A DNA stretch of 64,000 nucleotides from an uncultured Candidatus Rokubacteria bacterium (GTDB lineage Bacteria; Methylomirabilota; Methylomirabilia; Rokubacteriales; CSP1-6): NCBI GenBank assembly GCA_963771355.1, contig CAVYTA010000006.1, forward strand, positions 1,632,001 to 1,696,000, written 5' to 3'. The stretch's first letter is position 1, and each line of letters starts with the position of its first letter. Made by a program: the position numbers and the translations under genes. The notes below the pieces were generated by a model. That model did no database searches, had not been told where the DNA came from, and saw only the letters and a program-made list of their open reading frames with translations. This document shows, piece by piece, positions 1 to 64,000 of this stretch.

Positions 1-381
1 CCGTCGGGTGACCTTCTGCACCTCGGGGATGGGCGCCCCCACCGCGTCCGTCACCCGCTCCACGATCAGCTTCTGGCCCCGCGCCGCCGCGAAGGCCTCG
101 CACTTGGCCTTGGACTCCACGGAGTACTCGAAGATCCCGAGGTCGAGGTAGATGCCGTCGGTCCGATAGCCGTCCTCCAGGAGCACGTCCCAGAGAGCCA
201 GCGAGTCCTTGCCTCCGGACACCGCCACCAGGACCGACTCGCCGGGCTCGAGCATGCGGTAGTGCCGGATGGCCTCGCGCACCTGCTTCTGGAAGAACTC
301 GATGAAGTGCGGCGAGCAGAAGGCGGCGTTGTGGCGGCGTAGCTCCAGGGCCGCGGTGTCGCCGCACTTCCGGCACTTCAC
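1..381 (-). CDS. ttuA: tRNA 2-thiolation protein TtuA/TtcA family (PP-loop ATPase), 3' end outside window
   Basis: Manual translation from GTG at 381: MKCRKCGDTAALELRRHNAAFCSPHF...VLVAVSGGKDSLAL. It has an N-terminal Zn finger and the SGGKDS PP-loop, and overlaps the upstream sulfur-carrier gene (GTGA). Confidence 0.85.
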   Translation of the reverse strand, partial: MKCRKCGDTAALELRRHNAAFCSPHFIEFFQKQVREAIRHYRMLEPGESVLVAVSGGKDSLALWDVLLEDGYRTDGIYLDLGIFEYSVESKAKCEAFAAARGQKLIVERVTDAVGAPIPEVQKVTRR

Positions 382-581
382 CGCGCGGCTCCGCCCGAGA
401 TCACGGGCCGCAGCTCGATCTCGTCGTCCTCGCCCACCACGGTGTCGCCGGTGAGGAGCTCCGAGCCGCGGATGACCAGCACCGTCTCGGGGATGACGTC
501 GAGCTCGCGCAGCAGATCCTTCACACGGCGTTTGCCCGTGATCTCCACCTGGCGCTTGGGATACCGGAGGGTCACCTTCAT
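378..581 (-). CDS. MoaD/ThiS-family ubiquitin-like sulfur carrier (TtuB-like)
   Basis: 67 aa, MKVTLRYPKRQVEI...DEIELRPVISGGAAR. Beta-grasp size with a near-terminal GG. TATAAT lies at 595-600 (-). Confidence 0.85.
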   Translation of the reverse strand: MKVTLRYPKRQVEITGKRRVKDLLRELDVIPETVLVIRGSELLTGDTVVGEDDEIELRPVISGGAAR

Positions 582-626
582 GCGAGTACGTCCGATTATA
601 GCGCGTGGTACAAGGGTATGGTCGCC

Positions 627-1223
627 ATGAGTGCTCCCGACGCATCCCCCGCTCACGACGGCGAGGCGCGTGACGGTGCCGCACTCGCCCGCATCCCCTG
701 GAAGACGGTCTCGTCGCGCCCGGTCTACGCCAATCCCTGGATCCGGGTGCGTGAGGACGTGGCCGCGCTGCCCGACGGCCGGACGACCATTTATGGTGTG
801 GTCGAGTGCGCGGGCGCGGTGGGCATCCTGCCCTTCATCGATCCCGACACCGTGCTCCTGGTGGGCCAGTATCGCTACGTGGTGGGCGACTTCTACTGGG
901 AGATGCCGACCGGCGCCGCCCATGCCGGCGAAACCCTGGAAACGACCGCCCAGCGCGAGTTGGCCGAGGAGGCGGGCTACCAGGCGGGGCGCCTCGTTCC
1001 CCTCGGAAGCTTCCACACCTCGAAGAGCATCCTGCACGAGGTGGCCCACCTCTTCCTCGCGGAAGACTTGCGGCCGGCGTCGCGACCCCCTGATCCCACG
1101 GAGTTCATCGAGCGGCGAGCGTTTCCCTTCGCGGAGGCGCTGGCGATGGTCGAGCGCGGCGAGATCAAGGACTCGATGACCATCGTGGCCGTGCTGCGCG
1201 CCGCCCGTCTCCGCGGGCGCTGA
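627..1223 (+). CDS. NUDIX hydrolase (ADP-ribose pyrophosphatase-like)
   Basis: Nudix box GAAHAGETLETTAQRELAEEAG and IKDSMT motif. Start at 618 or 627. Confidence 0.9.
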   Translation: MSAPDASPAHDGEARDGAALARIPWKTVSSRPVYANPWIRVREDVAALPDGRTTIYGVVECAGAVGILPFIDPDTVLLVGQYRYVVGDFYWEMPTGAAHAGETLETTAQRELAEEAGYQAGRLVPLGSFHTSKSILHEVAHLFLAEDLRPASRPPDPTEFIERRAFPFAEALAMVERGEIKDSMTIVAVLRAARLRGR

Positions 1224-1227
1224 GGGG

Positions 1228-1998
1228 TCACGACTTCCCGATCAGCACCATGGGCCCCGACGGGGCGGGCAGACCGCCGGCGGGCTCGAGCGTCACGGCG
1301 AAGGCGTCGACCCGCCCCACCCCCGGCAGCGGCGACACCCGCAGGCTCGCTGTGCGCTGGGCGTCGACGGCGAACACCCCGGCGGAAACCGGCGGGCCCG
1401 TCCCCGCGATGGCCCACAGCTGATAGGTCTTCCCGGCCGGCGCGGGCGGCAAGCCCGCGGCCACGAGCAGCCCGCCCGCCTTCTCGTGCCACAGCATCCG
1501 CGCGCGTGCCTCCGGGCTCGGCGCCTGCCCGCTCAGTGCCACCACCTGGGTCGCGGGATCGCCCAGCATGGTGAGGAGGGACTGCTCCCGCTTCACCTGC
1601 GCATGGAGCTCGGCGGCCTGCTGGGAAAGGGCCTCCAGCCGCCGCTCGTAGCGGTTCGAGACCACCACCCCCACCGCGACGGCGGCGACGCCGGCCGCGA
1701 GCGCGCCCGCGAGCACCACGGTCCACCCGGAGCGACGCGGCCGCGGGGCCTCGGCGGACCGCCGCTCGGCGGCGAGGCGGGCAAGGAGCGCGGCCTTCAC
1801 CGAGGCGGGCGGAGCCTCCGGATGCTCGGCGGCGAGGCGCGCCAGGCTCTCCTCGCACCGGCGCAAGGCACGCAGGGTGTCCGCATCGCGCGCGCGCACC
1901 AGCGCTTCGAACCGCGCACGCTCGTCGCCCTCGAGCGCGCCGAGGGCATAGGCGGCGGCCAGCTCGCTCATCTCCTCCCGCTTCATCTCCCCACTCAC
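1228..1998 (-). CDS. Anti-sigma-K factor RskA-like
   Basis: ELAAAYALGAL N-terminus, one TM segment, YQLW and FAVTLEPAGGLPAPSGP motifs. Overlaps the sigma gene. Confidence 0.88.
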   Translation of the reverse strand: MSGEMKREEMSELAAAYALGALEGDERARFEALVRARDADTLRALRRCEESLARLAAEHPEAPPASVKAALLARLAAERRSAEAPRPRRSGWTVVLAGALAAGVAAVAVGVVVSNRYERRLEALSQQAAELHAQVKREQSLLTMLGDPATQVVALSGQAPSPEARARMLWHEKAGGLLVAAGLPPAPAGKTYQLWAIAGTGPPVSAGVFAVDAQRTASLRVSPLPGVGRVDAFAVTLEPAGGLPAPSGPMVLIGKS

Positions 1999-2567
1999 AA
2001 ATCGTCCACCTTGAAGAACCCCCGCAGCCGCTCGAGTCCCAGGCGCATCCGCGTCTTCACCGTGCCCAGCGGCTCGCCGAGCCGGGCGGCGATCTCGGCC
2101 TGGGTGAAGCCGCCGTAGAACGCCAGCTCGATGGCCTCCCGCTGCGGCCCCGGGAGCTGTTCCAGCGCTCCCTGCGCGAGACCGCGATCCTCGGCGGCCT
2201 GCGCGGGATCGTCGCCCCGCGTCTCGGGGCCGCGCGCCACGCGCTCATCCACCGGCGCCCCGAAGGTTTGATGTCTTCTACGGATGGAACGCAGCTTGTC
2301 GATGGCCCGGGTCTTGGCGCGCATGATGAGCCAGGCCTCGGGCGTGCCGCGGGCGGGATCGTAGCCGGCGGCGTCCTGCCACACCTGCCAGAACACCTCC
2401 TGCAACACCTCCTCGGCCGACTCCCGGTCGCGGAGCACGCGGCGAATCAGGCCGAAGGCGAGGCTCGCGTAGGTGTCGTAGAAGCGCTCGAAGGCCTCGC
2501 GGTCGCCGCGGGCGATGCGGGCGACGAGATCGGCGGCGGCGGATGACGCGGGAGTGCTCGCACGCAT
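1995..2567 (-). CDS. ECF sigma factor (SigK-like)
   Basis: Region 2 (AEEVLQEVFWQVW...YDPARG) and region 4 (LAFYGGFTQAEIAARLGEPLGTVKTRMRLGL). Start reassigned to ATG 2567. Confidence 0.9.
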   Translation of the reverse strand: MRASTPASSAAADLVARIARGDREAFERFYDTYASLAFGLIRRVLRDRESAEEVLQEVFWQVWQDAAGYDPARGTPEAWLIMRAKTRAIDKLRSIRRRHQTFGAPVDERVARGPETRGDDPAQAAEDRGLAQGALEQLPGPQREAIELAFYGGFTQAEIAARLGEPLGTVKTRMRLGLERLRGFFKVDDL

Positions 2568-2680
2568 GTCCTTGCCATGAGTACCAGAAGCTCTACCGCC
2601 GGACAATATCGCCGGCGACTCGACGGGGTGCGGCGGGTCCCCGGAGATCCGAAGGCGGCGTTCCGTGCGTAGAAGTAGGT

Positions 2681-3963
2681 TCAGGCGCCGGTTCGGCGGA
2701 CTACGCGGCGGGCCTTGAGCTCCCAGCGCGGCAGACTCCGCGCCGGTACGGCCACCGTCTCCACGCGGATGCCGAGCTGTACGCGCACCGCCTCCTGGAC
2801 CTGGGCGACAACGCTCCCGCCGGCCACGACCTCGAGGAGAAGCCGGACTTCGTCCATCTCGTGGCGACGGTACACCTCGATCATGAACTCGTCCACGGCC
2901 GGGAAGCGCCGGACGATGCCCTCGAGCGCGGAAGGGAACACGTTCACCCCGCGGACCACCAGCATGTCGTCCACCCGCCCGAGGAGCCCCCCCTCCAGAC
3001 GCAGGAAGGTGCGGCCGCACGGGCAGGCATCCGTGGCCACGCGCACGCGATCCCCGGTGCGGTAGCGCAGCAGCGGCGAGCCGTGCCGGCCCAGGTTCGA
3101 GAGCACCAGCTCACCCTCGCGCGCGGGCGCCCCGCTGCCGGGATCGATCACCTCGGCGACGAACTCGGTCTCGTTGACGTGGAGCCCGTTCTGGGCCTCG
3201 CACTCGAAGCCGTAGGCGCCGATCTCGGTCATGCCGGCGTGGTCATAGGCGCGCGCGCCCCAGAGCGCCTCGATGCGCGCCCGCACCGAGGGGATGCCCG
3301 CGCCCGGTTCCCCCGCATGCACGGTGGTGCGCACACCCAGCTTCTCGAGGTCCATCCCCCGCTCGCGCGCGGACTGGGCGAGATGGAGCGCGTAGGAGGG
3401 CGTGCAGCAGATCGCGGTGACCCCCAGCGTCTCCAGGGTGGCCAATCGCTGGGCGGTGTCCTGGCCACCGCCCGGAATCGCCAGCGCGCCCAGCGCCCGC
3501 GCGCCCTCGAAGCCGGCCCAGAAGCCCACGAAGAGGCCGAACGAGAAGGGAAAGAAGATCCGGTCGCCGGGTCCGAGCCCCGCCGCGCTGAAGACGAAGC
3601 CCCAGCAGCGCAGCCACCAGTCCCAGGATTCCGCGGTATCGAGCCACCGGATGGGTGCGCCGGTGGTGCCCGAGGTCTGATGGATCCGCACGTACCGGTC
3701 GAGCCCGTAGGTGAGATTGCCGCCGAAAGGCGGGGCCGCAGCCTGGTCCTCCACGAGCTCGCTCTTGCCGGTGAAGGGTAGCCGCGCGAAATCGTCCCAG
3801 TCCCGGAGGTCGTCGGCGCGGGTGACCCCCACCGAGGCCCACTTGCGCGTGATGAAGGCATTTGCGGGATGGATGGCCCGGGCCTGCGCCTGCAGGCGGG
3901 CCCACTGCTGGGCGCGGAGGGCCTCGGGCGCCTGGGTCTCGAGGCGCCGATCGAGGAAGCGTG

Positions 3964-3967
<4 letters not shown>
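2681..3967 (-). CDS. Phenylacetate-CoA ligase family protein
   Basis: QTSGTTG, CCTPSYAL, AGEPG, YRTGD and GRVDDMLVVRGVNVFPS motifs. GTG start overlaps the upstream stop. Confidence 0.88.
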
Positions 3968-5519
<1,552 letters not shown>

Positions 5520-5523
<4 letters not shown>

Positions 5524-6011
5524 CGCCGCTTTTGGGCCCGGCGCGAACGCGACGCCTTTCGCGCGTTGGCGGCCGCCCGGGGCCGGGCGGCGGGGGTCGA
5601 GGCCTTGGCGGCCTTCACCGCCATCGCCTCGATCTCGACCAGCAGCTCGGGCAGGACGAGCCGCGACACCACCAGGAGAGTATTGGGGGGATACACGCCG
5701 TCCGGAAAGTAACCGGGGAACACCTCCCGGCGGGCGCGCATGAAGTGGTCGATGTCGGTCGCGTGGGTGAGAAAGGTCTGGAAGCGCACCACGTCGCGCA
5801 TGCCGCAGCCAGCTGCGCGCAGGACCTTCTCGATGTTCGCGAAGGTCTGACGGGTCTGGGCCACCACGTCGCCCGGCCCCACCACGCGCCCTCCGTCTGT
5901 GCCCACCTGCCCCGCCACCACCACGATCTCACCCACGGGCGCCACCATGCCGTGCGAGTACATCCCCAACGTCGGCCCCAGCTCTTTCGACGTGACCGCG
6001 CGCGGTGCCAT
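5520..6011 (-). CDS. RidA/YjgF family protein with a basic C-terminal tail
   Basis: YSHG, AGQVG and LLVEIEAMA motifs. Confidence 0.88.
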
Positions 6012-6021
6012 GATGGCCGGC

Positions 6022-7440
6022 TCAGCTCAGGCGCACGTACTCGAACTCGAGTGGCTGGCCGTTGATCCCGCGGGGTGGGGCGGCGATCCAGCTGGCGAAG
6101 CGTCCCGGCTCGGTGACGGGCTGCATCAGGCTGCCCACGAAGGCCTGGTCCTCGGCGGTGGGGAGCCAGTCGTGGTGGCGCGCGTCCCACTCCGCCTCGC
6201 TCAGCACGCGGCCGTCCGGAGCGACCTTGACGTCGGCGAAGCTCCCGATGGCGCGGTGGAAGGCGCGGTGAGGCAGCCGGAGCTCGACGTCGATCCCATA
6301 GCTCCGGATGACCTGGTTCCACCGGTTCACGCCGCGCTGGCAATCCGCCACGTAGTCGTCGCGCAGACGCTCGTTGAGCGAGACCAGCGCCGCTTCCTCG
6401 CGGGTCCCGATGCGGTCCCCGACGAGATCGGCCACCGAGTAGGTGGCGCCCTTGAGCGTATGGTCGTCGTCCTTCTTCGTCTCCTCGAAGCGCCCCTTCA
6501 GGCCCATGGTGTAGAAGTTAGCCGCGTTGGTGGACACCTCGGAGCCGAAGAGATCGAGGGATACCGAGCAGTGGAAGTTGATGTACTTCTGGATGGTGGC
6601 GAGATCGAGGCCGCCGTGCTTGCGCACGTCCTCGGTACGGTGCTCGCGCATGAGCTCGCAGGTGCGCTGGACGATACGCTGCACGCCCGACTCGCCCACG
6701 AACATGTGGTGGGCCTCCTCGGTAAGCATGAAGCGGCACGTGCGGGAGAGCGGGTCGAATCCGCTCTCGGCGAGACTGGCCAGCTGGTACTTGCCGTCGC
6801 GGTCGGTGAAGAAGCAGAACATGAAGAAGGACAGCCAGTCCGGCGTCTGCTCGTTGAAGGCGCCGAGGATACGGGGCTTGTCGGCGTCCCCCGAGCGCCG
6901 CTGGAGCAGCGCCTCGGACTCCTCGCGCCCGTCCCGGCCGAAGTGGGCGTCGAGGAGATACACCATGGCCCAGAGGTGTCGGCCCTCCTCCACGTTGACC
7001 TGGAAGAGGTTACGGAGGTCATACAGTGACGGGCACGTGCGCCCGAGGTGCTGCTGTTGCTCCACCGAGGCCGGTTCCGTGTCGCCCTGGGTCACGATGA
7101 GCCGGCGCAGGACGCCGCGGTACTCGCCGGGCACCTCCGGCCAGGCCGGGCTGCCCTTGTGATCGCCGAAGTTGACCACGCGCCCGGGCTCGGGCTCGGC
7201 GAGGAAAATGCCCCAGCGATAGTCCGGCATGCGGACGTAGCCGAAATTCGCCCAACCCTGCGCGTCCACGCTCACCGCGGTCCGGAGGTAGACGTCCTTG
7301 GCCTGGAAGCCGAGCGGCCCCATATCCTTCCACCACTCGAGGAACTTGGGCTGCCAATCCTCGAGCGCGCGCTGGAGCCGGCGGTTCTCCGAGAGGTTCA
7401 CGTTGTTGGGAATTCGCTCGGTGTAGTCGATGCCGGCCAT
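6022..7440 (-). CDS. boxB: Benzoyl-CoA 2,3-epoxidase subunit B (di-iron)
   Basis: IPNNVNL, TQGDTEPASVEQQ, VNVEEGRHLWAM and MLTEEAHHMFVGE motifs. Confidence 0.96.
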   Translation of the reverse strand: MAGIDYTERIPNNVNLSENRRLQRALEDWQPKFLEWWKDMGPLGFQAKDVYLRTAVSVDAQGWANFGYVRMPDYRWGIFLAEPEPGRVVNFGDHKGSPAWPEVPGEYRGVLRRLIVTQGDTEPASVEQQQHLGRTCPSLYDLRNLFQVNVEEGRHLWAMVYLLDAHFGRDGREESEALLQRRSGDADKPRILGAFNEQTPDWLSFFMFCFFTDRDGKYQLASLAESGFDPLSRTCRFMLTEEAHHMFVGESGVQRIVQRTCELMREHRTEDVRKHGGLDLATIQKYINFHCSVSLDLFGSEVSTNAANFYTMGLKGRFEETKKDDDHTLKGATYSVADLVGDRIGTREEAALVSLNERLRDDYVADCQRGVNRWNQVIRSYGIDVELRLPHRAFHRAIGSFADVKVAPDGRVLSEAEWDARHHDWLPTAEDQAFVGSLMQPVTEPGRFASWIAAPPRGINGQPLEFEYVRLS

Positions 7441-9128
7441 CAGACTCTCCTCCGGTCGAATTCGGCGCGGTCCCCTGTCCCGTACACCTTGAGGGCCCCG
7501 CCCGCTCCCACCGCGTTCGGACGCTGGAAAATCCAGTTCTGCCAGGCGGAGAGGCGCGCGAAGATCTTGCTCTCGAGGGTCTCGGGGCCGCCGAACCGGA
7601 GCGACGCCTCCATGCCGGTGAGGGCGTCGGGAGAGAACGCCGCCCGCGCCTCCAGCGCGATGCGCACCTCATCCTCCCAATCGATGTCGTCGGGCGCGAA
7701 GGTCACCAGCCCGGCCTCCAGCGCGGCCGCCGCGTCCAGGTCCTGGCCGAGCCGCCCCTTGAGGTCGTCGGCCCGCGCGGGCTCGTCGAGAAAGCGGCTC
7801 GCGAGCCGGCCGAGGCCATTGACCATGGGATAGGCGCCGAGGTTCAGCGCGGTCAGGCGCACGGCGGCCGCCGGGCGGTCGTCGCCCTCGCGAGTCCCGT
7901 CCAGCATGTAGGACCGGTCGCAGGCGAGCGCCAGCTCGAGGAGGGTGCCCGCGAAGCAGGACCCGGGCTCGATGAGAGCGAAGAGCGAGCGGGAGGTCAC
8001 GTCCAAGCGCTTGAAGACCCGACGCAGGTAGAGCCGGATCTCCCGCACCAGCCAGTCACTCTGGTGATCGAGAAGCAGCCGGTCGTGGGCCTCCACGCCG
8101 TCGGCGCTGCCCACCGTCTTCCACACCCAGAGCCCCAGCTCCTCCTCGTTGGTCCGGAGGTGGAGAATCAAGTCGTCGAGCTCTCGCGCCAGAGCGAGGG
8201 GCCAGAACGCAGAGCCCAACTCGTGGATGGCGGCGAGTCCGGCGGGGGCCGGCGACTCGGGCGCGGCCACGGTGATCTCGGCGATGCCGCGCGCCCGGTC
8301 CAGCGTGCAGGTCACGTGGCGGTAGGCGATGTGGTCGCCCGTGATCGTCCGCTCCAGTGGGGAGAGCGCGATGCCACGGGCGTCCGCCGGACGGTCGCTA
8401 CCGGCGGCGCGCTCCGCGGCGCGCCGGCGCACCGTCTCCTCCAGCCGGGAGCGCGGCACCACCTCGTCCACCAGCCGCCACTCCACCGCCCGCCCGCCCT
8501 TGATGCCCTCCTCGAGCGTGCAGAAGAAGTCCGCCCGGTCCCGCCGCACATGCCGCTTGTCCACGAGGCGGGTGAGCCCGCCGGTGCCGGGGAGCACCGC
8601 CAGCAGCGGCACTTCCGGCAGCGACACGGTGGTGGAGGCGTCGTCGGCCATCACGATGTGCTCGCAGGCCAGCGCCAGCTCGTAGCCGCCGCCCGCGCAG
8701 GGGCCGTTCACCGCACAGATCCAGGTCTGGTGTGACTCCGCGGTCGCCTCCTCGATGCCGTTGCGCGTCTCGTTGGTGAACTTGCAGAAGTTCACCTTCC
8801 AGGCGTGGGTGGATTGGCTCAGCATGCGGATGTTTGCGCCCGCGCAGAAGACGCGCTCCTTGGCGGAGGTGAGGATGACCGCGCCCACCTCGGGGTGCTC
8901 GAAGCGCAGGCGCTGCACGGTGTCGTAGAGCTCGATGTCCACGCCGAGGTCATAGGAGTTGAGCTTGAGCTCGTAGCCGGGTACCAGTCCACCGTCCTCA
9001 CGGACGTCCATGGCCAGTGTGGCCACCCGCCCGTCCACGGCCAGCTTCCAGTGCCGATACCGGGACGGCTCGGTACGGAAGTCCACGGTCACGCGCGCGG
9101 TCTCGGCCATTGCCTCGTCTCCCGTCAC
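7440..9128 (-). CDS. boxC: 2,3-epoxybenzoyl-CoA dihydrolase
   Basis: YELKLNSYDLGVDIEL, WKVNFCKFTNETRN and LSAWQNWIFQRPNA motifs. Alternative start at 9110. Confidence 0.95.
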   Translation of the reverse strand: MTGDEAMAETARVTVDFRTEPSRYRHWKLAVDGRVATLAMDVREDGGLVPGYELKLNSYDLGVDIELYDTVQRLRFEHPEVGAVILTSAKERVFCAGANIRMLSQSTHAWKVNFCKFTNETRNGIEEATAESHQTWICAVNGPCAGGGYELALACEHIVMADDASTTVSLPEVPLLAVLPGTGGLTRLVDKRHVRRDRADFFCTLEEGIKGGRAVEWRLVDEVVPRSRLEETVRRRAAERAAGSDRPADARGIALSPLERTITGDHIAYRHVTCTLDRARGIAEITVAAPESPAPAGLAAIHELGSAFWPLALARELDDLILHLRTNEEELGLWVWKTVGSADGVEAHDRLLLDHQSDWLVREIRLYLRRVFKRLDVTSRSLFALIEPGSCFAGTLLELALACDRSYMLDGTREGDDRPAAAVRLTALNLGAYPMVNGLGRLASRFLDEPARADDLKGRLGQDLDAAAALEAGLVTFAPDDIDWEDEVRIALEARAAFSPDALTGMEASLRFGGPETLESKIFARLSAWQNWIFQRPNAVGAGGALKVYGTGDRAEFDRRRV

Positions 9129-9673
9129 CCCAATATCACCCAGAGCACCTTGGCCCGCTTGGACCCCAGGTTTTCCCAGACGTGGGGGCTGCCGCCATCC
9201 AGGTAAGCACTGTCTCCCGCCTTCAGGAGGTGGGTCTCATCATTGTAATGGAGTCCGACCTTGCCTTCGATGACATAGAGCAGCTTCATCTGGCCCGGCT
9301 CGAGGATCACCTTCTCGGTACGCACCCCCTTGCCGCGGGGCCCCAGCGTGGACATCACCGCCCGGATCTTGCCATGGAAGAGACCCGCACCGAGGACGTG
9401 CCACTTCTCGGAGCTTCCGTCGAACGACACCACGGGATAGTCCCGGCCTCGGGTGACGTGGAGGCGGCCGTTCGGCCCGGTCTCGAAGAGCGACGCGATG
9501 GAGACCCCCAGCGCGCCCGCCAGCTTGCCGAGGGTATGCAGGGAGGGCGTGAGACGCCCCGACTCGATCTGCGAGAGCATGCTCGGGGTCAACCCGGCCT
9601 TTTCCGCCAGCTGGCGCTGCTGGAGCGTCCGCTCCGCGCGCAGCGCCTTGATCCGCTCCCCGAGCGAGATCAC
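9125..9673 (-). CDS. XRE-family HTH regulator with cupin domain
   Basis: LAEKAGLTPSMLSQIESGRLTPSL HTH and LKAGDSAYLDGGSPH cupin. Confidence 0.9.
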   Translation of the reverse strand: MISLGERIKALRAERTLQQRQLAEKAGLTPSMLSQIESGRLTPSLHTLGKLAGALGVSIASLFETGPNGRLHVTRGRDYPVVSFDGSSEKWHVLGAGLFHGKIRAVMSTLGPRGKGVRTEKVILEPGQMKLLYVIEGKVGLHYNDETHLLKAGDSAYLDGGSPHVWENLGSKRAKVLWVILG

Positions 9674-10665
9674 GCTTCCGCCCGGAGTCCGGCCAGGCGG
9701 CGGAGCGCGCGCTCCACGTACACGCGCGTCATCTTCTTGCGGTACGGATGGGTGAAATCAGTGTTGTCCAGCGGCTTCGACGGCCGGCTCGCTCGATCCG
9801 CCGTCGTCGTGATGACCTCGGGGGTGAGGCGCTCGCCGACGAGCAGTCCCGCCGCCTCCGTGGCCTCGCGGGGCTGGGAGGCCACCGCACCGAGCACGAT
9901 CCGGGCGGTGCGCACGATGTCACCGTCCATGGTCAGCGCCACCGCCACCCCCAGCACCGGGAAGTCGAAGGCGCCGCGCCGCCGGAGCTTGAGATACTCG
10001 CAGCGCAGGCCCTCGGCGCGCGGCACCAGGATGTCGGTGAGCACCTCGTCCGGGCGCTTGGAAAGATACTGGATGCCGTCGTCCTGGTAGAGCGCGGTGA
10101 TGGGGATGACGCGCTCGCCGTCGGGGCCCACCAGCCGCACGTGGGCGCCCAGGCTCCAGAGCACCGGTGCGGTGTCGGAGGAGGACACCGCCCAGCAGCG
10201 CGAGCTGCCCGGCGCCACCAGGCAGATGTCGCCGTCCTTCTTCATGCAGAAGTTGACCGCCTTCCGCCACTGATAGGACTGGTTGTAGTAGTTGCAGCGC
10301 GTGTCCACGCAGACATTGCCGCCCAGGGTGCCCATGTTCCGGAGGATCGGCGTGGACACCACACCGGCCGCGGTGGCAAGCGCGGGAAAGGCCGCCACGA
10401 CATCGGCATGACGGGCCACCGCGGTGAGGGTGGTCCCCGCGCCGATGCGCAGCCCGCCCGTCGCCGTCGGCCCCACCCCGATGAGCTCGCGGAGGCCACG
10501 GAGCCCGACGAGGACGCTCGGCTCGAACTGCCGCCGCTTCATGTTGGGGTAGAGATCGGTGCCGCCGGCGACCAGCATGGCCGCCGGTCCGTGCTCGGCC
10601 ATGAGCTGGGCCGCGCCGGCCACGGAGTCGGGGGCTAGATAGCGGAAGGCGGGCAGGCGCATCAT
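9670..10665 (-). CDS. hcrB: 4-hydroxybenzoyl-CoA reductase beta-like FAD subunit
   Basis: AGGTDLYPNMKR, plus the Cys-rich 4Fe-4S insertion DTRCNYYNQS...CMKKDGDICLVAPGSSRC typical of HcrB. Confidence 0.8.
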   Translation of the reverse strand: MMRLPAFRYLAPDSVAGAAQLMAEHGPAAMLVAGGTDLYPNMKRRQFEPSVLVGLRGLRELIGVGPTATGGLRIGAGTTLTAVARHADVVAAFPALATAAGVVSTPILRNMGTLGGNVCVDTRCNYYNQSYQWRKAVNFCMKKDGDICLVAPGSSRCWAVSSSDTAPVLWSLGAHVRLVGPDGERVIPITALYQDDGIQYLSKRPDEVLTDILVPRAEGLRCEYLKLRRRGAFDFPVLGVAVALTMDGDIVRTARIVLGAVASQPREATEAAGLLVGERLTPEVITTTADRASRPSKPLDNTDFTHPYRKKMTRVYVERALRRLAGLRAEA

Positions 10666-13064
10666 GAGAACGGCCGCTCCGCGATCCCCTCGGCGGGCAG
10701 GCCGAAGGCGGACTCCACCGCGCGCGGTGGAGGGAAGCTCAAGAGCGGGAGCCGGTCGGGTCCCACGCGCGGGCTCTTGCCCTGACGCTTGAGCTCGAGG
10801 CCACGGATCACCTTGTCCGGCGTGATCGGCGTCTCGTCCACCCGCACGCCCACCGCGGCGTACACCGCGTTGGCCACCGCGGGAATGATGGGCAGCAGCG
10901 GCCCCTGCCCCGCTTCCTTGGCCCCGAAGGGCCCCTCCGGATCGTCGGTCTCCACGAGGATGGTGTGGATGTCCGGTGTCTCCAGCGTGGTGGGGGTCTT
11001 GTACTCGAGCATGGAGGGGAACTTGTGCACGCCCTTCCGGAACACCTGCTCCTCCATGAGCACCTCGCCGAGCCCCATGTAGATGGAGCCCTCGACCTGG
11101 CCCTCGACCAGTAGCGGATTGAGCGCGCGCCCGATGTCGTGGGCGATCCAGATCTCGGTGGGCTTGACCTCGCCGGAGTCCGCGTCCACGTCCACCTCGA
11201 CCACGCACGCGGAGTAGGAATAGCACGGCGAGGGGCCGACGCCGCCCCCCTTGTACTTGCCCGCGCGCCGGGGCGGGGCGTAGGAGCCCGGGAACGCCAG
11301 CACGCCGTGCCGGCTCTCGCCCAGCACCACCGCCTCCGCGAAGGTCAGGCCGCGCTCCTCGTCGTCCGCCACGAAGACGCGGCCGTCCCGGGCGGCCAGA
11401 CGCTCCGGCTCCACCTCGAGCTTGCGGGCCACCGCGTCGAAGATGCGCGCGCGCAGCCGTTCCGCCGCCTGGATGGCGGCATTGCCCGCCATGAGGGTCA
11501 CCCGCGAGGAATAAGAACCGAGATCGACCGGCGTGAGGTCCGTGTCCGCGACGTGCACGCGGATGTCCTTGGGCGCGATGCCGAGCACTTCCGCCACCAG
11601 ATAGGCCAGGATGGAGTCCGAGCCCTGCCCGATGTCGGTGGCGCCACAGAGGACGGAGACGCCGCCGCTCCGGTCGGCGCGGACCACGACGCCCGAGTGC
11701 GGCATGTCGTTCCAGTAGATCGCGGTCCCCGCGCCGGTGAGATAGGACGAGCAGGCGATGCCGATGCCCTTGCCGGGCGGGAGCGCCTTCCATTTCTGCC
11801 GCCAGCCCGACGCCTCGACGACACGGTCGATGCACTCGCCCAGCCCGATGGTGGTCACGGTGAGGTGGTTGGCCGTCTTGGTGAAGGGCTCGGCGAGGTT
11901 GCGCCGCCGCATGTCCGCCGGATCGAGGCCCAGCTGCTCGGCCGCCTTGTCGATCTGGCACTCCATGGCGAAGCGGGGCTGGGGCGTGCCGTGCCCGCGC
12001 TTGGGCCCGCAGGGCGGCTTGTTGGTGAAGATGCGGGCGCCCTCGAACTTGTAGGCGGGAATCTTGTAGGTGACGGTCTGGAGCGCGCCCGTGTAGAAGG
12101 TGGAGGCCACGCCGTACGAGCCGTACGCCCCCCCGTCGAGCCAGGAGCGGAAGTGCATCCCGGTGATGCCGCCGTCCCGCCGGAAGCCCGTCTTCACCCA
12201 CATGAGCACGGGGTGCCGCCCGCGATGCACGTAGAAAACCTCCTCGCGAGTGAGCGCGATCTTCACCGGCCGACCGGTGAGCTGGGAGAGCTTGCACGCG
12301 GCGATCTCGTGGGCGAAGGGATCGAGCTTGCCGCCGAAGCCGCCGCCCACCGGCGCCGCCACCACGCGGATATGCGCCTGGGGCATGTCGAGGATCTTGC
12401 CCAGCAGCCGGTGCACGTAGTGCGGGGTCTGGGTGGAGGACCAGAGGGTGAGCTTCCCATCCGGGCCGAACTGCGCCACCGCCGCGTGCTGCTCCATGGG
12501 CAGGTGCGTGTTGCCCTCGAAGAAGAAGACATCCTCCCGGACGAGGTCCGCGGCGGCGAAGGCTGCCTCGACATCGCCGAACTGGAGCGCCACCGCCTTG
12601 TGGACATTCGGTGCGTCGCCATACTCGTGGATGCGCACCTCGGGATGCGCCAGGGAGTCCTCGATGGACATGAGCGCGCGCAAGGGCTCATAGTCGACCG
12701 CAATCAGCTCGGTGGCGCGCTCCGCCGTCTCCTCGTCCACCGCGGCGACCGCCGCCACCGGATCCCCCACCATCCGCACCTTGTCCACGCACAGGGCTTC
12801 CTCGTCCTGCGAGACGGGCAGGATGCCGAACTTGACGCGGGGAAGATCGTGGCCGGTGATGACGGCGTAGACGCCGGGCAGGGCCGCCGCACGGGTGGTG
12901 TCGATCCCCTTGATCCGCGCGTGCGGGTGCGGGCTCCGCAGCAGCTTGCCGAAGGCCATCCGCGGGAGAACCAGGTCGTCCGCGAACTTGGTATCGCCCG
13001 TCACCTTGGCCCAGGCGTCGATCTTGGGCAGGGACTTTCCGATCACCGAGAAGCGCTTGCTCAT
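10662..13064 (-). CDS. hcrA: 4-hydroxybenzoyl-CoA reductase alpha-like molybdopterin subunit
   Basis: XDH-family motifs GGGFGGK, KRGHGTPQPRFA, DLGSYSSRVTLMAGNA and GAKEAGQG. Confidence 0.8.
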   Translation of the reverse strand: MSKRFSVIGKSLPKIDAWAKVTGDTKFADDLVLPRMAFGKLLRSPHPHARIKGIDTTRAAALPGVYAVITGHDLPRVKFGILPVSQDEEALCVDKVRMVGDPVAAVAAVDEETAERATELIAVDYEPLRALMSIEDSLAHPEVRIHEYGDAPNVHKAVALQFGDVEAAFAAADLVREDVFFFEGNTHLPMEQHAAVAQFGPDGKLTLWSSTQTPHYVHRLLGKILDMPQAHIRVVAAPVGGGFGGKLDPFAHEIAACKLSQLTGRPVKIALTREEVFYVHRGRHPVLMWVKTGFRRDGGITGMHFRSWLDGGAYGSYGVASTFYTGALQTVTYKIPAYKFEGARIFTNKPPCGPKRGHGTPQPRFAMECQIDKAAEQLGLDPADMRRRNLAEPFTKTANHLTVTTIGLGECIDRVVEASGWRQKWKALPPGKGIGIACSSYLTGAGTAIYWNDMPHSGVVVRADRSGGVSVLCGATDIGQGSDSILAYLVAEVLGIAPKDIRVHVADTDLTPVDLGSYSSRVTLMAGNAAIQAAERLRARIFDAVARKLEVEPERLAARDGRVFVADDEERGLTFAEAVVLGESRHGVLAFPGSYAPPRRAGKYKGGGVGPSPCYSYSACVVEVDVDADSGEVKPTEIWIAHDIGRALNPLLVEGQVEGSIYMGLGEVLMEEQVFRKGVHKFPSMLEYKTPTTLETPDIHTILVETDDPEGPFGAKEAGQGPLLPIIPAVANAVYAAVGVRVDETPITPDKVIRGLELKRQGKSPRVGPDRLPLLSFPPPRAVESAFGLPAEGIAERPFS

Positions 13065-13567
13065 GTCCGCGCCTCCTTCCTGGCCTCTTCCCCGCGCGCT
13101 CCGCTGACGCGCAGGGCTGCCAGCTCGACCGCCTCGAGAATCTTGGTGTAGCCCGTGCACCGGCACAGATTGCCGGCCAGCGCGTGGCGAATCTCATCCC
13201 GCGTCGGCGCCGGATTGTCCGCCAGCAACGCCTGGGCGGTGAGAAGAATGCCCGGCGTGCAGTAGCCGCACTGGGCCGCGCCCAGCTCGGCGAAGGCCTG
13301 CTGGAGCGGGTGGAGCCGGCCGCCCTCCGCCATGCCTTCCACGGTGGTGATCCGGCGCCCCTGGCACTCCAGGGGCAGCGCGAGGCAGGAGAGCACGGGC
13401 TCACCGTCCAGGAGCACGGTGCAGGTGCCGCACTCGCCCAGCTCACAGCCATGTTTCGTCCCGGTCAGCCCGAGATCCTCGCGGAGCACTTCCAGGAGGG
13501 TCTTGTGCGCCGGGGCGAGGATATCCCGCGTCTCGCCGTTGACGGTGAGCGACAGGAGGACCTTCAT
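13061..13567 (-). CDS. hcrC: 2x[2Fe-2S] small subunit (HcrC-like)
   Basis: GCELGECGTC, QCGYCTPG and GNLCRCTGY motifs. Confidence 0.82.
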   Translation of the reverse strand: MKVLLSLTVNGETRDILAPAHKTLLEVLREDLGLTGTKHGCELGECGTCTVLLDGEPVLSCLALPLECQGRRITTVEGMAEGGRLHPLQQAFAELGAAQCGYCTPGILLTAQALLADNPAPTRDEIRHALAGNLCRCTGYTKILEAVELAALRVSGARGEEARKEART

Positions 13568-13571
13568 GGAC

Positions 13572-13628
13572 GCTTTCTCGATCGCGAAAGCACGATTAAG
13601 TAGTACTAAACTCATGGGACGACGTCAA
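13572..13628 (-). promoter_or_regulatory. Putative sigma70 promoter and operator of the hcr/box operon
   Basis: TTGACG at 13623-13628 (-), an AT-rich -10 region containing the palindrome TAGTACTA, and the inverted repeat GCTTTC-N8-GAAAGC at 13572-13591 just before the start codon. Confidence 0.45.
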
Positions 13629-13657
13629 GACATCGGCGCGCCCGCGGAGGGGACCTT

Positions 13658-14149
13658 TCACGGGCGCGGCCTGACCCGGGAGGGCGAACCAGCGAGGCAC
13701 GCACTCGAGGAGGCGACGTAGGCGGGGCCGAACCGCCGGCGCAGGCCCGGCTCCTCGTAGCGGACGATCCAGAGGTGAATCATGGTGGCATAGAATGCCG
13801 CGTACAGGAGGAGTGATAGCTCGCCGCGGAACAGGAAAAATCCCACCAGCCTGACGAAGTAGGCGAAGTAGGTCGGATTCCTCGAGTGCTGGTAGGGACC
13901 CGATCGCACCAACCGCCGAGGAGGATTAACGGGGACTGGCGTCCCCTGACCCTCCCGGAGGAACAGGCCCCAGCACCACACGACGAGAATGGTACCCGCC
14001 GTCAGCAGACCTCCGCCGACGGCGCGGGCGAGCGCCCAGTCCATATCCGGCCAGCCGAGCGTGGTATTGAAGTAGACCATCCCCACCGGACCGGCGATGA
14101 AGACGGCGCCGAGGAGTCCCCCTCCGAGGAGCGCGGTGGCGAGCATCAC
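13658..14149 (-). pseudogene. Isoprenylcysteine carboxyl methyltransferase (ICMT/PEMT)-family membrane protein, frameshifted near the 3' end
   Basis: GQGTPVP...GPYQHSRNPTY...EEPGLRRRFG. The family-typical tail (LECVPRWF) is in another frame after about 13710. Confidence 0.65.
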
Positions 14150-14298
14150 GATGAGGCCACCGGCGATGGCCGAGGATGGGATCGATGAGGCCGGGGATGG
14201 GCACGAAGCTCGTGGCGCAGATGATTCGTTTCACGTGGGAGAACAAAATCACCGCCGAGAGAATCCCGTCGTGCGCCGAGCCGGAGTAAGATGGCCCG

Positions 14299-15220
14299 GT
14301 GCCCGAGACACGGCTCATGTCCATGCGGGAGGCGGTGGCCCGCTTCGTCCCCGATGGCAGCGCGGTTTGCATGGGCACGGCGCTCGAGGCGGCCATTCCC
14401 TTCGCCGCCGGCCACGAGCTGATTCGCCAGGGCCGGCGGAACCTCACCCTGATCGGTCCCATCTCGGACATCCTCTTCGACCAGCTGGTCGGGGCCGGAC
14501 TGCGTCGCGCGCATCGTGGCCGCGTGGGTGGGAAACGTGAGCGCGGGGCTCGGCCACAACTACCGGCGCGCCTGCGAGCAGGGGGTGCCCGCTCCCCTCG
14601 CCGTCGAGGACCACTCCAACCTGACGCTCGCGGTGGCGCTCCTCGCCGGCGCCATCGGCGCGCCGTACATTCCCACGCGCTCGCTCCTGGGCACCGGGCT
14701 GCTGGAGTCGAATCCCCGCTTCCGGCCGGCCCAGGATCCCTGGTCGGGCCATCCGGTGATCCTGGTCCCCGCGCTGACGCCCGACGTCGCCATCCTGCAC
14801 GTCCAGCGCGCCGATGCGCAGGGGCACGCGCATGCTTGGGGCACGCTCGGCGTCACCCGCGACGCGGCGCTGGCCGCCCGCCGCGTCATCGTGGTGGCGG
14901 AGGAGATCCGGTCCGCCGACGAGATCCTGAGCGATCCCAACCTCGTCCTGGCGCCGCCGATGAAAGTCGCCGCGGTCGTACATGAGCCCTTCGGGGCCTT
15001 CCCGTCCCCGCTGCAGGGCTTCTACGCCCGCGACCACGAGTTCTTCCACCGCTATCACGAGGAGTCGCGCACGGTGGAGGGCACGCGCGCCTGGCTCGAG
15101 CGCTGGGTGCTCGGCGTCGAGGACTGGCGGGACTTCCGGGACCGGCTGGGTGCGGCTCGGCTCGAGGCGGTACGCGTGAAGACCGCGCGGCCGGCGCTGC
15201 CGGCGGACTTCGGCGCATGA
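14299..15220 (+). pseudogene. Glutaconate-type CoA-transferase subunit A, interrupted by a +1 frameshift (or a sequencing error)
   Basis: MSMREAVARFVPDG...IPFAAGHELIRQG...FDQLVGAG in one frame. CVARIVAAWVGNVSAG continues in the next frame after GGA-C at 14497-14500. Confidence 0.85.
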
Positions 15221-16002
15221 GCCTGCCCGTCCGGCCCATTCCCGCCGGATTCACGGAGCGCGAGCTGATGGTCATCGCCGCCGGCCGCGAGATCCGCGAC
15301 GGCGAAGTGGTGTTCGTGGGCATGCGGCTTCCGCTCATCGCGTTCGCGTTCGCCAAGCGCACCCATGCGCCCGGCGCGCTGGGACTCTTCGAGAACGGGA
15401 TCGTTCGCGACCGTCCCGCGCCCGCCACCCTCATGACCATGAGCGATACGCCCAATCTCCCGGGGGCGGTGTGGTCGACGGGCACGCGGGAGATCATGGG
15501 GCTGCTCCAGCAAGGCCTGGTGGACATGGGCTTCATCGGCGGCGCCGAGATCGATCGCTACGGGAATCTCAACACCAACTACGTGGGGGAGTGGCGACGG
15601 CCGAAGGTGCGGCTGCCTGGGTCGGGCGGAGGCAGCGACATCGCGAGCCTGTCGAAGCGGTTCGTCGTGATCATGCCGCAGGAGAAGCACCGCTTCCGCG
15701 AGCGGGTGGATTTCATCACCTCCCCCGGCTTCGGCGACGGGCCGGGCTGGCGCGCACGGGTCGGCCTGGCCGGAGGCGGCCCTACCGCGGTGATCACCAC
15801 CCTGGCGGTGTTTCGCTTCGATCCCGCCAGCGCGGAAATGGTGCTGGCGTCCTATCATCCGGGGCAGAGCGTGGAGACGGTCCGCGACGCCACCGGCTGG
15901 GATCTCCGCGTGGCGCGCGACGTGCGTGAGACGCCCACCCCCACCGCCGATGAGCTCGCCGTGGTCCGCGACTGCGACCGGGAAGGGTTCTGGACCCGCT
16001 GA
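15217..16002 (+). CDS. CoA-transferase subunit B (glutaconate type)
   Basis: FVGMRLP, GFIGGAEIDRYGNLN, RLPGSGGGSD and DFITSPG motifs. Confidence 0.9.
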   Translation: MSLPVRPIPAGFTERELMVIAAGREIRDGEVVFVGMRLPLIAFAFAKRTHAPGALGLFENGIVRDRPAPATLMTMSDTPNLPGAVWSTGTREIMGLLQQGLVDMGFIGGAEIDRYGNLNTNYVGEWRRPKVRLPGSGGGSDIASLSKRFVVIMPQEKHRFRERVDFITSPGFGDGPGWRARVGLAGGGPTAVITTLAVFRFDPASAEMVLASYHPGQSVETVRDATGWDLRVARDVRETPTPTADELAVVRDCDREGFWTR

Positions 16003-16037
16003 GCCGTCCGGCGCCGGCGGACCGGCGACGGTGGCTG

Positions 16038-17291
16038 ATGTGGGGAGTCCCGGCCTTTCTCTTCCTCCTCGCCTTTCTCCATCGCGTGGCGCCGGGCGTG
16101 ATCGCGAAGGACCTCATGCAGGCATTCGGCGCCACCGGCACCCTGGTGGGACTTCTCTCCGCGACTTACTTCTACAGCTACTCCGGATTCATGCTGCCGG
16201 GCGGGCTCCTCATCGACGCGCTGGGGGCGCGTCGGGTGGTCGCGGCGGGCGGCGCGGTCATGGGGCTCGGCACCCTGGCGATGGCGGCGGCGGAGACGTC
16301 GAGCGTGCTCTTCACGGGCCGCTTCGTGATCGGCGCCGGGGCCACCGTCACCTTCATCGGCGCCATGAAGCTCGGCGCCGCCTGGTTCCCGCCCGAGCGC
16401 TTCGGGACCATCTCGGCGATCACGGCCACAGTCGGCGTGCTCGGCTCCCTCATCGCCAATGCGCCGCTGGCGGCGCTGGTGGCCTGGGTGGGCTGGCGCG
16501 GCGCCTTCTGGATCATCGGCGCGGTCACGCTCCTGGGGGCCGCGCTGTGCCTCGCCGTCGTTCGCGACTTCCCCGAGGGGGCGAGCGGGGCCTCGGAGCG
16601 CGCCCCCGGGATGCGCGAAGTCCTCGCCGGGACGGTGTCGGTGCTGCGGAATCCCCATACCTGGCCGCCCTTCCTGTCCTTCTTCTTCCTCTACGCGGCC
16701 ATGGGCAACCTCATGCTCTGGGTGGTCCCCTTCCTCCGCGACGTCTACGGGCTCACCATGACGCAGGCCGCGGTGTACGCGACCGCCACGCCGCTCGCGC
16801 TGCTCGTCTCGGGTCCCCTGACCGGCTGGGTGTCGGATACCGCCCTCGGACGCCGCAAGCTCCCCTATGTCGTGCTCTCCGTCGCGCTCTTCGCGCTGTG
16901 GTGCGCGCTCGCGGGGACGGCGGGGGCCCTGCCGCTGGCGGGGGTCTTCGCGCTGCTCTTCGGCATGGGCGCGGTGGGCAGCGCCTTCGTCCTCACCTGG
17001 CCCATCGGGCGCGAAGTGAATCCCCCGCACCTGGCGGGCAGCGCGGTGGCGGTGGTGAACCTGGGCGGCTTCGTCGGCGCCGCGCTCACCCAGGGGCCCA
17101 TCGGCGCCGTGCTCGACGCGCGCTGGGCTGGCGTGCTGGTGGACGGCGCGCGCGTCTACCCGGCGGACGCGTATCGCGCGGCCTTCGCGGTCTGCGCGGG
17201 CTTTCTCGCCGCGGCGGTGCTGATCAGTGTCTTCGTGAAGGAGACGCGCGGCCGGAATATCTACGAGGAGCTTCGAGGGCGACGGGTCTAG
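16038..17291 (+). CDS. MFS transporter
   Basis: About 12 hydrophobic segments, with GLLIDALGARR and WFPPERF motifs. Confidence 0.9.
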   Translation: MWGVPAFLFLLAFLHRVAPGVIAKDLMQAFGATGTLVGLLSATYFYSYSGFMLPGGLLIDALGARRVVAAGGAVMGLGTLAMAAAETSSVLFTGRFVIGAGATVTFIGAMKLGAAWFPPERFGTISAITATVGVLGSLIANAPLAALVAWVGWRGAFWIIGAVTLLGAALCLAVVRDFPEGASGASERAPGMREVLAGTVSVLRNPHTWPPFLSFFFLYAAMGNLMLWVVPFLRDVYGLTMTQAAVYATATPLALLVSGPLTGWVSDTALGRRKLPYVVLSVALFALWCALAGTAGALPLAGVFALLFGMGAVGSAFVLTWPIGREVNPPHLAGSAVAVVNLGGFVGAALTQGPIGAVLDARWAGVLVDGARVYPADAYRAAFAVCAGFLAAAVLISVFVKETRGRNIYEELRGRRV

Positions 17292-17569
17292 CGACGCGCT
17301 TCGAGTCGCAGAAGTCGACGCTCCACGCGGCGGAGGTCGCGCCGAACTTCCTGCTGGAATCGATCGAGCCGTTCGACGAGCCCGACATGACCTTCGGCGA
17401 TCGCCCGCACGTCCGCCCGAAGGCTCTCGCCGACGACATCGAAGTGGCGGCGGGTCTCTTCGAAGTAGCGATGCGTTTCGCCCGCGGAGCTACCAATCAA
17501 GTCCTGGACCAAGACCCGGATCTGCTCCAGCCACCGAGCGGGCATCTCCTCGGGAAGATCGCGGTCCAT
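17288..17569 (-). CDS. Small hypothetical coiled-coil protein
   Basis: 93 aa, EETRRHFDVVGESLRADVRAIAEGH... amphipathic helix. TTGACA-17-AAGAGT ends 6 nt before the ATG. Confidence 0.65.
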   Translation of the reverse strand: MDRDLPEEMPARWLEQIRVLVQDLIGSSAGETHRYFEETRRHFDVVGESLRADVRAIAEGHVGLVERLDRFQQEVRRDLRRVERRLLRLEARR

Positions 17570-17627
17570 GCCGACACTCTTTCCCCCCGTCAGCTCCATG
17601 TCAATCCGTATCCCGTCGGATACCCAC

Positions 17628-18356
17628 TCACGCGCGGTCGAGGAACCCCTCGGTCATCGCGTTGACCTCGGGGACCCCGGCGCGGGCCAGCGCGTTGATG
17701 CGCGCCTTCATCTCCGCCATGGGACGGAAGGGCTTGGCGGCCAGGCGCTCGGCATAGGCGAGGGTGGCGTCGGCCAGCCGCGCGCCCGGATGCACCTCGT
17801 TGACGAGCCCCAGGCTGAGCGCCTCGGCCGCCGCATAGCGCCGTCCCCCGATGATGATCTCCTTGGCACGCGAGGGCCCCACGAAGCGCACGAAGCGCGT
17901 GGTGGTGCCCACGCCGAGCGGCACCCCCAGGTCCACCTCGGGAATCCAGAACTCCGCCTCCGCGGCCGCGAGCCGGAAGTCGCAGGCCAGGGTCAGGCCC
18001 CAGCCGCCCCCCACCGCGTGGCCGTTCACCGCCGCCACCGACACTTGCTCGAGCCCCTCGAGCAGCGTGTTGGCGCGCTCGAAGAGCCGGCGGAACTGGC
18101 TCTTGCGCGACGTGAACATCGTCCGCCGCTCCGCCTCCGACATCCCCTTCTTGAAGGGCGCGTCGGCGCCGGCGGAGAACACCGGCGGCGTCCCCGTCAC
18201 GATGACCACCCGGGTGGAGGCGTCGTCGCGGAGCTCGGCGAAGGCGGCGCCGAGGTCGGCGAGCATCTCGTCGCTGAGAGAGTTCCGACGGTCGGGGCGC
18301 GCCAGGGTGACGGTGGCGATGACGCCCTTGCGCGTGAGCGTGATGTTGTCGGCCAT
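17628..18356 (-). CDS. Enoyl-CoA hydratase/isomerase family
   Basis: FSAGAD and AAVNGHAVGGGWGLTLACDFR motifs. Confidence 0.9.
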   Translation of the reverse strand: MADNITLTRKGVIATVTLARPDRRNSLSDEMLADLGAAFAELRDDASTRVVIVTGTPPVFSAGADAPFKKGMSEAERRTMFTSRKSQFRRLFERANTLLEGLEQVSVAAVNGHAVGGGWGLTLACDFRLAAAEAEFWIPEVDLGVPLGVGTTTRFVRFVGPSRAKEIIIGGRRYAAAEALSLGLVNEVHPGARLADATLAYAERLAAKPFRPMAEMKARINALARAGVPEVNAMTEGFLDRA

Positions 18357-18363
18357 GGGGACC

Positions 18364-19908
18364 TCAGGCGGTGGCGGCGAGCAGCGCCGCGGGGTCGGGA
18401 TCGGCCTTCTCGTCTTCCAGGAGCCGCCGGCGCCCCTCGGCCACGAGGCGCCGCGAGCGCGCGAAGCCGGCGCCCACCGCGCGATCCCGCGCCACCGCCG
18501 GCGTCAGCCCCTCGTCGAGGAGGCGCACGAAGGCGACCGAGAGCCGGCGGCGGACCTCGCCGTAGCCGCGGACGAGCGCGGCCGTCTCCGCCACTTCCAC
18601 CGCGAGCTCGGCGTCCAGCGCCGCACAGTCCAGGACGGCCTGACGCCAGCGGGCGATGAGTGCCCACTCCCGCTCGAAGCGCAGCGAGATCGGGCGCAGC
18701 CCGCGCAACCGGCCCAGGAGCCACACGCGGAGGAAGCCGAGCACGCTGGTGGTGCGGACATGCTGCCCGAGCGAGGGCCGCCCGCGGGGCCAGCGCCGCT
18801 CGGCCCAGCGGGCGACGGGCCGGCCGATCGCCGCGGGCAGGATGCCGTAGATCTCGTCGAGGTCGGGCTTGAGATAATCGGTGACGATGAGCGGGACGCC
18901 CGCCGGCGCCCCCTGCTCCGAGCGGATGCGCGCGAAGCGGGCGCGCCGCGTCTTGAGGTCGGCAACGCGAATGACGTCCTCGTAGCTCATCCACACCGCG
19001 AGGCGGCGCGCGAAGCGCTCGGTGAGCCGCGTACCCGGGTCCACCGCGTGGACCGCGCGGACCTCGGCGAGGAAGCGGGTAGCGTATCTCGCGTCCTGGA
19101 AGTCCACCAGACGCGCCAGCCCCTCGCCCACCGTCTGGTGCAGCGTGGGCGGCAGATCGGCCTCCGCGGATACGCAAAGGGCGAGGAAGGCGTCGCCGCG
19201 CCGACCCAGCGCGGCCGCGCGCTCGGCACGCAGCTCCGCCCAGGGGCGAGCGGCGGGGCGCGGCGCCTCGAGAGGACCGGCGGCCGCGGCGCGTCCCGCC
19301 GTGAAGCCGGCGAGATTGCGCTCCACCGCGACACCGCCTTCGCGAATGGCCGTCTCGTAGGCCGAGTCGGGAAGCGGCAGCACGCCACTGGCGGCGAGCG
19401 CGCCCAGCAGCACCGCGTTGACCTCGGAGCCCGCGGCGCGCGCCACCGCGAGGGCATCGAAGGTGATGGCCCGCCGGGTCAGCGCGCGGACGGCCTCGCC
19501 CAGCCGCTCGGCGGGGAAAATACCGTCGCCCGACACCGTACGCTCCCCGATGGCAAAGAGCCGGTGAGTGCTGGCCACGAGCGTGGTGCGATCGGGTGAG
19601 GCATAGTCCAGCTCGAGCGTGCGTCCGGCCTCGAGATACTCCGAGGCCATGATGACGTCCACGTCGCCGGGGGTGGGATAGAGGGAGAACACGGGCGTGG
19701 CGTCGCCCGGCGGCACCGGCACCGGATGGACCTCGAGGTAGTAGGTGGTGGCACCAGTGCGCTGAGCCACCCCGGGAATTGAGGTGGCCTGTGCGGCGAG
19801 CCCCGCGTGCTCGGCGGCGGCCACGATCCAGTCCGTGAGGACGCCGCCCCCCTGACCTCCCAGCGCGGCAATGAGGATCGAGAGCGGGCGCGGCGCCGGG
19901 GACGTCAT
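18364..19908 (-). CDS. Indolepyruvate:ferredoxin oxidoreductase beta-family subunit (long form)
   Basis: ALGGQGGGVL, SIPGVAQRTGATTYY and WMSYEDVIRVADLK motifs. Confidence 0.88.
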   Translation of the reverse strand: MTSPAPRPLSILIAALGGQGGGVLTDWIVAAAEHAGLAAQATSIPGVAQRTGATTYYLEVHPVPVPPGDATPVFSLYPTPGDVDVIMASEYLEAGRTLELDYASPDRTTLVASTHRLFAIGERTVSGDGIFPAERLGEAVRALTRRAITFDALAVARAAGSEVNAVLLGALAASGVLPLPDSAYETAIREGGVAVERNLAGFTAGRAAAAGPLEAPRPAARPWAELRAERAAALGRRGDAFLALCVSAEADLPPTLHQTVGEGLARLVDFQDARYATRFLAEVRAVHAVDPGTRLTERFARRLAVWMSYEDVIRVADLKTRRARFARIRSEQGAPAGVPLIVTDYLKPDLDEIYGILPAAIGRPVARWAERRWPRGRPSLGQHVRTTSVLGFLRVWLLGRLRGLRPISLRFEREWALIARWRQAVLDCAALDAELAVEVAETAALVRGYGEVRRRLSVAFVRLLDEGLTPAVARDRAVGAGFARSRRLVAEGRRRLLEDEKADPDPAALLAATA

Positions 19909-19921
19909 GACGCAGGGGACC

Positions 19922-22021
19922 TCAGGCCGCCTGGAGCCAGCCGATCACCCGTGCCCGCACCGCGGCGAGGGCGCGCTCCCAGGGGCGCGCATTGCGGACC
20001 ACGCGCGCCTCGTAAAACGAGGGGCAGAGCACGGCGGCGTGCGCGATCTCGCCGCAGAGGCCGCAGCCGACGCAGCTCTGGTCTACTCGCGCGACGGGGT
20101 CTGTGCGAAGAGGGTCGCCACTTTCGCCGAGCGTCAGCGAGGGGCACCCATTCAAGCGCATGCAGGACTTGTCCCCCGTGCACACGTCCGGATCGACGCC
20201 GAAGCGGGCCGAGTCCACCCGTCCGCCCGCCTTGAGCCGTGCGGCGATCTGGGGCTTGACCCGGCGCTGTCGTTCCAGCTGGCATTCCGCCTTCGCGATG
20301 ACGACCTTGAGCCCCCCCGCGGTGGTAGTCATCGCCTCGCGAATGGTCCGCAGGGTTCGGTCGAGCCGGTACGGGTTCACCACCCGCATCCAGCCCACGC
20401 CGAGGCTCCGGATGGTGTCGGTGATGGACATGCGCACCGTTTGCCCGCGCGGGTTCTTCCCCGTCGAGGGATTGGCCTGTTGCCCGGTGGCGGAGGTGTA
20501 GCCGTTCTCCAGGATCACGAGCACCGAGTCCTGCTGATTGAACACCGCCCCCGCCACGCCCGCGGTGAGGCCGGAATGCCAGAAGCCGCCGTCGCCCAGG
20601 ATGGACACCACGCGCTTTCCGAACGCGGGGGCCACCGCGCCCGCCGAGGCCAACCCCATTCCGTAGCCGAGAATGGTGTTTCCCATGTTGAAGGGCGGCA
20701 GGGTGGCAAAGGCGTGACAGCCGATGTCGGCGGCCACGTGGGTCTCGCCCAGCTCCCGCTGCGCGATCTTCAGCGCGGTGAACACCGGCCGTTCCGGGCA
20801 GCCCGTGCAGAAAGCGGGCGGCCGCTTGGGGAGCGGCGCGCGCAAGATCTCGCGGCCGCGCCCCACGTGCGCGGCCAGCGCGGCACGCCGCGTCTCCGCC
20901 TCGCCGCCGAGAAAGCGCGCCACGCCGCCGAGGATCACCTCGGGCACGTACTCGCCGTGCGCCGCCACGATGTCCTTGCCGTGGATGCGCACGTCCAGGC
21001 GGCGCTCGTAGGCGAGGGCCTTGAGCTCCTGCTCGATGAAGTTCGGCATCCCTTCCTCGATCACGAGCACGCGCGCCTTGCCCTCCACGAACCCGAGAAC
21101 CTCCTCCGGCACGAGCGGATGGATTACGTTCAGCACGAGCAGCGGGAGGCGGCTACGGCCGTAGGCGTCGGCCTGCCCGAGGAGCGCGAGGGCCCGGAGC
21201 ACGGTCGGCGTGAGCCCGCCCTGCAGAATGATGCCGATGTCGTCGCGCTCGCCGGGGATGATCTGGTTGAGCCCGCGGCTCCGGATGTACTCGCGGGCGG
21301 CGGGGAGCCGGCGCTCGAACTTCTGGACCTCCTGCGCGTACGTGGACGGCGGATGGCTGAGCCGCCCGTAGTCGAACGAGGGCGTCTGGAGCGGCTCGCG
21401 CATGCTGATGGCGGGCCGGACATTGTCCGCGCAGATCATGGTGCCGCGCATGTGGGCGGTGCGGATCCGCAGGCTCAGCACCGCGGGCAGGCTCGAGGCC
21501 TCCGACATCGCGAAGGCCTCCCCCACCATGGTGGCCAGGTTCTGCAGCGAGGGGCGCGGATCGAAGAGGAGCAGCGAGGACTTGAGCGCGAAGGCATGCG
21601 TGCGCTCCTGGATGACGCTCGCGCCCGCGCCGTAGTCCTCACCCACCACCACCAGCGCGCCGCCGATGACGCCCGCGGAGGCGAGATTCGAGAGCGCGTC
21701 CGCCGCCACGTTGGTGCCCACCACCGACTTCCAGGTCACCGCGCCGCGCATGGGGTAGTTGATGGAGGCCCCGAGCAGCGCCGCCGCCGCCGCCTCGTTG
21801 GCGGAGGCGTCGAAGTAGACGCCCATGGGCTTGAGCAGGGTCTCGTTGGCATCCGCCATCACGTCCAGCAGGTGGGAGACGGGGGCGCCCGGATAGCCGC
21901 CGACGTAGGAGACCCCGGACTGCAGCAGCGCCTTGGTGATGGCGAGGATCCCCTCCCCCCGCAGGATCTGACCGCGGCCGAGCGCGAGTTGCTTGACTTC
22001 GGCGGCGAACGACCGTTCCAT
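19922..22021 (-). CDS. iorA: Indolepyruvate:ferredoxin oxidoreductase alpha subunit (TPP, 4Fe-4S)
   Basis: GYPGAPVS, FCTGCPERP, DIGC, GDGGFWHSG and C-terminal CVGCGLC motifs. Confidence 0.9.
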   Translation of the reverse strand: MERSFAAEVKQLALGRGQILRGEGILAITKALLQSGVSYVGGYPGAPVSHLLDVMADANETLLKPMGVYFDASANEAAAAALLGASINYPMRGAVTWKSVVGTNVAADALSNLASAGVIGGALVVVGEDYGAGASVIQERTHAFALKSSLLLFDPRPSLQNLATMVGEAFAMSEASSLPAVLSLRIRTAHMRGTMICADNVRPAISMREPLQTPSFDYGRLSHPPSTYAQEVQKFERRLPAAREYIRSRGLNQIIPGERDDIGIILQGGLTPTVLRALALLGQADAYGRSRLPLLVLNVIHPLVPEEVLGFVEGKARVLVIEEGMPNFIEQELKALAYERRLDVRIHGKDIVAAHGEYVPEVILGGVARFLGGEAETRRAALAAHVGRGREILRAPLPKRPPAFCTGCPERPVFTALKIAQRELGETHVAADIGCHAFATLPPFNMGNTILGYGMGLASAGAVAPAFGKRVVSILGDGGFWHSGLTAGVAGAVFNQQDSVLVILENGYTSATGQQANPSTGKNPRGQTVRMSITDTIRSLGVGWMRVVNPYRLDRTLRTIREAMTTTAGGLKVVIAKAECQLERQRRVKPQIAARLKAGGRVDSARFGVDPDVCTGDKSCMRLNGCPSLTLGESGDPLRTDPVARVDQSCVGCGLCGEIAHAAVLCPSFYEARVVRNARPWERALAAVRARVIGWLQAA

Positions 22022-22079
22022 AGGGCTCTCTTTTACCACAGGCCAGCGCCCCGGGCCCCCCGGCCGGATGGAGACAGTC

Positions 22080-22892
22080 ATGGCGTACTTCACGACGACC
22101 GACGGCGTCCGCATCTACTACGAAGAGCACGGCAGCGGCGAGCCCCTGCTCCTCGCCTACGGCATCGGGGGCAACGCGGGCATGTGGCAGCCCAATGTGG
22201 CCGCCCTGGCCGCCCGGCGCCGCCTCATCCTGTGGGAGCCGCGGGGCCATGCGCGTTCGGACGCGCCCGCGGACCCCACCCGCGTCACCTTCGGCCACTG
22301 GGTGCTGGACCTCCACGATCTCCTGGACCACCTGGCCCTCGACCGCGCGGTGGTGGGCGGGCTATCCCTGGGCGGCGGGATCGCCACCCGGTTCGCGCTC
22401 AAGCACCCGGACCGGGTGCGGGCTCTCGTGGTGGTGGACTCGTCCTCGGCCGCCGGGCTGCCGCTCAGCGTGGACAACGTGGTGATGAGGGCCCGGAGCA
22501 TCCAGGTCGTGCTCGAGGGCGGCATGAATGCCATGGCGGAGTTCGCCATCGCGTCCAACCCCAACGTCTCCGGCCGGCTCAAGCTCGACCCCCGGGCCCG
22601 CGAGGAAGTTTTCGCGATGTACCGGATGCTCAAGCCGGTGGGCTATGCCAATGCCCTCCGCGCCTTGCTCCAGATGGACTACATCACCGAGCGCCTGCCG
22701 GAGATCGCCGGCCCCACCTTGCTGGTCTGCGGGGACGAGGATCCTTCGCTCGGGCCGATGCGCGTGATGGCGGAGAAGATCAAGCACGCGGAGTTCGAGC
22801 TGCTCTCGCCCGCCGGGCATTTCGCCAACCGCGATCAGCCGGAGGCGTTCAACCGGGTGGTCCTGGATTTCCTCGCCCGTCTCGGCGCCTGA
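22080..22892 (+). CDS. Alpha/beta hydrolase (enol-lactone hydrolase-like)
   Basis: GLSLGG nucleophile elbow, GDED and AGHF motifs. Start at 22068 or 22080. Confidence 0.88.
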   Translation: MAYFTTTDGVRIYYEEHGSGEPLLLAYGIGGNAGMWQPNVAALAARRRLILWEPRGHARSDAPADPTRVTFGHWVLDLHDLLDHLALDRAVVGGLSLGGGIATRFALKHPDRVRALVVVDSSSAAGLPLSVDNVVMRARSIQVVLEGGMNAMAEFAIASNPNVSGRLKLDPRAREEVFAMYRMLKPVGYANALRALLQMDYITERLPEIAGPTLLVCGDEDPSLGPMRVMAEKIKHAEFELLSPAGHFANRDQPEAFNRVVLDFLARLGA

Positions 22893-22935
22893 GACGAATT
22901 GTCCCGGGCATGAGGCCCGTGCCACAATCCCGGGC

Positions 22936-24123
22936 ATGAGGCGTCGCGCCCGCGCCGTGCTGGGAACGGCATCCGCCACCCACTTCGTCCACGACGGCTT
23001 CTCCGACATCATCTACGTCCTCCTGCCCATCTGGAGCGTGGAGTTCGGGCTCAGCTTCGCGCAGGTCGGGCTGCTCCGGACCTGCTACACGGGCGGGATG
23101 GCGTCCTTCCAGATCCCGGCCGGAATACTGGCCGAGCGCTGGGGCGAGGCCCGGCTGCTCGCTGCCGGGACGGCCATCACCGCGCTGGGCTTCATCGCGG
23201 CGGGAATGGCGGGGGGCTTCGTCGCCCTCCTCGCCTGTCTCCTCCTCGGCGGTCTCGGCTCCTCGGTCCAGCATCCGCTGTCCTCGTCACTCGTCTCGAA
23301 GGCCTACGAAGGCGGCGCGCGCCGCATGGCGCTCGGGACGTATAACTTCTCGGGCGATCTGGGGAAGGTGATCGTGCCTGCGGCGGTGGCGCTGGCCACC
23401 ACCTGGGTGGGCTGGCGGGAAGCCACGCGCGGCTACGCGGTGGTCGGGCTGGTCGCCGCGGTGCTCCTGCTGCTCGCGCTGGCCCGGCTCCGGGTCGGCG
23501 GCGCGGTGGCGACGGAGACGGGCACCGCCGATACCGCGCGCACCTCCGGGTGGGGCATCCGGGATCCGCGCGGCTTCACCGCGCTATCCGCCGTCCACGT
23601 CATCGACAATTCCACGCGCACGGCGTTTCTCACCTTCCTGCCCTTTCTCCTCATCGCCAAGGGCTCCTCGGTGCAGGCGGTGGGCGTGGCGCTCATGCTC
23701 GTCTTCGCGGGCGGCGCGGCGGGCAAGCTCGCCTGTGGCGCGCTGGCAGAGCGGCTGGGGGTGATCCGCACCGTGGTCCTCACCGAGACCGCCACCGGGA
23801 TCGGCATCCTGCTCCTGCTCGCCCTGCCGCTCAATGCCTGCCTGCTGCTCCTGCCGCTGCTCGGCATTGCGCTCAATGGCACGTCATCCGTCCTGTACGG
23901 GACGGTGGCGGATCTCGTGTCCAGCGGCAAGCGGGCTCGCAGCTACGCCCTGTTCTACACGGTCGGGGTCAGCGCCTCGGCGCTGTCCCCCTTCGTGTAC
24001 GGCCTGCTCAGCGACTGGCGGGGGGTGCCCGTGACGCTGGCCACCATTGGCGTCCTCGTCTTCACCACCCTGCCACTGACTCTCGCCCTTCGCACTCCAC
24101 TGGAAGCCGCGAGCCCCGCCTAG
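22936..24123 (+). CDS. MFS transporter (FSR-like)
   Basis: HFVHDG and GSSVQHP motifs, about 12 TM segments. Confidence 0.9.
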   Translation: MRRRARAVLGTASATHFVHDGFSDIIYVLLPIWSVEFGLSFAQVGLLRTCYTGGMASFQIPAGILAERWGEARLLAAGTAITALGFIAAGMAGGFVALLACLLLGGLGSSVQHPLSSSLVSKAYEGGARRMALGTYNFSGDLGKVIVPAAVALATTWVGWREATRGYAVVGLVAAVLLLLALARLRVGGAVATETGTADTARTSGWGIRDPRGFTALSAVHVIDNSTRTAFLTFLPFLLIAKGSSVQAVGVALMLVFAGGAAGKLACGALAERLGVIRTVVLTETATGIGILLLLALPLNACLLLLPLLGIALNGTSSVLYGTVADLVSSGKRARSYALFYTVGVSASALSPFVYGLLSDWRGVPVTLATIGVLVFTTLPLTLALRTPLEAASPA

Positions 24124-24728
24124 CCGGGCGCGGCCACCGAGGGCACCGAGACGCGCTCGGACACCGTCCGGCGCTCGGGCCCGGCCAGCCAGCTGAAGCT
24201 GAGACGTCCATCGGGATCGAAGCGCAGGGCCGTCACCGCGGCGCGGACGTCGAGCCCGGGCGCCCACGGCCGCTCGATGCGCGTCACCGGACGACCGCTG
24301 AAGATCTGGCGCACCACCAGCACGCCCTCCTCCGCGGCCGCGAAGAGCGAGCGCCGGACGTCGACCTCGAGGACCCCGGCCCGCGCGCCGGAGATGCGCT
24401 GGCGGCGCACCTCGAAGAAGTAGCTGAGGGTGCCGGCGGGCGCCACGTCAAAGCGCGCCTCCCCGAGGGTCGCGCTGTGCCACCGCACCGTCGGCCGGGG
24501 GAACGTGTCCCGCCCCGGCGGCGGGGCGAACCAAGTGGGCGTCTCCGGCGGGCCGTGGTAGGCGCCGACGCGGCAGCGCGTGTCCGTCTCGCACACGGCG
24601 ACGATCCCGGCGCTGGGCAGGAGCGAGCGATACAGGCATCGCGAGGGGCCATCGCCACCGGCCCCCGCGCACTCCCCGGCTCCCGGATCGGCGGCCCCGA
24701 CCCCTCCTCCGGAGAGAAGCGAGGCCAC
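24120..24728 (-). CDS. Hypothetical (possibly secreted) protein; start uncertain
   Basis: Fills the gap between coxG and the MFS gene, with a Cys-containing N-region. Confidence 0.55.
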   Translation of the reverse strand: MASLLSGGGVGAADPGAGECAGAGGDGPSRCLYRSLLPSAGIVAVCETDTRCRVGAYHGPPETPTWFAPPPGRDTFPRPTVRWHSATLGEARFDVAPAGTLSYFFEVRRQRISGARAGVLEVDVRRSLFAAAEEGVLVVRQIFSGRPVTRIERPWAPGLDVRAAVTALRFDPDGRLSFSWLAGPERRTVSERVSVPSVAAPG

Positions 24729-24770
24729 CAGGGCGAGCCCAATCCAAAGAACGCTAATCGCGGGCCTGCC

Positions 24771-25217
24771 TCATTTCTTCTCGGCCAGGAGCTCGGACAT
24801 CCGGGTGAAGAACTGATCCAGCATCATCTTCGAGACTCCGCCCAGCATCCGCTGCCCGACACTCGCGATCAGGCCGCCCACCTGCACGTCGGCATCGTAG
24901 CTCACCCGCGTGGTACCGGGGTCGACCGACGACAGCGACATGGTCGCCTCACCCTTGACGAACCCCGGACCGCCCTTCCCTTCCATCGACATCCGGTACC
25001 GGTTGGGCGGCTCGAGGTCCATGAGCTTCACCTTGCCCTCGAAGGTGCCCTTGATGGCGGCCACGCCGACCTTCATGACTGCCTTGTACTCGCCCGGTCC
25101 GATCTCCTCGAGGCCCTCGCAGCCCGGGATGGCCTTGGCAAGCGTGGCCGGGTCCTGGAAGGCCGTCCACACCTTGTCTTGCGGAGCGGGAATCTCGTTC
25201 GCCCCCTCGATCTTCAT
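24771..25217 (-). CDS. CoxG/SRPBCC family protein
   Basis: DPATLAKAIPGCE and GGLIASVGQRML motifs. Confidence 0.88.
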   Translation of the reverse strand: MKIEGANEIPAPQDKVWTAFQDPATLAKAIPGCEGLEEIGPGEYKAVMKVGVAAIKGTFEGKVKLMDLEPPNRYRMSMEGKGGPGFVKGEATMSLSSVDPGTTRVSYDADVQVGGLIASVGQRMLGGVSKMMLDQFFTRMSELLAEKK

Positions 25218-26407
25218 GGATGAACCAGCCCTCGCACAGACGCATCCATGCGGCGCATGCCCTCGCGAATCGTCTCGAGCCCGGTGGCGTAGGAGATACG
25301 GATGTGATCGTCGGAGCCGAAGTCCACCCCGGCCACGCAGGCGATGCGCGCGTCCTCCAGGAGGAACGCGCAGACGTCGGCCGAGCCCCGGATCACGCCG
25401 CCCTTCCAGCGCTTGCCGAAGAGGCCGGAGACGTTGGGAAATGCGTAGAAGGCGCCCTTGGCGTTGGTGCAACGGACGCCCGGTACGGCGTTCAGCGCGT
25501 CGATGATGAAGCGGCGCCGCCGATCGAACTCGCCGACCATCTTGGCGATCTCGTCCTGCGGGCCGGTGAGCGCCTCCACCGCGGCCCACTGCGCGATGGA
25601 CGCAGGATTCGACGTGACCTGGCTCTGGATGTCCGTCATCGCCCGGACGATCTCCTTCGGCCCGGCGGCATAGCCGATGCGCCAGCCGGTCATCGCGTAG
25701 GCCTTGGAGCAGGTGTTGACGAGCAGCGTGCGGGCCTTGATCTCCGGCGACAGCGAGGCGATGGAGACGTGCCGGCCCTCGTAGGTGAGGGCCTCGTAGC
25801 ACTCGTCGGACACCACCCAGAGGCCGTGCTCGAGCGCGATCTTGGCCACGGCCTGCAGCGCCGAGGGGGAGAACACCGCGCCGGTCGGATTGCCGGGACT
25901 GTCCAGGATGATGAGCTTGGTGCGCGCAGTCACCGCGCGCGCCACCGCCGCCGGATCGAGGTCGAAGCCGGTGGACTCATGCGTCGGCACCGGCACCGGC
26001 ACGCCGCCCAGCAGCCGCACCTGCTCCGGGTACGAGACCCAGTAGGGGCTGGGGATGAGCACCTCGTCGCCCGGATTCACCAGCGCCATCACGATGTTGT
26101 AGAGGGTGTGCTTGGCCCCGCAGGAGACGGTGACCTCGTCGGGCGCGTACTCGAGCCCGTGGTCGCGCTTGAGCTTGTGGCAGACGGCGGCGCGCAGCTC
26201 CGCGATGCCGCCGACCTCCGTGTACTTGGTCTGCCCTTTGTCGAGCGCGCGCACCGCCGCGTCCTTGATGTGCTTCGGCGTGTCGAAGTCCGGCTCGCCC
26301 ACGCTGAACGAGATCACGTCGATGCCCTGCGCGCGCATGGCGCGGGCCTTGGCGTTCATGGCGAGAGTGGCGGAGGGAACCAGGGTCTTCAAGCGGTCGG
26401 CGAGCAT
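25214..26407 (-). CDS. aspC: Aspartate aminotransferase (class I PLP)
   Basis: GEPDFDTP, PYWVSY, SDECY and SKAYAMTGWRIG motifs. Confidence 0.9.
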   Translation of the reverse strand: MLADRLKTLVPSATLAMNAKARAMRAQGIDVISFSVGEPDFDTPKHIKDAAVRALDKGQTKYTEVGGIAELRAAVCHKLKRDHGLEYAPDEVTVSCGAKHTLYNIVMALVNPGDEVLIPSPYWVSYPEQVRLLGGVPVPVPTHESTGFDLDPAAVARAVTARTKLIILDSPGNPTGAVFSPSALQAVAKIALEHGLWVVSDECYEALTYEGRHVSIASLSPEIKARTLLVNTCSKAYAMTGWRIGYAAGPKEIVRAMTDIQSQVTSNPASIAQWAAVEALTGPQDEIAKMVGEFDRRRRFIIDALNAVPGVRCTNAKGAFYAFPNVSGLFGKRWKGGVIRGSADVCAFLLEDARIACVAGVDFGSDDHIRISYATGLETIREGMRRMDASVRGLVHP

Positions 26408-26414
26408 GGGTGCC

Positions 26415-26909
26415 CTACTTTCTGACGGACTTGGCGAATTTCTCGCTCAGGCGCGCCTCCACCACGGGAGGCACCAGGCCGGTGACCGGCGCGCCCAGCG
26501 AGGCGACCTCCTTGATGAGGCGGGACGAGATATAGGTGTACCGCTCGTGCGGCATCATGAACACCGTCTCCACGGTCCCGCGGAGCTTCCGGTTCATGAG
26601 GGCCATCTGGAACTCGTACTCGAAATCGGACACCGCGCGAATGCCGCGGACGATGCAGTCGGCGCCCTCACGGTCGACGAGGTCGATGAGGAGCCCGTCG
26701 AAGGAGGTGATGCGCATGTGGGTGAGCCCGTGGGTGGCCTCGTCGATGAGCTCGAGCCGCTCCTTGACGCTGAACAGCGGCTCCTTGGACGGGTTGGCCA
26801 CCACGGCGACGATGAGCTCGTCGAAGATGCGCAGGCTCCGCTCGATCAGATCGAGATGGCCGTTGTGCATCGGGTCGAACATGCCCGGATAAACCGCCCG
26901 CTTGCCCAC
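26415..26909 (-). CDS. coaD: Phosphopantetheine adenylyltransferase
   Basis: YPGMFDPMHNGH and RGIRAVSDFEYEFQMA motifs. Confidence 0.97.
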   Translation of the reverse strand: MGKRAVYPGMFDPMHNGHLDLIERSLRIFDELIVAVVANPSKEPLFSVKERLELIDEATHGLTHMRITSFDGLLIDLVDREGADCIVRGIRAVSDFEYEFQMALMNRKLRGTVETVFMMPHERYTYISSRLIKEVASLGAPVTGLVPPVVEARLSEKFAKSVRK

Positions 26910-26958
26910 GGAGAACCCCCGTCAAGTGCCTGGAAGTGTGGAAAAAGCCCGGGTGAGT

Positions 26959-27513
26959 TTAGTCAGGGGCGCGAAAGAAAGTCAAGGTGGTCTCCCCGAA
27001 GCGGCGCGCCTTCCAGAGCGTCAGCACGCCCGGAGAGGCGGGCGGCGGCGTCTTGGTGCCGTGCTGGACCACCACCAGCGCGCCGGGGAGCAGCACGCCA
27101 CCCTCCGCGAGCGCGCCGAGCGCGGGCGCGGCGCGCGGCGAGTCGTACGGCGGGTCCGCGAAGGCCACCGCGAACCGCTCGCCGGCGCCACCCAGACGCA
27201 CCACCGCACGCGCGGCATCGTCGCGCATCACTCGCGCGCGGTCCCGGAGACTCAGGCGCTCGACATTGTCGCGCAGGGCACGAAGGGCCATGGCGTCCTG
27301 CTCCACGAACACCGCGGCGGGCGCACCCCGCGAGAGAGCCTCGATACCGACGCCGCCCGCGCCCGCGAAGAGGTCGAGGAAGGCGCCGGCCTCGAGGTAC
27401 GGCATGAGGGTGTCCAGACAGGCGATGCGCACCTGGTCGGCGGTGGGGCGAGTCGTCCGCCCCTTGGGCGTGGCCAGGCGCTGCCCCTTGAAGACGCCGG
27501 CAATGACGCGCAT
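26959..27513 (-). CDS. rsmD: 16S rRNA m2G966 methyltransferase
   Basis: MRVIAG, TRPT, LDLFAGAG, EALSRGA and DPPY motifs. Confidence 0.95.
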   Translation of the reverse strand: MRVIAGVFKGQRLATPKGRTTRPTADQVRIACLDTLMPYLEAGAFLDLFAGAGGVGIEALSRGAPAAVFVEQDAMALRALRDNVERLSLRDRARVMRDDAARAVVRLGGAGERFAVAFADPPYDSPRAAPALGALAEGGVLLPGALVVVQHGTKTPPPASPGVLTLWKARRFGETTLTFFRAPD

Positions 27514-29642
27514 CAGCCCACGCTCGCGAGATCGAGCTTGCCGCGCCAGCGGGCGAGGAGCGCCGTCCGCAGGGCCCGATGCTCGGGCCGGGCCAGCTCG
27601 GGATCCGTCGCCACCAGGGCGAAGGCGTCTCCCCGCGCTTCCTCGAGGAGGACGCCGTCGCGGAGGAGATCGGCCACGCGAAAGGCGGGCAGGCCGGACT
27701 GCCGCGTGCCGAAGAAGTCGCCGGGACCGCGGATGCCGAGATCCGCCTCCGCGATGCGAAAGCCGTCGCCGGTCTCTTCCATCGCCGCCAGCCGTCGGCG
27801 GGCGTCCTCGGAGGCGCCCTGGCTCATGAGGATGCAGTAGCTCTTCCACTCCCCTCGCCCCACCCGCCCCCGCAGCTGATGCAGCTGGGAGAGGCCGAAG
27901 CGCTCCGCGTGCTCGATGACCATGACGCTGGCATTGGGCACGTCGATTCCCACCTCGATGACGGTGGTGGAAACGAGCAGATGAATGGCGCCGCGCCGGA
28001 AGTCCGCCATTACCGCGTCCTTGTCCGCGAAGCTCATGCGCCCGTGGAGCAGGCCCACCTGGAACTCCGGGAACACCTCCGCCCGCAGCCGCTCCGCCAT
28101 CGCGGTGGCGGCGCGCAGGTCGAGCACCTCGGACTCCTCGACCAGTGGATAGACAACGTAGACCTGGCGGCCCGCCTGCATCTCGGCGCGGAGAAAGTCG
28201 TAGACGCGCGGCCGACCCTTCTCGTCGCGGATACCGGTGACGATGCGCTGCCGGCCCGGCGGCATCTCGTCCAGCACCGACACGTCGAGGTCGCCGTAGA
28301 GGGTCAGGGCGAGCGTGCGGGGGATGGGCGTCGCCGTCATGACGAGCACGTCCGGCGTCTCCCCCTTGCCCCGCAGCGTGGCGCGCTGCACGACGCCGAA
28401 GCGATGCTGCTCGTCCACCACCGCCAGCCCCAGGCGCTTGAAGCCCACTGCCTTCTGGACGAGTGCGTGGGTGCCGACCACGCAGCCCACCGCCCCCGCC
28501 CGTAGCGCCTCCAGCCGCTCGCGGCGGGCCTTGCCGCGCGTGGCGTTGGTCAGGAGGGTCACGGTGAGGCCGAGCGGCGCCAGGATCCGATCCAGGGTCA
28601 GCGCGTGCTGCTCGGCGAGGATCTCGGTGGGCGCCATGAGGGCGGCCTGATAGCCGGCCTCGATCGCGGTGACGATGGCCAGGCAGGCCACCACGGTCTT
28701 GCCCGAGCCCACGTCGCCCTGAAGGAGCCGGTTCATCGGGAAGGGCGCCGCCATGTCCGCTCGGATCTCCTTCCACACTCGCTCCTGGGCGGCGGTGAGC
28801 GAGTACGGCAGGGCCGCCTGCAGGCGCCGGGCGAGGTCGCCGGCGGGCCGGATCGCCAGCCCGGGCCGACGTCCCTCCCGGCGGCGGCGGATGGCGAGCC
28901 CCAGCTCCAGGAGGAAGAAATCGTCGAAGACCAGGCGCCGCATGCCCGCCACGCGCTCGGCCTCGGTGGCGGGAAAATGTCCGGCGCGCAGCGCCTCGCC
29001 GATGGGGAGGAGCCGGCGGCGCGCGCGGATGGGCTCCGGCAGGGACTCGGGCAGGGCGCCGGCATGGGCATCGACGAGCCGCTTGAGCAGGGTGCGGAGG
29101 GGCCGCTGGGGAAGTCCGCCGGTGAGCGGATACACGGGCACCAGCCGGCCGGTATGGATCGTCTCGTCCTCGGCATCCTCGACGATCTCGTAGTCCTCGA
29201 CGCGCATCTCCAGCGCGCCGCTGCCGCGGTTCGGGGGCTGTATCTTGCCGTGGACGATGAGGCGCTGACCGCGCGCGAAGACCCGCGCGAGATAGGGCTG
29301 GCGGAACCAGACCGCCCGGAGGAACCCCGTCGCGTCCCTCAGGGTGACGAAGAGCGGGACCTGCGGCCGGCCGCGCGGGGGCGGGCTCACGCCCGCGATG
29401 GTGCCCGCGCAGGTTCGCGGCTCGGGGCCCACCGCCAGCCGGCCCAGGGGCGTGAGCCGGCTACGATCCTCGTGACGGCGGGGGAGGTGCAGGAGGGCGT
29501 CGGCCACTGTGGTCAGCCCCAGCTTTTCCAGGAGCTTGGCGCGCTGGGGCCCCACGCCCTTGACGAACTGGAGCGGGGTGTCGATGCCGGTCGGCCCCTC
29601 CGCGGGCGCGGACGGGGGGGCTACCGGGCGCTGCCGCCTCAT
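27513..29642 (-). CDS. recG: ATP-dependent DNA helicase RecG
   Basis: RLLQGDVGSGKT, DEQHRFG, MTATPIPRT and QLRGRVGR motifs. Confidence 0.97.
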   Translation of the reverse strand: MRRQRPVAPPSAPAEGPTGIDTPLQFVKGVGPQRAKLLEKLGLTTVADALLHLPRRHEDRSRLTPLGRLAVGPEPRTCAGTIAGVSPPPRGRPQVPLFVTLRDATGFLRAVWFRQPYLARVFARGQRLIVHGKIQPPNRGSGALEMRVEDYEIVEDAEDETIHTGRLVPVYPLTGGLPQRPLRTLLKRLVDAHAGALPESLPEPIRARRRLLPIGEALRAGHFPATEAERVAGMRRLVFDDFFLLELGLAIRRRREGRRPGLAIRPAGDLARRLQAALPYSLTAAQERVWKEIRADMAAPFPMNRLLQGDVGSGKTVVACLAIVTAIEAGYQAALMAPTEILAEQHALTLDRILAPLGLTVTLLTNATRGKARRERLEALRAGAVGCVVGTHALVQKAVGFKRLGLAVVDEQHRFGVVQRATLRGKGETPDVLVMTATPIPRTLALTLYGDLDVSVLDEMPPGRQRIVTGIRDEKGRPRVYDFLRAEMQAGRQVYVVYPLVEESEVLDLRAATAMAERLRAEVFPEFQVGLLHGRMSFADKDAVMADFRRGAIHLLVSTTVIEVGIDVPNASVMVIEHAERFGLSQLHQLRGRVGRGEWKSYCILMSQGASEDARRRLAAMEETGDGFRIAEADLGIRGPGDFFGTRQSGLPAFRVADLLRDGVLLEEARGDAFALVATDPELARPEHRALRTALLARWRGKLDLASVG

Positions 29643-29744
29643 GGCCAATCGGTTGCCTCGCTCTCGGCCCCCATGCTATAAAAAGGGCGCCCCATCCGAC
29701 AACCTCGTCGGGACCCTGTCCGTCGCCACTACGAAGGAGCCGGT

Positions 29745-29936
29745 ATGTCTCAGCGCTGCGATGTCTGCGGGAAAGGCCCCGCCGTCGGCCACAAGATCAG
29801 CCATGCGCACAATGTCAGCTCCCGTCGCTGGTTGCCGAATCTCGTGAACATGCGCGCGCTCGTGAGCGGACGCGCCCAGCGCCTGCGCGTGTGCACCCGG
29901 TGCCTCAAGGCCGGCAAGGTAACCAAGGTCGTCTAG
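29745..29936 (+). CDS. rpmB: 50S ribosomal protein L28 (Zn-binding form)
   Basis: CDVCGK...SHAHN..RRWLPN..VCTRC, with an AAGGAG RBS. Confidence 0.96.
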
Positions 29937-29940
29937 ACAC

Positions 29941-29967
29941 GAAAACGGGGGGCGAGCCGCCCCCCGT
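29941..29967 (-). terminator. Intrinsic terminator-like hairpin between convergent units
   Basis: 10-bp stem ACGGGGGGCG-agc-CGCCCCCCGT (29945-29967), followed by a T-run on the minus strand. Confidence 0.7.
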
Positions 29968-30048
29968 CTCCGCCGATCTCAGCATAGGAAGTAAGGTAAG
30001 AGTCCCGGTGGGAGGCCGCCACCCCCCACCGCTCAGCACGAAGCAAAC

Positions 30049-30087
30049 TTACTTCTTCTTCTTCTTGGCCGCCTTCTTCTTCGCCAT
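30049..30087 (-). CDS. 12-aa Lys-rich micropeptide MAKKKAAKKKKK
   Basis: ATG preceded by AAAGGAGGTGA (near-perfect anti-SD complement). All Lys codons are AAG. TAA stop. Confidence 0.7.
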   Translation of the reverse strand: MAKKKAAKKKKK

Positions 30088-30127
30088 GAGAGCGTCACCT
30101 CCTTTCGTGTGCGTTCCTCGGTGGTCC

Positions 30128-30196
30128 TTACTTGCGCTTCCCCTTCTTCGCCGCCTTCTTCTTTCCGCCCTTCTTCGCGGCCTTGCGCTTTTTCAT
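30128..30196 (-). CDS. 22-aa Lys-rich micropeptide MKKRKAAKKGGKKKAAKKGKRK
   Basis: ATG preceded by AGAGGGGGTGA RBS. Histone-H1-like composition. TAA stop. Confidence 0.7.
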   Translation of the reverse strand: MKKRKAAKKGGKKKAAKKGKRK

Positions 30197-30223
30197 GGTT
30201 GGGCTCACCCCCTCTCGACTACC

Positions 30224-31270
30224 TCAGTACCCCATCGCCTCGCGCCGCAGATGGGCGGCCTGCTCCCGGCCGCGGCGCTCGTAGTGATAGAGGTCCACGT
30301 ATAGCTGCGGGAGGCAGACGACGGGCAGGCCTCCCTTGGTGATCGGGGCGTAGAAGACGCCTTCGTCGTACGGCTCGAGCAGGTTCACGTTCCCCTCACC
30401 CTCCGCGGGCCGCAGCCCGAGGCTCCGGACAATGGGCCCGGGATCGCCCTCCAGGTAGCAGTGAATGGCGGGAAAGCGCACGCTGGGCGCCACCAGCGCC
30501 GCACCCGAATGCAGGGTGAACGCATAGCGGCGGCCCTCCGCGTGGCATGCGCGCGCGACTTCGGCCACGAGCTTCCGGGTCATCCGCTCGGCCGAGAAGC
30601 ACGCCTCGACCCGATTCCGCCGATGGGTGTAGGCCTCGCGCCACCCCTCGAGCAGGTCCCCGGGCCGGCTCAGCCGGAATCGCTGATGCTCGTCCCGTTC
30701 CACCCAGGACAGGTCTTCCAGCCGCTTCACCACGTTGTGGGCATGCCCCAGGCTGACGTCCGCGCCCTTGGCCAGCTCTTCCAGCCGCCAGGCGTGCTGG
30801 GGATCGACGAGGAGCACCCGCGTGACACGTGTGGCCCGTGGCGCGAACAGCGAGCGTAACGGCCGCGTCGAGGGTCGGAGATTGGGCTTTCCGTCCTTCT
30901 CGATCAGCACATGATCGAAGGACAGATAACAGTTTCCCGAGAGATCTAGATAGCCGAGGCCGGTTCGCTTGAGAAGCGCCGCACTCTGGGGACTTACATA
31001 GTCGGCCACGACCACGGGATACGCCGACGGTACCTCCCGCCGCACCTCGCCAAGGCGGGTGATGGTCTCCCGAATCTGGCGTGGTTGTCCGACGGAACTG
31101 CTTTCGACGATCAGGGTCGACTCGGTGGTTCCCATCTTAAATCGAACCAGAAGATCAATGGTTTGCGAGCCGACGCGGAAGTCCGGATGCTCGTGCCAGC
31201 CGGTAGCTCGAGCAAACAGCTCCCGGAGCCGCTGTCCGGCGAATTGCTTGATGTTAACTGATTTAGCCAT
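30224..31270 (-). CDS. AbiEi-like (type IV TA antitoxin / DUF2186-like) transcriptional regulator
   Basis: YVSP...GYLDLSGNCYL, central wHTH (LEELAKGADVSLGHAHNVVKRL) and C-terminal QLYVDLY..RRGREQAA. Confidence 0.7.
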   Translation of the reverse strand: MAKSVNIKQFAGQRLRELFARATGWHEHPDFRVGSQTIDLLVRFKMGTTESTLIVESSSVGQPRQIRETITRLGEVRREVPSAYPVVVADYVSPQSAALLKRTGLGYLDLSGNCYLSFDHVLIEKDGKPNLRPSTRPLRSLFAPRATRVTRVLLVDPQHAWRLEELAKGADVSLGHAHNVVKRLEDLSWVERDEHQRFRLSRPGDLLEGWREAYTHRRNRVEACFSAERMTRKLVAEVARACHAEGRRYAFTLHSGAALVAPSVRFPAIHCYLEGDPGPIVRSLGLRPAEGEGNVNLLEPYDEGVFYAPITKGGLPVVCLPQLYVDLYHYERRGREQAAHLRREAMGY

Positions 31271-31289
31271 CGTTTCACTTGTTCCATAG

Positions 31290-31336
31290 GTTTCAGCGTC
31301 TGCTGAAACAATACGAACAGACGAAAGCCAAGTCAA
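31290..31336 (-). promoter_or_regulatory. sigma70 promoter with overlapping palindromic operator
   Basis: TTGACT (31331-31336) - 17 bp - TATTGT (31308-31313). Perfect inverted repeat GTTTCAGC-gtct-GCTGAAAC at 31290-31309. Confidence 0.7.
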
Positions 31337-31368
31337 GCAAAAACCCGCGCGGAGGAGGCGGGGGGACG

Positions 31369-31740
31369 CTACGAGTCTTGTTCGATCCCGTCCATGGTCT
31401 CGTCGTCGAGACCGAAATAGTGGCCCACCTCGTGGACCACCACATCGCGGACGAGGTCCGTCATCTCGTCGGGGTCCGCGCAGTCCGCCTCGATGGGCCC
31501 CTGATAGATGTGGATGGTGTCAGGCAGGACATTGCCGTAGCCGGAGTCGCGCCGGGTCAGATCGATGCCGCGGTAGAGGCCGTAGAGCGTGTCGGGCGGC
31601 TCGATCCCCATCTCGGCGAGGGTGGCCGCATCGGCCCAGTCCTCCACCACCACCGCCACGTTGGCAATGCGGTCGCGGAAGCGGCGCGGCAGACGCCGCA
31701 GAGCCCGCGCCACCAAGGCCTCGAACTGCGCGCGCGTCAT
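31369..31740 (-). CDS. Zincin-like metallopeptidase (Zincin_1 family)
   Basis: LYGLYRGI, PDTIHIYQGP and VVHEVGHYFG motifs. Confidence 0.88.
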   Translation of the reverse strand: MTRAQFEALVARALRRLPRRFRDRIANVAVVVEDWADAATLAEMGIEPPDTLYGLYRGIDLTRRDSGYGNVLPDTIHIYQGPIEADCADPDEMTDLVRDVVVHEVGHYFGLDDETMDGIEQDS

Positions 31741-31757
31741 GCGGGGAGCGTGAAAGG

Positions 31758-33899
31758 CTAGAGCCCGCGCACGCGCTCGACGTTGAAGACGTCTTTGACC
31801 TCGCGGATGGCCTGGAGAATCGCCTGCAGCTGCTTGAGGTCTTCCACCTCGACCACGAAGTGGTTGATGCCCTTGCGGTCGTCGGTGACGGTGATGTCGG
31901 CCTTGGTGATGTTGCCGTGGCAGGACGAGATGGCGGCGGTGATCTCGGCCAGGAGACCGGGACGGTCCTGCTCGATGTACACCGCGATGCGCACCGGCCG
32001 GGTGGCGGGCTCGCTGCCTTCCCACTCCACCGCCACGATGCGCTCCTTGTCGAGCACGTTCTTGACCACGGTGAGGCAGTCGCGGGCGTGCACGGTGAGG
32101 CCGCGGCCCCGCGTGATGAAGCCCACGATGCCGTCGCCCGGCACCGGGGCGCAGCACTTGCCGAAGCGGACGAGGAGGTCGTCGACGCCCCGGATGCGCA
32201 CGGCGCCGTCGCTCTTGCGGGGCGCCTTCTGCGGCGTCCGGGTCTCCACCGGGTCGTGCACCGCGCCGGGGGCAACTCGACCCAGCACCTGCTGCACGGA
32301 GGTCTTCCCGTAGCCGATGGAGGCCACCAGGTCGTCCACGGAGGGGAAGCCGAGCTCGGCGATGACCTTGCGCATCTCGTCCCCGCCCAGGAGCGCGCCG
32401 GGCGAGAGGCGGTACTTCTTCGCCTCCCGCTCGAACAGCTCGCGCCCGAGCTCGAGGGAGCGGGCCCGCTCCTCCACCTTGAGCCACTGGTTGATCTTGG
32501 CGCGCGCGCGGTTGGACTTGACGATCTTGAGCCAGTCGCGGCTCGGGTGCTGGGCGGGAGAGGCGACCACCTCGACGATGTCCCCCTGCCGGAGCGTGTA
32601 GCGCAGCGGCACCAGCTTGCCATTGACCTTCGCGCCCACGCAGTGGTGGCCGACGTCGGTGTGCACGGCATAGGCGAAGTCGATGGGGGTGGCCCCTTCC
32701 GGCAGCGACTTGACGTCGCCCTTCGGCGTGAAGACGTAGACCTCGTCGGGAAAGAGGTCGAGGCGCACGGTGTCGAGAAATTCCTTCGGGTCCGTGACCT
32801 CCTTCTGCGACTCCATGAGCTGCCGGAGCCAGGTGAAGGCGTCGTCGAACTTGTCCCGATCGTTGCGGCGCTCCTTGTAGAGCCAGTGGGCCGCGATGCC
32901 CTCCTCGGCGATGCGGTGCATCTCCAGGGTGCGGATCTGGATCTCCACCGGGTCCCCCTTGGGGCCGATCACGGTGGTGTGGAGCGACTGGTACATGTTG
33001 ACCTTGGGCATCGCGATGAAGTCCTTGAAGCGGCCGGGCACCGGCTTCCACAGCGAGTGGATGACGCCGAGGGCGCCATAGCAGTCGCGCACGGACTTCG
33101 TGATCACGCGGACGGCGGTGAGGTCGTAGATCTCGTCGAACTCCCGTCCGCCCTCGTGCATCTTCTTCCAGATGGAGTAGAAGTGCTTGGGGCGGCCGGC
33201 GATGCGCACCTCGATCCCCACTTCCCCCAGCTTGCTCTGGAGGATGGCGATCAGCTGGTTGATCTCGTTCTCACGCTCGAGGCGGCGCTTGGCCACCCGC
33301 CGCATGAGCTCCTGGTAATCCTCCGGATTCATCACCCGGAGCGCCAGGTCCTCGAGCTCGGCCTTCACCTTGGCCATGCCGAGCCGATGGGCGAGCGGCG
33401 CGTAGATGTCGAGGGTCTCCTGGGCGATCTTCTTGGCCTTCTCCGACGGCAGGTAGTCGAGGGTCCGCATGTTGTGGAGGCGATCGGCGAGCTTGATCAT
33501 CAGCACGCGGATGTCGCGCGCCATCGCCACCACCATCTTGCGGAAGTTCTCCGCCTGGCGCTCCTCGCGCGAGGAGAAGGCCAGCTTCCCGATCTTGGTG
33601 ACCCCGTCCACCAGCTCGGCGATCTCGGCGCCGAACTCCCGGGCCAGGTCCTCCTTGGTGGCGTGGGTATCCTCGAGCACGTCGTGGAGGAGGCCGGCCG
33701 TGACCGTGGTCACGTCCATCTTGAAGTTGACGAGGAGGCCGGCGACCTCCAAGGGGTGAGATAGGTACGGTTCGCCGGAGGCCCGCTGCTGCCCATGATG
33801 CGAGCGCTCCGAAAAGCGGTAGGCGCGATGGACGAGGTCCAGGTCAGCCGTTGGCTGGTACTTGGGGATCTCCTCGATCAGCGTCTGGAGTTGGATCAA
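31758..33899 (-). CDS. rel: Bifunctional (p)ppGpp synthetase/hydrolase Rel
   Basis: HDVLED hydrolase motif, RFKD, YQSLHT, TGS and ACT domains. TTG start with AGGAGG RBS. Confidence 0.96.
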   Translation of the reverse strand: MIQLQTLIEEIPKYQPTADLDLVHRAYRFSERSHHGQQRASGEPYLSHPLEVAGLLVNFKMDVTTVTAGLLHDVLEDTHATKEDLAREFGAEIAELVDGVTKIGKLAFSSREERQAENFRKMVVAMARDIRVLMIKLADRLHNMRTLDYLPSEKAKKIAQETLDIYAPLAHRLGMAKVKAELEDLALRVMNPEDYQELMRRVAKRRLERENEINQLIAILQSKLGEVGIEVRIAGRPKHFYSIWKKMHEGGREFDEIYDLTAVRVITKSVRDCYGALGVIHSLWKPVPGRFKDFIAMPKVNMYQSLHTTVIGPKGDPVEIQIRTLEMHRIAEEGIAAHWLYKERRNDRDKFDDAFTWLRQLMESQKEVTDPKEFLDTVRLDLFPDEVYVFTPKGDVKSLPEGATPIDFAYAVHTDVGHHCVGAKVNGKLVPLRYTLRQGDIVEVVASPAQHPSRDWLKIVKSNRARAKINQWLKVEERARSLELGRELFEREAKKYRLSPGALLGGDEMRKVIAELGFPSVDDLVASIGYGKTSVQQVLGRVAPGAVHDPVETRTPQKAPRKSDGAVRIRGVDDLLVRFGKCCAPVPGDGIVGFITRGRGLTVHARDCLTVVKNVLDKERIVAVEWEGSEPATRPVRIAVYIEQDRPGLLAEITAAISSCHGNITKADITVTDDRKGINHFVVEVEDLKQLQAILQAIREVKDVFNVERVRGL

Positions 33900-33941
33900 C
33901 CCGTGTCCTCCCTAGGTTGACCACTAATTTTGCCACCAAAA

Positions 33942-34880
33942 TCAGGCTTTTGCTACCACTTTCTTGGGGCGCCGGAGCTTCCCCTCCACCCACTCCGTCC
34001 ATTCCACGATCAGAGCTCCGGCGATATAGATGGTCGAGTAGGTGCCCGTCACCACCCCTACGGTCAGGACGAAGGCCAGGTCCTCCAGCACCTTGCCCCC
34101 GAAGAGATACAGGACCACGGTGGAGAAGAAGACGGTCAGGGCGGTCAGCACCGTCCGGGAGAGGGTCTCGTTGATCGCCCGGTTGATCTGCTGAGCGAAG
34201 GGCTCGCCGCGGCGCGCTCCCTTCCCCCGGTTCTCCCGGACCCGGTCGTACGCGACGATGGTGTCGTTGACGGAGTAGCCGATGATGGTGAGGAGCGCGG
34301 CGAGCACCGGCAGCGACATCTCGCGGTTGGTCAGCGACATCGCCCCCAGGCAGACGAGCACGTCGTGGATGATGGCCGCCACCGAGGCCACGCCCCCCTT
34401 CACGTCGAAACGAAAAGCGATATAGATCAGGATCCCCGCCATGCTGACCAGCACCGCATAGATGGCCTGGAGCTGGAGATCACGGCCGACCTGCGGCCCC
34501 ACGAACTCCACGCGACGGATCTCGGGACGGCCCAGGCTCGGGTCCTTGGCCAGGGCCCCCTGGACCTGGGCGGTGACCTGCTCCACCGAGGCATTCTGGA
34601 GCGGCAGCCGGAGGATGAACTCACGGGGGTCCCCGAACTCCTGGATGACGCTCTCACCCAGCTTGATGTCCTCCAGCGCGGTCCGGATCTTCTCGACCGC
34701 GACCGGCTTCTCGAAGCGGACCTGGATGAGGGTGCCGCCGGAGAAGTCGATCCCGTAGCGGAGCCCGCCCTTCATCGCCATGGACCCCAGCCCCACGAGG
34801 ATGAAGGCGATGGACAGCAGATAGGCCCAGCGGCGCCGGCCGATGAAATTGTAGTTCGGGTTGTGGAAGAGCTGGATCAT
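33942..34880 (-). CDS. secF: Protein translocase subunit SecF
   Basis: GIDFSGG, VGPQVG and GYSVNDTIVAYDRVRE motifs. Confidence 0.96.
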   Translation of the reverse strand: MIQLFHNPNYNFIGRRRWAYLLSIAFILVGLGSMAMKGGLRYGIDFSGGTLIQVRFEKPVAVEKIRTALEDIKLGESVIQEFGDPREFILRLPLQNASVEQVTAQVQGALAKDPSLGRPEIRRVEFVGPQVGRDLQLQAIYAVLVSMAGILIYIAFRFDVKGGVASVAAIIHDVLVCLGAMSLTNREMSLPVLAALLTIIGYSVNDTIVAYDRVRENRGKGARRGEPFAQQINRAINETLSRTVLTALTVFFSTVVLYLFGGKVLEDLAFVLTVGVVTGTYSTIYIAGALIVEWTEWVEGKLRRPKKVVAKA

Positions 34881-36487
34881 ATGGACAGGGACGCGTGCTT
34901 CCGGGAGCCCATGTAGATCAGGTCGAACACCAATCGCGTGAAGAACACCGCGGTGAAGAGGCTCGCCGCGATCCCGATCATGAGCGACACCGCGAAGCCC
35001 TTCACCGGCCCGGTGCCGAACTGGAACAGGATGAGGCCGGACACCAGCACGGTGACGTGGGTGTCGATGACGGTCTTGAACGCGCGCGCGAAGCCGGCGT
35101 CGATAGCGGCGCGCACGGTCTTCCCCGCCCGTAGCTCCTCCCGGATCCGCTCGAAGATGAGGATGTTAGTGTCCACCGCCATGCCGATGGTCAGCACGAT
35201 GCCGGCGATGCCGGGCAGCGTGAGGGTGGCCTGAAAGGCCGCCATGGCGGCCAGCAGGATGAGCAGGTTGAGGCCGAGCGCGAGGTCGGCGATGAGGCCG
35301 GACAGCCGATAGTAGACGAGCATGAAGAGGACGACCACCACGCCCGCCGCCAGGGTGGACCAGACGCCGCGCTGTATGGAGTCAGCGCCCAGCGACGGCC
35401 CCACCGTGCGCTCCTCCAGCACCTGGACCGGCGCCGGCAGCGCGCCCGCCCGCAGCACGATGGCGAGGTCGGTGGCCTCCTCGCTGGTGAAGCCCCCGGT
35501 GATCTGAGCCTGCCCGGAGGGGATCCGCTCGCGGATGACCGGGGCGGAGTGGACATTGCCGTCGAGCACGATAGCCAGGCGCCGGCCCACGTTGGCCTCG
35601 GTGAGCTCGCCGAAGGCCTTGGCGCCCGCCGCGTTGAACTCCACCGACACGTAGGGCTCGCTGGTGTTCTGGTCGATGGAGACGCGCGCGGTGGAGAGGT
35701 CGGCCCCGGTCAGCAGCGTCTTCTTCTGGACCACGTAGGGGATCTTCCGTTCCTGCTTCGTCTCGCGGTCCACCCGCCGCTGATAGAGGAGCTCGTCACC
35801 CTCGGGCACCCCTTCGCGCACCGCTCGCTCCGGGTCCACTTTCTCGTCGATCAGCTTGAACTCGAGGAGCGCGGTCTTGCCGATGAGGGCCTTGGCGCGC
35901 TCCGGGTCCTGCACGCCCGGGAGCTGGATGAGGATGCGATTGTCCCCCTGCTGCTGGATGGAGGGCTCGGCCACGCCGAACTGGTCCACGCGATTGCGGA
36001 TGGTCTCGAGCCCCTGCCGGACGGCCAGGTCCTTGAGGTGGGCCACCTCGCGCGGAGACATGGCGAGGACGAATCGGGCCGCCGCCTGATCCGCCTCCTT
36101 GGTCTCGAAGGTCGCGAGCTCGGCCACCGCGGTCTGGGCCGTGCTCCACGTCTGTGCCGAGGCGAGCTCCACCACCAGCTCGGTGGCGCCGCGCCGCTCG
36201 ATGCGCTTGACCCCCACGCCGCGCCGCTCCAGGGCGGCGCGCATGCTGGTGGCCGCGCGCTCCACCTGCGCCTCCAGCGCCTTGTCGAGGTCGATGCCCA
36301 GCACGAGGTGGATCCCGCCCTGGAGGTCGAGCCCGAGATTGATGGTTCGGGGCAGGAGCCCTCCCTTGCCCGCGGGCGCCTGGCCATAGAGCAGCGGCCG
36401 CACGAAGGGCGGCGGATAGAGATAGATGAGCGAGCCCACGATGACCGCGGCCACGATGCCGATCCGCAGCCAGAGGTTTCGCCGCAT
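34877..36487 (-). CDS. secD: Protein translocase subunit SecD
   Basis: LGLDLQGG, RAGALPAP and GMAVDTNILIFERIRE motifs. Confidence 0.97.
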   Translation of the reverse strand: MRRNLWLRIGIVAAVIVGSLIYLYPPPFVRPLLYGQAPAGKGGLLPRTINLGLDLQGGIHLVLGIDLDKALEAQVERAATSMRAALERRGVGVKRIERRGATELVVELASAQTWSTAQTAVAELATFETKEADQAAARFVLAMSPREVAHLKDLAVRQGLETIRNRVDQFGVAEPSIQQQGDNRILIQLPGVQDPERAKALIGKTALLEFKLIDEKVDPERAVREGVPEGDELLYQRRVDRETKQERKIPYVVQKKTLLTGADLSTARVSIDQNTSEPYVSVEFNAAGAKAFGELTEANVGRRLAIVLDGNVHSAPVIRERIPSGQAQITGGFTSEEATDLAIVLRAGALPAPVQVLEERTVGPSLGADSIQRGVWSTLAAGVVVVLFMLVYYRLSGLIADLALGLNLLILLAAMAAFQATLTLPGIAGIVLTIGMAVDTNILIFERIREELRAGKTVRAAIDAGFARAFKTVIDTHVTVLVSGLILFQFGTGPVKGFAVSLMIGIAASLFTAVFFTRLVFDLIYMGSRKHASLSI

Positions 36488-36831
36488 CAGGCGTTGCCGT
36501 CCTTCTCACCCGCCGCGGGCACGATGCGCCCGATGGCGGCGCGGTCGAATGTCAGCTTCACCTGATCGCTCACCCGGAGAATGACGGTGTGCTCGTCGAG
36601 GCCGGAAACCGTCCCGTGAATCCCGCTGGTGGTCACCACGCGGTCGCCCTTCTTGATGGCGGCGAGGAGGGACTCGCGCTCCTTCTTCTGCTTCTGCTGC
36701 GGTCGGATGACGATGAAGTACATGATGGCGAACATGCCAACCATCAGCGGCAGGATGGACATGAGGCCGCCGTTGCTTCCGCCGCCCGGCGGCGCTGCCA
36801 TCGCGTAGGCGAGATCCACCATGAAGCTCAA
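36487..36831 (-). CDS. yajC: Preprotein translocase subunit YajC
   Basis: YFIVIRPQQK and KGDRVVTTSGIHG motifs. Start at 36831 or 36822. Confidence 0.95.
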   Translation of the reverse strand: MSFMVDLAYAMAAPPGGGSNGGLMSILPLMVGMFAIMYFIVIRPQQKQKKERESLLAAIKKGDRVVTTSGIHGTVSGLDEHTVILRVSDQVKLTFDRAAIGRIVPAAGEKDGNA

Positions 36832-37985
36832 GCCTCCCTGTCAGACGTATCGGTGTCGGAGCCGAGTTGCGATTCTACCCCATATCGCTCGATAAACCGA
36901 GCGCGGAATGCCCGGAAGCGGCCCTCCGTGATCGCCGCGCGCATCGCGGCCACGAGATCCTGATAGAAGGTCACGTTGTGCAGAGTGAGAAGACGGTAGG
37001 CGAGGAGCTCCCGCGCCATGAAGAGGTGGCGGACGTAGGCGCGCGAGAAGCCGCGGCACGTCTCGCACGCGCATTCCGCGTCGAGCGGGGCCGGATCCCG
37101 CGCGAAGCGCGCGTTGCTGATCGCGAGAGGACCCGCCGCGGTGAAGGCCTGCCCGTTCCGGGCGTTGCGCGTGGGCAAGACGCAGTCGAAGAGATCCACG
37201 CCGCGCGCCACCGCTTCCACCAGGTCGGCCGGCTTCCCCACGCCCATGAGATAGCGCGGGCGGTGCTTCGGCAACAGCGACGCGGTCAGCTCGGCGATGT
37301 CGTAGAGAACCGGCTTCGGCTCACCGACGGCGAGGCCGCCGATGGCGTAGCCGGGCAGGTCCAGCGCTACCGCCTCTTCGGCGGCGCGCTGCCGCAGCGC
37401 AGGATACATGCCGCCCTGCACGATGCCGAAGAGCGCCTGGCTTCCGTCCCCCCGCGCGTGCGCCGCCACCGTGCGCGCCAGCCACCGCTGGGTGCGCGCC
37501 AGCGAGCGCTCCGTCTCGGGCGCGGTCGCGGGATGCGCGAGGCACTCGTCCAGGGGATGGATGATGTCCACGCCCAGCGCCTGCTGAATCTCCACGCAGC
37601 GCTCGGGCGAGAGCATGCGCAGCGAGCCGTCCACGTGCGAGCGGAACTCGACCCCCTCCTCGCCGAGACGCCGGAGCTTGGCGAGACTCCACACCTGAAA
37701 GCCGCCGGAGTCGGTGAGGATGGGACCGTCCCAGCCCATGAAGCGGTGGAGCCCGCCCAGCTCGCGCACCGCCTCGTGGCCGGGACGCAGGAAGAGATGA
37801 TAGGTGTTGGCGAGCACCATCTGCGCTCCCGCGGCGCGGATGTCGCCGGGAGCCAGGCTCTTCACGGTCCCCAGCGTGGCCACCGGCATGAACGCGGGCG
37901 TGTCCACCGCGCCATGCGGCGTGAGGAGACGGGCCCGCCGCGCGGCGCCGTCGGTGGCCAGGAGCTCGAACGCGAAGCCGCCCAC
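36828..37985 (-). CDS. tgt: tRNA-guanine transglycosylase
   Basis: TPAFMPV, TDSGGFQ and DCVLPTRNAR motifs, plus a Zn site. Confidence 0.96.
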   Translation of the reverse strand: MGGFAFELLATDGAARRARLLTPHGAVDTPAFMPVATLGTVKSLAPGDIRAAGAQMVLANTYHLFLRPGHEAVRELGGLHRFMGWDGPILTDSGGFQVWSLAKLRRLGEEGVEFRSHVDGSLRMLSPERCVEIQQALGVDIIHPLDECLAHPATAPETERSLARTQRWLARTVAAHARGDGSQALFGIVQGGMYPALRQRAAEEAVALDLPGYAIGGLAVGEPKPVLYDIAELTASLLPKHRPRYLMGVGKPADLVEAVARGVDLFDCVLPTRNARNGQAFTAAGPLAISNARFARDPAPLDAECACETCRGFSRAYVRHLFMARELLAYRLLTLHNVTFYQDLVAAMRAAITEGRFRAFRARFIERYGVESQLGSDTDTSDREA

Positions 37986-37989
37986 GCCG

Positions 37990-39027
37990 CTACTCGATCA
38001 GCATCGCGTCGCCGTAGGAATAGAAACGGTAGCCGGCGGCGATGGCGTGGCGATAGGCCGCCAGCACGAGCTCGAGGCCCGCGAAGGCGGCGACCAGCAC
38101 GAGGAGCGTGGACCGCGGGAGGTGGAAGTTGGTGAGGAGCGCGTCCACCGCGCGGAAGCGATGCGGCGGGCGGATGAAGAGGTCGGCCGCCCCCTGGCGG
38201 GCCGCCACGCGGCCCTGCGCGTCCGCCGCCCACTCGAGCGCGCGCGTGGTGGTGGTGCCCACCGCGATCACGCGCCGGTTCGTCGCGCGCGCTCGATTGA
38301 CCGCCGACGCGGTGGCGGCGGGGATGTCCACCGCCTCCGCCTCCATCCGGTGCTCCTCCACCGTCGCCGACCGGAGCGGCCGGAACGTTGCCGGGCCCAC
38401 GTGCAGCGTGAGCGGGTGCACCTCGGCTCCCCGCGCGTGCACGCGCGCGAGCAGCTCCGGGGTGAAGTGGAGGCCGGCGGTCGGCGCGGCCACCGAGCCC
38501 TCCGCGCGCGCGTAGACGGTCTGGTAGCGCTCCCGGTCATCGGGCTTGGGGGCTCCGTGCCGCTCGATATAGGGCGGTAGCGGCGGCAGCCCGTACCGCT
38601 CCAGCAGCTCGCGGGCGGGCCAGGGAGACTCGAGCGCCACCACGCGGCGGCCCTCCTCCCCCTGCCCGACCACCGCGGCGTGCGCGACGCCTCCGCCCAG
38701 CGCGATCCGCGCGCCGACCCGGCACCGTCGCGCCGGCCGCGCCAGCGCCTCCCAGCGGCCGGGCTCGAGCTCGCGGAGCAGCAGGAGCTCCACCGGGCGG
38801 CCGTCCTCGGCGAGCGCGCCGAGCAGGCGCGCCGGGATCACGCGGCTCTCGTTGAGGACGAGGCAGTCGTCGGGCCGCAGCAGCTCCGGCAGGTCCGCGA
38901 AGCGGCGGTCCGCCCAGCGCGCGCGGGCACGGTCCAGGACGAGCAGCCGCGAGCCGTCACGCGGGGTGGCGGGCTCCTGCGCGATCGCCGAGGGGGGGAG
39001 TTGGTAGTCGAACTGCGTGAGGTCCAT
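37990..39027 (-). CDS. queA: S-adenosylmethionine:tRNA ribosyltransferase-isomerase
   Basis: PLPPYI, AAPTAGLHF, TNFHLPRST and YRFYSYGDAM motifs. Confidence 0.97.
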   Translation of the reverse strand: MDLTQFDYQLPPSAIAQEPATPRDGSRLLVLDRARARWADRRFADLPELLRPDDCLVLNESRVIPARLLGALAEDGRPVELLLLRELEPGRWEALARPARRCRVGARIALGGGVAHAAVVGQGEEGRRVVALESPWPARELLERYGLPPLPPYIERHGAPKPDDRERYQTVYARAEGSVAAPTAGLHFTPELLARVHARGAEVHPLTLHVGPATFRPLRSATVEEHRMEAEAVDIPAATASAVNRARATNRRVIAVGTTTTRALEWAADAQGRVAARQGAADLFIRPPHRFRAVDALLTNFHLPRSTLLVLVAAFAGLELVLAAYRHAIAAGYRFYSYGDAMLIE

Positions 39028-39048
39028 CCGGTTTCGGAGTGTAGCAAA

Positions 39049-39381
39049 TCACCCGATGCGCGCGCCCGGCGAGACCTCGAAATCGGGGCGCAGGAGTATC
39101 ACCTGGCCCGCCTCGTCGTAGGCCCCGAGCACGAGCACCTCGGAGACGAACGGCCCGATCTGCTTGGGCGGAAAGTTCACCACCGCGATGACCGCGCGGC
39201 CGATCAGATCGGGGGCGGAGTAACGATGGGTGATCTGGGCGCTGGAGCGCTTGACGCCCAGCGGCCCGAAGTCTACCCAGAGCTTGTAGGCCGGCTGCCG
39301 CGCCTCCGGGAATTCCTGGGCGTCGACCACCACGCCCACGCGCATGTCGACCTTCTCGAACTCGGCCCAGGTGAGGCCCAT
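39049..39381 (-). CDS. csaA: tRNA-binding protein / secretion chaperone CsaA
   Basis: KRSSAQIT and VVNFPPKQIG motifs. Confidence 0.9.
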   Translation of the reverse strand: MGLTWAEFEKVDMRVGVVVDAQEFPEARQPAYKLWVDFGPLGVKRSSAQITHRYSAPDLIGRAVIAVVNFPPKQIGPFVSEVLVLGAYDEAGQVILLRPDFEVSPGARIG

Positions 39382-39392
39382 GCGGGCCTGGG

Positions 39393-40517
39393 CTACGGGA
39401 GCGCGGCGAACTCGACGCCGGGGTAGTAGTACTGGAGGATCTGGCGCGCGGAATAGCCGAGCTGCGCCATGGACTTGGCGCCCGCCTGATCCAGCCCCAC
39501 CCCGTGGCCGTAGCCGCGCCCGGCGAAGCGGGCCAGGCTACCGTCCACCGCCACCGCGAAGAGCGTGCTCTTGAGCACGTCGTAGCCGACCAGACGCCGG
39601 AAGTCGTTGCCGCGCAGGACGAGGCTCCGCGCACTGCCCTGCACCGAGATGCGCGTGACGCGAAGCGAGACGCTCCGCTCCAGCACGTCCAGCGCGAGCA
39701 CCCGGCCGACCCCCTGACCCCCGCGCTGCAGCGCCGCCTCCAGCGTCGCCAGCGGCACGTCGAGCGTCCAGTTGTGATGGGGAGAGTCCGACGGGAAATC
39801 CACCCGCACCGGCGGCAAGGCCGGCATGTTGGTGGCGGCGAAGACCATCCGCGGGTCCTCGGTGTGGCCACCACTATCGGTGTGGTAGAAGGCGGGAAAG
39901 AGATCGCCCGCCCAGAGCAGCACCTGCCCCTGCGTCTCGCGTACCGCGCGCCAGACCGGCGAGTCCGCGCTCACCCGCCCCGCGTATTGCTGGTGCACGG
40001 TGGCGGCGACGATCTCGTAGGGCTTGCCCGCGTTGAGCCGGCGGTGGTAGGCCGCGTAGGTCCGCGCGACGATGGCCTGGGCCTTGAGCATCTCCACCGG
40101 CATAGCCTCGCCCGCCTCCGCCTGCACGCTGCCGGTCACGTACTCCTCCAGCGGGAGCTCGTTCACGACGGTGAGACCGTCGCCGGTTCGCCGCACCTCG
40201 ACGACACCCGGGTAGTCGATCCCTCCCACCCGCACCGCGCTCTTCCGCGCCGCCGCCACGCGCAGGGCGTCCGCGCGCAGCCCCGCGCGCCCGAGGCCAC
40301 GCACCTCGAGCCCGGCGCCGCGCTCCACCACGCGGATCCAGGTGGGCGTGGCCCCGGTGAGCGGCCGACCGGCGAGGTCATGGAGGGTGAGAGGGCCGCC
40401 CCCCAGCTCGACCGAGGACACCCCGTCGGCGAGCGCCACGCGGATGGTGTCGCCGGCCGCGAGCGCGGGCCCGGCGCCGACGAGCACGGCCGCGAGCCAC
40501 AGCAGCGCGAGAATCAG
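39393..40517 (-). CDS. SpoIID/LytB-domain lytic transglycosylase; start uncertain (possibly CTG at 40517)
   Basis: LEEYV, KAQAIVARTYA and GHGVGLDQ motifs, with a signal-peptide-like N-terminus. Confidence 0.88.
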   Translation of the reverse strand: MILALLWLAAVLVGAGPALAAGDTIRVALADGVSSVELGGGPLTLHDLAGRPLTGATPTWIRVVERGAGLEVRGLGRAGLRADALRVAAARKSAVRVGGIDYPGVVEVRRTGDGLTVVNELPLEEYVTGSVQAEAGEAMPVEMLKAQAIVARTYAAYHRRLNAGKPYEIVAATVHQQYAGRVSADSPVWRAVRETQGQVLLWAGDLFPAFYHTDSGGHTEDPRMVFAATNMPALPPVRVDFPSDSPHHNWTLDVPLATLEAALQRGGQGVGRVLALDVLERSVSLRVTRISVQGSARSLVLRGNDFRRLVGYDVLKSTLFAVAVDGSLARFAGRGYGHGVGLDQAGAKSMAQLGYSARQILQYYYPGVEFAALP

Positions 40518-40741
40518 CGGCGACCGAAGACGGCCAGGATCAGGGTGAGAACGATCGAGATGAGGAGCGAGGTGCCGAGGGGGATGTAGATATTCCAGCC
40601 CCCACGCTGGATGTAGATGTCCCCGGGGAGTCGGCCGAGCCATGGCACCTTTCCTGTGAGGCTGCCCGCGAGCAGCAGAATTACTCCCAGGAGTAGCATG
40701 ACCACGCCGAACCCCACGAGGATTTTGCCCAGATCCGTCAA
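40514..40741 (-). CDS. DUF2905-family small membrane protein
   Basis: LGRLPGDI...YIPLGTS motif, in the usual position after ruvB. Confidence 0.88.
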   Translation of the reverse strand: MTDLGKILVGFGVVMLLLGVILLLAGSLTGKVPWLGRLPGDIYIQRGGWNIYIPLGTSLLISIVLTLILAVFGRR

Positions 40742-41775
40742 GACAGCGGGAGCTCTCCCTGTCCGATCTCCCGCGCCGGCCGCGCGTAGCCGAGATGCGC
40801 GTAGGCGGCGCCGGTGGCCCGGCGGCCGCTGGGCGTGCGCACGATGAAGCCGACTTTCAGGAGGAACGGTTCCACGACTTCCGCGAGCGTCTCCGCCTCG
40901 TCGTTGATGGTGGCGGCGATGGCCTCGAGCCCGGCGGGGCCGCCGCCGTACTGCTCAATGAGGGCCGCGAGGAAGCGCCGGTCCAGGCGGTCGAGCCCCG
41001 CCGTGTCCACGCCCTCACGGTCCAGCGCATCGCGCGCGATCGCCGCCGTCACCACGCCCTGGGCCTTGACCTGGGCATAGTCACGCACTCGCCGGAGCAG
41101 ACGGTTCACGATGCGCGGGGTGCCGCGGGCCCGCCGCGCGATGGCCTCCGCGCCGCTGGGCTCGAGCGGCGCGCCGAGGATGGACGCCGACCGCGTCACG
41201 ATCGACACCAGGTCCTCCAGCTCGTAGAAGTCCAGGTGGTGGAAGATGCCGAAGCGCTCGCGCAGCGGCGAGCTGAGCATGCCCGGCCGGGTGGTGGCGG
41301 CCACGAGCGTGAACGGCCGGAGGGGGATGCGCATGGTGCGTGCGTTGAGCCCCTTGTCCATCACGAAGTTGACCGCGAAGTCCTCCATGGCGGGATAGAG
41401 GAGCTCCTCCACCATGCGCGGGAGCCGGTGGATCTCGTCGATGAAGAGGACGTCGCGCTCGCCCAGGTTGGTCAGGATGCCCATCAGGTCGGCCCCCCGA
41501 TCCAGCGAAGGCCCGGCGGTGGTCACCAGCGCGGCGTTCATCTCATTGGCCATGATGGTGGCCAGGGTGGTCTTGCCCAGTCCCGGGGGGCCGGACAGCA
41601 GCACGTGGTCCAGCGGCTCGCCGCGTCCGCGCGCCGCCTCCACCGAGATGCGCAGGCTCTCCACCGCCGCGCGCTGACCGACGTACTCGTCCAGCCGCTG
41701 GGGACGGAGCTGCCGCTCGAGCTGCACCTCCTCGGGGAGCGCGCCGCGGCTCATCACGCGCGCCTCGTCCGTCAC
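40738..41775 (-). CDS. ruvB: Holliday junction helicase RuvB
   Basis: LRPQRLDEYVGQ, GPPGLGKTTLA and FIDEIHRL motifs. Confidence 0.97.
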   Translation of the reverse strand: MTDEARVMSRGALPEEVQLERQLRPQRLDEYVGQRAAVESLRISVEAARGRGEPLDHVLLSGPPGLGKTTLATIMANEMNAALVTTAGPSLDRGADLMGILTNLGERDVLFIDEIHRLPRMVEELLYPAMEDFAVNFVMDKGLNARTMRIPLRPFTLVAATTRPGMLSSPLRERFGIFHHLDFYELEDLVSIVTRSASILGAPLEPSGAEAIARRARGTPRIVNRLLRRVRDYAQVKAQGVVTAAIARDALDREGVDTAGLDRLDRRFLAALIEQYGGGPAGLEAIAATINDEAETLAEVVEPFLLKVGFIVRTPSGRRATGAAYAHLGYARPAREIGQGELPLS

Positions 41776-42461
41776 CGGCTGCTCCCGGTGCCCGCCCGTC
41801 CATCACCAACCCCTCCGCCGCCCGCCCGGTAGATCTCCTCGAAGAGCTCCTCGGGGGTCGTGAGGTCCGGGCGGCGCCCGAGCGCCTTGTCGATGAGGGC
41901 GGCCGCCTCGCTGGGCCGGTGGCCGAGCTGCTTGACGAGCACCTCGAACACCATCCCGCGCAGGCCTTCCTCGTCCAGCGGCGGGGCGGACCGGCCGGCG
42001 GGGACCGGAGCCCCCGCGTCCGCCAGGAGCGCGAACTTCGCCACCTTGCTCGAGAGCTGGGCCACGATGTTCTTGGCCTTCTGGGGCCCGATCCCGGGCA
42101 GGCGGCGCAGATACCCCTCGTCTTGACGCGCGATGGCGGCGGCGATGTCGCCCACCGGCGCGGCGAGCGCGCGCGCGGCCACCAGGGGGCCCACGTCCTT
42201 CACCGTGATGAGCTTCTCGAAGAACTCCTTGTCGAGCTCGGAGATGAAGCCGATGAGCACCGGGCGCGGCTGATTCTGGGTGGCGTGATAGTGGATGGCC
42301 AGCGCCACCTCGGGTCCGCCGTCGCCGTTGGCGCCGGCCACGTCCACGAGCGCGCGCTGAGTCACCGGGGGCAGGAACACCTCGTAGCCCACGCCGGCCG
42401 CCTCCAGGATGACGCGGTCCTCGTACCTGGCCCGCACGCGTCCGCGCAGCGATGCGATCAC
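41772..42461 (-). CDS. ruvA: Holliday junction DNA-binding protein RuvA
   Basis: MIASLRG, GVGYEV and two HhH motifs, between ruvC and ruvB. Confidence 0.9.
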   Translation of the reverse strand: MIASLRGRVRARYEDRVILEAAGVGYEVFLPPVTQRALVDVAGANGDGGPEVALAIHYHATQNQPRPVLIGFISELDKEFFEKLITVKDVGPLVAARALAAPVGDIAAAIARQDEGYLRRLPGIGPQKAKNIVAQLSSKVAKFALLADAGAPVPAGRSAPPLDEEGLRGMVFEVLVKQLGHRPSEAAALIDKALGRRPDLTTPEELFEEIYRAGGGGVGDGRAGTGSSR

Positions 42462-42467
42462 GTGCTC

Positions 42468-42592
42468 CGCTCGTCATCGCTCGTCGGCTGGTCGGTTCGC
42501 CGCTCGCTCGCTCCGCTCGGGAACTTTCCATATCCGCTCGGCTCGCCTTCGGCTGCGCCTCGCCAAACTCGGTATCCACTCGACGCTCGTCA
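42468..42592 (-). repeat. Intergenic interspersed element flanked by a 9-bp direct repeat
   Basis: TGACGAGCG (minus strand) at 42584-42592 and 42468-42476. The internal 30-mer at 42535-42564 is 29/30 identical to 51268-51297. Confidence 0.65.
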
Positions 42593-43108
42593 CGCAAGCG
42601 GCGCCGCGGTGATGGCGCGCCCGGTGGGCGTGCGACCGGTGATGCGGGCCATGCCGGTCAGCGCGAGGCCGAGGGCGTCGGCCACGTGCGACGGCCGCGG
42701 CAGCTCCTTGAGCCCGAGGAGCGTCTGCACGCCCCGCTGCATCTGGGCCTTGCCCGCCGCGCCGTTGCCGGTGATGGCGCGCTTCACCTCGGACGCCGAA
42801 AGCGCCAGCACGGAGACGCCCAGCTGGCGCGCGGCGAGATAGATGACCCCGCGGGCATGCCCCATGAGGATGGCGGTGCGCGGGAACTTGTACTCGGTGT
42901 AGAGGTCCTCGACCACCACCAGCCCGGGGGCGCGATCCGCCATGAGCCGGTGCACCGCGCCGTGGATGGCGTTGAGCCGGGTCTCGAGGGACTGCCCGGC
43001 GACGGTGCTGACGACCCCCGCGTCGATCACCGTGAACCCGTGCCCGTCGGCTTCGAGCACTCCGAAGCCCGTGTCCACGAGGCCCGGATCCACGCCCATG
43101 ACCCGCAG
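42590..43108 (-). CDS. ruvC: Crossover junction endodeoxyribonuclease RuvC
   Basis: GVDPG, VVVE, MGHARGV, KAQM and ADALGLA motifs. Start is CTG 43108 or ATG 43099. Confidence 0.95.
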   Translation of the reverse strand: MRVMGVDPGLVDTGFGVLEADGHGFTVIDAGVVSTVAGQSLETRLNAIHGAVHRLMADRAPGLVVVEDLYTEYKFPRTAILMGHARGVIYLAARQLGVSVLALSASEVKRAITGNGAAGKAQMQRGVQTLLGLKELPRPSHVADALGLALTGMARITGRTPTGRAITAAPLA

Positions 43109-43112
43109 CGCG

Positions 43113-43865
43113 CTAGGCCGCGGAGATGGCGTCGAGGACCTCGTCGGGAATGTCGTAGTTCGAGTAGACAGCCTGGACGTCGTCCTGCTCCTCGAGGGCC
43201 TCGATGAGCCGCAGCAGCGCCGCGGCATCCTTGCCCTCCACGCGCACGGTGGACTGCGGGATCATGGCCGCGGTGGCCTCGAGCACGGGGACGCCCTGCC
43301 CTTCCAGCGCGCTCCGCACCGCCTCTATTTCATCAGCCGCCGTCGTGATCTCGAAAGCTTTTTCCACTCGCTTCACGTCCACCGCGCCGGCATCGAGCGC
43401 TTTCTCGAGGAGGTCGTCCTCCTTGATCCGCTCGGCATCCACCTGGACCACCCCGCGCCGGTCGAACATCCACGCCACGCAGCCCATGGTGCCCATGCGG
43501 CCGCTGTTCTTCTCGAAGGTATGCCGCAGCTCGGGGCCCGTGCGGTTCTTGTTGTCGGTGAGGACCTGCACCAGCACCGCCACGCCGCCGGGCCCGTAGC
43601 CCTCGTAGGTGATCTCCTCGTAGCTCTCCCCCGGGAGCTCGCCGGTGCCCTTCTGGACGGCGCGCTTGACGTTGTCGGCGGGCATGTTGGCGGCCTTGGC
43701 CGACTCGATGGCCGCCTTGAGCCGGACGTTGCCCTTGGGATCCCCGCCCCCATTGCGCGCCGCCACCGTGATTTCCCGGAGGATCTTCGAGAAGAGCTTC
43801 CCCCGCTGGACGTCGGTTTTGCCCTTCTTCCGCTTGATCTGCGACCACCGTGAATGTCCCGACAT
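43113..43865 (-). CDS. yebC: YebC/PmpR family protein
   Basis: MSGHSRWSQIKRKK, YEGYGPGG and DNKNRT motifs. Confidence 0.96.
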   Translation of the reverse strand: MSGHSRWSQIKRKKGKTDVQRGKLFSKILREITVAARNGGGDPKGNVRLKAAIESAKAANMPADNVKRAVQKGTGELPGESYEEITYEGYGPGGVAVLVQVLTDNKNRTGPELRHTFEKNSGRMGTMGCVAWMFDRRGVVQVDAERIKEDDLLEKALDAGAVDVKRVEKAFEITTAADEIEAVRSALEGQGVPVLEATAAMIPQSTVRVEGKDAAALLRLIEALEEQDDVQAVYSNYDIPDEVLDAISAA

Positions 43866-43871
43866 GGCCCC

Positions 43872-44855
43872 TCACCTTCCCTCGTTGATGGATGCCTTGA
43901 GCGCCTTCACGCGCGCCAGCCGCCGCTCCCGCCGCCCCAGCGCTTCCTCCCAGCGTCGCTGCTCTTCCGGGGTGGCCGGGGTGAAGGGCGGACAGGGCTG
44001 GGGCCGGAGGTCCGCCCCCAGGTGCACGTAGGTCAGGTACGCGGTGCAGGCGTGGCGGGTCTCCCCCGTCATCGGCACCTCGGTGAGCACCTTCACCCCC
44101 ACCTCCAGCGAGGACGTCCCCACGTGGTTCAGCCCCGCCCTGAACGTCACCACCTCGTGCGTCGAGATGGGCGAGTAGAAATCCAGCGCGTCCAGGCACG
44201 CGGTCATGACGAGACCGCGGGTGTAGCGCATCGAGAGGATGCCGCCCGCCTCGTCCACGTCCATGAGCAGCTTGCCCGGAAACATGGTGTTACCGAAGAG
44301 CGTGTCCTCCGGCAGCACGGACCGGCTCGACTCGAACCGCCACCGCAGCTGCTCGGTGCCGTCGTCGGCGACGTCACGTGCCCGCGCGGCGCGCCGGTGG
44401 AGCCGCTCCAGCCGGTGCCGTCGCCGCACCTGGGCCGCCTCGAACAGTGCCCCCTCATCTGCCCCCCGCGGCAGGATGGCGTCGGGCACGGGCGCGGGCC
44501 GGAAGCGCTCGTCCATCTTCACGAAGACGAGATGCGAGGACAGCGTCAGCGCGCGGGCCCCGGTCGTCACGTTCTCGGAGTAGACGCGCACCCCCACCTC
44601 GAGAGAGCAGCGGCCGACGAACTCGACCTGCGCCCGCAGCACCGCTACCTCCCCGACCTTCACCGGATGGAGGAAGTCGATGTCGTCCATGGCCCCGAGC
44701 ACCACGTTCCCCCTGGCCACCCGCGACGCGGCGATGGTCCCCACGGTGGCGATCCACTGCATCATCCGACCGCCATGTATCTGCCCGGGGGCGCCCGCGT
44801 GCTCGGGGAACACCCACTGGACCATCTCGGTTACGGTGTCAGCGATTGAGGGCAT
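43872..44855 (-). CDS. Double-hotdog acyl-CoA thioesterase
   Basis: Two hotdog repeats (HGGRMMQWI...; FPGKLLMDVDEA; SSLEVGV). Confidence 0.88.
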   Translation of the reverse strand: MPSIADTVTEMVQWVFPEHAGAPGQIHGGRMMQWIATVGTIAASRVARGNVVLGAMDDIDFLHPVKVGEVAVLRAQVEFVGRCSLEVGVRVYSENVTTGARALTLSSHLVFVKMDERFRPAPVPDAILPRGADEGALFEAAQVRRRHRLERLHRRAARARDVADDGTEQLRWRFESSRSVLPEDTLFGNTMFPGKLLMDVDEAGGILSMRYTRGLVMTACLDALDFYSPISTHEVVTFRAGLNHVGTSSLEVGVKVLTEVPMTGETRHACTAYLTYVHLGADLRPQPCPPFTPATPEEQRRWEEALGRRERRLARVKALKASINEGR

Positions 44856-44935
44856 CGGTCAGCCGCGGAGTGTGCTGCAACTCCTCCGTGTTTCTACCAT
44901 GTGGCCCGTTCGCAAGTCCAGCCGCCCCGTCCGCT

Positions 44936-46483
44936 TCACGGTCGCGAGCCCGCGTCGACGAGGACGCGATCGAGACGGTGGAAGCCGCTCGGGTGCAGCC
45001 GGAGATTGCGCACTTCGGGCCGCGCCACCATCCAGTGCAGCCGCACGTAGAGCGGAAGCCACGGCGCCTCGTCGACGAGCAGGGCCTGGGCGCGGGCGTA
45101 GACGCGCTGGCGCTCGAGGCGGCCGGACAGCTGGCTTCCGCGAATGAGGAGATCGTCCAGGCGCGGGTTCCGGAAGAAGGAAAGGTTCAGCGCGCCCGTC
45201 CCCTTGCCCACCCCCTCGCTGGTGGAGAGCGGGTAGAGAAGGAGATGGGGATCGCCGCCCTCGGCCGCCGCCTCCGCCAGCACCATCTGGTGCTCGCCCT
45301 TCTGCGCCAGCCGGCGCGCGTCGGACGGCGGCGGCGTCGACACGGTGAGGTTCACGCCGTTGGGCGCCAGCGCGCCGCGCAGCGCCTCCGCGACGCGCGC
45401 CCCATCGAGCGGGGGCGCGAGCGAGGTCACCAGCAGGCTCACCGAGATCGCACGCACGGCCCCGCCCTCGGTGAGGAGCCGCCGCGCGATCTCCCCCCGG
45501 CTCTCGGCGGGGGGCGCCGGCACCGGCACATGCCCCCACATCCCCGGCGGCAGCACGCTGGTGAGCGGGATGGCCAGAGGATCGAGCGCGGGGCCCAGTG
45601 CCGCCTGGTTCAGGGCGGCCGCGACCCCCTGGCGGATGCGGCGCCGCCCGAACGGTTCCCGCTCGGTCTGCATGGCGAGATAGCCGATGCGCCAGCCGGG
45701 TACCGCGAGCGCCCCGGCCAGCCGCGACGGCGCGGCGAGCGGCAGGTACGCGTCGAGCGCCCGCGCGTCCAGATCGGCGACCGCGCGCGCCTCGTCACCC
45801 TGCTCCACGAACACCAGGCGGCTGGTTCGAGCCGTCCCGCCCCAGTAGGCCGGGTTGGCCTCGAGCACCACCCGGCCCGGCAGGCTCTCGGCGACGAGGA
45901 ACGGGCCGGTGCCGGCCCATCGCGCGGAGCCGTCGGCCCCCTGGGACAGGCGCACGATGGCGAGCGCGGGATGAGCGAGCACGCTCAGGAGCGGCGCGTA
46001 CGGCAGCGCGAGGACGATCTGCACCGTGCGCGGATCCGGCACGCGCACCGCCTTGACCACCCCGGGGGTGCCCCGCAGGAGGCGTGGCACCACGGGATTG
46101 GCGGCGGGCGCGCCGGCCGCGCCCGGGAAGAGCACGCGCTCGAGGCTGGCCGCCACCGCGGCGGCGGCCAGGGGGGTCCCGTCGTGGAAACGCACGCCGT
46201 CCCGCAGACGGAACGACCACGTGAGACCGTCGCGGGACACCTGCCACTGCGTGGCCAACCCGGGCTCGACGTCGCTCGATCCCTCGCGGTACTGCAGCAG
46301 AGAGTCGAACACCTGCCGCGCCAGCAGCCCGGAGGACGCGTCCGCGGCGAGTGCGGGATCCACGCTGGCGGGCAGGGCCGGCACCGCCACCCGGAGCATG
46401 CCGCCCTGCGCACCGACGAGGCCCGGGCCGAGGAGCACCGCCAGGACACAAGCTAAGGCGGTGCGTGTGGCGGCGAGGGGCAT
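44936..46483 (-). CDS. ABC transporter substrate-binding protein, family 5 (peptide/nickel)
   Basis: PGLATQW, LRDGVRFHDG and GTGPF motifs, plus a signal peptide. Confidence 0.88.
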   Translation of the reverse strand: MPLAATRTALACVLAVLLGPGLVGAQGGMLRVAVPALPASVDPALAADASSGLLARQVFDSLLQYREGSSDVEPGLATQWQVSRDGLTWSFRLRDGVRFHDGTPLAAAAVAASLERVLFPGAAGAPAANPVVPRLLRGTPGVVKAVRVPDPRTVQIVLALPYAPLLSVLAHPALAIVRLSQGADGSARWAGTGPFLVAESLPGRVVLEANPAYWGGTARTSRLVFVEQGDEARAVADLDARALDAYLPLAAPSRLAGALAVPGWRIGYLAMQTEREPFGRRRIRQGVAAALNQAALGPALDPLAIPLTSVLPPGMWGHVPVPAPPAESRGEIARRLLTEGGAVRAISVSLLVTSLAPPLDGARVAEALRGALAPNGVNLTVSTPPPSDARRLAQKGEHQMVLAEAAAEGGDPHLLLYPLSTSEGVGKGTGALNLSFFRNPRLDDLLIRGSQLSGRLERQRVYARAQALLVDEAPWLPLYVRLHWMVARPEVRNLRLHPSGFHRLDRVLVDAGSRP

Positions 46484-46651
46484 GTCGTAGTTATACGCCC
46501 GAAGCCGCGAGCCTGCGACGCTCGCCGCACCGGCAAATTTTCGTCCTTCCGACGGCACTTTTTGAAGCGAAGATGGGCAATCAGGGTGGGGGCGGTCGCC
46601 AGAAACCCTGCATCTCCCTGGATACACTCACGTCCGGGTTTCGACCAGACG

Positions 46652-46666
46652 TGGCATCGAACTTGC
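46652..46666 (+). promoter_or_regulatory. Putative sigma54 -24/-12 promoter
   Basis: TGGCATCGAACTTGC matches the TGGCAC-N5-TTGC spacing, inside a 480-bp lower-GC intergenic region. Confidence 0.4.
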
Positions 46667-46851
46667 CCTCGGAGCAAAGGTTGTATAGGCACATGATCCC
46701 GATCGACGCAAGACGGCTTTCGTCATGTCGAGGAACCGGGGAGATCGACGAGATGTTTGACACGGTGAGCGGTGGTGTATGGAGTCGGGCCGAGCAAGGG
46801 AAACGTCATATGAATTCGGTGGATGTCAACGATTGTTCAGGGCCAATTCCC

Positions 46852-46881
46852 TTGACTTGCTGCGAAACCGGCCCCTATACT
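46852..46881 (+). promoter_or_regulatory. sigma70 promoter of the proteasome operon
   Basis: TTGACT - 18 bp - TATACT upstream of arc. Confidence 0.7.
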
Positions 46882-46964
46882 GAGGTCGCGCGTGGGGACT
46901 TTCGCCCCCGATGGGCGCGCCTGACGCGGAGCCCGCTGAGTCACCGAGAAAGGAACGGGCGGAC

Positions 46965-48797
46965 ATGAAGGAGTTCGAGAAGAAACCGAACCCGAGCCGC
47001 GAGCCTGCCTCCGAAGGCATGAAGGGGCTCTCCAAGTTCCTTCCCATGACCGACTCGAATTACCGCCGGCGTCTCACCGAGTACGAGGTGCAGGTGCAGG
47101 ATCTCCAGGCCTACGTGCGGTCGCTCGAGGCCGAGTCGGTACGGTTGCGCAAGAAGGTCGAGGACGCGCCAAAAGAGGCGATGGTCCTCGAGAACAAGCT
47201 GCGCGAGGCCAACCGCCAGCTGGTCCAGTCGTTCAATCAGAATGAGAAGCTCGTCAACACCCTCTACGAGGCGCGCGAGCAGATCGCCTCGCTTCGCGAG
47301 GAGGTCGACAAGCTCTGCGCGCCGCCGTCCACCTACGGCGTCTACCTGTCCGTCAACGAGGACGCCACCGTCAACATCCTCTCGCAGGGCCGCAAGGTGA
47401 AGGTGAACCTGCACCCGTCGCTCAAGGTCGAGGACATCAAGCCCGGCCAGGAGCTCGTGCTCAACGAGGGGCTCAACGTCGTCGAGACGGCCGGCTACGA
47501 GATCCAGGGCGAGGTCGTCATCCTCAAGGAGGTCCTCGACGAGGCCCGCGCGGTGGTGACCCTGCGCGCGGACGAGGACAAGGTCGGCATCATCGCCGAT
47601 CCCCTCCGTACGGAAAAGCTCAAGGTCGGGGATCACATCCTGATGGACAGCAAGAGCGGCTACCTGCTCGAGAAGCTTCCCAAGAGCGAGGTGGAAGACC
47701 TCACCCTCGAGGAAGTCCCGGACATCAGCTACGAGAATATCGGTGGGCTGCAGAACCAGCTCGAGACGATCAAGGACGCGGTCGAGCTTCCCTACCTCTA
47801 CTCGGACTACTACAAGGAGCACCACCTCGCCCCGCCCAAGGGCGTGCTGCTCTACGGCCCTCCCGGTTGCGGCAAGACCATGATCGCCAAGGCCGTCGCC
47901 AATAACCTCGCGGCCCGTATCTCGGAGAAGCGCGGGGAAAAGGTCAAGGGCTTCTTCCTCAACATCAAGGGCCCCGAGCTGCTCAACAAGTACGTGGGCG
48001 AGACGGAGCGCAAGATCCGCGAGATCTTCATCAAGGCCCGCGAGAAGGCCGCCGAGGACGTGCCGGTGGTGGTCTTCTTCGACGAGATGGACGCGCTCTT
48101 CCGCACGCGGGGGTCCGGCATCTCGTCCGACGTCGAGACCACCATCGTGCCTCAGCTCCTCGCCGAGATCGACGGCGTCGAGCATCTCCGGAACGTGATC
48201 GTGATCGGCGCGTCGAACCGGCAGGATCTCATCGACCCCGCCATCCTGCGGCCGGGCCGGCTGGACGTGAAGATCAAGATCGAGCGGCCGGACGGACCGG
48301 CGGCAGTGGAAATCTTCAACAAGTACATGACGACCGAGCTACCCATCCACCAGGACGAGATACGCCAGAACGGCGGCGACAGCCAGGGCGCGGTGGACCG
48401 CATGATCGCCGCCACCGTGGAGGAGATGTACAATCTGGGCGATGACAACCGCTTCCTGGAAGTCACCTACGCCAACGGCGACAAGGAGGTTCTCTACTTC
48501 AAGGACTTCTCGTCGGGGGCCATGATCGAGTCCATCGTGCGCCGGGCCAAGAAGCTGGCGCTCAAGCGCTATATCCAGACCGCCGAGAAGGGCATCAAGA
48601 ACGAGGACCTGATCAATGCCGTCCGCGAGGAGTTCAAGGAGAACGAGGATCTCCCCAATACCACCAATCCCGACGACTGGGCCAAGATCGCCGGCAAGAA
48701 GGGCGAGCGGATCGTGTACGTGAAGCCCCTCATGGGCGAGACGAAGGAAAAGAAGCGCGACGTCGAGAAGATCATCAACACCGGCCAGTATCTGTAG
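46965..48797 (+). CDS. arc: Proteasomal AAA+ ATPase ARC/Mpa
   Basis: N-terminal coiled coil, [14 protein letters not shown], and the C-terminal GQYL proteasome-docking motif. Confidence 0.96.
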
Positions 48798-48807
48798 GAA
48801 TCGAACC

Positions 48808-48834
48808 GCGGCGGGGGCCTCGCGCCCCCGCCGC
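48808..48834. other. GC-rich intergenic hairpin between arc and dop
   Basis: 11-bp perfect stem GCGGCGGGGGC-ctcgc-GCCCCCGCCGC, with no U-tract. Confidence 0.55.
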
Positions 48835-48914
48835 CCCTCCCCCTCACCCTCCGCCCCGCCGTGGTCGGGGTGGTGTCCGCGGAGGGCGAGCCACTGTCCG
48901 CGACCGGGGGGTTC

Positions 48915-50414
48915 ATGGCGCTTCCGAAGGTAATGGGGATCGAGACCGAGTACGGCATCACCGTCAAGAATCAGCCCGACTTCAACCCGATCCTCTCCTC
49001 GCTCCTGCTGATCAACTCCTACGAAACCTATCGGTCCTCGCGTATCCGCTGGGACTACGAGGCGGAGAGCCCGCTGCGCGATGCGCGCGGCTTCGAGTAC
49101 GCCGAAGACAAGGACGTGCCCTCGAAGGAGGAGTCGCGGCTCATCAACCTGATCCTCTCCAACGGGGCACGGTTCTACGTGGACCACGCTCACCCGGAGT
49201 ACTCCTCGCCGGAGACGACCAACCCGCGGGACTGCGTGATCTGGGACCGGGCCGGGGAGCGCGTCCTCGACCTCGCGCGCACCCGGGCGGAGGCGGTGTC
49301 GCCGCCCGAGCAGCGGATCCTCATCTACAAGAACAACACCGACTCCAAAGGCAACTCCTACGGCACCCACGAGAACTACCTCATGGACCGCAAGGTGCCC
49401 TTCGCCCGCATCGTCCAGCACCTGCTTCCCTTCTTCGTGAGCCGGCAGATCTACTCCGGGGCGGGCAAGGTGGGAGCGGAGAACAACACCGAGCACTGCG
49501 AATTCCAGATGTCACAGCGGGCGGATTTCCTCGAGACCGAGGTGGGGCTGGAGACCATGCACAGCCGGCCCATCATCAACACCCGGGATGAGCCGCACGC
49601 GGATCCCGAGAAGTACCGGCGGCTGCACGTTATCGTGGGCGATGCCAACATGAGCGAGATCTCCACCTACCTCAAGTGCGGCACCCTCGCCCTGGTGCTG
49701 GGGCTCATCGAGGACGACGTCATCGACAAGGATTTCTCGCTCGAGAATCCGGTCCTCAGCTATCGAAATGTCTCGCGCGACCTCTCCTGCCGGGAGACGG
49801 TCAAGCTCAAGGACGGCCGCGAGCTGACTCCGGTGGAGATCCAGTGGGAGTTCTTCGAGCAGGCCCGCCGGCACTACGATCGCAAGGCGGCCGAACCGTG
49901 GGCGGCGGACATCCTCACCCGCTGGGAGTCGATGCTCACGCGCCTGGGCCGTGATCCGATGTCCTGCGACCGGGAGATCGACTGGGTCATCAAGTACCAG
50001 CTCATCGAGCGCTACCGCGCCAAGCACGCGATCTCCTGGTCGGACTCGCGGGTGGCCATGATCGATCTCCAGTACCACGACATCCGGCCCGGCAAGGGGC
50101 TCTTCTACAAACTGGAGGAGTCGGACGCGGTGGACCGGCTGGTCACCGAGGACGAGGTGACGAAGGCCATCTACGACCCGCCCAAGGACACGCGGGCGTA
50201 CTTCCGGGGGATGTGCCTGCAAAAATACTCCGACGAGGTGGTGTCGGCCTCGTGGGACTCGGTGATCTTCGACCTCAAGGAAGGCCCGCTGAAGAAGATC
50301 TTCATGCTCGAGCCGCTTCGCGGCACGGAGGCTCATGTGCGGCAGCTCTTCGCCGACTCGCCCACTGCGGCGGACCTGCTGCGCAACCTCGGCAAACCCT
50401 CCGGCGACGTATGA
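48915..50414 (+). CDS. dop: Pup deamidase/depupylase Dop
   Basis: MGIETEYGI, Dop-loop WDYEAESPLRDARGF, NGARFYVDHAHPEYS and NTRDEPHAD motifs. Confidence 0.95.
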   Translation: MALPKVMGIETEYGITVKNQPDFNPILSSLLLINSYETYRSSRIRWDYEAESPLRDARGFEYAEDKDVPSKEESRLINLILSNGARFYVDHAHPEYSSPETTNPRDCVIWDRAGERVLDLARTRAEAVSPPEQRILIYKNNTDSKGNSYGTHENYLMDRKVPFARIVQHLLPFFVSRQIYSGAGKVGAENNTEHCEFQMSQRADFLETEVGLETMHSRPIINTRDEPHADPEKYRRLHVIVGDANMSEISTYLKCGTLALVLGLIEDDVIDKDFSLENPVLSYRNVSRDLSCRETVKLKDGRELTPVEIQWEFFEQARRHYDRKAAEPWAADILTRWESMLTRLGRDPMSCDREIDWVIKYQLIERYRAKHAISWSDSRVAMIDLQYHDIRPGKGLFYKLEESDAVDRLVTEDEVTKAIYDPPKDTRAYFRGMCLQKYSDEVVSASWDSVIFDLKEGPLKKIFMLEPLRGTEAHVRQLFADSPTAADLLRNLGKPSGDV

Positions 50415-51226
50415 CCCCCGAGCGCTGGCAGGCTGCCTTCTCCAACTACTCGACGTCGAGCTTTTCCGAGTATCTCCGGCACGCCGCTCCGCACCTGCTC
50501 CCGGCCACCGAGCCCGCCGGCCGGCCGGCCGCGTCCGACAGCCAGGCGGCTGGGGTGCCGCACGGCACCACCGTCCTCGCCCTGCGCTACCGCGACGGCG
50601 TGGTCATGGCGGGCGATCGCCAGGCGAGCGAGGGCTACCAGGTGGCCCACCGGCGTATCGAGAAGCTGTTCAAGTCGGACGACCTGTCCGCGGTGGGAAT
50701 CGCGGGCGCCGCCGGCCCTGCCATGGAGATGGCGCGCCTGTTCCAGACCGAGCTGGAGCACTACGAGAAGGTGGAGGGCGAGAACCTCTCCCTCGACGGC
50801 AAGGCCAACCGGCTGGGCGCGATGATCCGCGCCAATTTGCCCATGGCCATGCAGGGCCTGGTGGTCGTCCCCATCTTCGCCGGCTTCGACGAGCGCGCGG
50901 GGGTGGGCCGCCTGTTCAAGTACGACGTCACCGGAGGGCGGTACGAGGAGACGGACTACTTCGCCCAGGGCTCCGGCGGGAAAGACGCGCGCGACTCGTT
51001 GAAGAAGCGCTTCCGCCGGGACATGAGCCGGGACGAGGCGGTGCAAGCGGCGCTGGAGGCCCTCCTCGACGCCGCCGACGAAGACCTCGGCACCGGGGGG
51101 CCCGACTTCCACCGGGGCATCTTCCCCACCGTCAAGACCATCAGCCGCTCCGGGATCACCGACCTGGCGGACGACGACGTCCGTCGGTATCTCGAGGCGA
51201 TTCTCTCCGACCGGGGACGCAACTGA
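50411..51226 (+). CDS. prcB: 20S proteasome beta subunit
   Basis: Propeptide ending HG|TTVLAL (catalytic Thr1), plus AGDR and GSGG motifs. Confidence 0.96.
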   Translation: MTPERWQAAFSNYSTSSFSEYLRHAAPHLLPATEPAGRPAASDSQAAGVPHGTTVLALRYRDGVVMAGDRQASEGYQVAHRRIEKLFKSDDLSAVGIAGAAGPAMEMARLFQTELEHYEKVEGENLSLDGKANRLGAMIRANLPMAMQGLVVVPIFAGFDERAGVGRLFKYDVTGGRYEETDYFAQGSGGKDARDSLKKRFRRDMSRDEAVQAALEALLDAADEDLGTGGPDFHRGIFPTVKTISRSGITDLADDDVRRYLEAILSDRGRN

Positions 51227-51330
51227 TGCCGCTGCCCTACTACGTGTCCCCCGAGCAGATGTGGCAGGGCGAGGCGCAGCCGCAGGCGAGCCGAGCGAAC
51301 CGTGAAGATGCGGCCGGAGGTCCGGCCTGA
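51226..51330 (+). CDS. 34-aa mini-ORF duplicating the PrcA N-terminus (MPLPYYVSPEQMWQGEAQPQASRANREDAAGGPA)
   Basis: TGATG overlap with the prcB stop and with the prcA start. The first 12 codons encode the same residues as PrcA. Confidence 0.55.
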   Translation: MPLPYYVSPEQMWQGEAQPQASRANREDAAGGPA

Positions 51331-52022
51331 TGCCGCTGCCGTATTACGTTTCGCCCGAGCAGATGATGAAGGACAAGGCGGAGTATGCCCGCAAGGGCAT
51401 CTCCCGCGGGAAGGCCATCGTCGCCATCGAGTACCGCGACGGCATCCTCCTGGTGGCAGAAAATCCCTCCACCCTGCTCCACAAGATCTCGGAGATCTAC
51501 GACCGCATCGCCTTCGCCGGCGTAGGCAAGTACAACGAGTTCGAGAACCTCCGGGTGGCGGGGGTGCGGCACGCCGACGTCAAGGGTTACTCCTACTCGC
51601 GCGGCGACGTGAGCGCCAAGTCCCTCGCCAACGCCTATTCCCAGGGGCTCGGCAACATCTTCACCCAGGACATCAAGCCCTTCGAGGTGGAGGTGCTGGT
51701 GTGCGAGGTGGGGGACGGCGACGCCGGCAAGAACGAGATCTACCACATCCTCTACGACGGCACCATCGAGGACGAGAAGAACTATGCCGCCATGGGTGGC
51801 CAGTCGGACGAGATCCGCCGCTATCTGAAGGAGAATTTCAAAGAGGGCCTCGACCTCTCTGCCGCCATCCAGCTCGGAGTGCAGGCCCTCATGGTCACCC
51901 AGAACAAGAGCCTCACCGAGCGCGACCTCGAGGTCGCGGTCCTCGACCGCACCAAGGAGCGCCGGAAGTTCCGCCGCATTCCGGCCGAGGTGCTGCATCA
52001 GCTGCTCACCCCGGGCGCCTGA
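51330..52022 (+). CDS. prcA: 20S proteasome alpha subunit
   Basis: PYYVSPEQMMKDKAEYARKGISRG, KISEIYDRI and LEVAVLDR motifs. Confidence 0.96.
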   Translation: MPLPYYVSPEQMMKDKAEYARKGISRGKAIVAIEYRDGILLVAENPSTLLHKISEIYDRIAFAGVGKYNEFENLRVAGVRHADVKGYSYSRGDVSAKSLANAYSQGLGNIFTQDIKPFEVEVLVCEVGDGDAGKNEIYHILYDGTIEDEKNYAAMGGQSDEIRRYLKENFKEGLDLSAAIQLGVQALMVTQNKSLTERDLEVAVLDRTKERRKFRRIPAEVLHQLLTPGA

Positions 52023-52041
52023 GCGGAGCACCGCGCGATTC

Positions 52042-52070
52042 TTGCGTCATGACCCCTCGCCTGCTACCCT
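52042..52070 (+). promoter_or_regulatory. Internal sigma70-type promoter for pafA
   Basis: TTGCGT - 17 bp - (TGc)TACCCT, ending 9 nt before the ATG. Confidence 0.45.
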
Positions 52071-52079
52071 GAGGCCCAC

Positions 52080-53435
52080 ATGAAGCGCCGGATCTTCGGG
52101 ATGGAGAACGAATACGGCTTGACCTGCACCCTCAACGGTCAGCGCCGGCTCTCGCCCGACAACGTCGCCCGCTACCTCTTCGAGAAGGTCATTCCCGGCG
52201 CCCGCAACGCCAACGTCTTCCTCGAGAACGGGGCCCGCCTGTACCTCGACACCGGCTTCCACCCGGAGTACGCCACCCCCGAGTGCGACGACATCGTCGA
52301 GCTGGTGACCCACGACAAGGCGGGCGAGCGGATCGTCGAGGACCTCCTCCATCAGGCGGAGAAGCGGCTGCGCGAGGACGGGATCTCCGGCAACATCCTC
52401 CTCTTCAAGAACAACACCGATTCCGCCGGCAACTCCTATGGCTGCCACGAGAACTACCTGGTGAGCCGCGACGTGTCGTTCCAGCGGCTGGCCGAGGGGC
52501 TCATCCCCTTCTTCGTGACCCGCCAGATCTTCGCCGGCGCGGGCAAGGTGCTCCAGACGCCGCGGGGCTTCCACTACTGCCTGTCGCAGCGCGCCCAGCA
52601 CATCTGCCAGGAGATCTCCGGCGCCACCACCTCCTCGCGCTCCATCATCAACACGCGCGACGAGCCGCACGCGGACGCCGAGAAGTACCGCCGCCTGCAC
52701 GTCATCGTGGGCGACTCCAACATGTCCGAGGTGGCGACCTACCTCAAGGTGGGCACCACCGCCCTCATCCTGGACATGATCGAGGATGGCCACTTCGACA
52801 AGGACTACAGCCTCCAGTCCCCCGTCCAGGCCATCCGGGACATCAGCCACGACGCCACTCTGCGGGAAACGGTACGGCTCAAGGACGGGCGCTCCATCAC
52901 CGCCCTCGATCTCCAGACCGAGTACCTGGAGGCCGCCACCCGCTACGTGGCCGCCATCGACGCCGATCCGGTCACCCGCGACGTGCTCGCGCGCTGGACC
53001 ACGGTCATCGAGGCCCTGCACACCGACCCCATGAAGCTCGAGCGGGACGTGGACTGGGTCATCAAGTACAAGATGATCGACGCCTACATGACCAAGCACC
53101 GGCTCTCCTGGCGCGACCCCAAGGTGTCCCTGATGGACCTGCAGTACCACGACATCCGTCCGGATCACGGCCTGTACTTCCGCCTCCTGCAGCGGGACTT
53201 CATCGACCGCATCACCACCGATGAGGAGATCGAGCGCGCCAAGCACCTGCCGCCCCAGACCACGCGCGCGCGGCTCCGCGGCGAGTTCATCCGCCAGGCC
53301 AACCTCAAGGGGAAGGACTATCGCGTGGACTGGGTCTACCTCAAGCTCAACGACCCAGAGCGCGAGACCATCCTCTGCAAGGATCCGTTCCAGAGCCACG
53401 ACGAGCGGGTGGAGCGGCTGATCCGCTCCTTCTAG
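52080..53435 (+). CDS. pafA: Pup-protein ligase PafA
   Basis: [45 protein letters not shown] and KDPF motifs. Confidence 0.95.
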
Positions 53436-53497
53436 CCGGCGTCGCGCGCGAGTCGGGCGCGCCGTGCGTGACCGTGTCCTGGCGGTACAATAGAAGC

Positions 53498-55714
53498 GTG
53501 AGCCTCCCGCCCGCCACCGTCCGTACACTCGTCACCGGGGAGCACGGTGACCCCTTCGCAGTGCTTGGTCCCCACGCAGATGCGGACGGGAGTCTCGTGA
53601 TCCGCGCCCTCCTTCCCGACGCCGGGAGCGTGCAGGTGATCCCGCGCGAGGTCGCCGAGCCGGTCCCGCTGCGGCGCCTGCACCCCCACGGCCTCTGGGA
53701 GGGGCGAGTTTCCGTGCCCGCGGGAACGGCGCCCGCCTCATTCGTCTACCAGCTCCGCGTCACCGATTCCGCCGGGCACGCCGTCGACGTCGAGGATCCC
53801 TATCGCTTCCCGCCCAGCCTGACCGATCTCGATCTCCACCTCCTGGGCGAGGGCACCCATTACCGCCTCTACGACAAGCTGGGCGCCCATCCGGCGCGAG
53901 TGTCCGGCGTGGACGGCTACCGGTTCGCGGTGTGGGCTCCCAATGCGCGCCGGGTGAGCGTGGTCGGGGACTGGAACAGCTGGGACGGCCGGCGTCACCC
54001 CATGCGCCTCCACCCCGCGAACGGCATCTGGGAGCTCTTCGTCCCCGGCGTGGGTGACCAGGTCCGCTACAAGTTCGAGATCCTCTCCGCCTCCGGCGCC
54101 CCCCTCGCGCTCAAGGCCGATCCCTTCGCTTTTGCCTTCGAGCCCGACACGCCGCGCACCGCCGCCGTCACCTGTCCCCTGGACCGCCGCGCCTGGGGCG
54201 ATCAGGCATGGATGGCCGAGCGCGGCCGGCGCCATGCGCTGGGCGAGCCGCTCAGCATCTACGAGGTGCATCTGGGATCGTGGCAGCGCGTGCCGGAAGA
54301 GGGCAATCGCTTTCTCAGCTATCGCGAGCTCGCTCCCCGCCTCGCCGACCACGTGACCGCGCTGGGCTTCACCCACGTCGAGCTGCTCCCGGTGATGGAG
54401 CATCCTTTCTATGGCTCCTGGGGCTATCAGACCATCGGCTACTACGCGCCGACGCGGCGCTACGGCGAGCCCGACGACTTCATGGCCTTCGTGGACCACC
54501 TGCATCAGCGGGGGATCGGCGTCATCCTCGACTGGGTGCCCGCGCATTTCCCCCAGGACCCGCACGGGCTCGCGTACTTCGACGGCACTCACCTCTACGA
54601 GCACGCGGACCCGCGGATGCGCGAGCACCCCGACTGGGGCACGCGCGTCTTCAACTATGGCCGCACCGAGGTGGCCAACTTCCTCCTCGGCAATGCGCTG
54701 TTCTGGCTCGACCGCTACCACCTGGACGGGCTCCGCGTGGACGCGGTGGCGTCCATGCTCTACCTGGACTACTCGCGCAAGCCCGGCGAGTGGATCCCCA
54801 ACGTCCACGGCGGGCGCGAGAACCTCGAAGCAATCGCCTTCGTCAAGCGGCTCAACGAGGTGGTGTACGGAGCGCATCCGGACGTGCTCACGGTGGCGGA
54901 GGAGTCCACCTCCTGGCCGCAGGTCTCGCGCCCCGTCTACCTCGGCGGCCTCGGCTTCGGGCTCAAGTGGAACATGGGCTGGATGCACGACATGCTCGAG
55001 TACTTCCGCCACGAGCCGGTGCACCGCAAATTCCACCACAACCAGCTCACCTTCGGCATGCTCTACGCGTGGTCGGAGAACTTCGTCCTGCCGCTCTCCC
55101 ACGACGAGGTGGTCCACGGCAAGGGCTCGCTCATCGGCAAGATGCCGGGCGACGAGTGGCAGCGCTTCGCCAACCTGAGATTGCTCTACGGGTTCATGTG
55201 GGCCTATCCGGGGAAGAAGCTGCTCTTCATGGGCGGCGAGCTCGGCCAGCCCGCGGAGTGGAATCACGACCGCAGCCTGGACTGGCACCTCCTCGAAGCG
55301 GGGCCCTATCATCGCGGCCTCCAGCGGCTGGTCGCCGACCTCAACCGGCTCTACCGAGGCGAGCCCGCGCTACACGAGGGGGACGCCGATCCCGCGGGCT
55401 TCCGCTGGATGGATTGCTCGGACTCCGACCAGAGCGTGGTGGCGTTTTGCCGCTTCGCGCGGGAGGAGCGGGGCGTCGTCCTCTGCGCCGCCAATTTCAC
55501 GCCCGTCGTCCGCGAGCGGTATCGGATCGGCGTGCCGCGCGCGGGCTACTACGTCGAGGCGGTCAATACCGATAGCGAGCACTACGGCGGGAGCAATGTC
55601 GGGAATGGCCCGGGCGTGCACAGCGAGCCCGTCCCCTGCCACGGCCAGCCCTGGTCGGTGAGCCTGACCCTTCCGCCCCTGGGTGCCCTCCTGCTCCGCT
55701 GGGCGGGTCCCTGA
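53498..55714 (+). CDS. glgB: 1,4-alpha-glucan branching enzyme
   Basis: [27 protein letters not shown] and [10 protein letters not shown] motifs. Confidence 0.97.
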
Positions 55715-55718
55715 GGCG

Positions 55719-57869
55719 ATGGCGCCCCCTGCGCTGCGCGTCCGCCCCGGCACCCCGTATCCTCTCGGCGCCACCCCCGACGGCGAGGGCACGAACTTCG
55801 CCCTCTTCAGCGAGCATGCCACCGCGGTCGAGCTCTGCCTTTTCGACCCCGCCGAGCCCAGCCGCGAGATCGCGCGGCTGGCCGTCGAGGAGCGCACCGA
55901 CCAGGTCTGGCATGTCCACGTGTCCGGTCTCCGTCCCGGCGCCTTCTACGGTTATCGCGTGCACGGCCCCTACGCGCCCGCCGCCGGCCACCGGTTCAAT
56001 CCGGCCAAGCTGCTCCTCGACCCCTATGCGCGCGCCCTCGCAGGCAGCGTGGCGTGGGACGACGCCCTCCTGGGCTACCGGGCCGGCGACCCCGCCGGCG
56101 ACACCGCGCCGGACGGGCGGGACAGCGCCCCGTTCGTGCCGAAGAGCGTGGTGATCGACCCCGCCTTCGACTGGCAGGGCGACCGCCGGCCCGGCACGCC
56201 CTGGCACCGCACCGTGATCTACGAGGCCCACGTGAAGGGAATGACGGCGCGACACCCGGACGTGCCGGCGGCCCTTCGAGGCACCTATGCGGGCCTCGCC
56301 GCGCCTCCCGTGCTCGACCACCTGCGCGGGCTCGGCGTCACCGCGGTCGAGCTCCTGCCCGTGCATCACGCGGTGCCCGAGCGGGCCCTCGCCGCGCGCG
56401 GGCTCACCAACTACTGGGGTTACAACTCCATCGGCTACTTCGCCCCCGACGCGCGCTTCGCCTCCGGCGGCGTGCGCGGGGGGCAGGTCGCTGAGTTCAA
56501 GTCCATGGTGCGCGCGCTTCACGGGGCCGGCCTCGAGGTCATCCTGGACGTGGTCTACAATCACACCGCCGAGGGGAGCCATCGCGGCCCCACGCTTGCC
56601 TTCCGCGGCATCGACAACCACGCCTACTACCGGCTCGATCCCGCGCATCCCGGTCGCTACATGGACTACACCGGCTGCGGCAACACACTCAACACGGTGC
56701 ACCCGCGCACGCTCCAGCTCGTGCTGGACAGTCTGCGCTACTGGGTGCGGGACATGCACGTGGACGGCTTCCGCTTCGACCTCGCCACCGCGCTGGCCCG
56801 CCGGCCGCACGCCTTCGACCGGTTCTCGGCGTTCTTCGCGGCCATCCAGGCGGATCCCGTGATCTCCCAGGTCAAGCTCATCGCCGAGCCCTGGGACCCC
56901 GGGGAGGGCGGCTACCAGGTGGGGAATTTCCCGCCCGGATGGGCGGAGTGGAACGGCCGGTACCGCGACACGTTGCGGCGCTTTTGGCGGGGCGACTCCG
57001 GAGTAATGGGGGAGCTCGGCTCCCGGCTCACCGGGTCGAGGGACCTCTACGACAAGGACGGGCGGCTCCCCTACGCCAGCGTGAACTTCGTCACCGTCCA
57101 CGACGGCTTCACCCTCGCCGACCTGGTGGCTTACGAGCACAAGCGCAACGCCGCGAACGGCGAGGACAACCGGGACGGCACCGACGCCAATTTCTCCTGG
57201 AACAGCGGGGCGGAAGGACCGAGCGACGATCCGGCCATCCAGGCCCGGCGCGAGCGGCAGGCGCGCAACTTCCTCGCCTCCCTGCTCCTGTCGCAGGGCG
57301 TGCCCATGCTCTCGCACGGTGACGAGTCGGGGCGCTCCCAGGAGGGCAACAACAACGCCTACTGCCACGACGGGCCGCTCACCTGGCTCGCCTGGCCCCC
57401 CCCGGACGCCGCCCGGCTCGACTTCACACGCCGGCTCATCGCGCTCCGTCTGGCCGAGCCCGTCTTCCACCGGCGGCGCTTCTTCCAGGGCCAGGAGCGG
57501 CCGGGCGCCGCCGGGAAGGACCTCGTCTGGCTGCGTCCCGACGGCAAGGAGATGGCCGACGAGGACTGGAACGACCCGGCGGCGCGGGCGCTCGGCCTCC
57601 GCCTGGCCGGCGACGCCATCGCGGAGCCGGACGAGCGGGGCGACCCGGTGTCGGGCGCTACTTTCATGCTGCTCTTCAACTCGCAAGACGCGCCGGTGCC
57701 GTTCATCCTGCCCGTCCCCCCGGACGGCGGCCGCTGGCAGCTCGTGCTCGATACCCGTGACTGGTCTCCGCCCGCCGCCTCGGCCCCCATTGCCGGCGGC
57801 GAAGCGTATGCGCTGGAGAGTCGCTCGCTCGCCGTCCTTCGACTGGAGCGAGAAGGAGAGTCACCGTGA
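55719..57869 (+). CDS. glgX: Glycogen debranching enzyme
   Basis: NYWGYN, DVVYNHTAEG, DGFRFDLA, IAEPWD and HDGFTL motifs. Confidence 0.97.
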   Translation: MAPPALRVRPGTPYPLGATPDGEGTNFALFSEHATAVELCLFDPAEPSREIARLAVEERTDQVWHVHVSGLRPGAFYGYRVHGPYAPAAGHRFNPAKLLLDPYARALAGSVAWDDALLGYRAGDPAGDTAPDGRDSAPFVPKSVVIDPAFDWQGDRRPGTPWHRTVIYEAHVKGMTARHPDVPAALRGTYAGLAAPPVLDHLRGLGVTAVELLPVHHAVPERALAARGLTNYWGYNSIGYFAPDARFASGGVRGGQVAEFKSMVRALHGAGLEVILDVVYNHTAEGSHRGPTLAFRGIDNHAYYRLDPAHPGRYMDYTGCGNTLNTVHPRTLQLVLDSLRYWVRDMHVDGFRFDLATALARRPHAFDRFSAFFAAIQADPVISQVKLIAEPWDPGEGGYQVGNFPPGWAEWNGRYRDTLRRFWRGDSGVMGELGSRLTGSRDLYDKDGRLPYASVNFVTVHDGFTLADLVAYEHKRNAANGEDNRDGTDANFSWNSGAEGPSDDPAIQARRERQARNFLASLLLSQGVPMLSHGDESGRSQEGNNNAYCHDGPLTWLAWPPPDAARLDFTRRLIALRLAEPVFHRRRFFQGQERPGAAGKDLVWLRPDGKEMADEDWNDPAARALGLRLAGDAIAEPDERGDPVSGATFMLLFNSQDAPVPFILPVPPDGGRWQLVLDTRDWSPPAASAPIAGGEAYALESRSLAVLRLEREGESP

Positions 57870-59128
57870 CCCACATCGACGAATTCGAGTCCGATCTCCA
57901 TCGGACCGTCCTGTCCCAGCTCGACCGCGTCGCCGGGCTGCTGAACCTCGATCCGGACATCCACGTCCGGCTCCGCGCCCCCCGGCGCGCCCTGGTCGTG
58001 TCGATCCCCGTCCGCATGGATACTGGACGCACCCAGGTGTTCACCGGGTACCGGGTCCATCACTCCACCGTCCTGGGTCCCACCAAGGGCGGGCTCCGCT
58101 ACGACGAGGACGTCAGCCTCGGCGAGGTGTCCGCGCTGGCCATGCTCATGAGCTGGAAGTGCGCGCTCATGGGGCTCCCTTACGGCGGGGCCAAGGGCGG
58201 GGTCCGGTGCAATCCGCGAGCGATGTCGCTGGCCGAGCGCGAGAGCCTCACGCGGCGCTATACCGCCGAGATCATCCTCATGATCGGCCCCGACCTCGAC
58301 ATCCCTGCCCCCGACCTTGGCACCGACGAGCAGACCATGGCGTGGATGATGGACACGTACTCCATGACCCAGGGCAAGAGCGTTCCGGGCGTGGTGACGG
58401 GCAAGCCGCTGATCGTGGGCGGGTCGGCCGGCCGGCGGGAGGCCACCGGGCGCGGCATCGTCTATTGCCTCTATCAGGCCGCCCGCCACATGGGACAGGA
58501 GCTACGCGGCAAGACGGTGGTGGTCCAGGGCTTCGGCAATGTGGGCGGGGTGGCAGCGCGGCTCCTGTGGCGGGACGGCGCGGTGGTGACGGGAGTGAGC
58601 GACGTCAAGGGCGCGATCTGGAATCCCAATGGCTTCGACATCCGGCAGCTCGAGGCCCACATCGCCGAGACCGGCAGTGTGGTGGGCTTCCCCGACGCGG
58701 AGCGCCTCGACAACGCGGAGCTGCTCGAGCGCCCCTGCGACATCCTCATCCCCGCTGCCGTCGGCTCCCAGATCCATGCCGGCAATGCCGACCGTATTCG
58801 CGCCCACGTCGTCGCCGAGGGCGCGAACGGGCCCACCACCCCGGAGGCCGACGTCATCCTCCGCGACCGCGGGATCATCGTGATCCCCGACATCCTGTGC
58901 AATGCGGGGGGTGTGGTCGTCTCCTACTTCGAGTGGGTGCAGGGCCTCCAGTACTATTTCTGGAAGGAGAGCGAGATCACCGCGCGACTGCAGGAGGTGA
59001 TGGCCCGCGCCTTCAACCGCGTCTGGAACCTCGGCCAGAAGGAAGGTACCGATCTCCGCACCGCCGCGCTGATGGAAGGGGTCCAGCGCGTGGCCGAGGG
59101 CTACCGGGTCCGCGGCCTCTATCCCTGA
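57866..59128 (+). CDS. gdhA: Glu/Leu/Phe/Val (glutamate) dehydrogenase
   Basis: GPTKGGLRY, GGAKGG, DIPAPD, QGFGNVG and EGANGPTT motifs. Confidence 0.92.
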   Translation: MTHIDEFESDLHRTVLSQLDRVAGLLNLDPDIHVRLRAPRRALVVSIPVRMDTGRTQVFTGYRVHHSTVLGPTKGGLRYDEDVSLGEVSALAMLMSWKCALMGLPYGGAKGGVRCNPRAMSLAERESLTRRYTAEIILMIGPDLDIPAPDLGTDEQTMAWMMDTYSMTQGKSVPGVVTGKPLIVGGSAGRREATGRGIVYCLYQAARHMGQELRGKTVVVQGFGNVGGVAARLLWRDGAVVTGVSDVKGAIWNPNGFDIRQLEAHIAETGSVVGFPDAERLDNAELLERPCDILIPAAVGSQIHAGNADRIRAHVVAEGANGPTTPEADVILRDRGIIVIPDILCNAGGVVVSYFEWVQGLQYYFWKESEITARLQEVMARAFNRVWNLGQKEGTDLRTAALMEGVQRVAEGYRVRGLYP

Positions 59129-59226
59129 CCCGGCCCGCCGCCCGCCTCGCGCCGCTGCGGGCTCGGTGCCGCATCCTCGCCAGCCGGTTGAGCGACCGCC
59201 GCGTGGTAAGGTAACTTCAGGGTCTC

Positions 59227-59934
59227 GTGAGCTCGCCAGAGTCCGATCCTCCTCCCGTCCGGGCGCGGCGGCGTCCCACACGCCGGGGCCCCTCCCTCCT
59301 CGTGCAGGCCGTCCTCGTCACCGCGGTCATCGTCGCGATCCTGGCGGCCTGTCTGGTCTGGGACCCAATCTTCGTCAGCCTGCTCGTGTCGGAGGATTCG
59401 CCGGTGGAAGCGGTCCAGGCCGTCCTGCTCGGGCTGGCCCTGGCCCTCTGCCTGGTGCGCTGGCGGCGTCTCGTCGCGGTTGGCCTCTCCGCCGCGTCGG
59501 AGGTCATCCTCGCCGTGGGCTTCTTCATCCTGATCGCGGGCGAGATCGAGCTGTGGCAGCGCGTGCTGGGCTCCAGCATGACCTTCCGCCACACCTTCCG
59601 TCAGCCGCCGGCGCTCTTTGCCCTCTGGCTCGCGCTCTACGCGCTGATGCTGGCGGCGATGGTGCTCCTCGCCTTCTACGTCCTGCGGCGGCGCGTGCCG
59701 CTCTGGCGCTGGGGGCGCGCCGCACTGCGGACGGACTGGGGGCGGCTCCTGGTGTTCGCGGTCGCCCTGCTGGTTCTCACCGAGGTGTTCGAGCGTCGCC
59801 TGAACCGCATCCTGCCCACGGTGATGCCCAAGAGCACGCTGGAGGAGACCCTCGAGCTGATCGCGGGAGCCTACGCCGTCCTCGCCCTCATCGAGCGCGA
59901 GCGGGTGGAGCCGGTCAAGCCCGCCGACACCTAG
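59227..59934 (+). CDS. Hypothetical integral membrane protein
   Basis: About 6 TM segments, with EDSPVE and EETLEL motifs. Confidence 0.7.
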   Translation: MSSPESDPPPVRARRRPTRRGPSLLVQAVLVTAVIVAILAACLVWDPIFVSLLVSEDSPVEAVQAVLLGLALALCLVRWRRLVAVGLSAASEVILAVGFFILIAGEIELWQRVLGSSMTFRHTFRQPPALFALWLALYALMLAAMVLLAFYVLRRRVPLWRWGRAALRTDWGRLLVFAVALLVLTEVFERRLNRILPTVMPKSTLEETLELIAGAYAVLALIERERVEPVKPADT

Positions 59935-62792
59935 GGCCGCCGTAGCGGCAGCGACCAGGACTGGCGGGCGAGGAACCGATCGATGCCGCTCCGGCCCTCC
60001 GCGGACGCCACCGCGAGGCCGAACTGACGCGCCTCGAATGCGAGCCCGGCCTCGAGGCCCTCGGTGAGCCCCACCCGGACCGCCTCCAGGATGGCGCGGG
60101 CGGGGGCCTCCCGCGGGATCGCGTCGTGATGCGCGAGGAGGCGGCGGAGCTCTCCGTCCGCGGCGAGGTCGGGATAGGGCGAGAGCCGCGCGAGGTCACG
60201 TCCCTCCCCGAGCGGTGACCAGCGCGTGCCCGTCCACTCGCCGAGCGCGATGCGACGGGCGATCCCCAGCGCGTGGGACAGGGCGTCCGCGGGCGCGAGC
60301 TCGTCCACCAGGCCGAGCGCCCGCGCGGCCTCCGCCCCACGCCGGCGCCCGTCCAGCAGCATCACCAGCGCGTCGAGGAGGGCCGCGCGATCGGGGCCAC
60401 CGGCCTCGCGCACCCGGCGCAGCGCCAGCCGCGGCAGCGACTGGGTGCCCCCGAACCCCGGCAGGACGTGGAGGTTGATCTCGGGCTGCCCCCACTCGGC
60501 GCGCGCGGCGCCCACGCGCCACGCACAAGCCATCTGGAGCTCGTTCCCGCCCCCCAGCGCATAGCCGTCCACCGCCGCCACCACGGGCGCGCGCAGCCGG
60601 GCGATGCGGATCAACATCCGCTGCACCCGGACGGTGAACTCCTCCACCTCGGCGGGGCCGGCAAACGCGCGCAACGCGCGGATGTCGGCGCCCGCCACGA
60701 ACATGGTCCCCGACCCCGCCAGCACCGCCGCCCGCACTCGCGGCTCGCCCTCGATCGCCTCCACCGCTCGCTCGAGGTCCTCGAGCACGGTCAGGCCGAT
60801 GGCATTGGCGGGGGGCGAGTCCACCGTGATCAGCGCGACGAGGTCTTCAGCGCCCGGGCGGACCGGATCGAGGCGCAGGCGGACGGTGGCCCCGTCGAGG
60901 TAGCGCGAGCCCCAGGCGGTGTAGATTTCACGGGCTCTCCGGGCCGTGTCGAGCGAGGACCTCGCGCCCACGCGAACCGACAAGGTCCCCGCATGGCGGT
61001 TCTCGTGGATGAGCTGATGGCACTCGGCGAGCGCCGTCCAGTCGTGCACCACGGGCGCGTGCGGCGGGAGCGCGCCCGCGTCGAGCAGCCGCACCACCTC
61101 CTCCGCCTGGTGGGCGTTGGAGAGATGAGAGCCGAGCACCGCGAAGGTCGGAAAGAGGACGCGCTTCTCGTGCATCCACACGTTCGGCGCGTAGAAGGAG
61201 AAGCGCCGGCCCTCGGTGGCCTCGACGAAGACCACCCGCCCCGTGAAGGGGCGCGCCAGGAAGGTGCTGATCCCCAGGGTGTCCTGGCCGGCCCGCTCCA
61301 CCACCAGATCGGGATTGCCGCGCGGATTGTCGGCGGTGGCGAGGAGACGGCCCACCGCGAGACCGAACGGCTTGAGCGTGGTGTCCTGATAGGCGCGATA
61401 GCCGTCGAGGTCCACGTCGTAGTCGGGCATCGCGTCCGGCCAGTGGAAGGTGCCGGCGCGCGCCAGCGTCTCCAGGCTGACCACGCCCGACACGGCATGC
61501 GCGGCCTTGACGCGCGCGGCCTGGCGGTCGCGGCAACAGGCGACCACCACGCGCGCGCCGGCGGCCAGGGCCGCCACCGTCACCGCCTCCGCCACGGGAT
61601 CGTCGTCGCCGCCATCCTCCAGTCCCCAGTAGACGAGCACGCCCTCGCGGGGCCGCAGGTCGGCGCGCCGGAGCATCTCGGCCGGCGCGGCTGCGCCCGC
61701 CTTGCCGAGGAAGGTCAGCGTGTAGCCGCTGGTGGCGCCGTAGAAGACGAGCCGGCCGCCCGGCCCGAGGAGATCGACCATGCGGGCGAAGAGATCGCGG
61801 CCCACCGAGGAGACGACCACGTCCATTGGACCGCCTGGGGTCGCGCCGGAGGTCGCAGCGGGCGGACCGCCGCCCTGCCTATCGAGCACGCGCGCGCGGA
61901 AGGCCTCACCGCGGCGCCGCCACTCCGCACGCTCGGCGGCCGCCCGCGGGACCGGCGTGAACACGCCCTCCATACCCGGCGCCTTGCGATTGACATAGTC
62001 GTGGCCGCCCCCGGCGAGGACCAGCCGGCCCTTGTCCTCGGTGGAGACAAGCCCGGTCACGCGCGCGCCGCGCAGGGCGGCCACCGCGACGGCATGGATG
62101 CCGGTGCCGCCGGCCGCGCCTTCCACGAACACCCGCTCGCCCGGCTGCACGCGCGCCACGTCGTACAGCGCCTTGTACACCGTCTCCAGGTCCAGCATGA
62201 AGGCGGAGCCCTCGGGGAGCGTGAGCCGCTCCGTGTGGACGAGCCACTGCGGCGCCTGCCCGCGGACGAACTGGGCGAAGGAGCCGTCCGGCGTCTCGTA
62301 GCCCTGGATCTTGAAGTCGGCGTGCATCGGATCCTCGCCGGCCCGCGGCGAGAGGAGGTTGGACACCCCGGGATAGAGCACCCGGAGCTCGCCCACGCGG
62401 AGCCGTCCCTCGCGCGCCACCTCGCTCCCCAGCGCGGCGACCAGCGCCACCGCGCCCGAGCCCGGCACGTGGAGATCCCGATCGTGAAGGTCGAACACGG
62501 AGATGGGGACGCCGCGGGCGGCGAAGATGGTGTTGTAGGTGAGGCCCGCGTAGAGTACATAGCCCAGTGCCTCGGTGGGGCCGATCTCGGGCACCGGCGT
62601 CACCACGGGCCGCAGCGCGACGGCGGGCTCGCCGTGCGCGGGCCGGCCCCAGCGGTCCTTCACCACCGCCCACACCTCGTGGAGCACGGGAATGGGGTCG
62701 AGCCCCGGGCGGAAGGGCGCCCCCACCGGCAGCGTACCCTCGGCTCCCCGGCGCCACCAGCGCTCGTCCACTTCCTTCGGTTCACCCGACAT
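59931..62792 (-). CDS. Fusion of an MDR-type enoyl/acrylyl-CoA reductase (N-terminal) and an enoyl-CoA hydratase (C-terminal); propionyl-CoA-synthase-like domains
   Basis: IQGYETPDGSFAQF, VEGAAGGTG, FYGATSGY and GSHLSNA in the N-terminal part. FVAGADI, GGGNELQMAC and GQPEINL.VLPGFGGTQ in the C-terminal part. AAAGGA RBS before ATG 62792. Confidence 0.8.
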   Translation of the reverse strand: MSGEPKEVDERWWRRGAEGTLPVGAPFRPGLDPIPVLHEVWAVVKDRWGRPAHGEPAVALRPVVTPVPEIGPTEALGYVLYAGLTYNTIFAARGVPISVFDLHDRDLHVPGSGAVALVAALGSEVAREGRLRVGELRVLYPGVSNLLSPRAGEDPMHADFKIQGYETPDGSFAQFVRGQAPQWLVHTERLTLPEGSAFMLDLETVYKALYDVARVQPGERVFVEGAAGGTGIHAVAVAALRGARVTGLVSTEDKGRLVLAGGGHDYVNRKAPGMEGVFTPVPRAAAERAEWRRRGEAFRARVLDRQGGGPPAATSGATPGGPMDVVVSSVGRDLFARMVDLLGPGGRLVFYGATSGYTLTFLGKAGAAAPAEMLRRADLRPREGVLVYWGLEDGGDDDPVAEAVTVAALAAGARVVVACCRDRQAARVKAAHAVSGVVSLETLARAGTFHWPDAMPDYDVDLDGYRAYQDTTLKPFGLAVGRLLATADNPRGNPDLVVERAGQDTLGISTFLARPFTGRVVFVEATEGRRFSFYAPNVWMHEKRVLFPTFAVLGSHLSNAHQAEEVVRLLDAGALPPHAPVVHDWTALAECHQLIHENRHAGTLSVRVGARSSLDTARRAREIYTAWGSRYLDGATVRLRLDPVRPGAEDLVALITVDSPPANAIGLTVLEDLERAVEAIEGEPRVRAAVLAGSGTMFVAGADIRALRAFAGPAEVEEFTVRVQRMLIRIARLRAPVVAAVDGYALGGGNELQMACAWRVGAARAEWGQPEINLHVLPGFGGTQSLPRLALRRVREAGGPDRAALLDALVMLLDGRRRGAEAARALGLVDELAPADALSHALGIARRIALGEWTGTRWSPLGEGRDLARLSPYPDLAADGELRRLLAHHDAIPREAPARAILEAVRVGLTEGLEAGLAFEARQFGLAVASAEGRSGIDRFLARQSWSLPLRRP

Positions 62793-62815
62793 CGCGGGTT
62801 CCTTTCTCTCGACTA

Positions 62816-63871
62816 TCAGCTGGTTGGGCCTCGCTCGATGCGCCATTGGATCATGTCATGGCCCGCGCGGGAAGACCGGGCGATCTCGAGCCGCAGTCGC
62901 CGGTCGTGCACGGAGAGCGCGCCGTGCCAGACCTCGCTCCACGCCTCGAAGGCCGCCGGGTGCAGGGGCGCCAGGCCCTCCGCCAGCCGCCAGCCCGTTT
63001 GCCGGACCACGGCCCCCCCTCCCGACGCGTCCACGTGCACGGTCTCGCCCTGGGCGCGCGCGAGGCGCGCCAGGTACTCGGCAAAGCCCGCCGCGCCGCC
63101 CGCGCGCACTCCCAGCAGCGCCGCCGTCTCGTCATAGAACTGCATCCCGATAAGCCGCGCCGCGTGTCCGAGAAGTCGGTGCATCTCCTCCGGCCCCACG
63201 AGGTCCTGCAGCACCGGCATCAGGGTGCGCACGTACTCCATCGCATAGCTGCGCACCACCTTGTCGAGACGCTCGGGCGTCCAGATCGCGGGATCGAGGC
63301 GCGGGGCCTTCGCAGGGTCCGCGTCGGGCATGCGCTCGCCCGGGGCGAACCGCACGCGCTCGTGCGGCGCGAGGGCATGGTCGTGCTCGAGGTAGTACCC
63401 CTCGAGGCCGGGCTGCCCGTCCACCGTCTGGCCCGTGCACACGAAGCCCAGCCTCGGATTGCCGAGGCTGACGCCGTTGTGGCCGTGCCAGCCCTCCAGC
63501 ATGGCGGCGTTGACGCGGCTCGGGATGGCGCAGATCGAGGCGCCGGCCCAGATCCACCGCGGCGGGGGGTAGCGCACCCACGCCTTCGTGTCCGATTGGT
63601 GGACGTACTCCGTCTTGACGCCGCCGAGTCGGTTCGAGAGGTAGTGATACTGCGCGCAGGCCACCGCGTGCGGCAGCCGGTCGAGGCCGAGCTTGGCGAG
63701 GCCGGGCAGAAACTTCTCGAGGTGCTGGCGCCGGAAGAGCCGGAACATCAGCTCCGCCGCCATGGTCTCGCCACGGCGCGTGATCAGCGTCAGCACGCAG
63801 CCGGTGAGGAGCCCTTGGTAGAGGACGGACACCGCGCGGTAGGCCGCGGTGTCGCCGGCCGCTAGGGTCAT
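62816..63871 (-). CDS. Conserved hypothetical protein
   Basis: 351-aa ORF with protein-like composition, coupled (ATGA) to the upstream Mo-enzyme gene. Confidence 0.75.
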   Translation of the reverse strand: MTLAAGDTAAYRAVSVLYQGLLTGCVLTLITRRGETMAAELMFRLFRRQHLEKFLPGLAKLGLDRLPHAVACAQYHYLSNRLGGVKTEYVHQSDTKAWVRYPPPRWIWAGASICAIPSRVNAAMLEGWHGHNGVSLGNPRLGFVCTGQTVDGQPGLEGYYLEHDHALAPHERVRFAPGERMPDADPAKAPRLDPAIWTPERLDKVVRSYAMEYVRTLMPVLQDLVGPEEMHRLLGHAARLIGMQFYDETAALLGVRAGGAAGFAEYLARLARAQGETVHVDASGGGAVVRQTGWRLAEGLAPLHPAAFEAWSEVWHGALSVHDRRLRLEIARSSRAGHDMIQWRIERGPTS

Positions 63872-64000
63872 CGAGGCCGGAGCTGTTCGGGCAGGATGGG
63901 CAGCGCGGTCACCACCACGCCCAGCGAGGCTACCGCATCGGCCACCGCGTTGGCGATGGCGGCGGGCGCGCCGATGGTGCCGCCCTCTCCCATGCCCTTG
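63868..64000 (-). CDS. C-terminal end of a xanthine dehydrogenase/CoxL-family molybdopterin subunit (partial)
   Basis: Manual translation KGMGEGGTIGAPAAIANAVADAVASLGVVVTALPILPEQLRPR*. Confidence 0.88.
   Translation of the reverse strand, partial: KGMGEGGTIGAPAAIANAVADAVASLGVVVTALPILPEQLRPR

Follow-up and report, generated by a model that had tools for sequence, protein, structure and literature searches.

A mini-ORF made of a hairpin repeat and a copy of the prcA start separates prcB from prcA in a genus of Rokubacteria

Introduction

Mycobacterial interspersed repetitive units (MIRUs), as two reviews present them, are repeats of 40–100 bp that occur in about 40–50 copies per genome, lie between operon genes, and contain ORFs whose ends overlap the neighboring genes, an arrangement believed to maintain coupling (PMC3184786; PMC12548453). 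According to the same reviews, they insert at start codons, and coupling of their ORF to the neighbors probably limits harm (PMC12548453; PMC3184786). REP sequences, which fall into GTAG and CGTC superfamilies, are described in a further paper as imperfect hairpins of high copy number that are located mostly just 3' of stop codons and are sometimes inside or fused to ORFs (PMC3733652). One of the two reviews on MIRUs also treats upstream "ribosome delivery" ORFs of short length, as well as bicistronic designs, in which a coupled ORF delivers ribosomes and the peptide is not the purpose (PMC12548453).

Here, we describe an insert at the junction of the proteasome genes prcB and prcA in an uncultured Candidatus Rokubacteria bacterium, a member of a soil-dwelling genus. 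We found no description of the repeat family that fills it in Rokubacteria in the literature searched, with most subscription papers beyond the reach of the search, and nothing on the insert itself in the literature searched by listings.

Results

Organization of the proteasome locus

The window, a 64,000-nt stretch of one contig of the genome studied (G000), contains five genes of an actinobacterial-type Pup–proteasome locus, arc, dop, prcB, prcA, and pafA, all on the plus strand. The proteasomal ATPase gene arc/mpa (46911..48797; PF00004, PF17758, PF16450) is followed by a Pup-ligase family gene (48861..50414; PF03136), likely dop by position, whose stop codon overlaps the prcB ATG (ATGA). 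The beta subunit is encoded by prcB (50411..51226; PF00227) and the alpha subunit by prcA (51330..52022; PF00227; PDB 1q5q and 3h6f); the top PDB match of PrcA is 1q5q, a Rhodococcus alpha subunit (E 2e-75). A second Pup-ligase family gene (52080..53435; PF03136) is, again by position, likely pafA. Downstream of it, genes for glycogen branching, debranching, and glutamate dehydrogenase run in the same direction (53468–59128). The pup gene is located outside the operon, ~300 kb away (G000:C6:1379748-1379936; L043 1498-1698, minus strand), and codes for a 66-aa Pup with a GGE end; it lies between a dCTP deaminase-like ORF and a small zinc-ribbon ORF, both named from their translations.

Between prcB and prcA there is a mini-ORF of 34 codons (105 nt, 51226..51330, plus strand) with the product MPLPYYVSPEQMWQGEAQPQASRANREDAAGGPA, followed by a stop. 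As reported in the initial annotation of this DNA, TGATG overlaps connect it to the prcB stop at one end and to the prcA start at the other, and its first 12 codons specify the PrcA N-terminus. The copy of the prcA start that lies upstream (51223..51261), comprising CTG and codons 1–12, and the downstream copy, which is the true prcA start (51327..51365), are 39 nt long and mismatch at 51237, 51240, 51246, and 51249, all of them synonymous third positions. An SD-like GGGGA (51213..51217) is found within the 3' end of prcB, 8 nt 5' of the mini-ORF ATG, and CCTCC is present at the 3' end of the host 16S rRNA. The middle of the mini-ORF (51268..51297), translated as GEAQPQASRA, was overlooked by the initial annotation and is a copy of a REP-like hairpin repeat found genome-wide. 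An 18-nt spacer (51298..51315) follows, which diverges by 22–56% between lineages and is constant in length except in G002. The prcA SD, GGAGGT, is at 51316–51321, where it had been annotated, and it does lie within a hairpin (51312..51327), but the 2-nt loop assigned to this hairpin cannot close; the predicted fold has 6 bp in the stem and AGGU as a 4-nt loop, and its strength varies among relatives. Overall structure of the 51200–51380 segment is not unusual (z = +1.3), and an Rfam scan of 50900–51700 returned a single chance match (E 0.65).

The initial annotation had called for a check against misassembly, and the junction passed it: Logan contigs assembled from independent runs cover the insert, either singly or as overlapping tiles, with 0–2 differences. 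X2 contigs match 51133–51296 with no differences and 51267–51380 with one, an X1 contig matches 51270–51443 with none, and single contigs cross 51140–51290 in X3 (0 differences), X7 (0), and X11 (1). A contig from X15, an RNA-library run, matches 50900–51299 with two differences, which is not proof of transcription. No joint that skips the 104 nt was listed in the contigs of four runs. Two X3 records, record 6 (the downstream copy, 0 differences) and record 8 (prcB end, copy, prcA), were left unused as possible short-word contig artefacts. The notion that the duplicate is an assembly artefact could draw on one insert-bearing metagenome locus, L035, which was excluded as likely chimeric (in L035 1-470, unrelated sequence joins a short prcB end, with the cassette after it). 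Against it stand the independent contigs, which agree with the junction, and diverged versions of the junction in four other species-level genomes; we consider the artefact ruled out, its probability being negligible. The duplicate insert at prcB–prcA is real, genus-restricted, and old.

Junction states in related genomes

Three states of the junction are found in the eight genomes of the genus: five have the duplicate together with the repeat, two have the repeat only, in an in-frame TGATG–TGATG mini-ORF, and one has an empty junction. Among the first five, G000, G003, and G005 share the 105-nt frame, the G002 version is 2 nt longer and off frame, and G001 has, 5' of the cassette, a 20-nt remnant that forms a six-codon TGATG–TGATG ORF of its own. 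In G007 and G004 (the latter read by eye), the repeat occupies a 78-nt TGATG–TGATG ORF and only 9 nt are duplicated. In G006, prcB and prcA meet in a TGATG overlap with no insert, and G023, G010, and G013 outside the genus show the same. A metagenome scan gave eight loci, six with the duplicate, one with the repeat only, and L035, dropped for the reason given above. The repeat-only mini-ORFs of G007, G004, and L032 have TGATG at both ends and contain no peptide copy.

A pattern for the prcA start matched 110 of 159 family genomes; two adjacent copies occur in only five, all within the genus, and an adjacent second copy is absent in 102 of 102 matching genomes outside it. A scan of 185,579 species returned four junctions with the duplicate, the window's own genome possibly having been left out. 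The family tallies include three unpublished genomes, G016, G030, and G067, used nowhere else. In 20 further family genomes, the two genes overlap by –1 in six and are separated by gaps of 4–136 nt, some with other inserts, in 14; thus, tight prcB–prcA coupling is not obligatory.

In loci L150, L152, L148, L154, L014, and L026, which belong to other genera, different repeat-like inserts of 34–166 nt are seen at prcB–prcA, without duplication. The junction is also carried by L039 and L041, records titled Verrucomicrobiia and Nitrosocosmicus; the titles look mislabelled or the bins mixed.

The repeat family

The 5.5-Mb genome contains 43 copies of the repeat at ≤3 mismatches, and a 1 Mb Markov control contains none. 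Partners in the stem covary (C-G 28, G-C 7, G-A 7, and C-C 1). The 30-nt core occurs in 40 clusters, where the usual unit is ~40–65 nt long; at prcB–prcA, the unit measures 77–104 nt. An exact 29-mer of the repeat is present in 45 of 159 family genomes, including eight of eight in the genus, 21 of 21 in g46, and four of four in g17. Most copies lie shortly 3' of a stop codon; a stop triplet is within 10 nt of the repeat in 58 of 99 clusters in congeners, a set that was built from the matches listed, with 22 further matches outside it and the prcA site left out. In G000, 21 of 37 copies have a direct neighbor and none of the 37 an inverted neighbor within 200 nt. The tetranucleotide GTAG is found 5' of six of 37 copies in G000 and eight of 151 in congeners; GATT, GCTT, and GTTT together are commoner, and the prcB–prcA copy has GCAG. 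No Y1/RAYT transposase (PF01797) was found in G000 (99.8% complete), G004, G005, or G006; such a gene was found in G141 and G178, two of five records examined, at loci without the repeat. Several copies are predicted to be translated, either as short chained ORFs or through in-frame insertion.

A few individual copies were inspected. Near position 178845 of G000:C1 (minus strand), the repeat appears to be in frame within a coding gene, ~20 codons past the start, and adds ~24 residues. Near position 1006244 of G000:C6 (minus strand), a coupled mini-ORF made of two repeats in tandem lies between genes that we take, from their motifs, to be guaA and dnaE, and the predicted N-terminus of the downstream gene comes from the second half of the repeat. 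By eye, the base 5' of the hairpin seems to covary with the base 3' of it (T with G, G with A), and mini-hairpins of the form GC-GNA-GC or GCC-GNA-GGC occur in each half of the longer unit.

Gene-end duplications next to repeats

Only one of 56 repeat clusters in G000, the one at prcB–prcA, is flanked by a long duplication; since its score is 27 and the next best is 12, the association is not due to chance. Among the same 99 clusters of five congeners, there is likewise one such case, L101 (219-330; G001:C39), in which a perfect 31-nt duplication of the C-terminus of an ABC permease lies beside the repeat. Here, the unit is 65 nt long and contains a second copy of the final seven codons of the permease gene, stop included. 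The resulting mini-ORF starts at an ATGA overlap, runs through the repeat, and ends in DPRIRFR and a stop, as the permease itself does; it is followed by another short ORF, which stops 3 nt 5' of the next gene. The matching site of G000 is an empty TGATG overlap. This mirror case indicates that the repeat family can, rarely, duplicate an adjacent gene end into an in-frame copy of the terminal peptide, without any link to the proteasome.

Reading frame and coupling

The relay frame, with TGATG at both ends, is kept in six of seven insert-bearing congeners. It was maintained across length changes of –27, –3 (L037), and +20, and was broken once, by +2 (G002). A hand estimate at one-in-three odds puts such retention at ~0.05, which, in a small sample, may be regarded as suggestive. 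The calculated energy of the SD hairpin is –13.0 kcal/mol in G000, –5.8 kcal/mol in its nearest relative, and –4.1 to –11.9 kcal/mol in relatives generally; the energy of opening the start site is 9–17 kcal/mol with the cassette vs. 11.5–15.4 kcal/mol at empty junctions. Because the frame is kept while hairpin strength is not conserved and opening energies are like those of empty junctions, the mini-ORF would be a relay that makes the insertion tolerable rather than a tuned switch. An earlier suggestion, that ribosomes on the mini-ORF melt the hairpin and set alpha:beta stoichiometry, thus fits in its coupling part and is weak in its melting and stoichiometry part. Likely, the mini-ORF relays ribosomes from prcB to prcA, so that the two genes stay coupled.

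The relay arrangement was also sought at other copies of the repeat, where automatic gene calls on both sides were available for 24 of 40 clusters. An apparent enrichment against a frameshift-only null (14 of 23 vs. 10.1 expected) was lost under a random-frame null (14 vs. 11.5 expected, P 0.08, not significant); without the focal site and one intragenic site, 12 of 21 junctions conform vs. 10.8 expected (P 0.32).

Alternatively, the entire cassette may be a selected regulatory device, whose second SD, SD hairpin, and relay ORF adjust mRNA stability or the ratio of alpha to beta subunits, with no role for the peptide. We consider this unlikely, though several observations point to it. A 14-nt tail, GGAGGTCCGGCCTG, is nearly invariant (0–1 differences in 14) beside the diverging spacer, the insert has been retained in seven of eight congeners despite its flanking direct repeats, and the SD hairpin of G007 is different yet strong (–11.9 kcal/mol). 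On the other hand, hairpin energies span –4.1 to –13.0 kcal/mol and opening energies overlap with the values at empty junctions, G006 has no insert and the frame of G002 is broken, and in other genera the same junction holds unrelated inserts or gaps.

Divergence of the two copies

The downstream copy, the true prcA start, has no amino-acid change in any lineage compared. For the upstream copy, five lineages were selected so as to leave aside the variant alleles described below, and in each of the 10 pairwise comparisons the same pattern holds: 0 of 22 positions 1–2, 2–5 of 10 third positions, and 4–10 of 18 spacer positions differ. When variable sites of upstream alleles are counted (hand-entered counts, about nine alleles), positions 1–2 contribute 2 of 22 and position 3 contributes 7 of 10 (Fisher p 0.001). 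Pooled over seven lineages, the upstream copy differs from its own prcA by 13 synonymous changes, one non-synonymous change, and one deletion, where neutrality predicts 62% non-synonymous; the corresponding P is ~1e-4, the lineages not being independent.

The initial annotation took the synonymous-only difference between the copies as a sign of selection on both peptides. The synonymous excess is real, but the inference of selection is confounded, since the two copies exchange sequence. At third positions, the upstream copy lies closer to its own prcA (distance 2.2) than to the prcAs of other genomes (3.3; permutation P 0.044, n = 6). In G003, the copies are identical and have lineage-specific codons, and private codons are common to both copies in G005 and L037. 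The duplicate-bearing genomes do not form one clade (AU test p ~1e-100), so loss or exchange has occurred. Between G000 and its near twin L037, a short-read metagenome contig that is possibly chimeric, there are six synonymous changes in prcA codons 1–12 vs. a flanking background of 1.6% (P 3e-5), a cluster that would be expected from block replacement. Conversion appears to be rare in G000 and L036, because four and six synonymous differences, respectively, persist there between the copies, with no amino-acid change. By a parsimony reading, these differences fit one ancestral pair of unlike alleles and are not independent counts.

Three alleles of the upstream copy alter the peptide. P4L is found in G001 and L038 and is absent in the near-identical L031, one codon is lost in L037 (YV to F), and Y5D is found in one X11 contig at depth 8. 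These changes, which could only have arisen upstream, are predicted to be damaging. In the alignment of related junctions that had been recommended earlier, the copy is kept in five of eight congeners and includes non-synonymous alleles. Taken together, the upstream copy appears more conserved than free DNA and less conserved than a gene, and the synonymous excess seems to be partly unexplained by exchange. The simplest account would be refreshing from working prcA alleles; perhaps there is added weak, second-order selection, if the upstream copy occasionally takes over as the working prcA start. Neutrality alone is no explanation for the survival of the cassette between 39-nt direct repeats across such divergence, which keeps the regulatory and peptide alternatives alive.

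The N-terminal residues of alpha subunits form the gate of the 20S particle. One option is that the mini-ORF encodes a functional gate-mimic micropeptide; its first 12 residues would then be a decoy during assembly or gating of the 20S particle. The copy covers residues that match the 7–8 N-terminal residues missing from the truncated alpha subunits used in vitro (PMC6466877). The low variability of positions 1–2 in upstream alleles points the same way, as does the fact that L036 and G000 hold unlike copies without amino-acid change. Nevertheless, this proposal of the initial annotation is weakened. The copy is missing in three of eight congeners and, as an adjacent second copy, in every matching genome outside the genus; P4L, Y5D, and the codon deletion fall in the gate segment; residues 25–30 are not conserved; the end of the copy appears to coincide with the start of the repeat, not with a structural boundary; and the permease case shows that the same repeat makes such copies without a proteasome link. 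A functional micropeptide is, in our estimate, quite unlikely. We give an equally low probability to domestication, in which a repeat-born coupled minigene, caught at its birth in one genus, would supply free gate peptide one-to-one with proteasome subunits and so modulate 20S.

Bacteriophage T4 gene 60 is a known case of translational bypass. A similar process at prcB–prcA would take ribosomes from the upstream CAG-AUG directly to the matching codons of the downstream copy, so that the upstream copy encodes the real PrcA N-terminus. Matched codons do lie on both sides of a hairpin, and the amino-acid constraint on the upstream copy would be accounted for. However, the take-off codon has no following stop, prcA has its own SD, it is the downstream copy that is constant in amino acids while the upstream one has the three variant alleles, and no 104-nt skip is seen in the contigs of one RNA-library run. 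Bypass is extremely improbable.

Elements of the SXT/R391 family integrate at prfC and rebuild the 5' end of their target gene. By analogy, an integrase-driven element could use the junction as its attachment site, target the prcA 5' end, and bring a recoded start, the 104 nt being its remnant. Synonymous-only divergence, a hotspot of change confined to codons 1–12, and the non-monophyly of the duplicate agree with such a history. Yet viral contigs gave 0 matches to the prcA-start site, no lone distant copy occurs in the 159 family genomes (the two matches of G010 are full prcA genes on separate contigs), and the insert consists of a common repeat, not an element end. We therefore hold this possibility to be very unlikely. 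From the earlier suggestion of an element scar that rebuilt the prcA start, insertion and duplication stand; the element does not, as neither an integrated element nor a phage-borne copy of the site was found, and its place is taken by a non-autonomous 30-nt repeat.

Discussion

The anatomy, distribution, and allele patterns of the insert are established; translation, coupling, and conversion are what we propose on their basis. On balance, we favor the view that the insert is probably a MIRU-like coupled minigene, in which a duplication linked to the repeat produced the copy of the prcA start and recombination keeps refreshing it, the mini-ORF likely serves as a ribosome relay, and the peptide is probably a by-product. 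First, the repeat would have inserted at an ancestral TGATG junction and duplicated 9 nt, as is seen in G007 and G004. Next, the repeat would have been duplicated in tandem together with the SD and the prcA start, and once the first repeat was lost, a prcA start would have remained upstream; the 20-nt remnant retained in G001 may be a trace of this step, as it fits a duplication of just these parts and subsequent deletion of the first repeat. Ribosomes finishing prcB would reinitiate at a native start context, cross the repeat, and stop on the prcA ATG. Finally, gene conversion and unequal or cross-species recombination between copies would renew the upstream copy from working prcA alleles, which may be why most differences between the copies are synonymous.

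The series seen within the genus, from an empty overlap through a repeat-only minigene to a minigene with a copied gene terminus, with a remnant intermediate, shows a way in which small repeats can move into coupled operons and give rise to in-frame peptides that copy the ends of neighboring genes; such entry is a route to new small ORFs. It also calls for caution, since synonymous-only divergence between a gene start and a nearby copy can stem from recombination. Should the peptide prove functional, it would represent a new mode of bacterial proteasome regulation, and if the gate-mimic reading were true, an operon-encoded self-mimic micropeptide.

Among known systems, SXT/R391 elements share with our locus a gene-start duplicate with synonymous differences, but no integrase, element, or phage copy of the site was found here. 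Ribosome delivery ORFs differ in that the present mini-ORF is repeat-derived, lies between two structural genes, and opens with a copy of the downstream gene's N-terminus. Like REP sequences of 20–40 bp, the repeat is palindromic, extragenic, and of high copy number (30 nt, 43 copies); unlike many REP families, it forms no inverted dimers (0 of 37), and it is not accompanied by a Y1/RAYT transposase in G000 or three congeners; it also seems mostly to lack the GTAG tag (present at 6 of 37 copies). The likeness to MIRUs as described in the reviews extends to size and copy number (a 30-nt core in 40 clusters) and to an internal ORF that overlaps the flanking stop and start, a feature present at prcB–prcA and not enriched across the repeat family. 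The differences are a –1 (TGATG) overlap here vs. –4 spacing in MIRUs, direct repeats of 9 or 39 nt vs. a tetranucleotide, the copying of 12 codons of the target gene, and a host phylum other than that of Mycobacterium. Because it has neither the 4-nt duplication nor the –4 spacing, we do not file the insert as a MIRU, though it would work like one.
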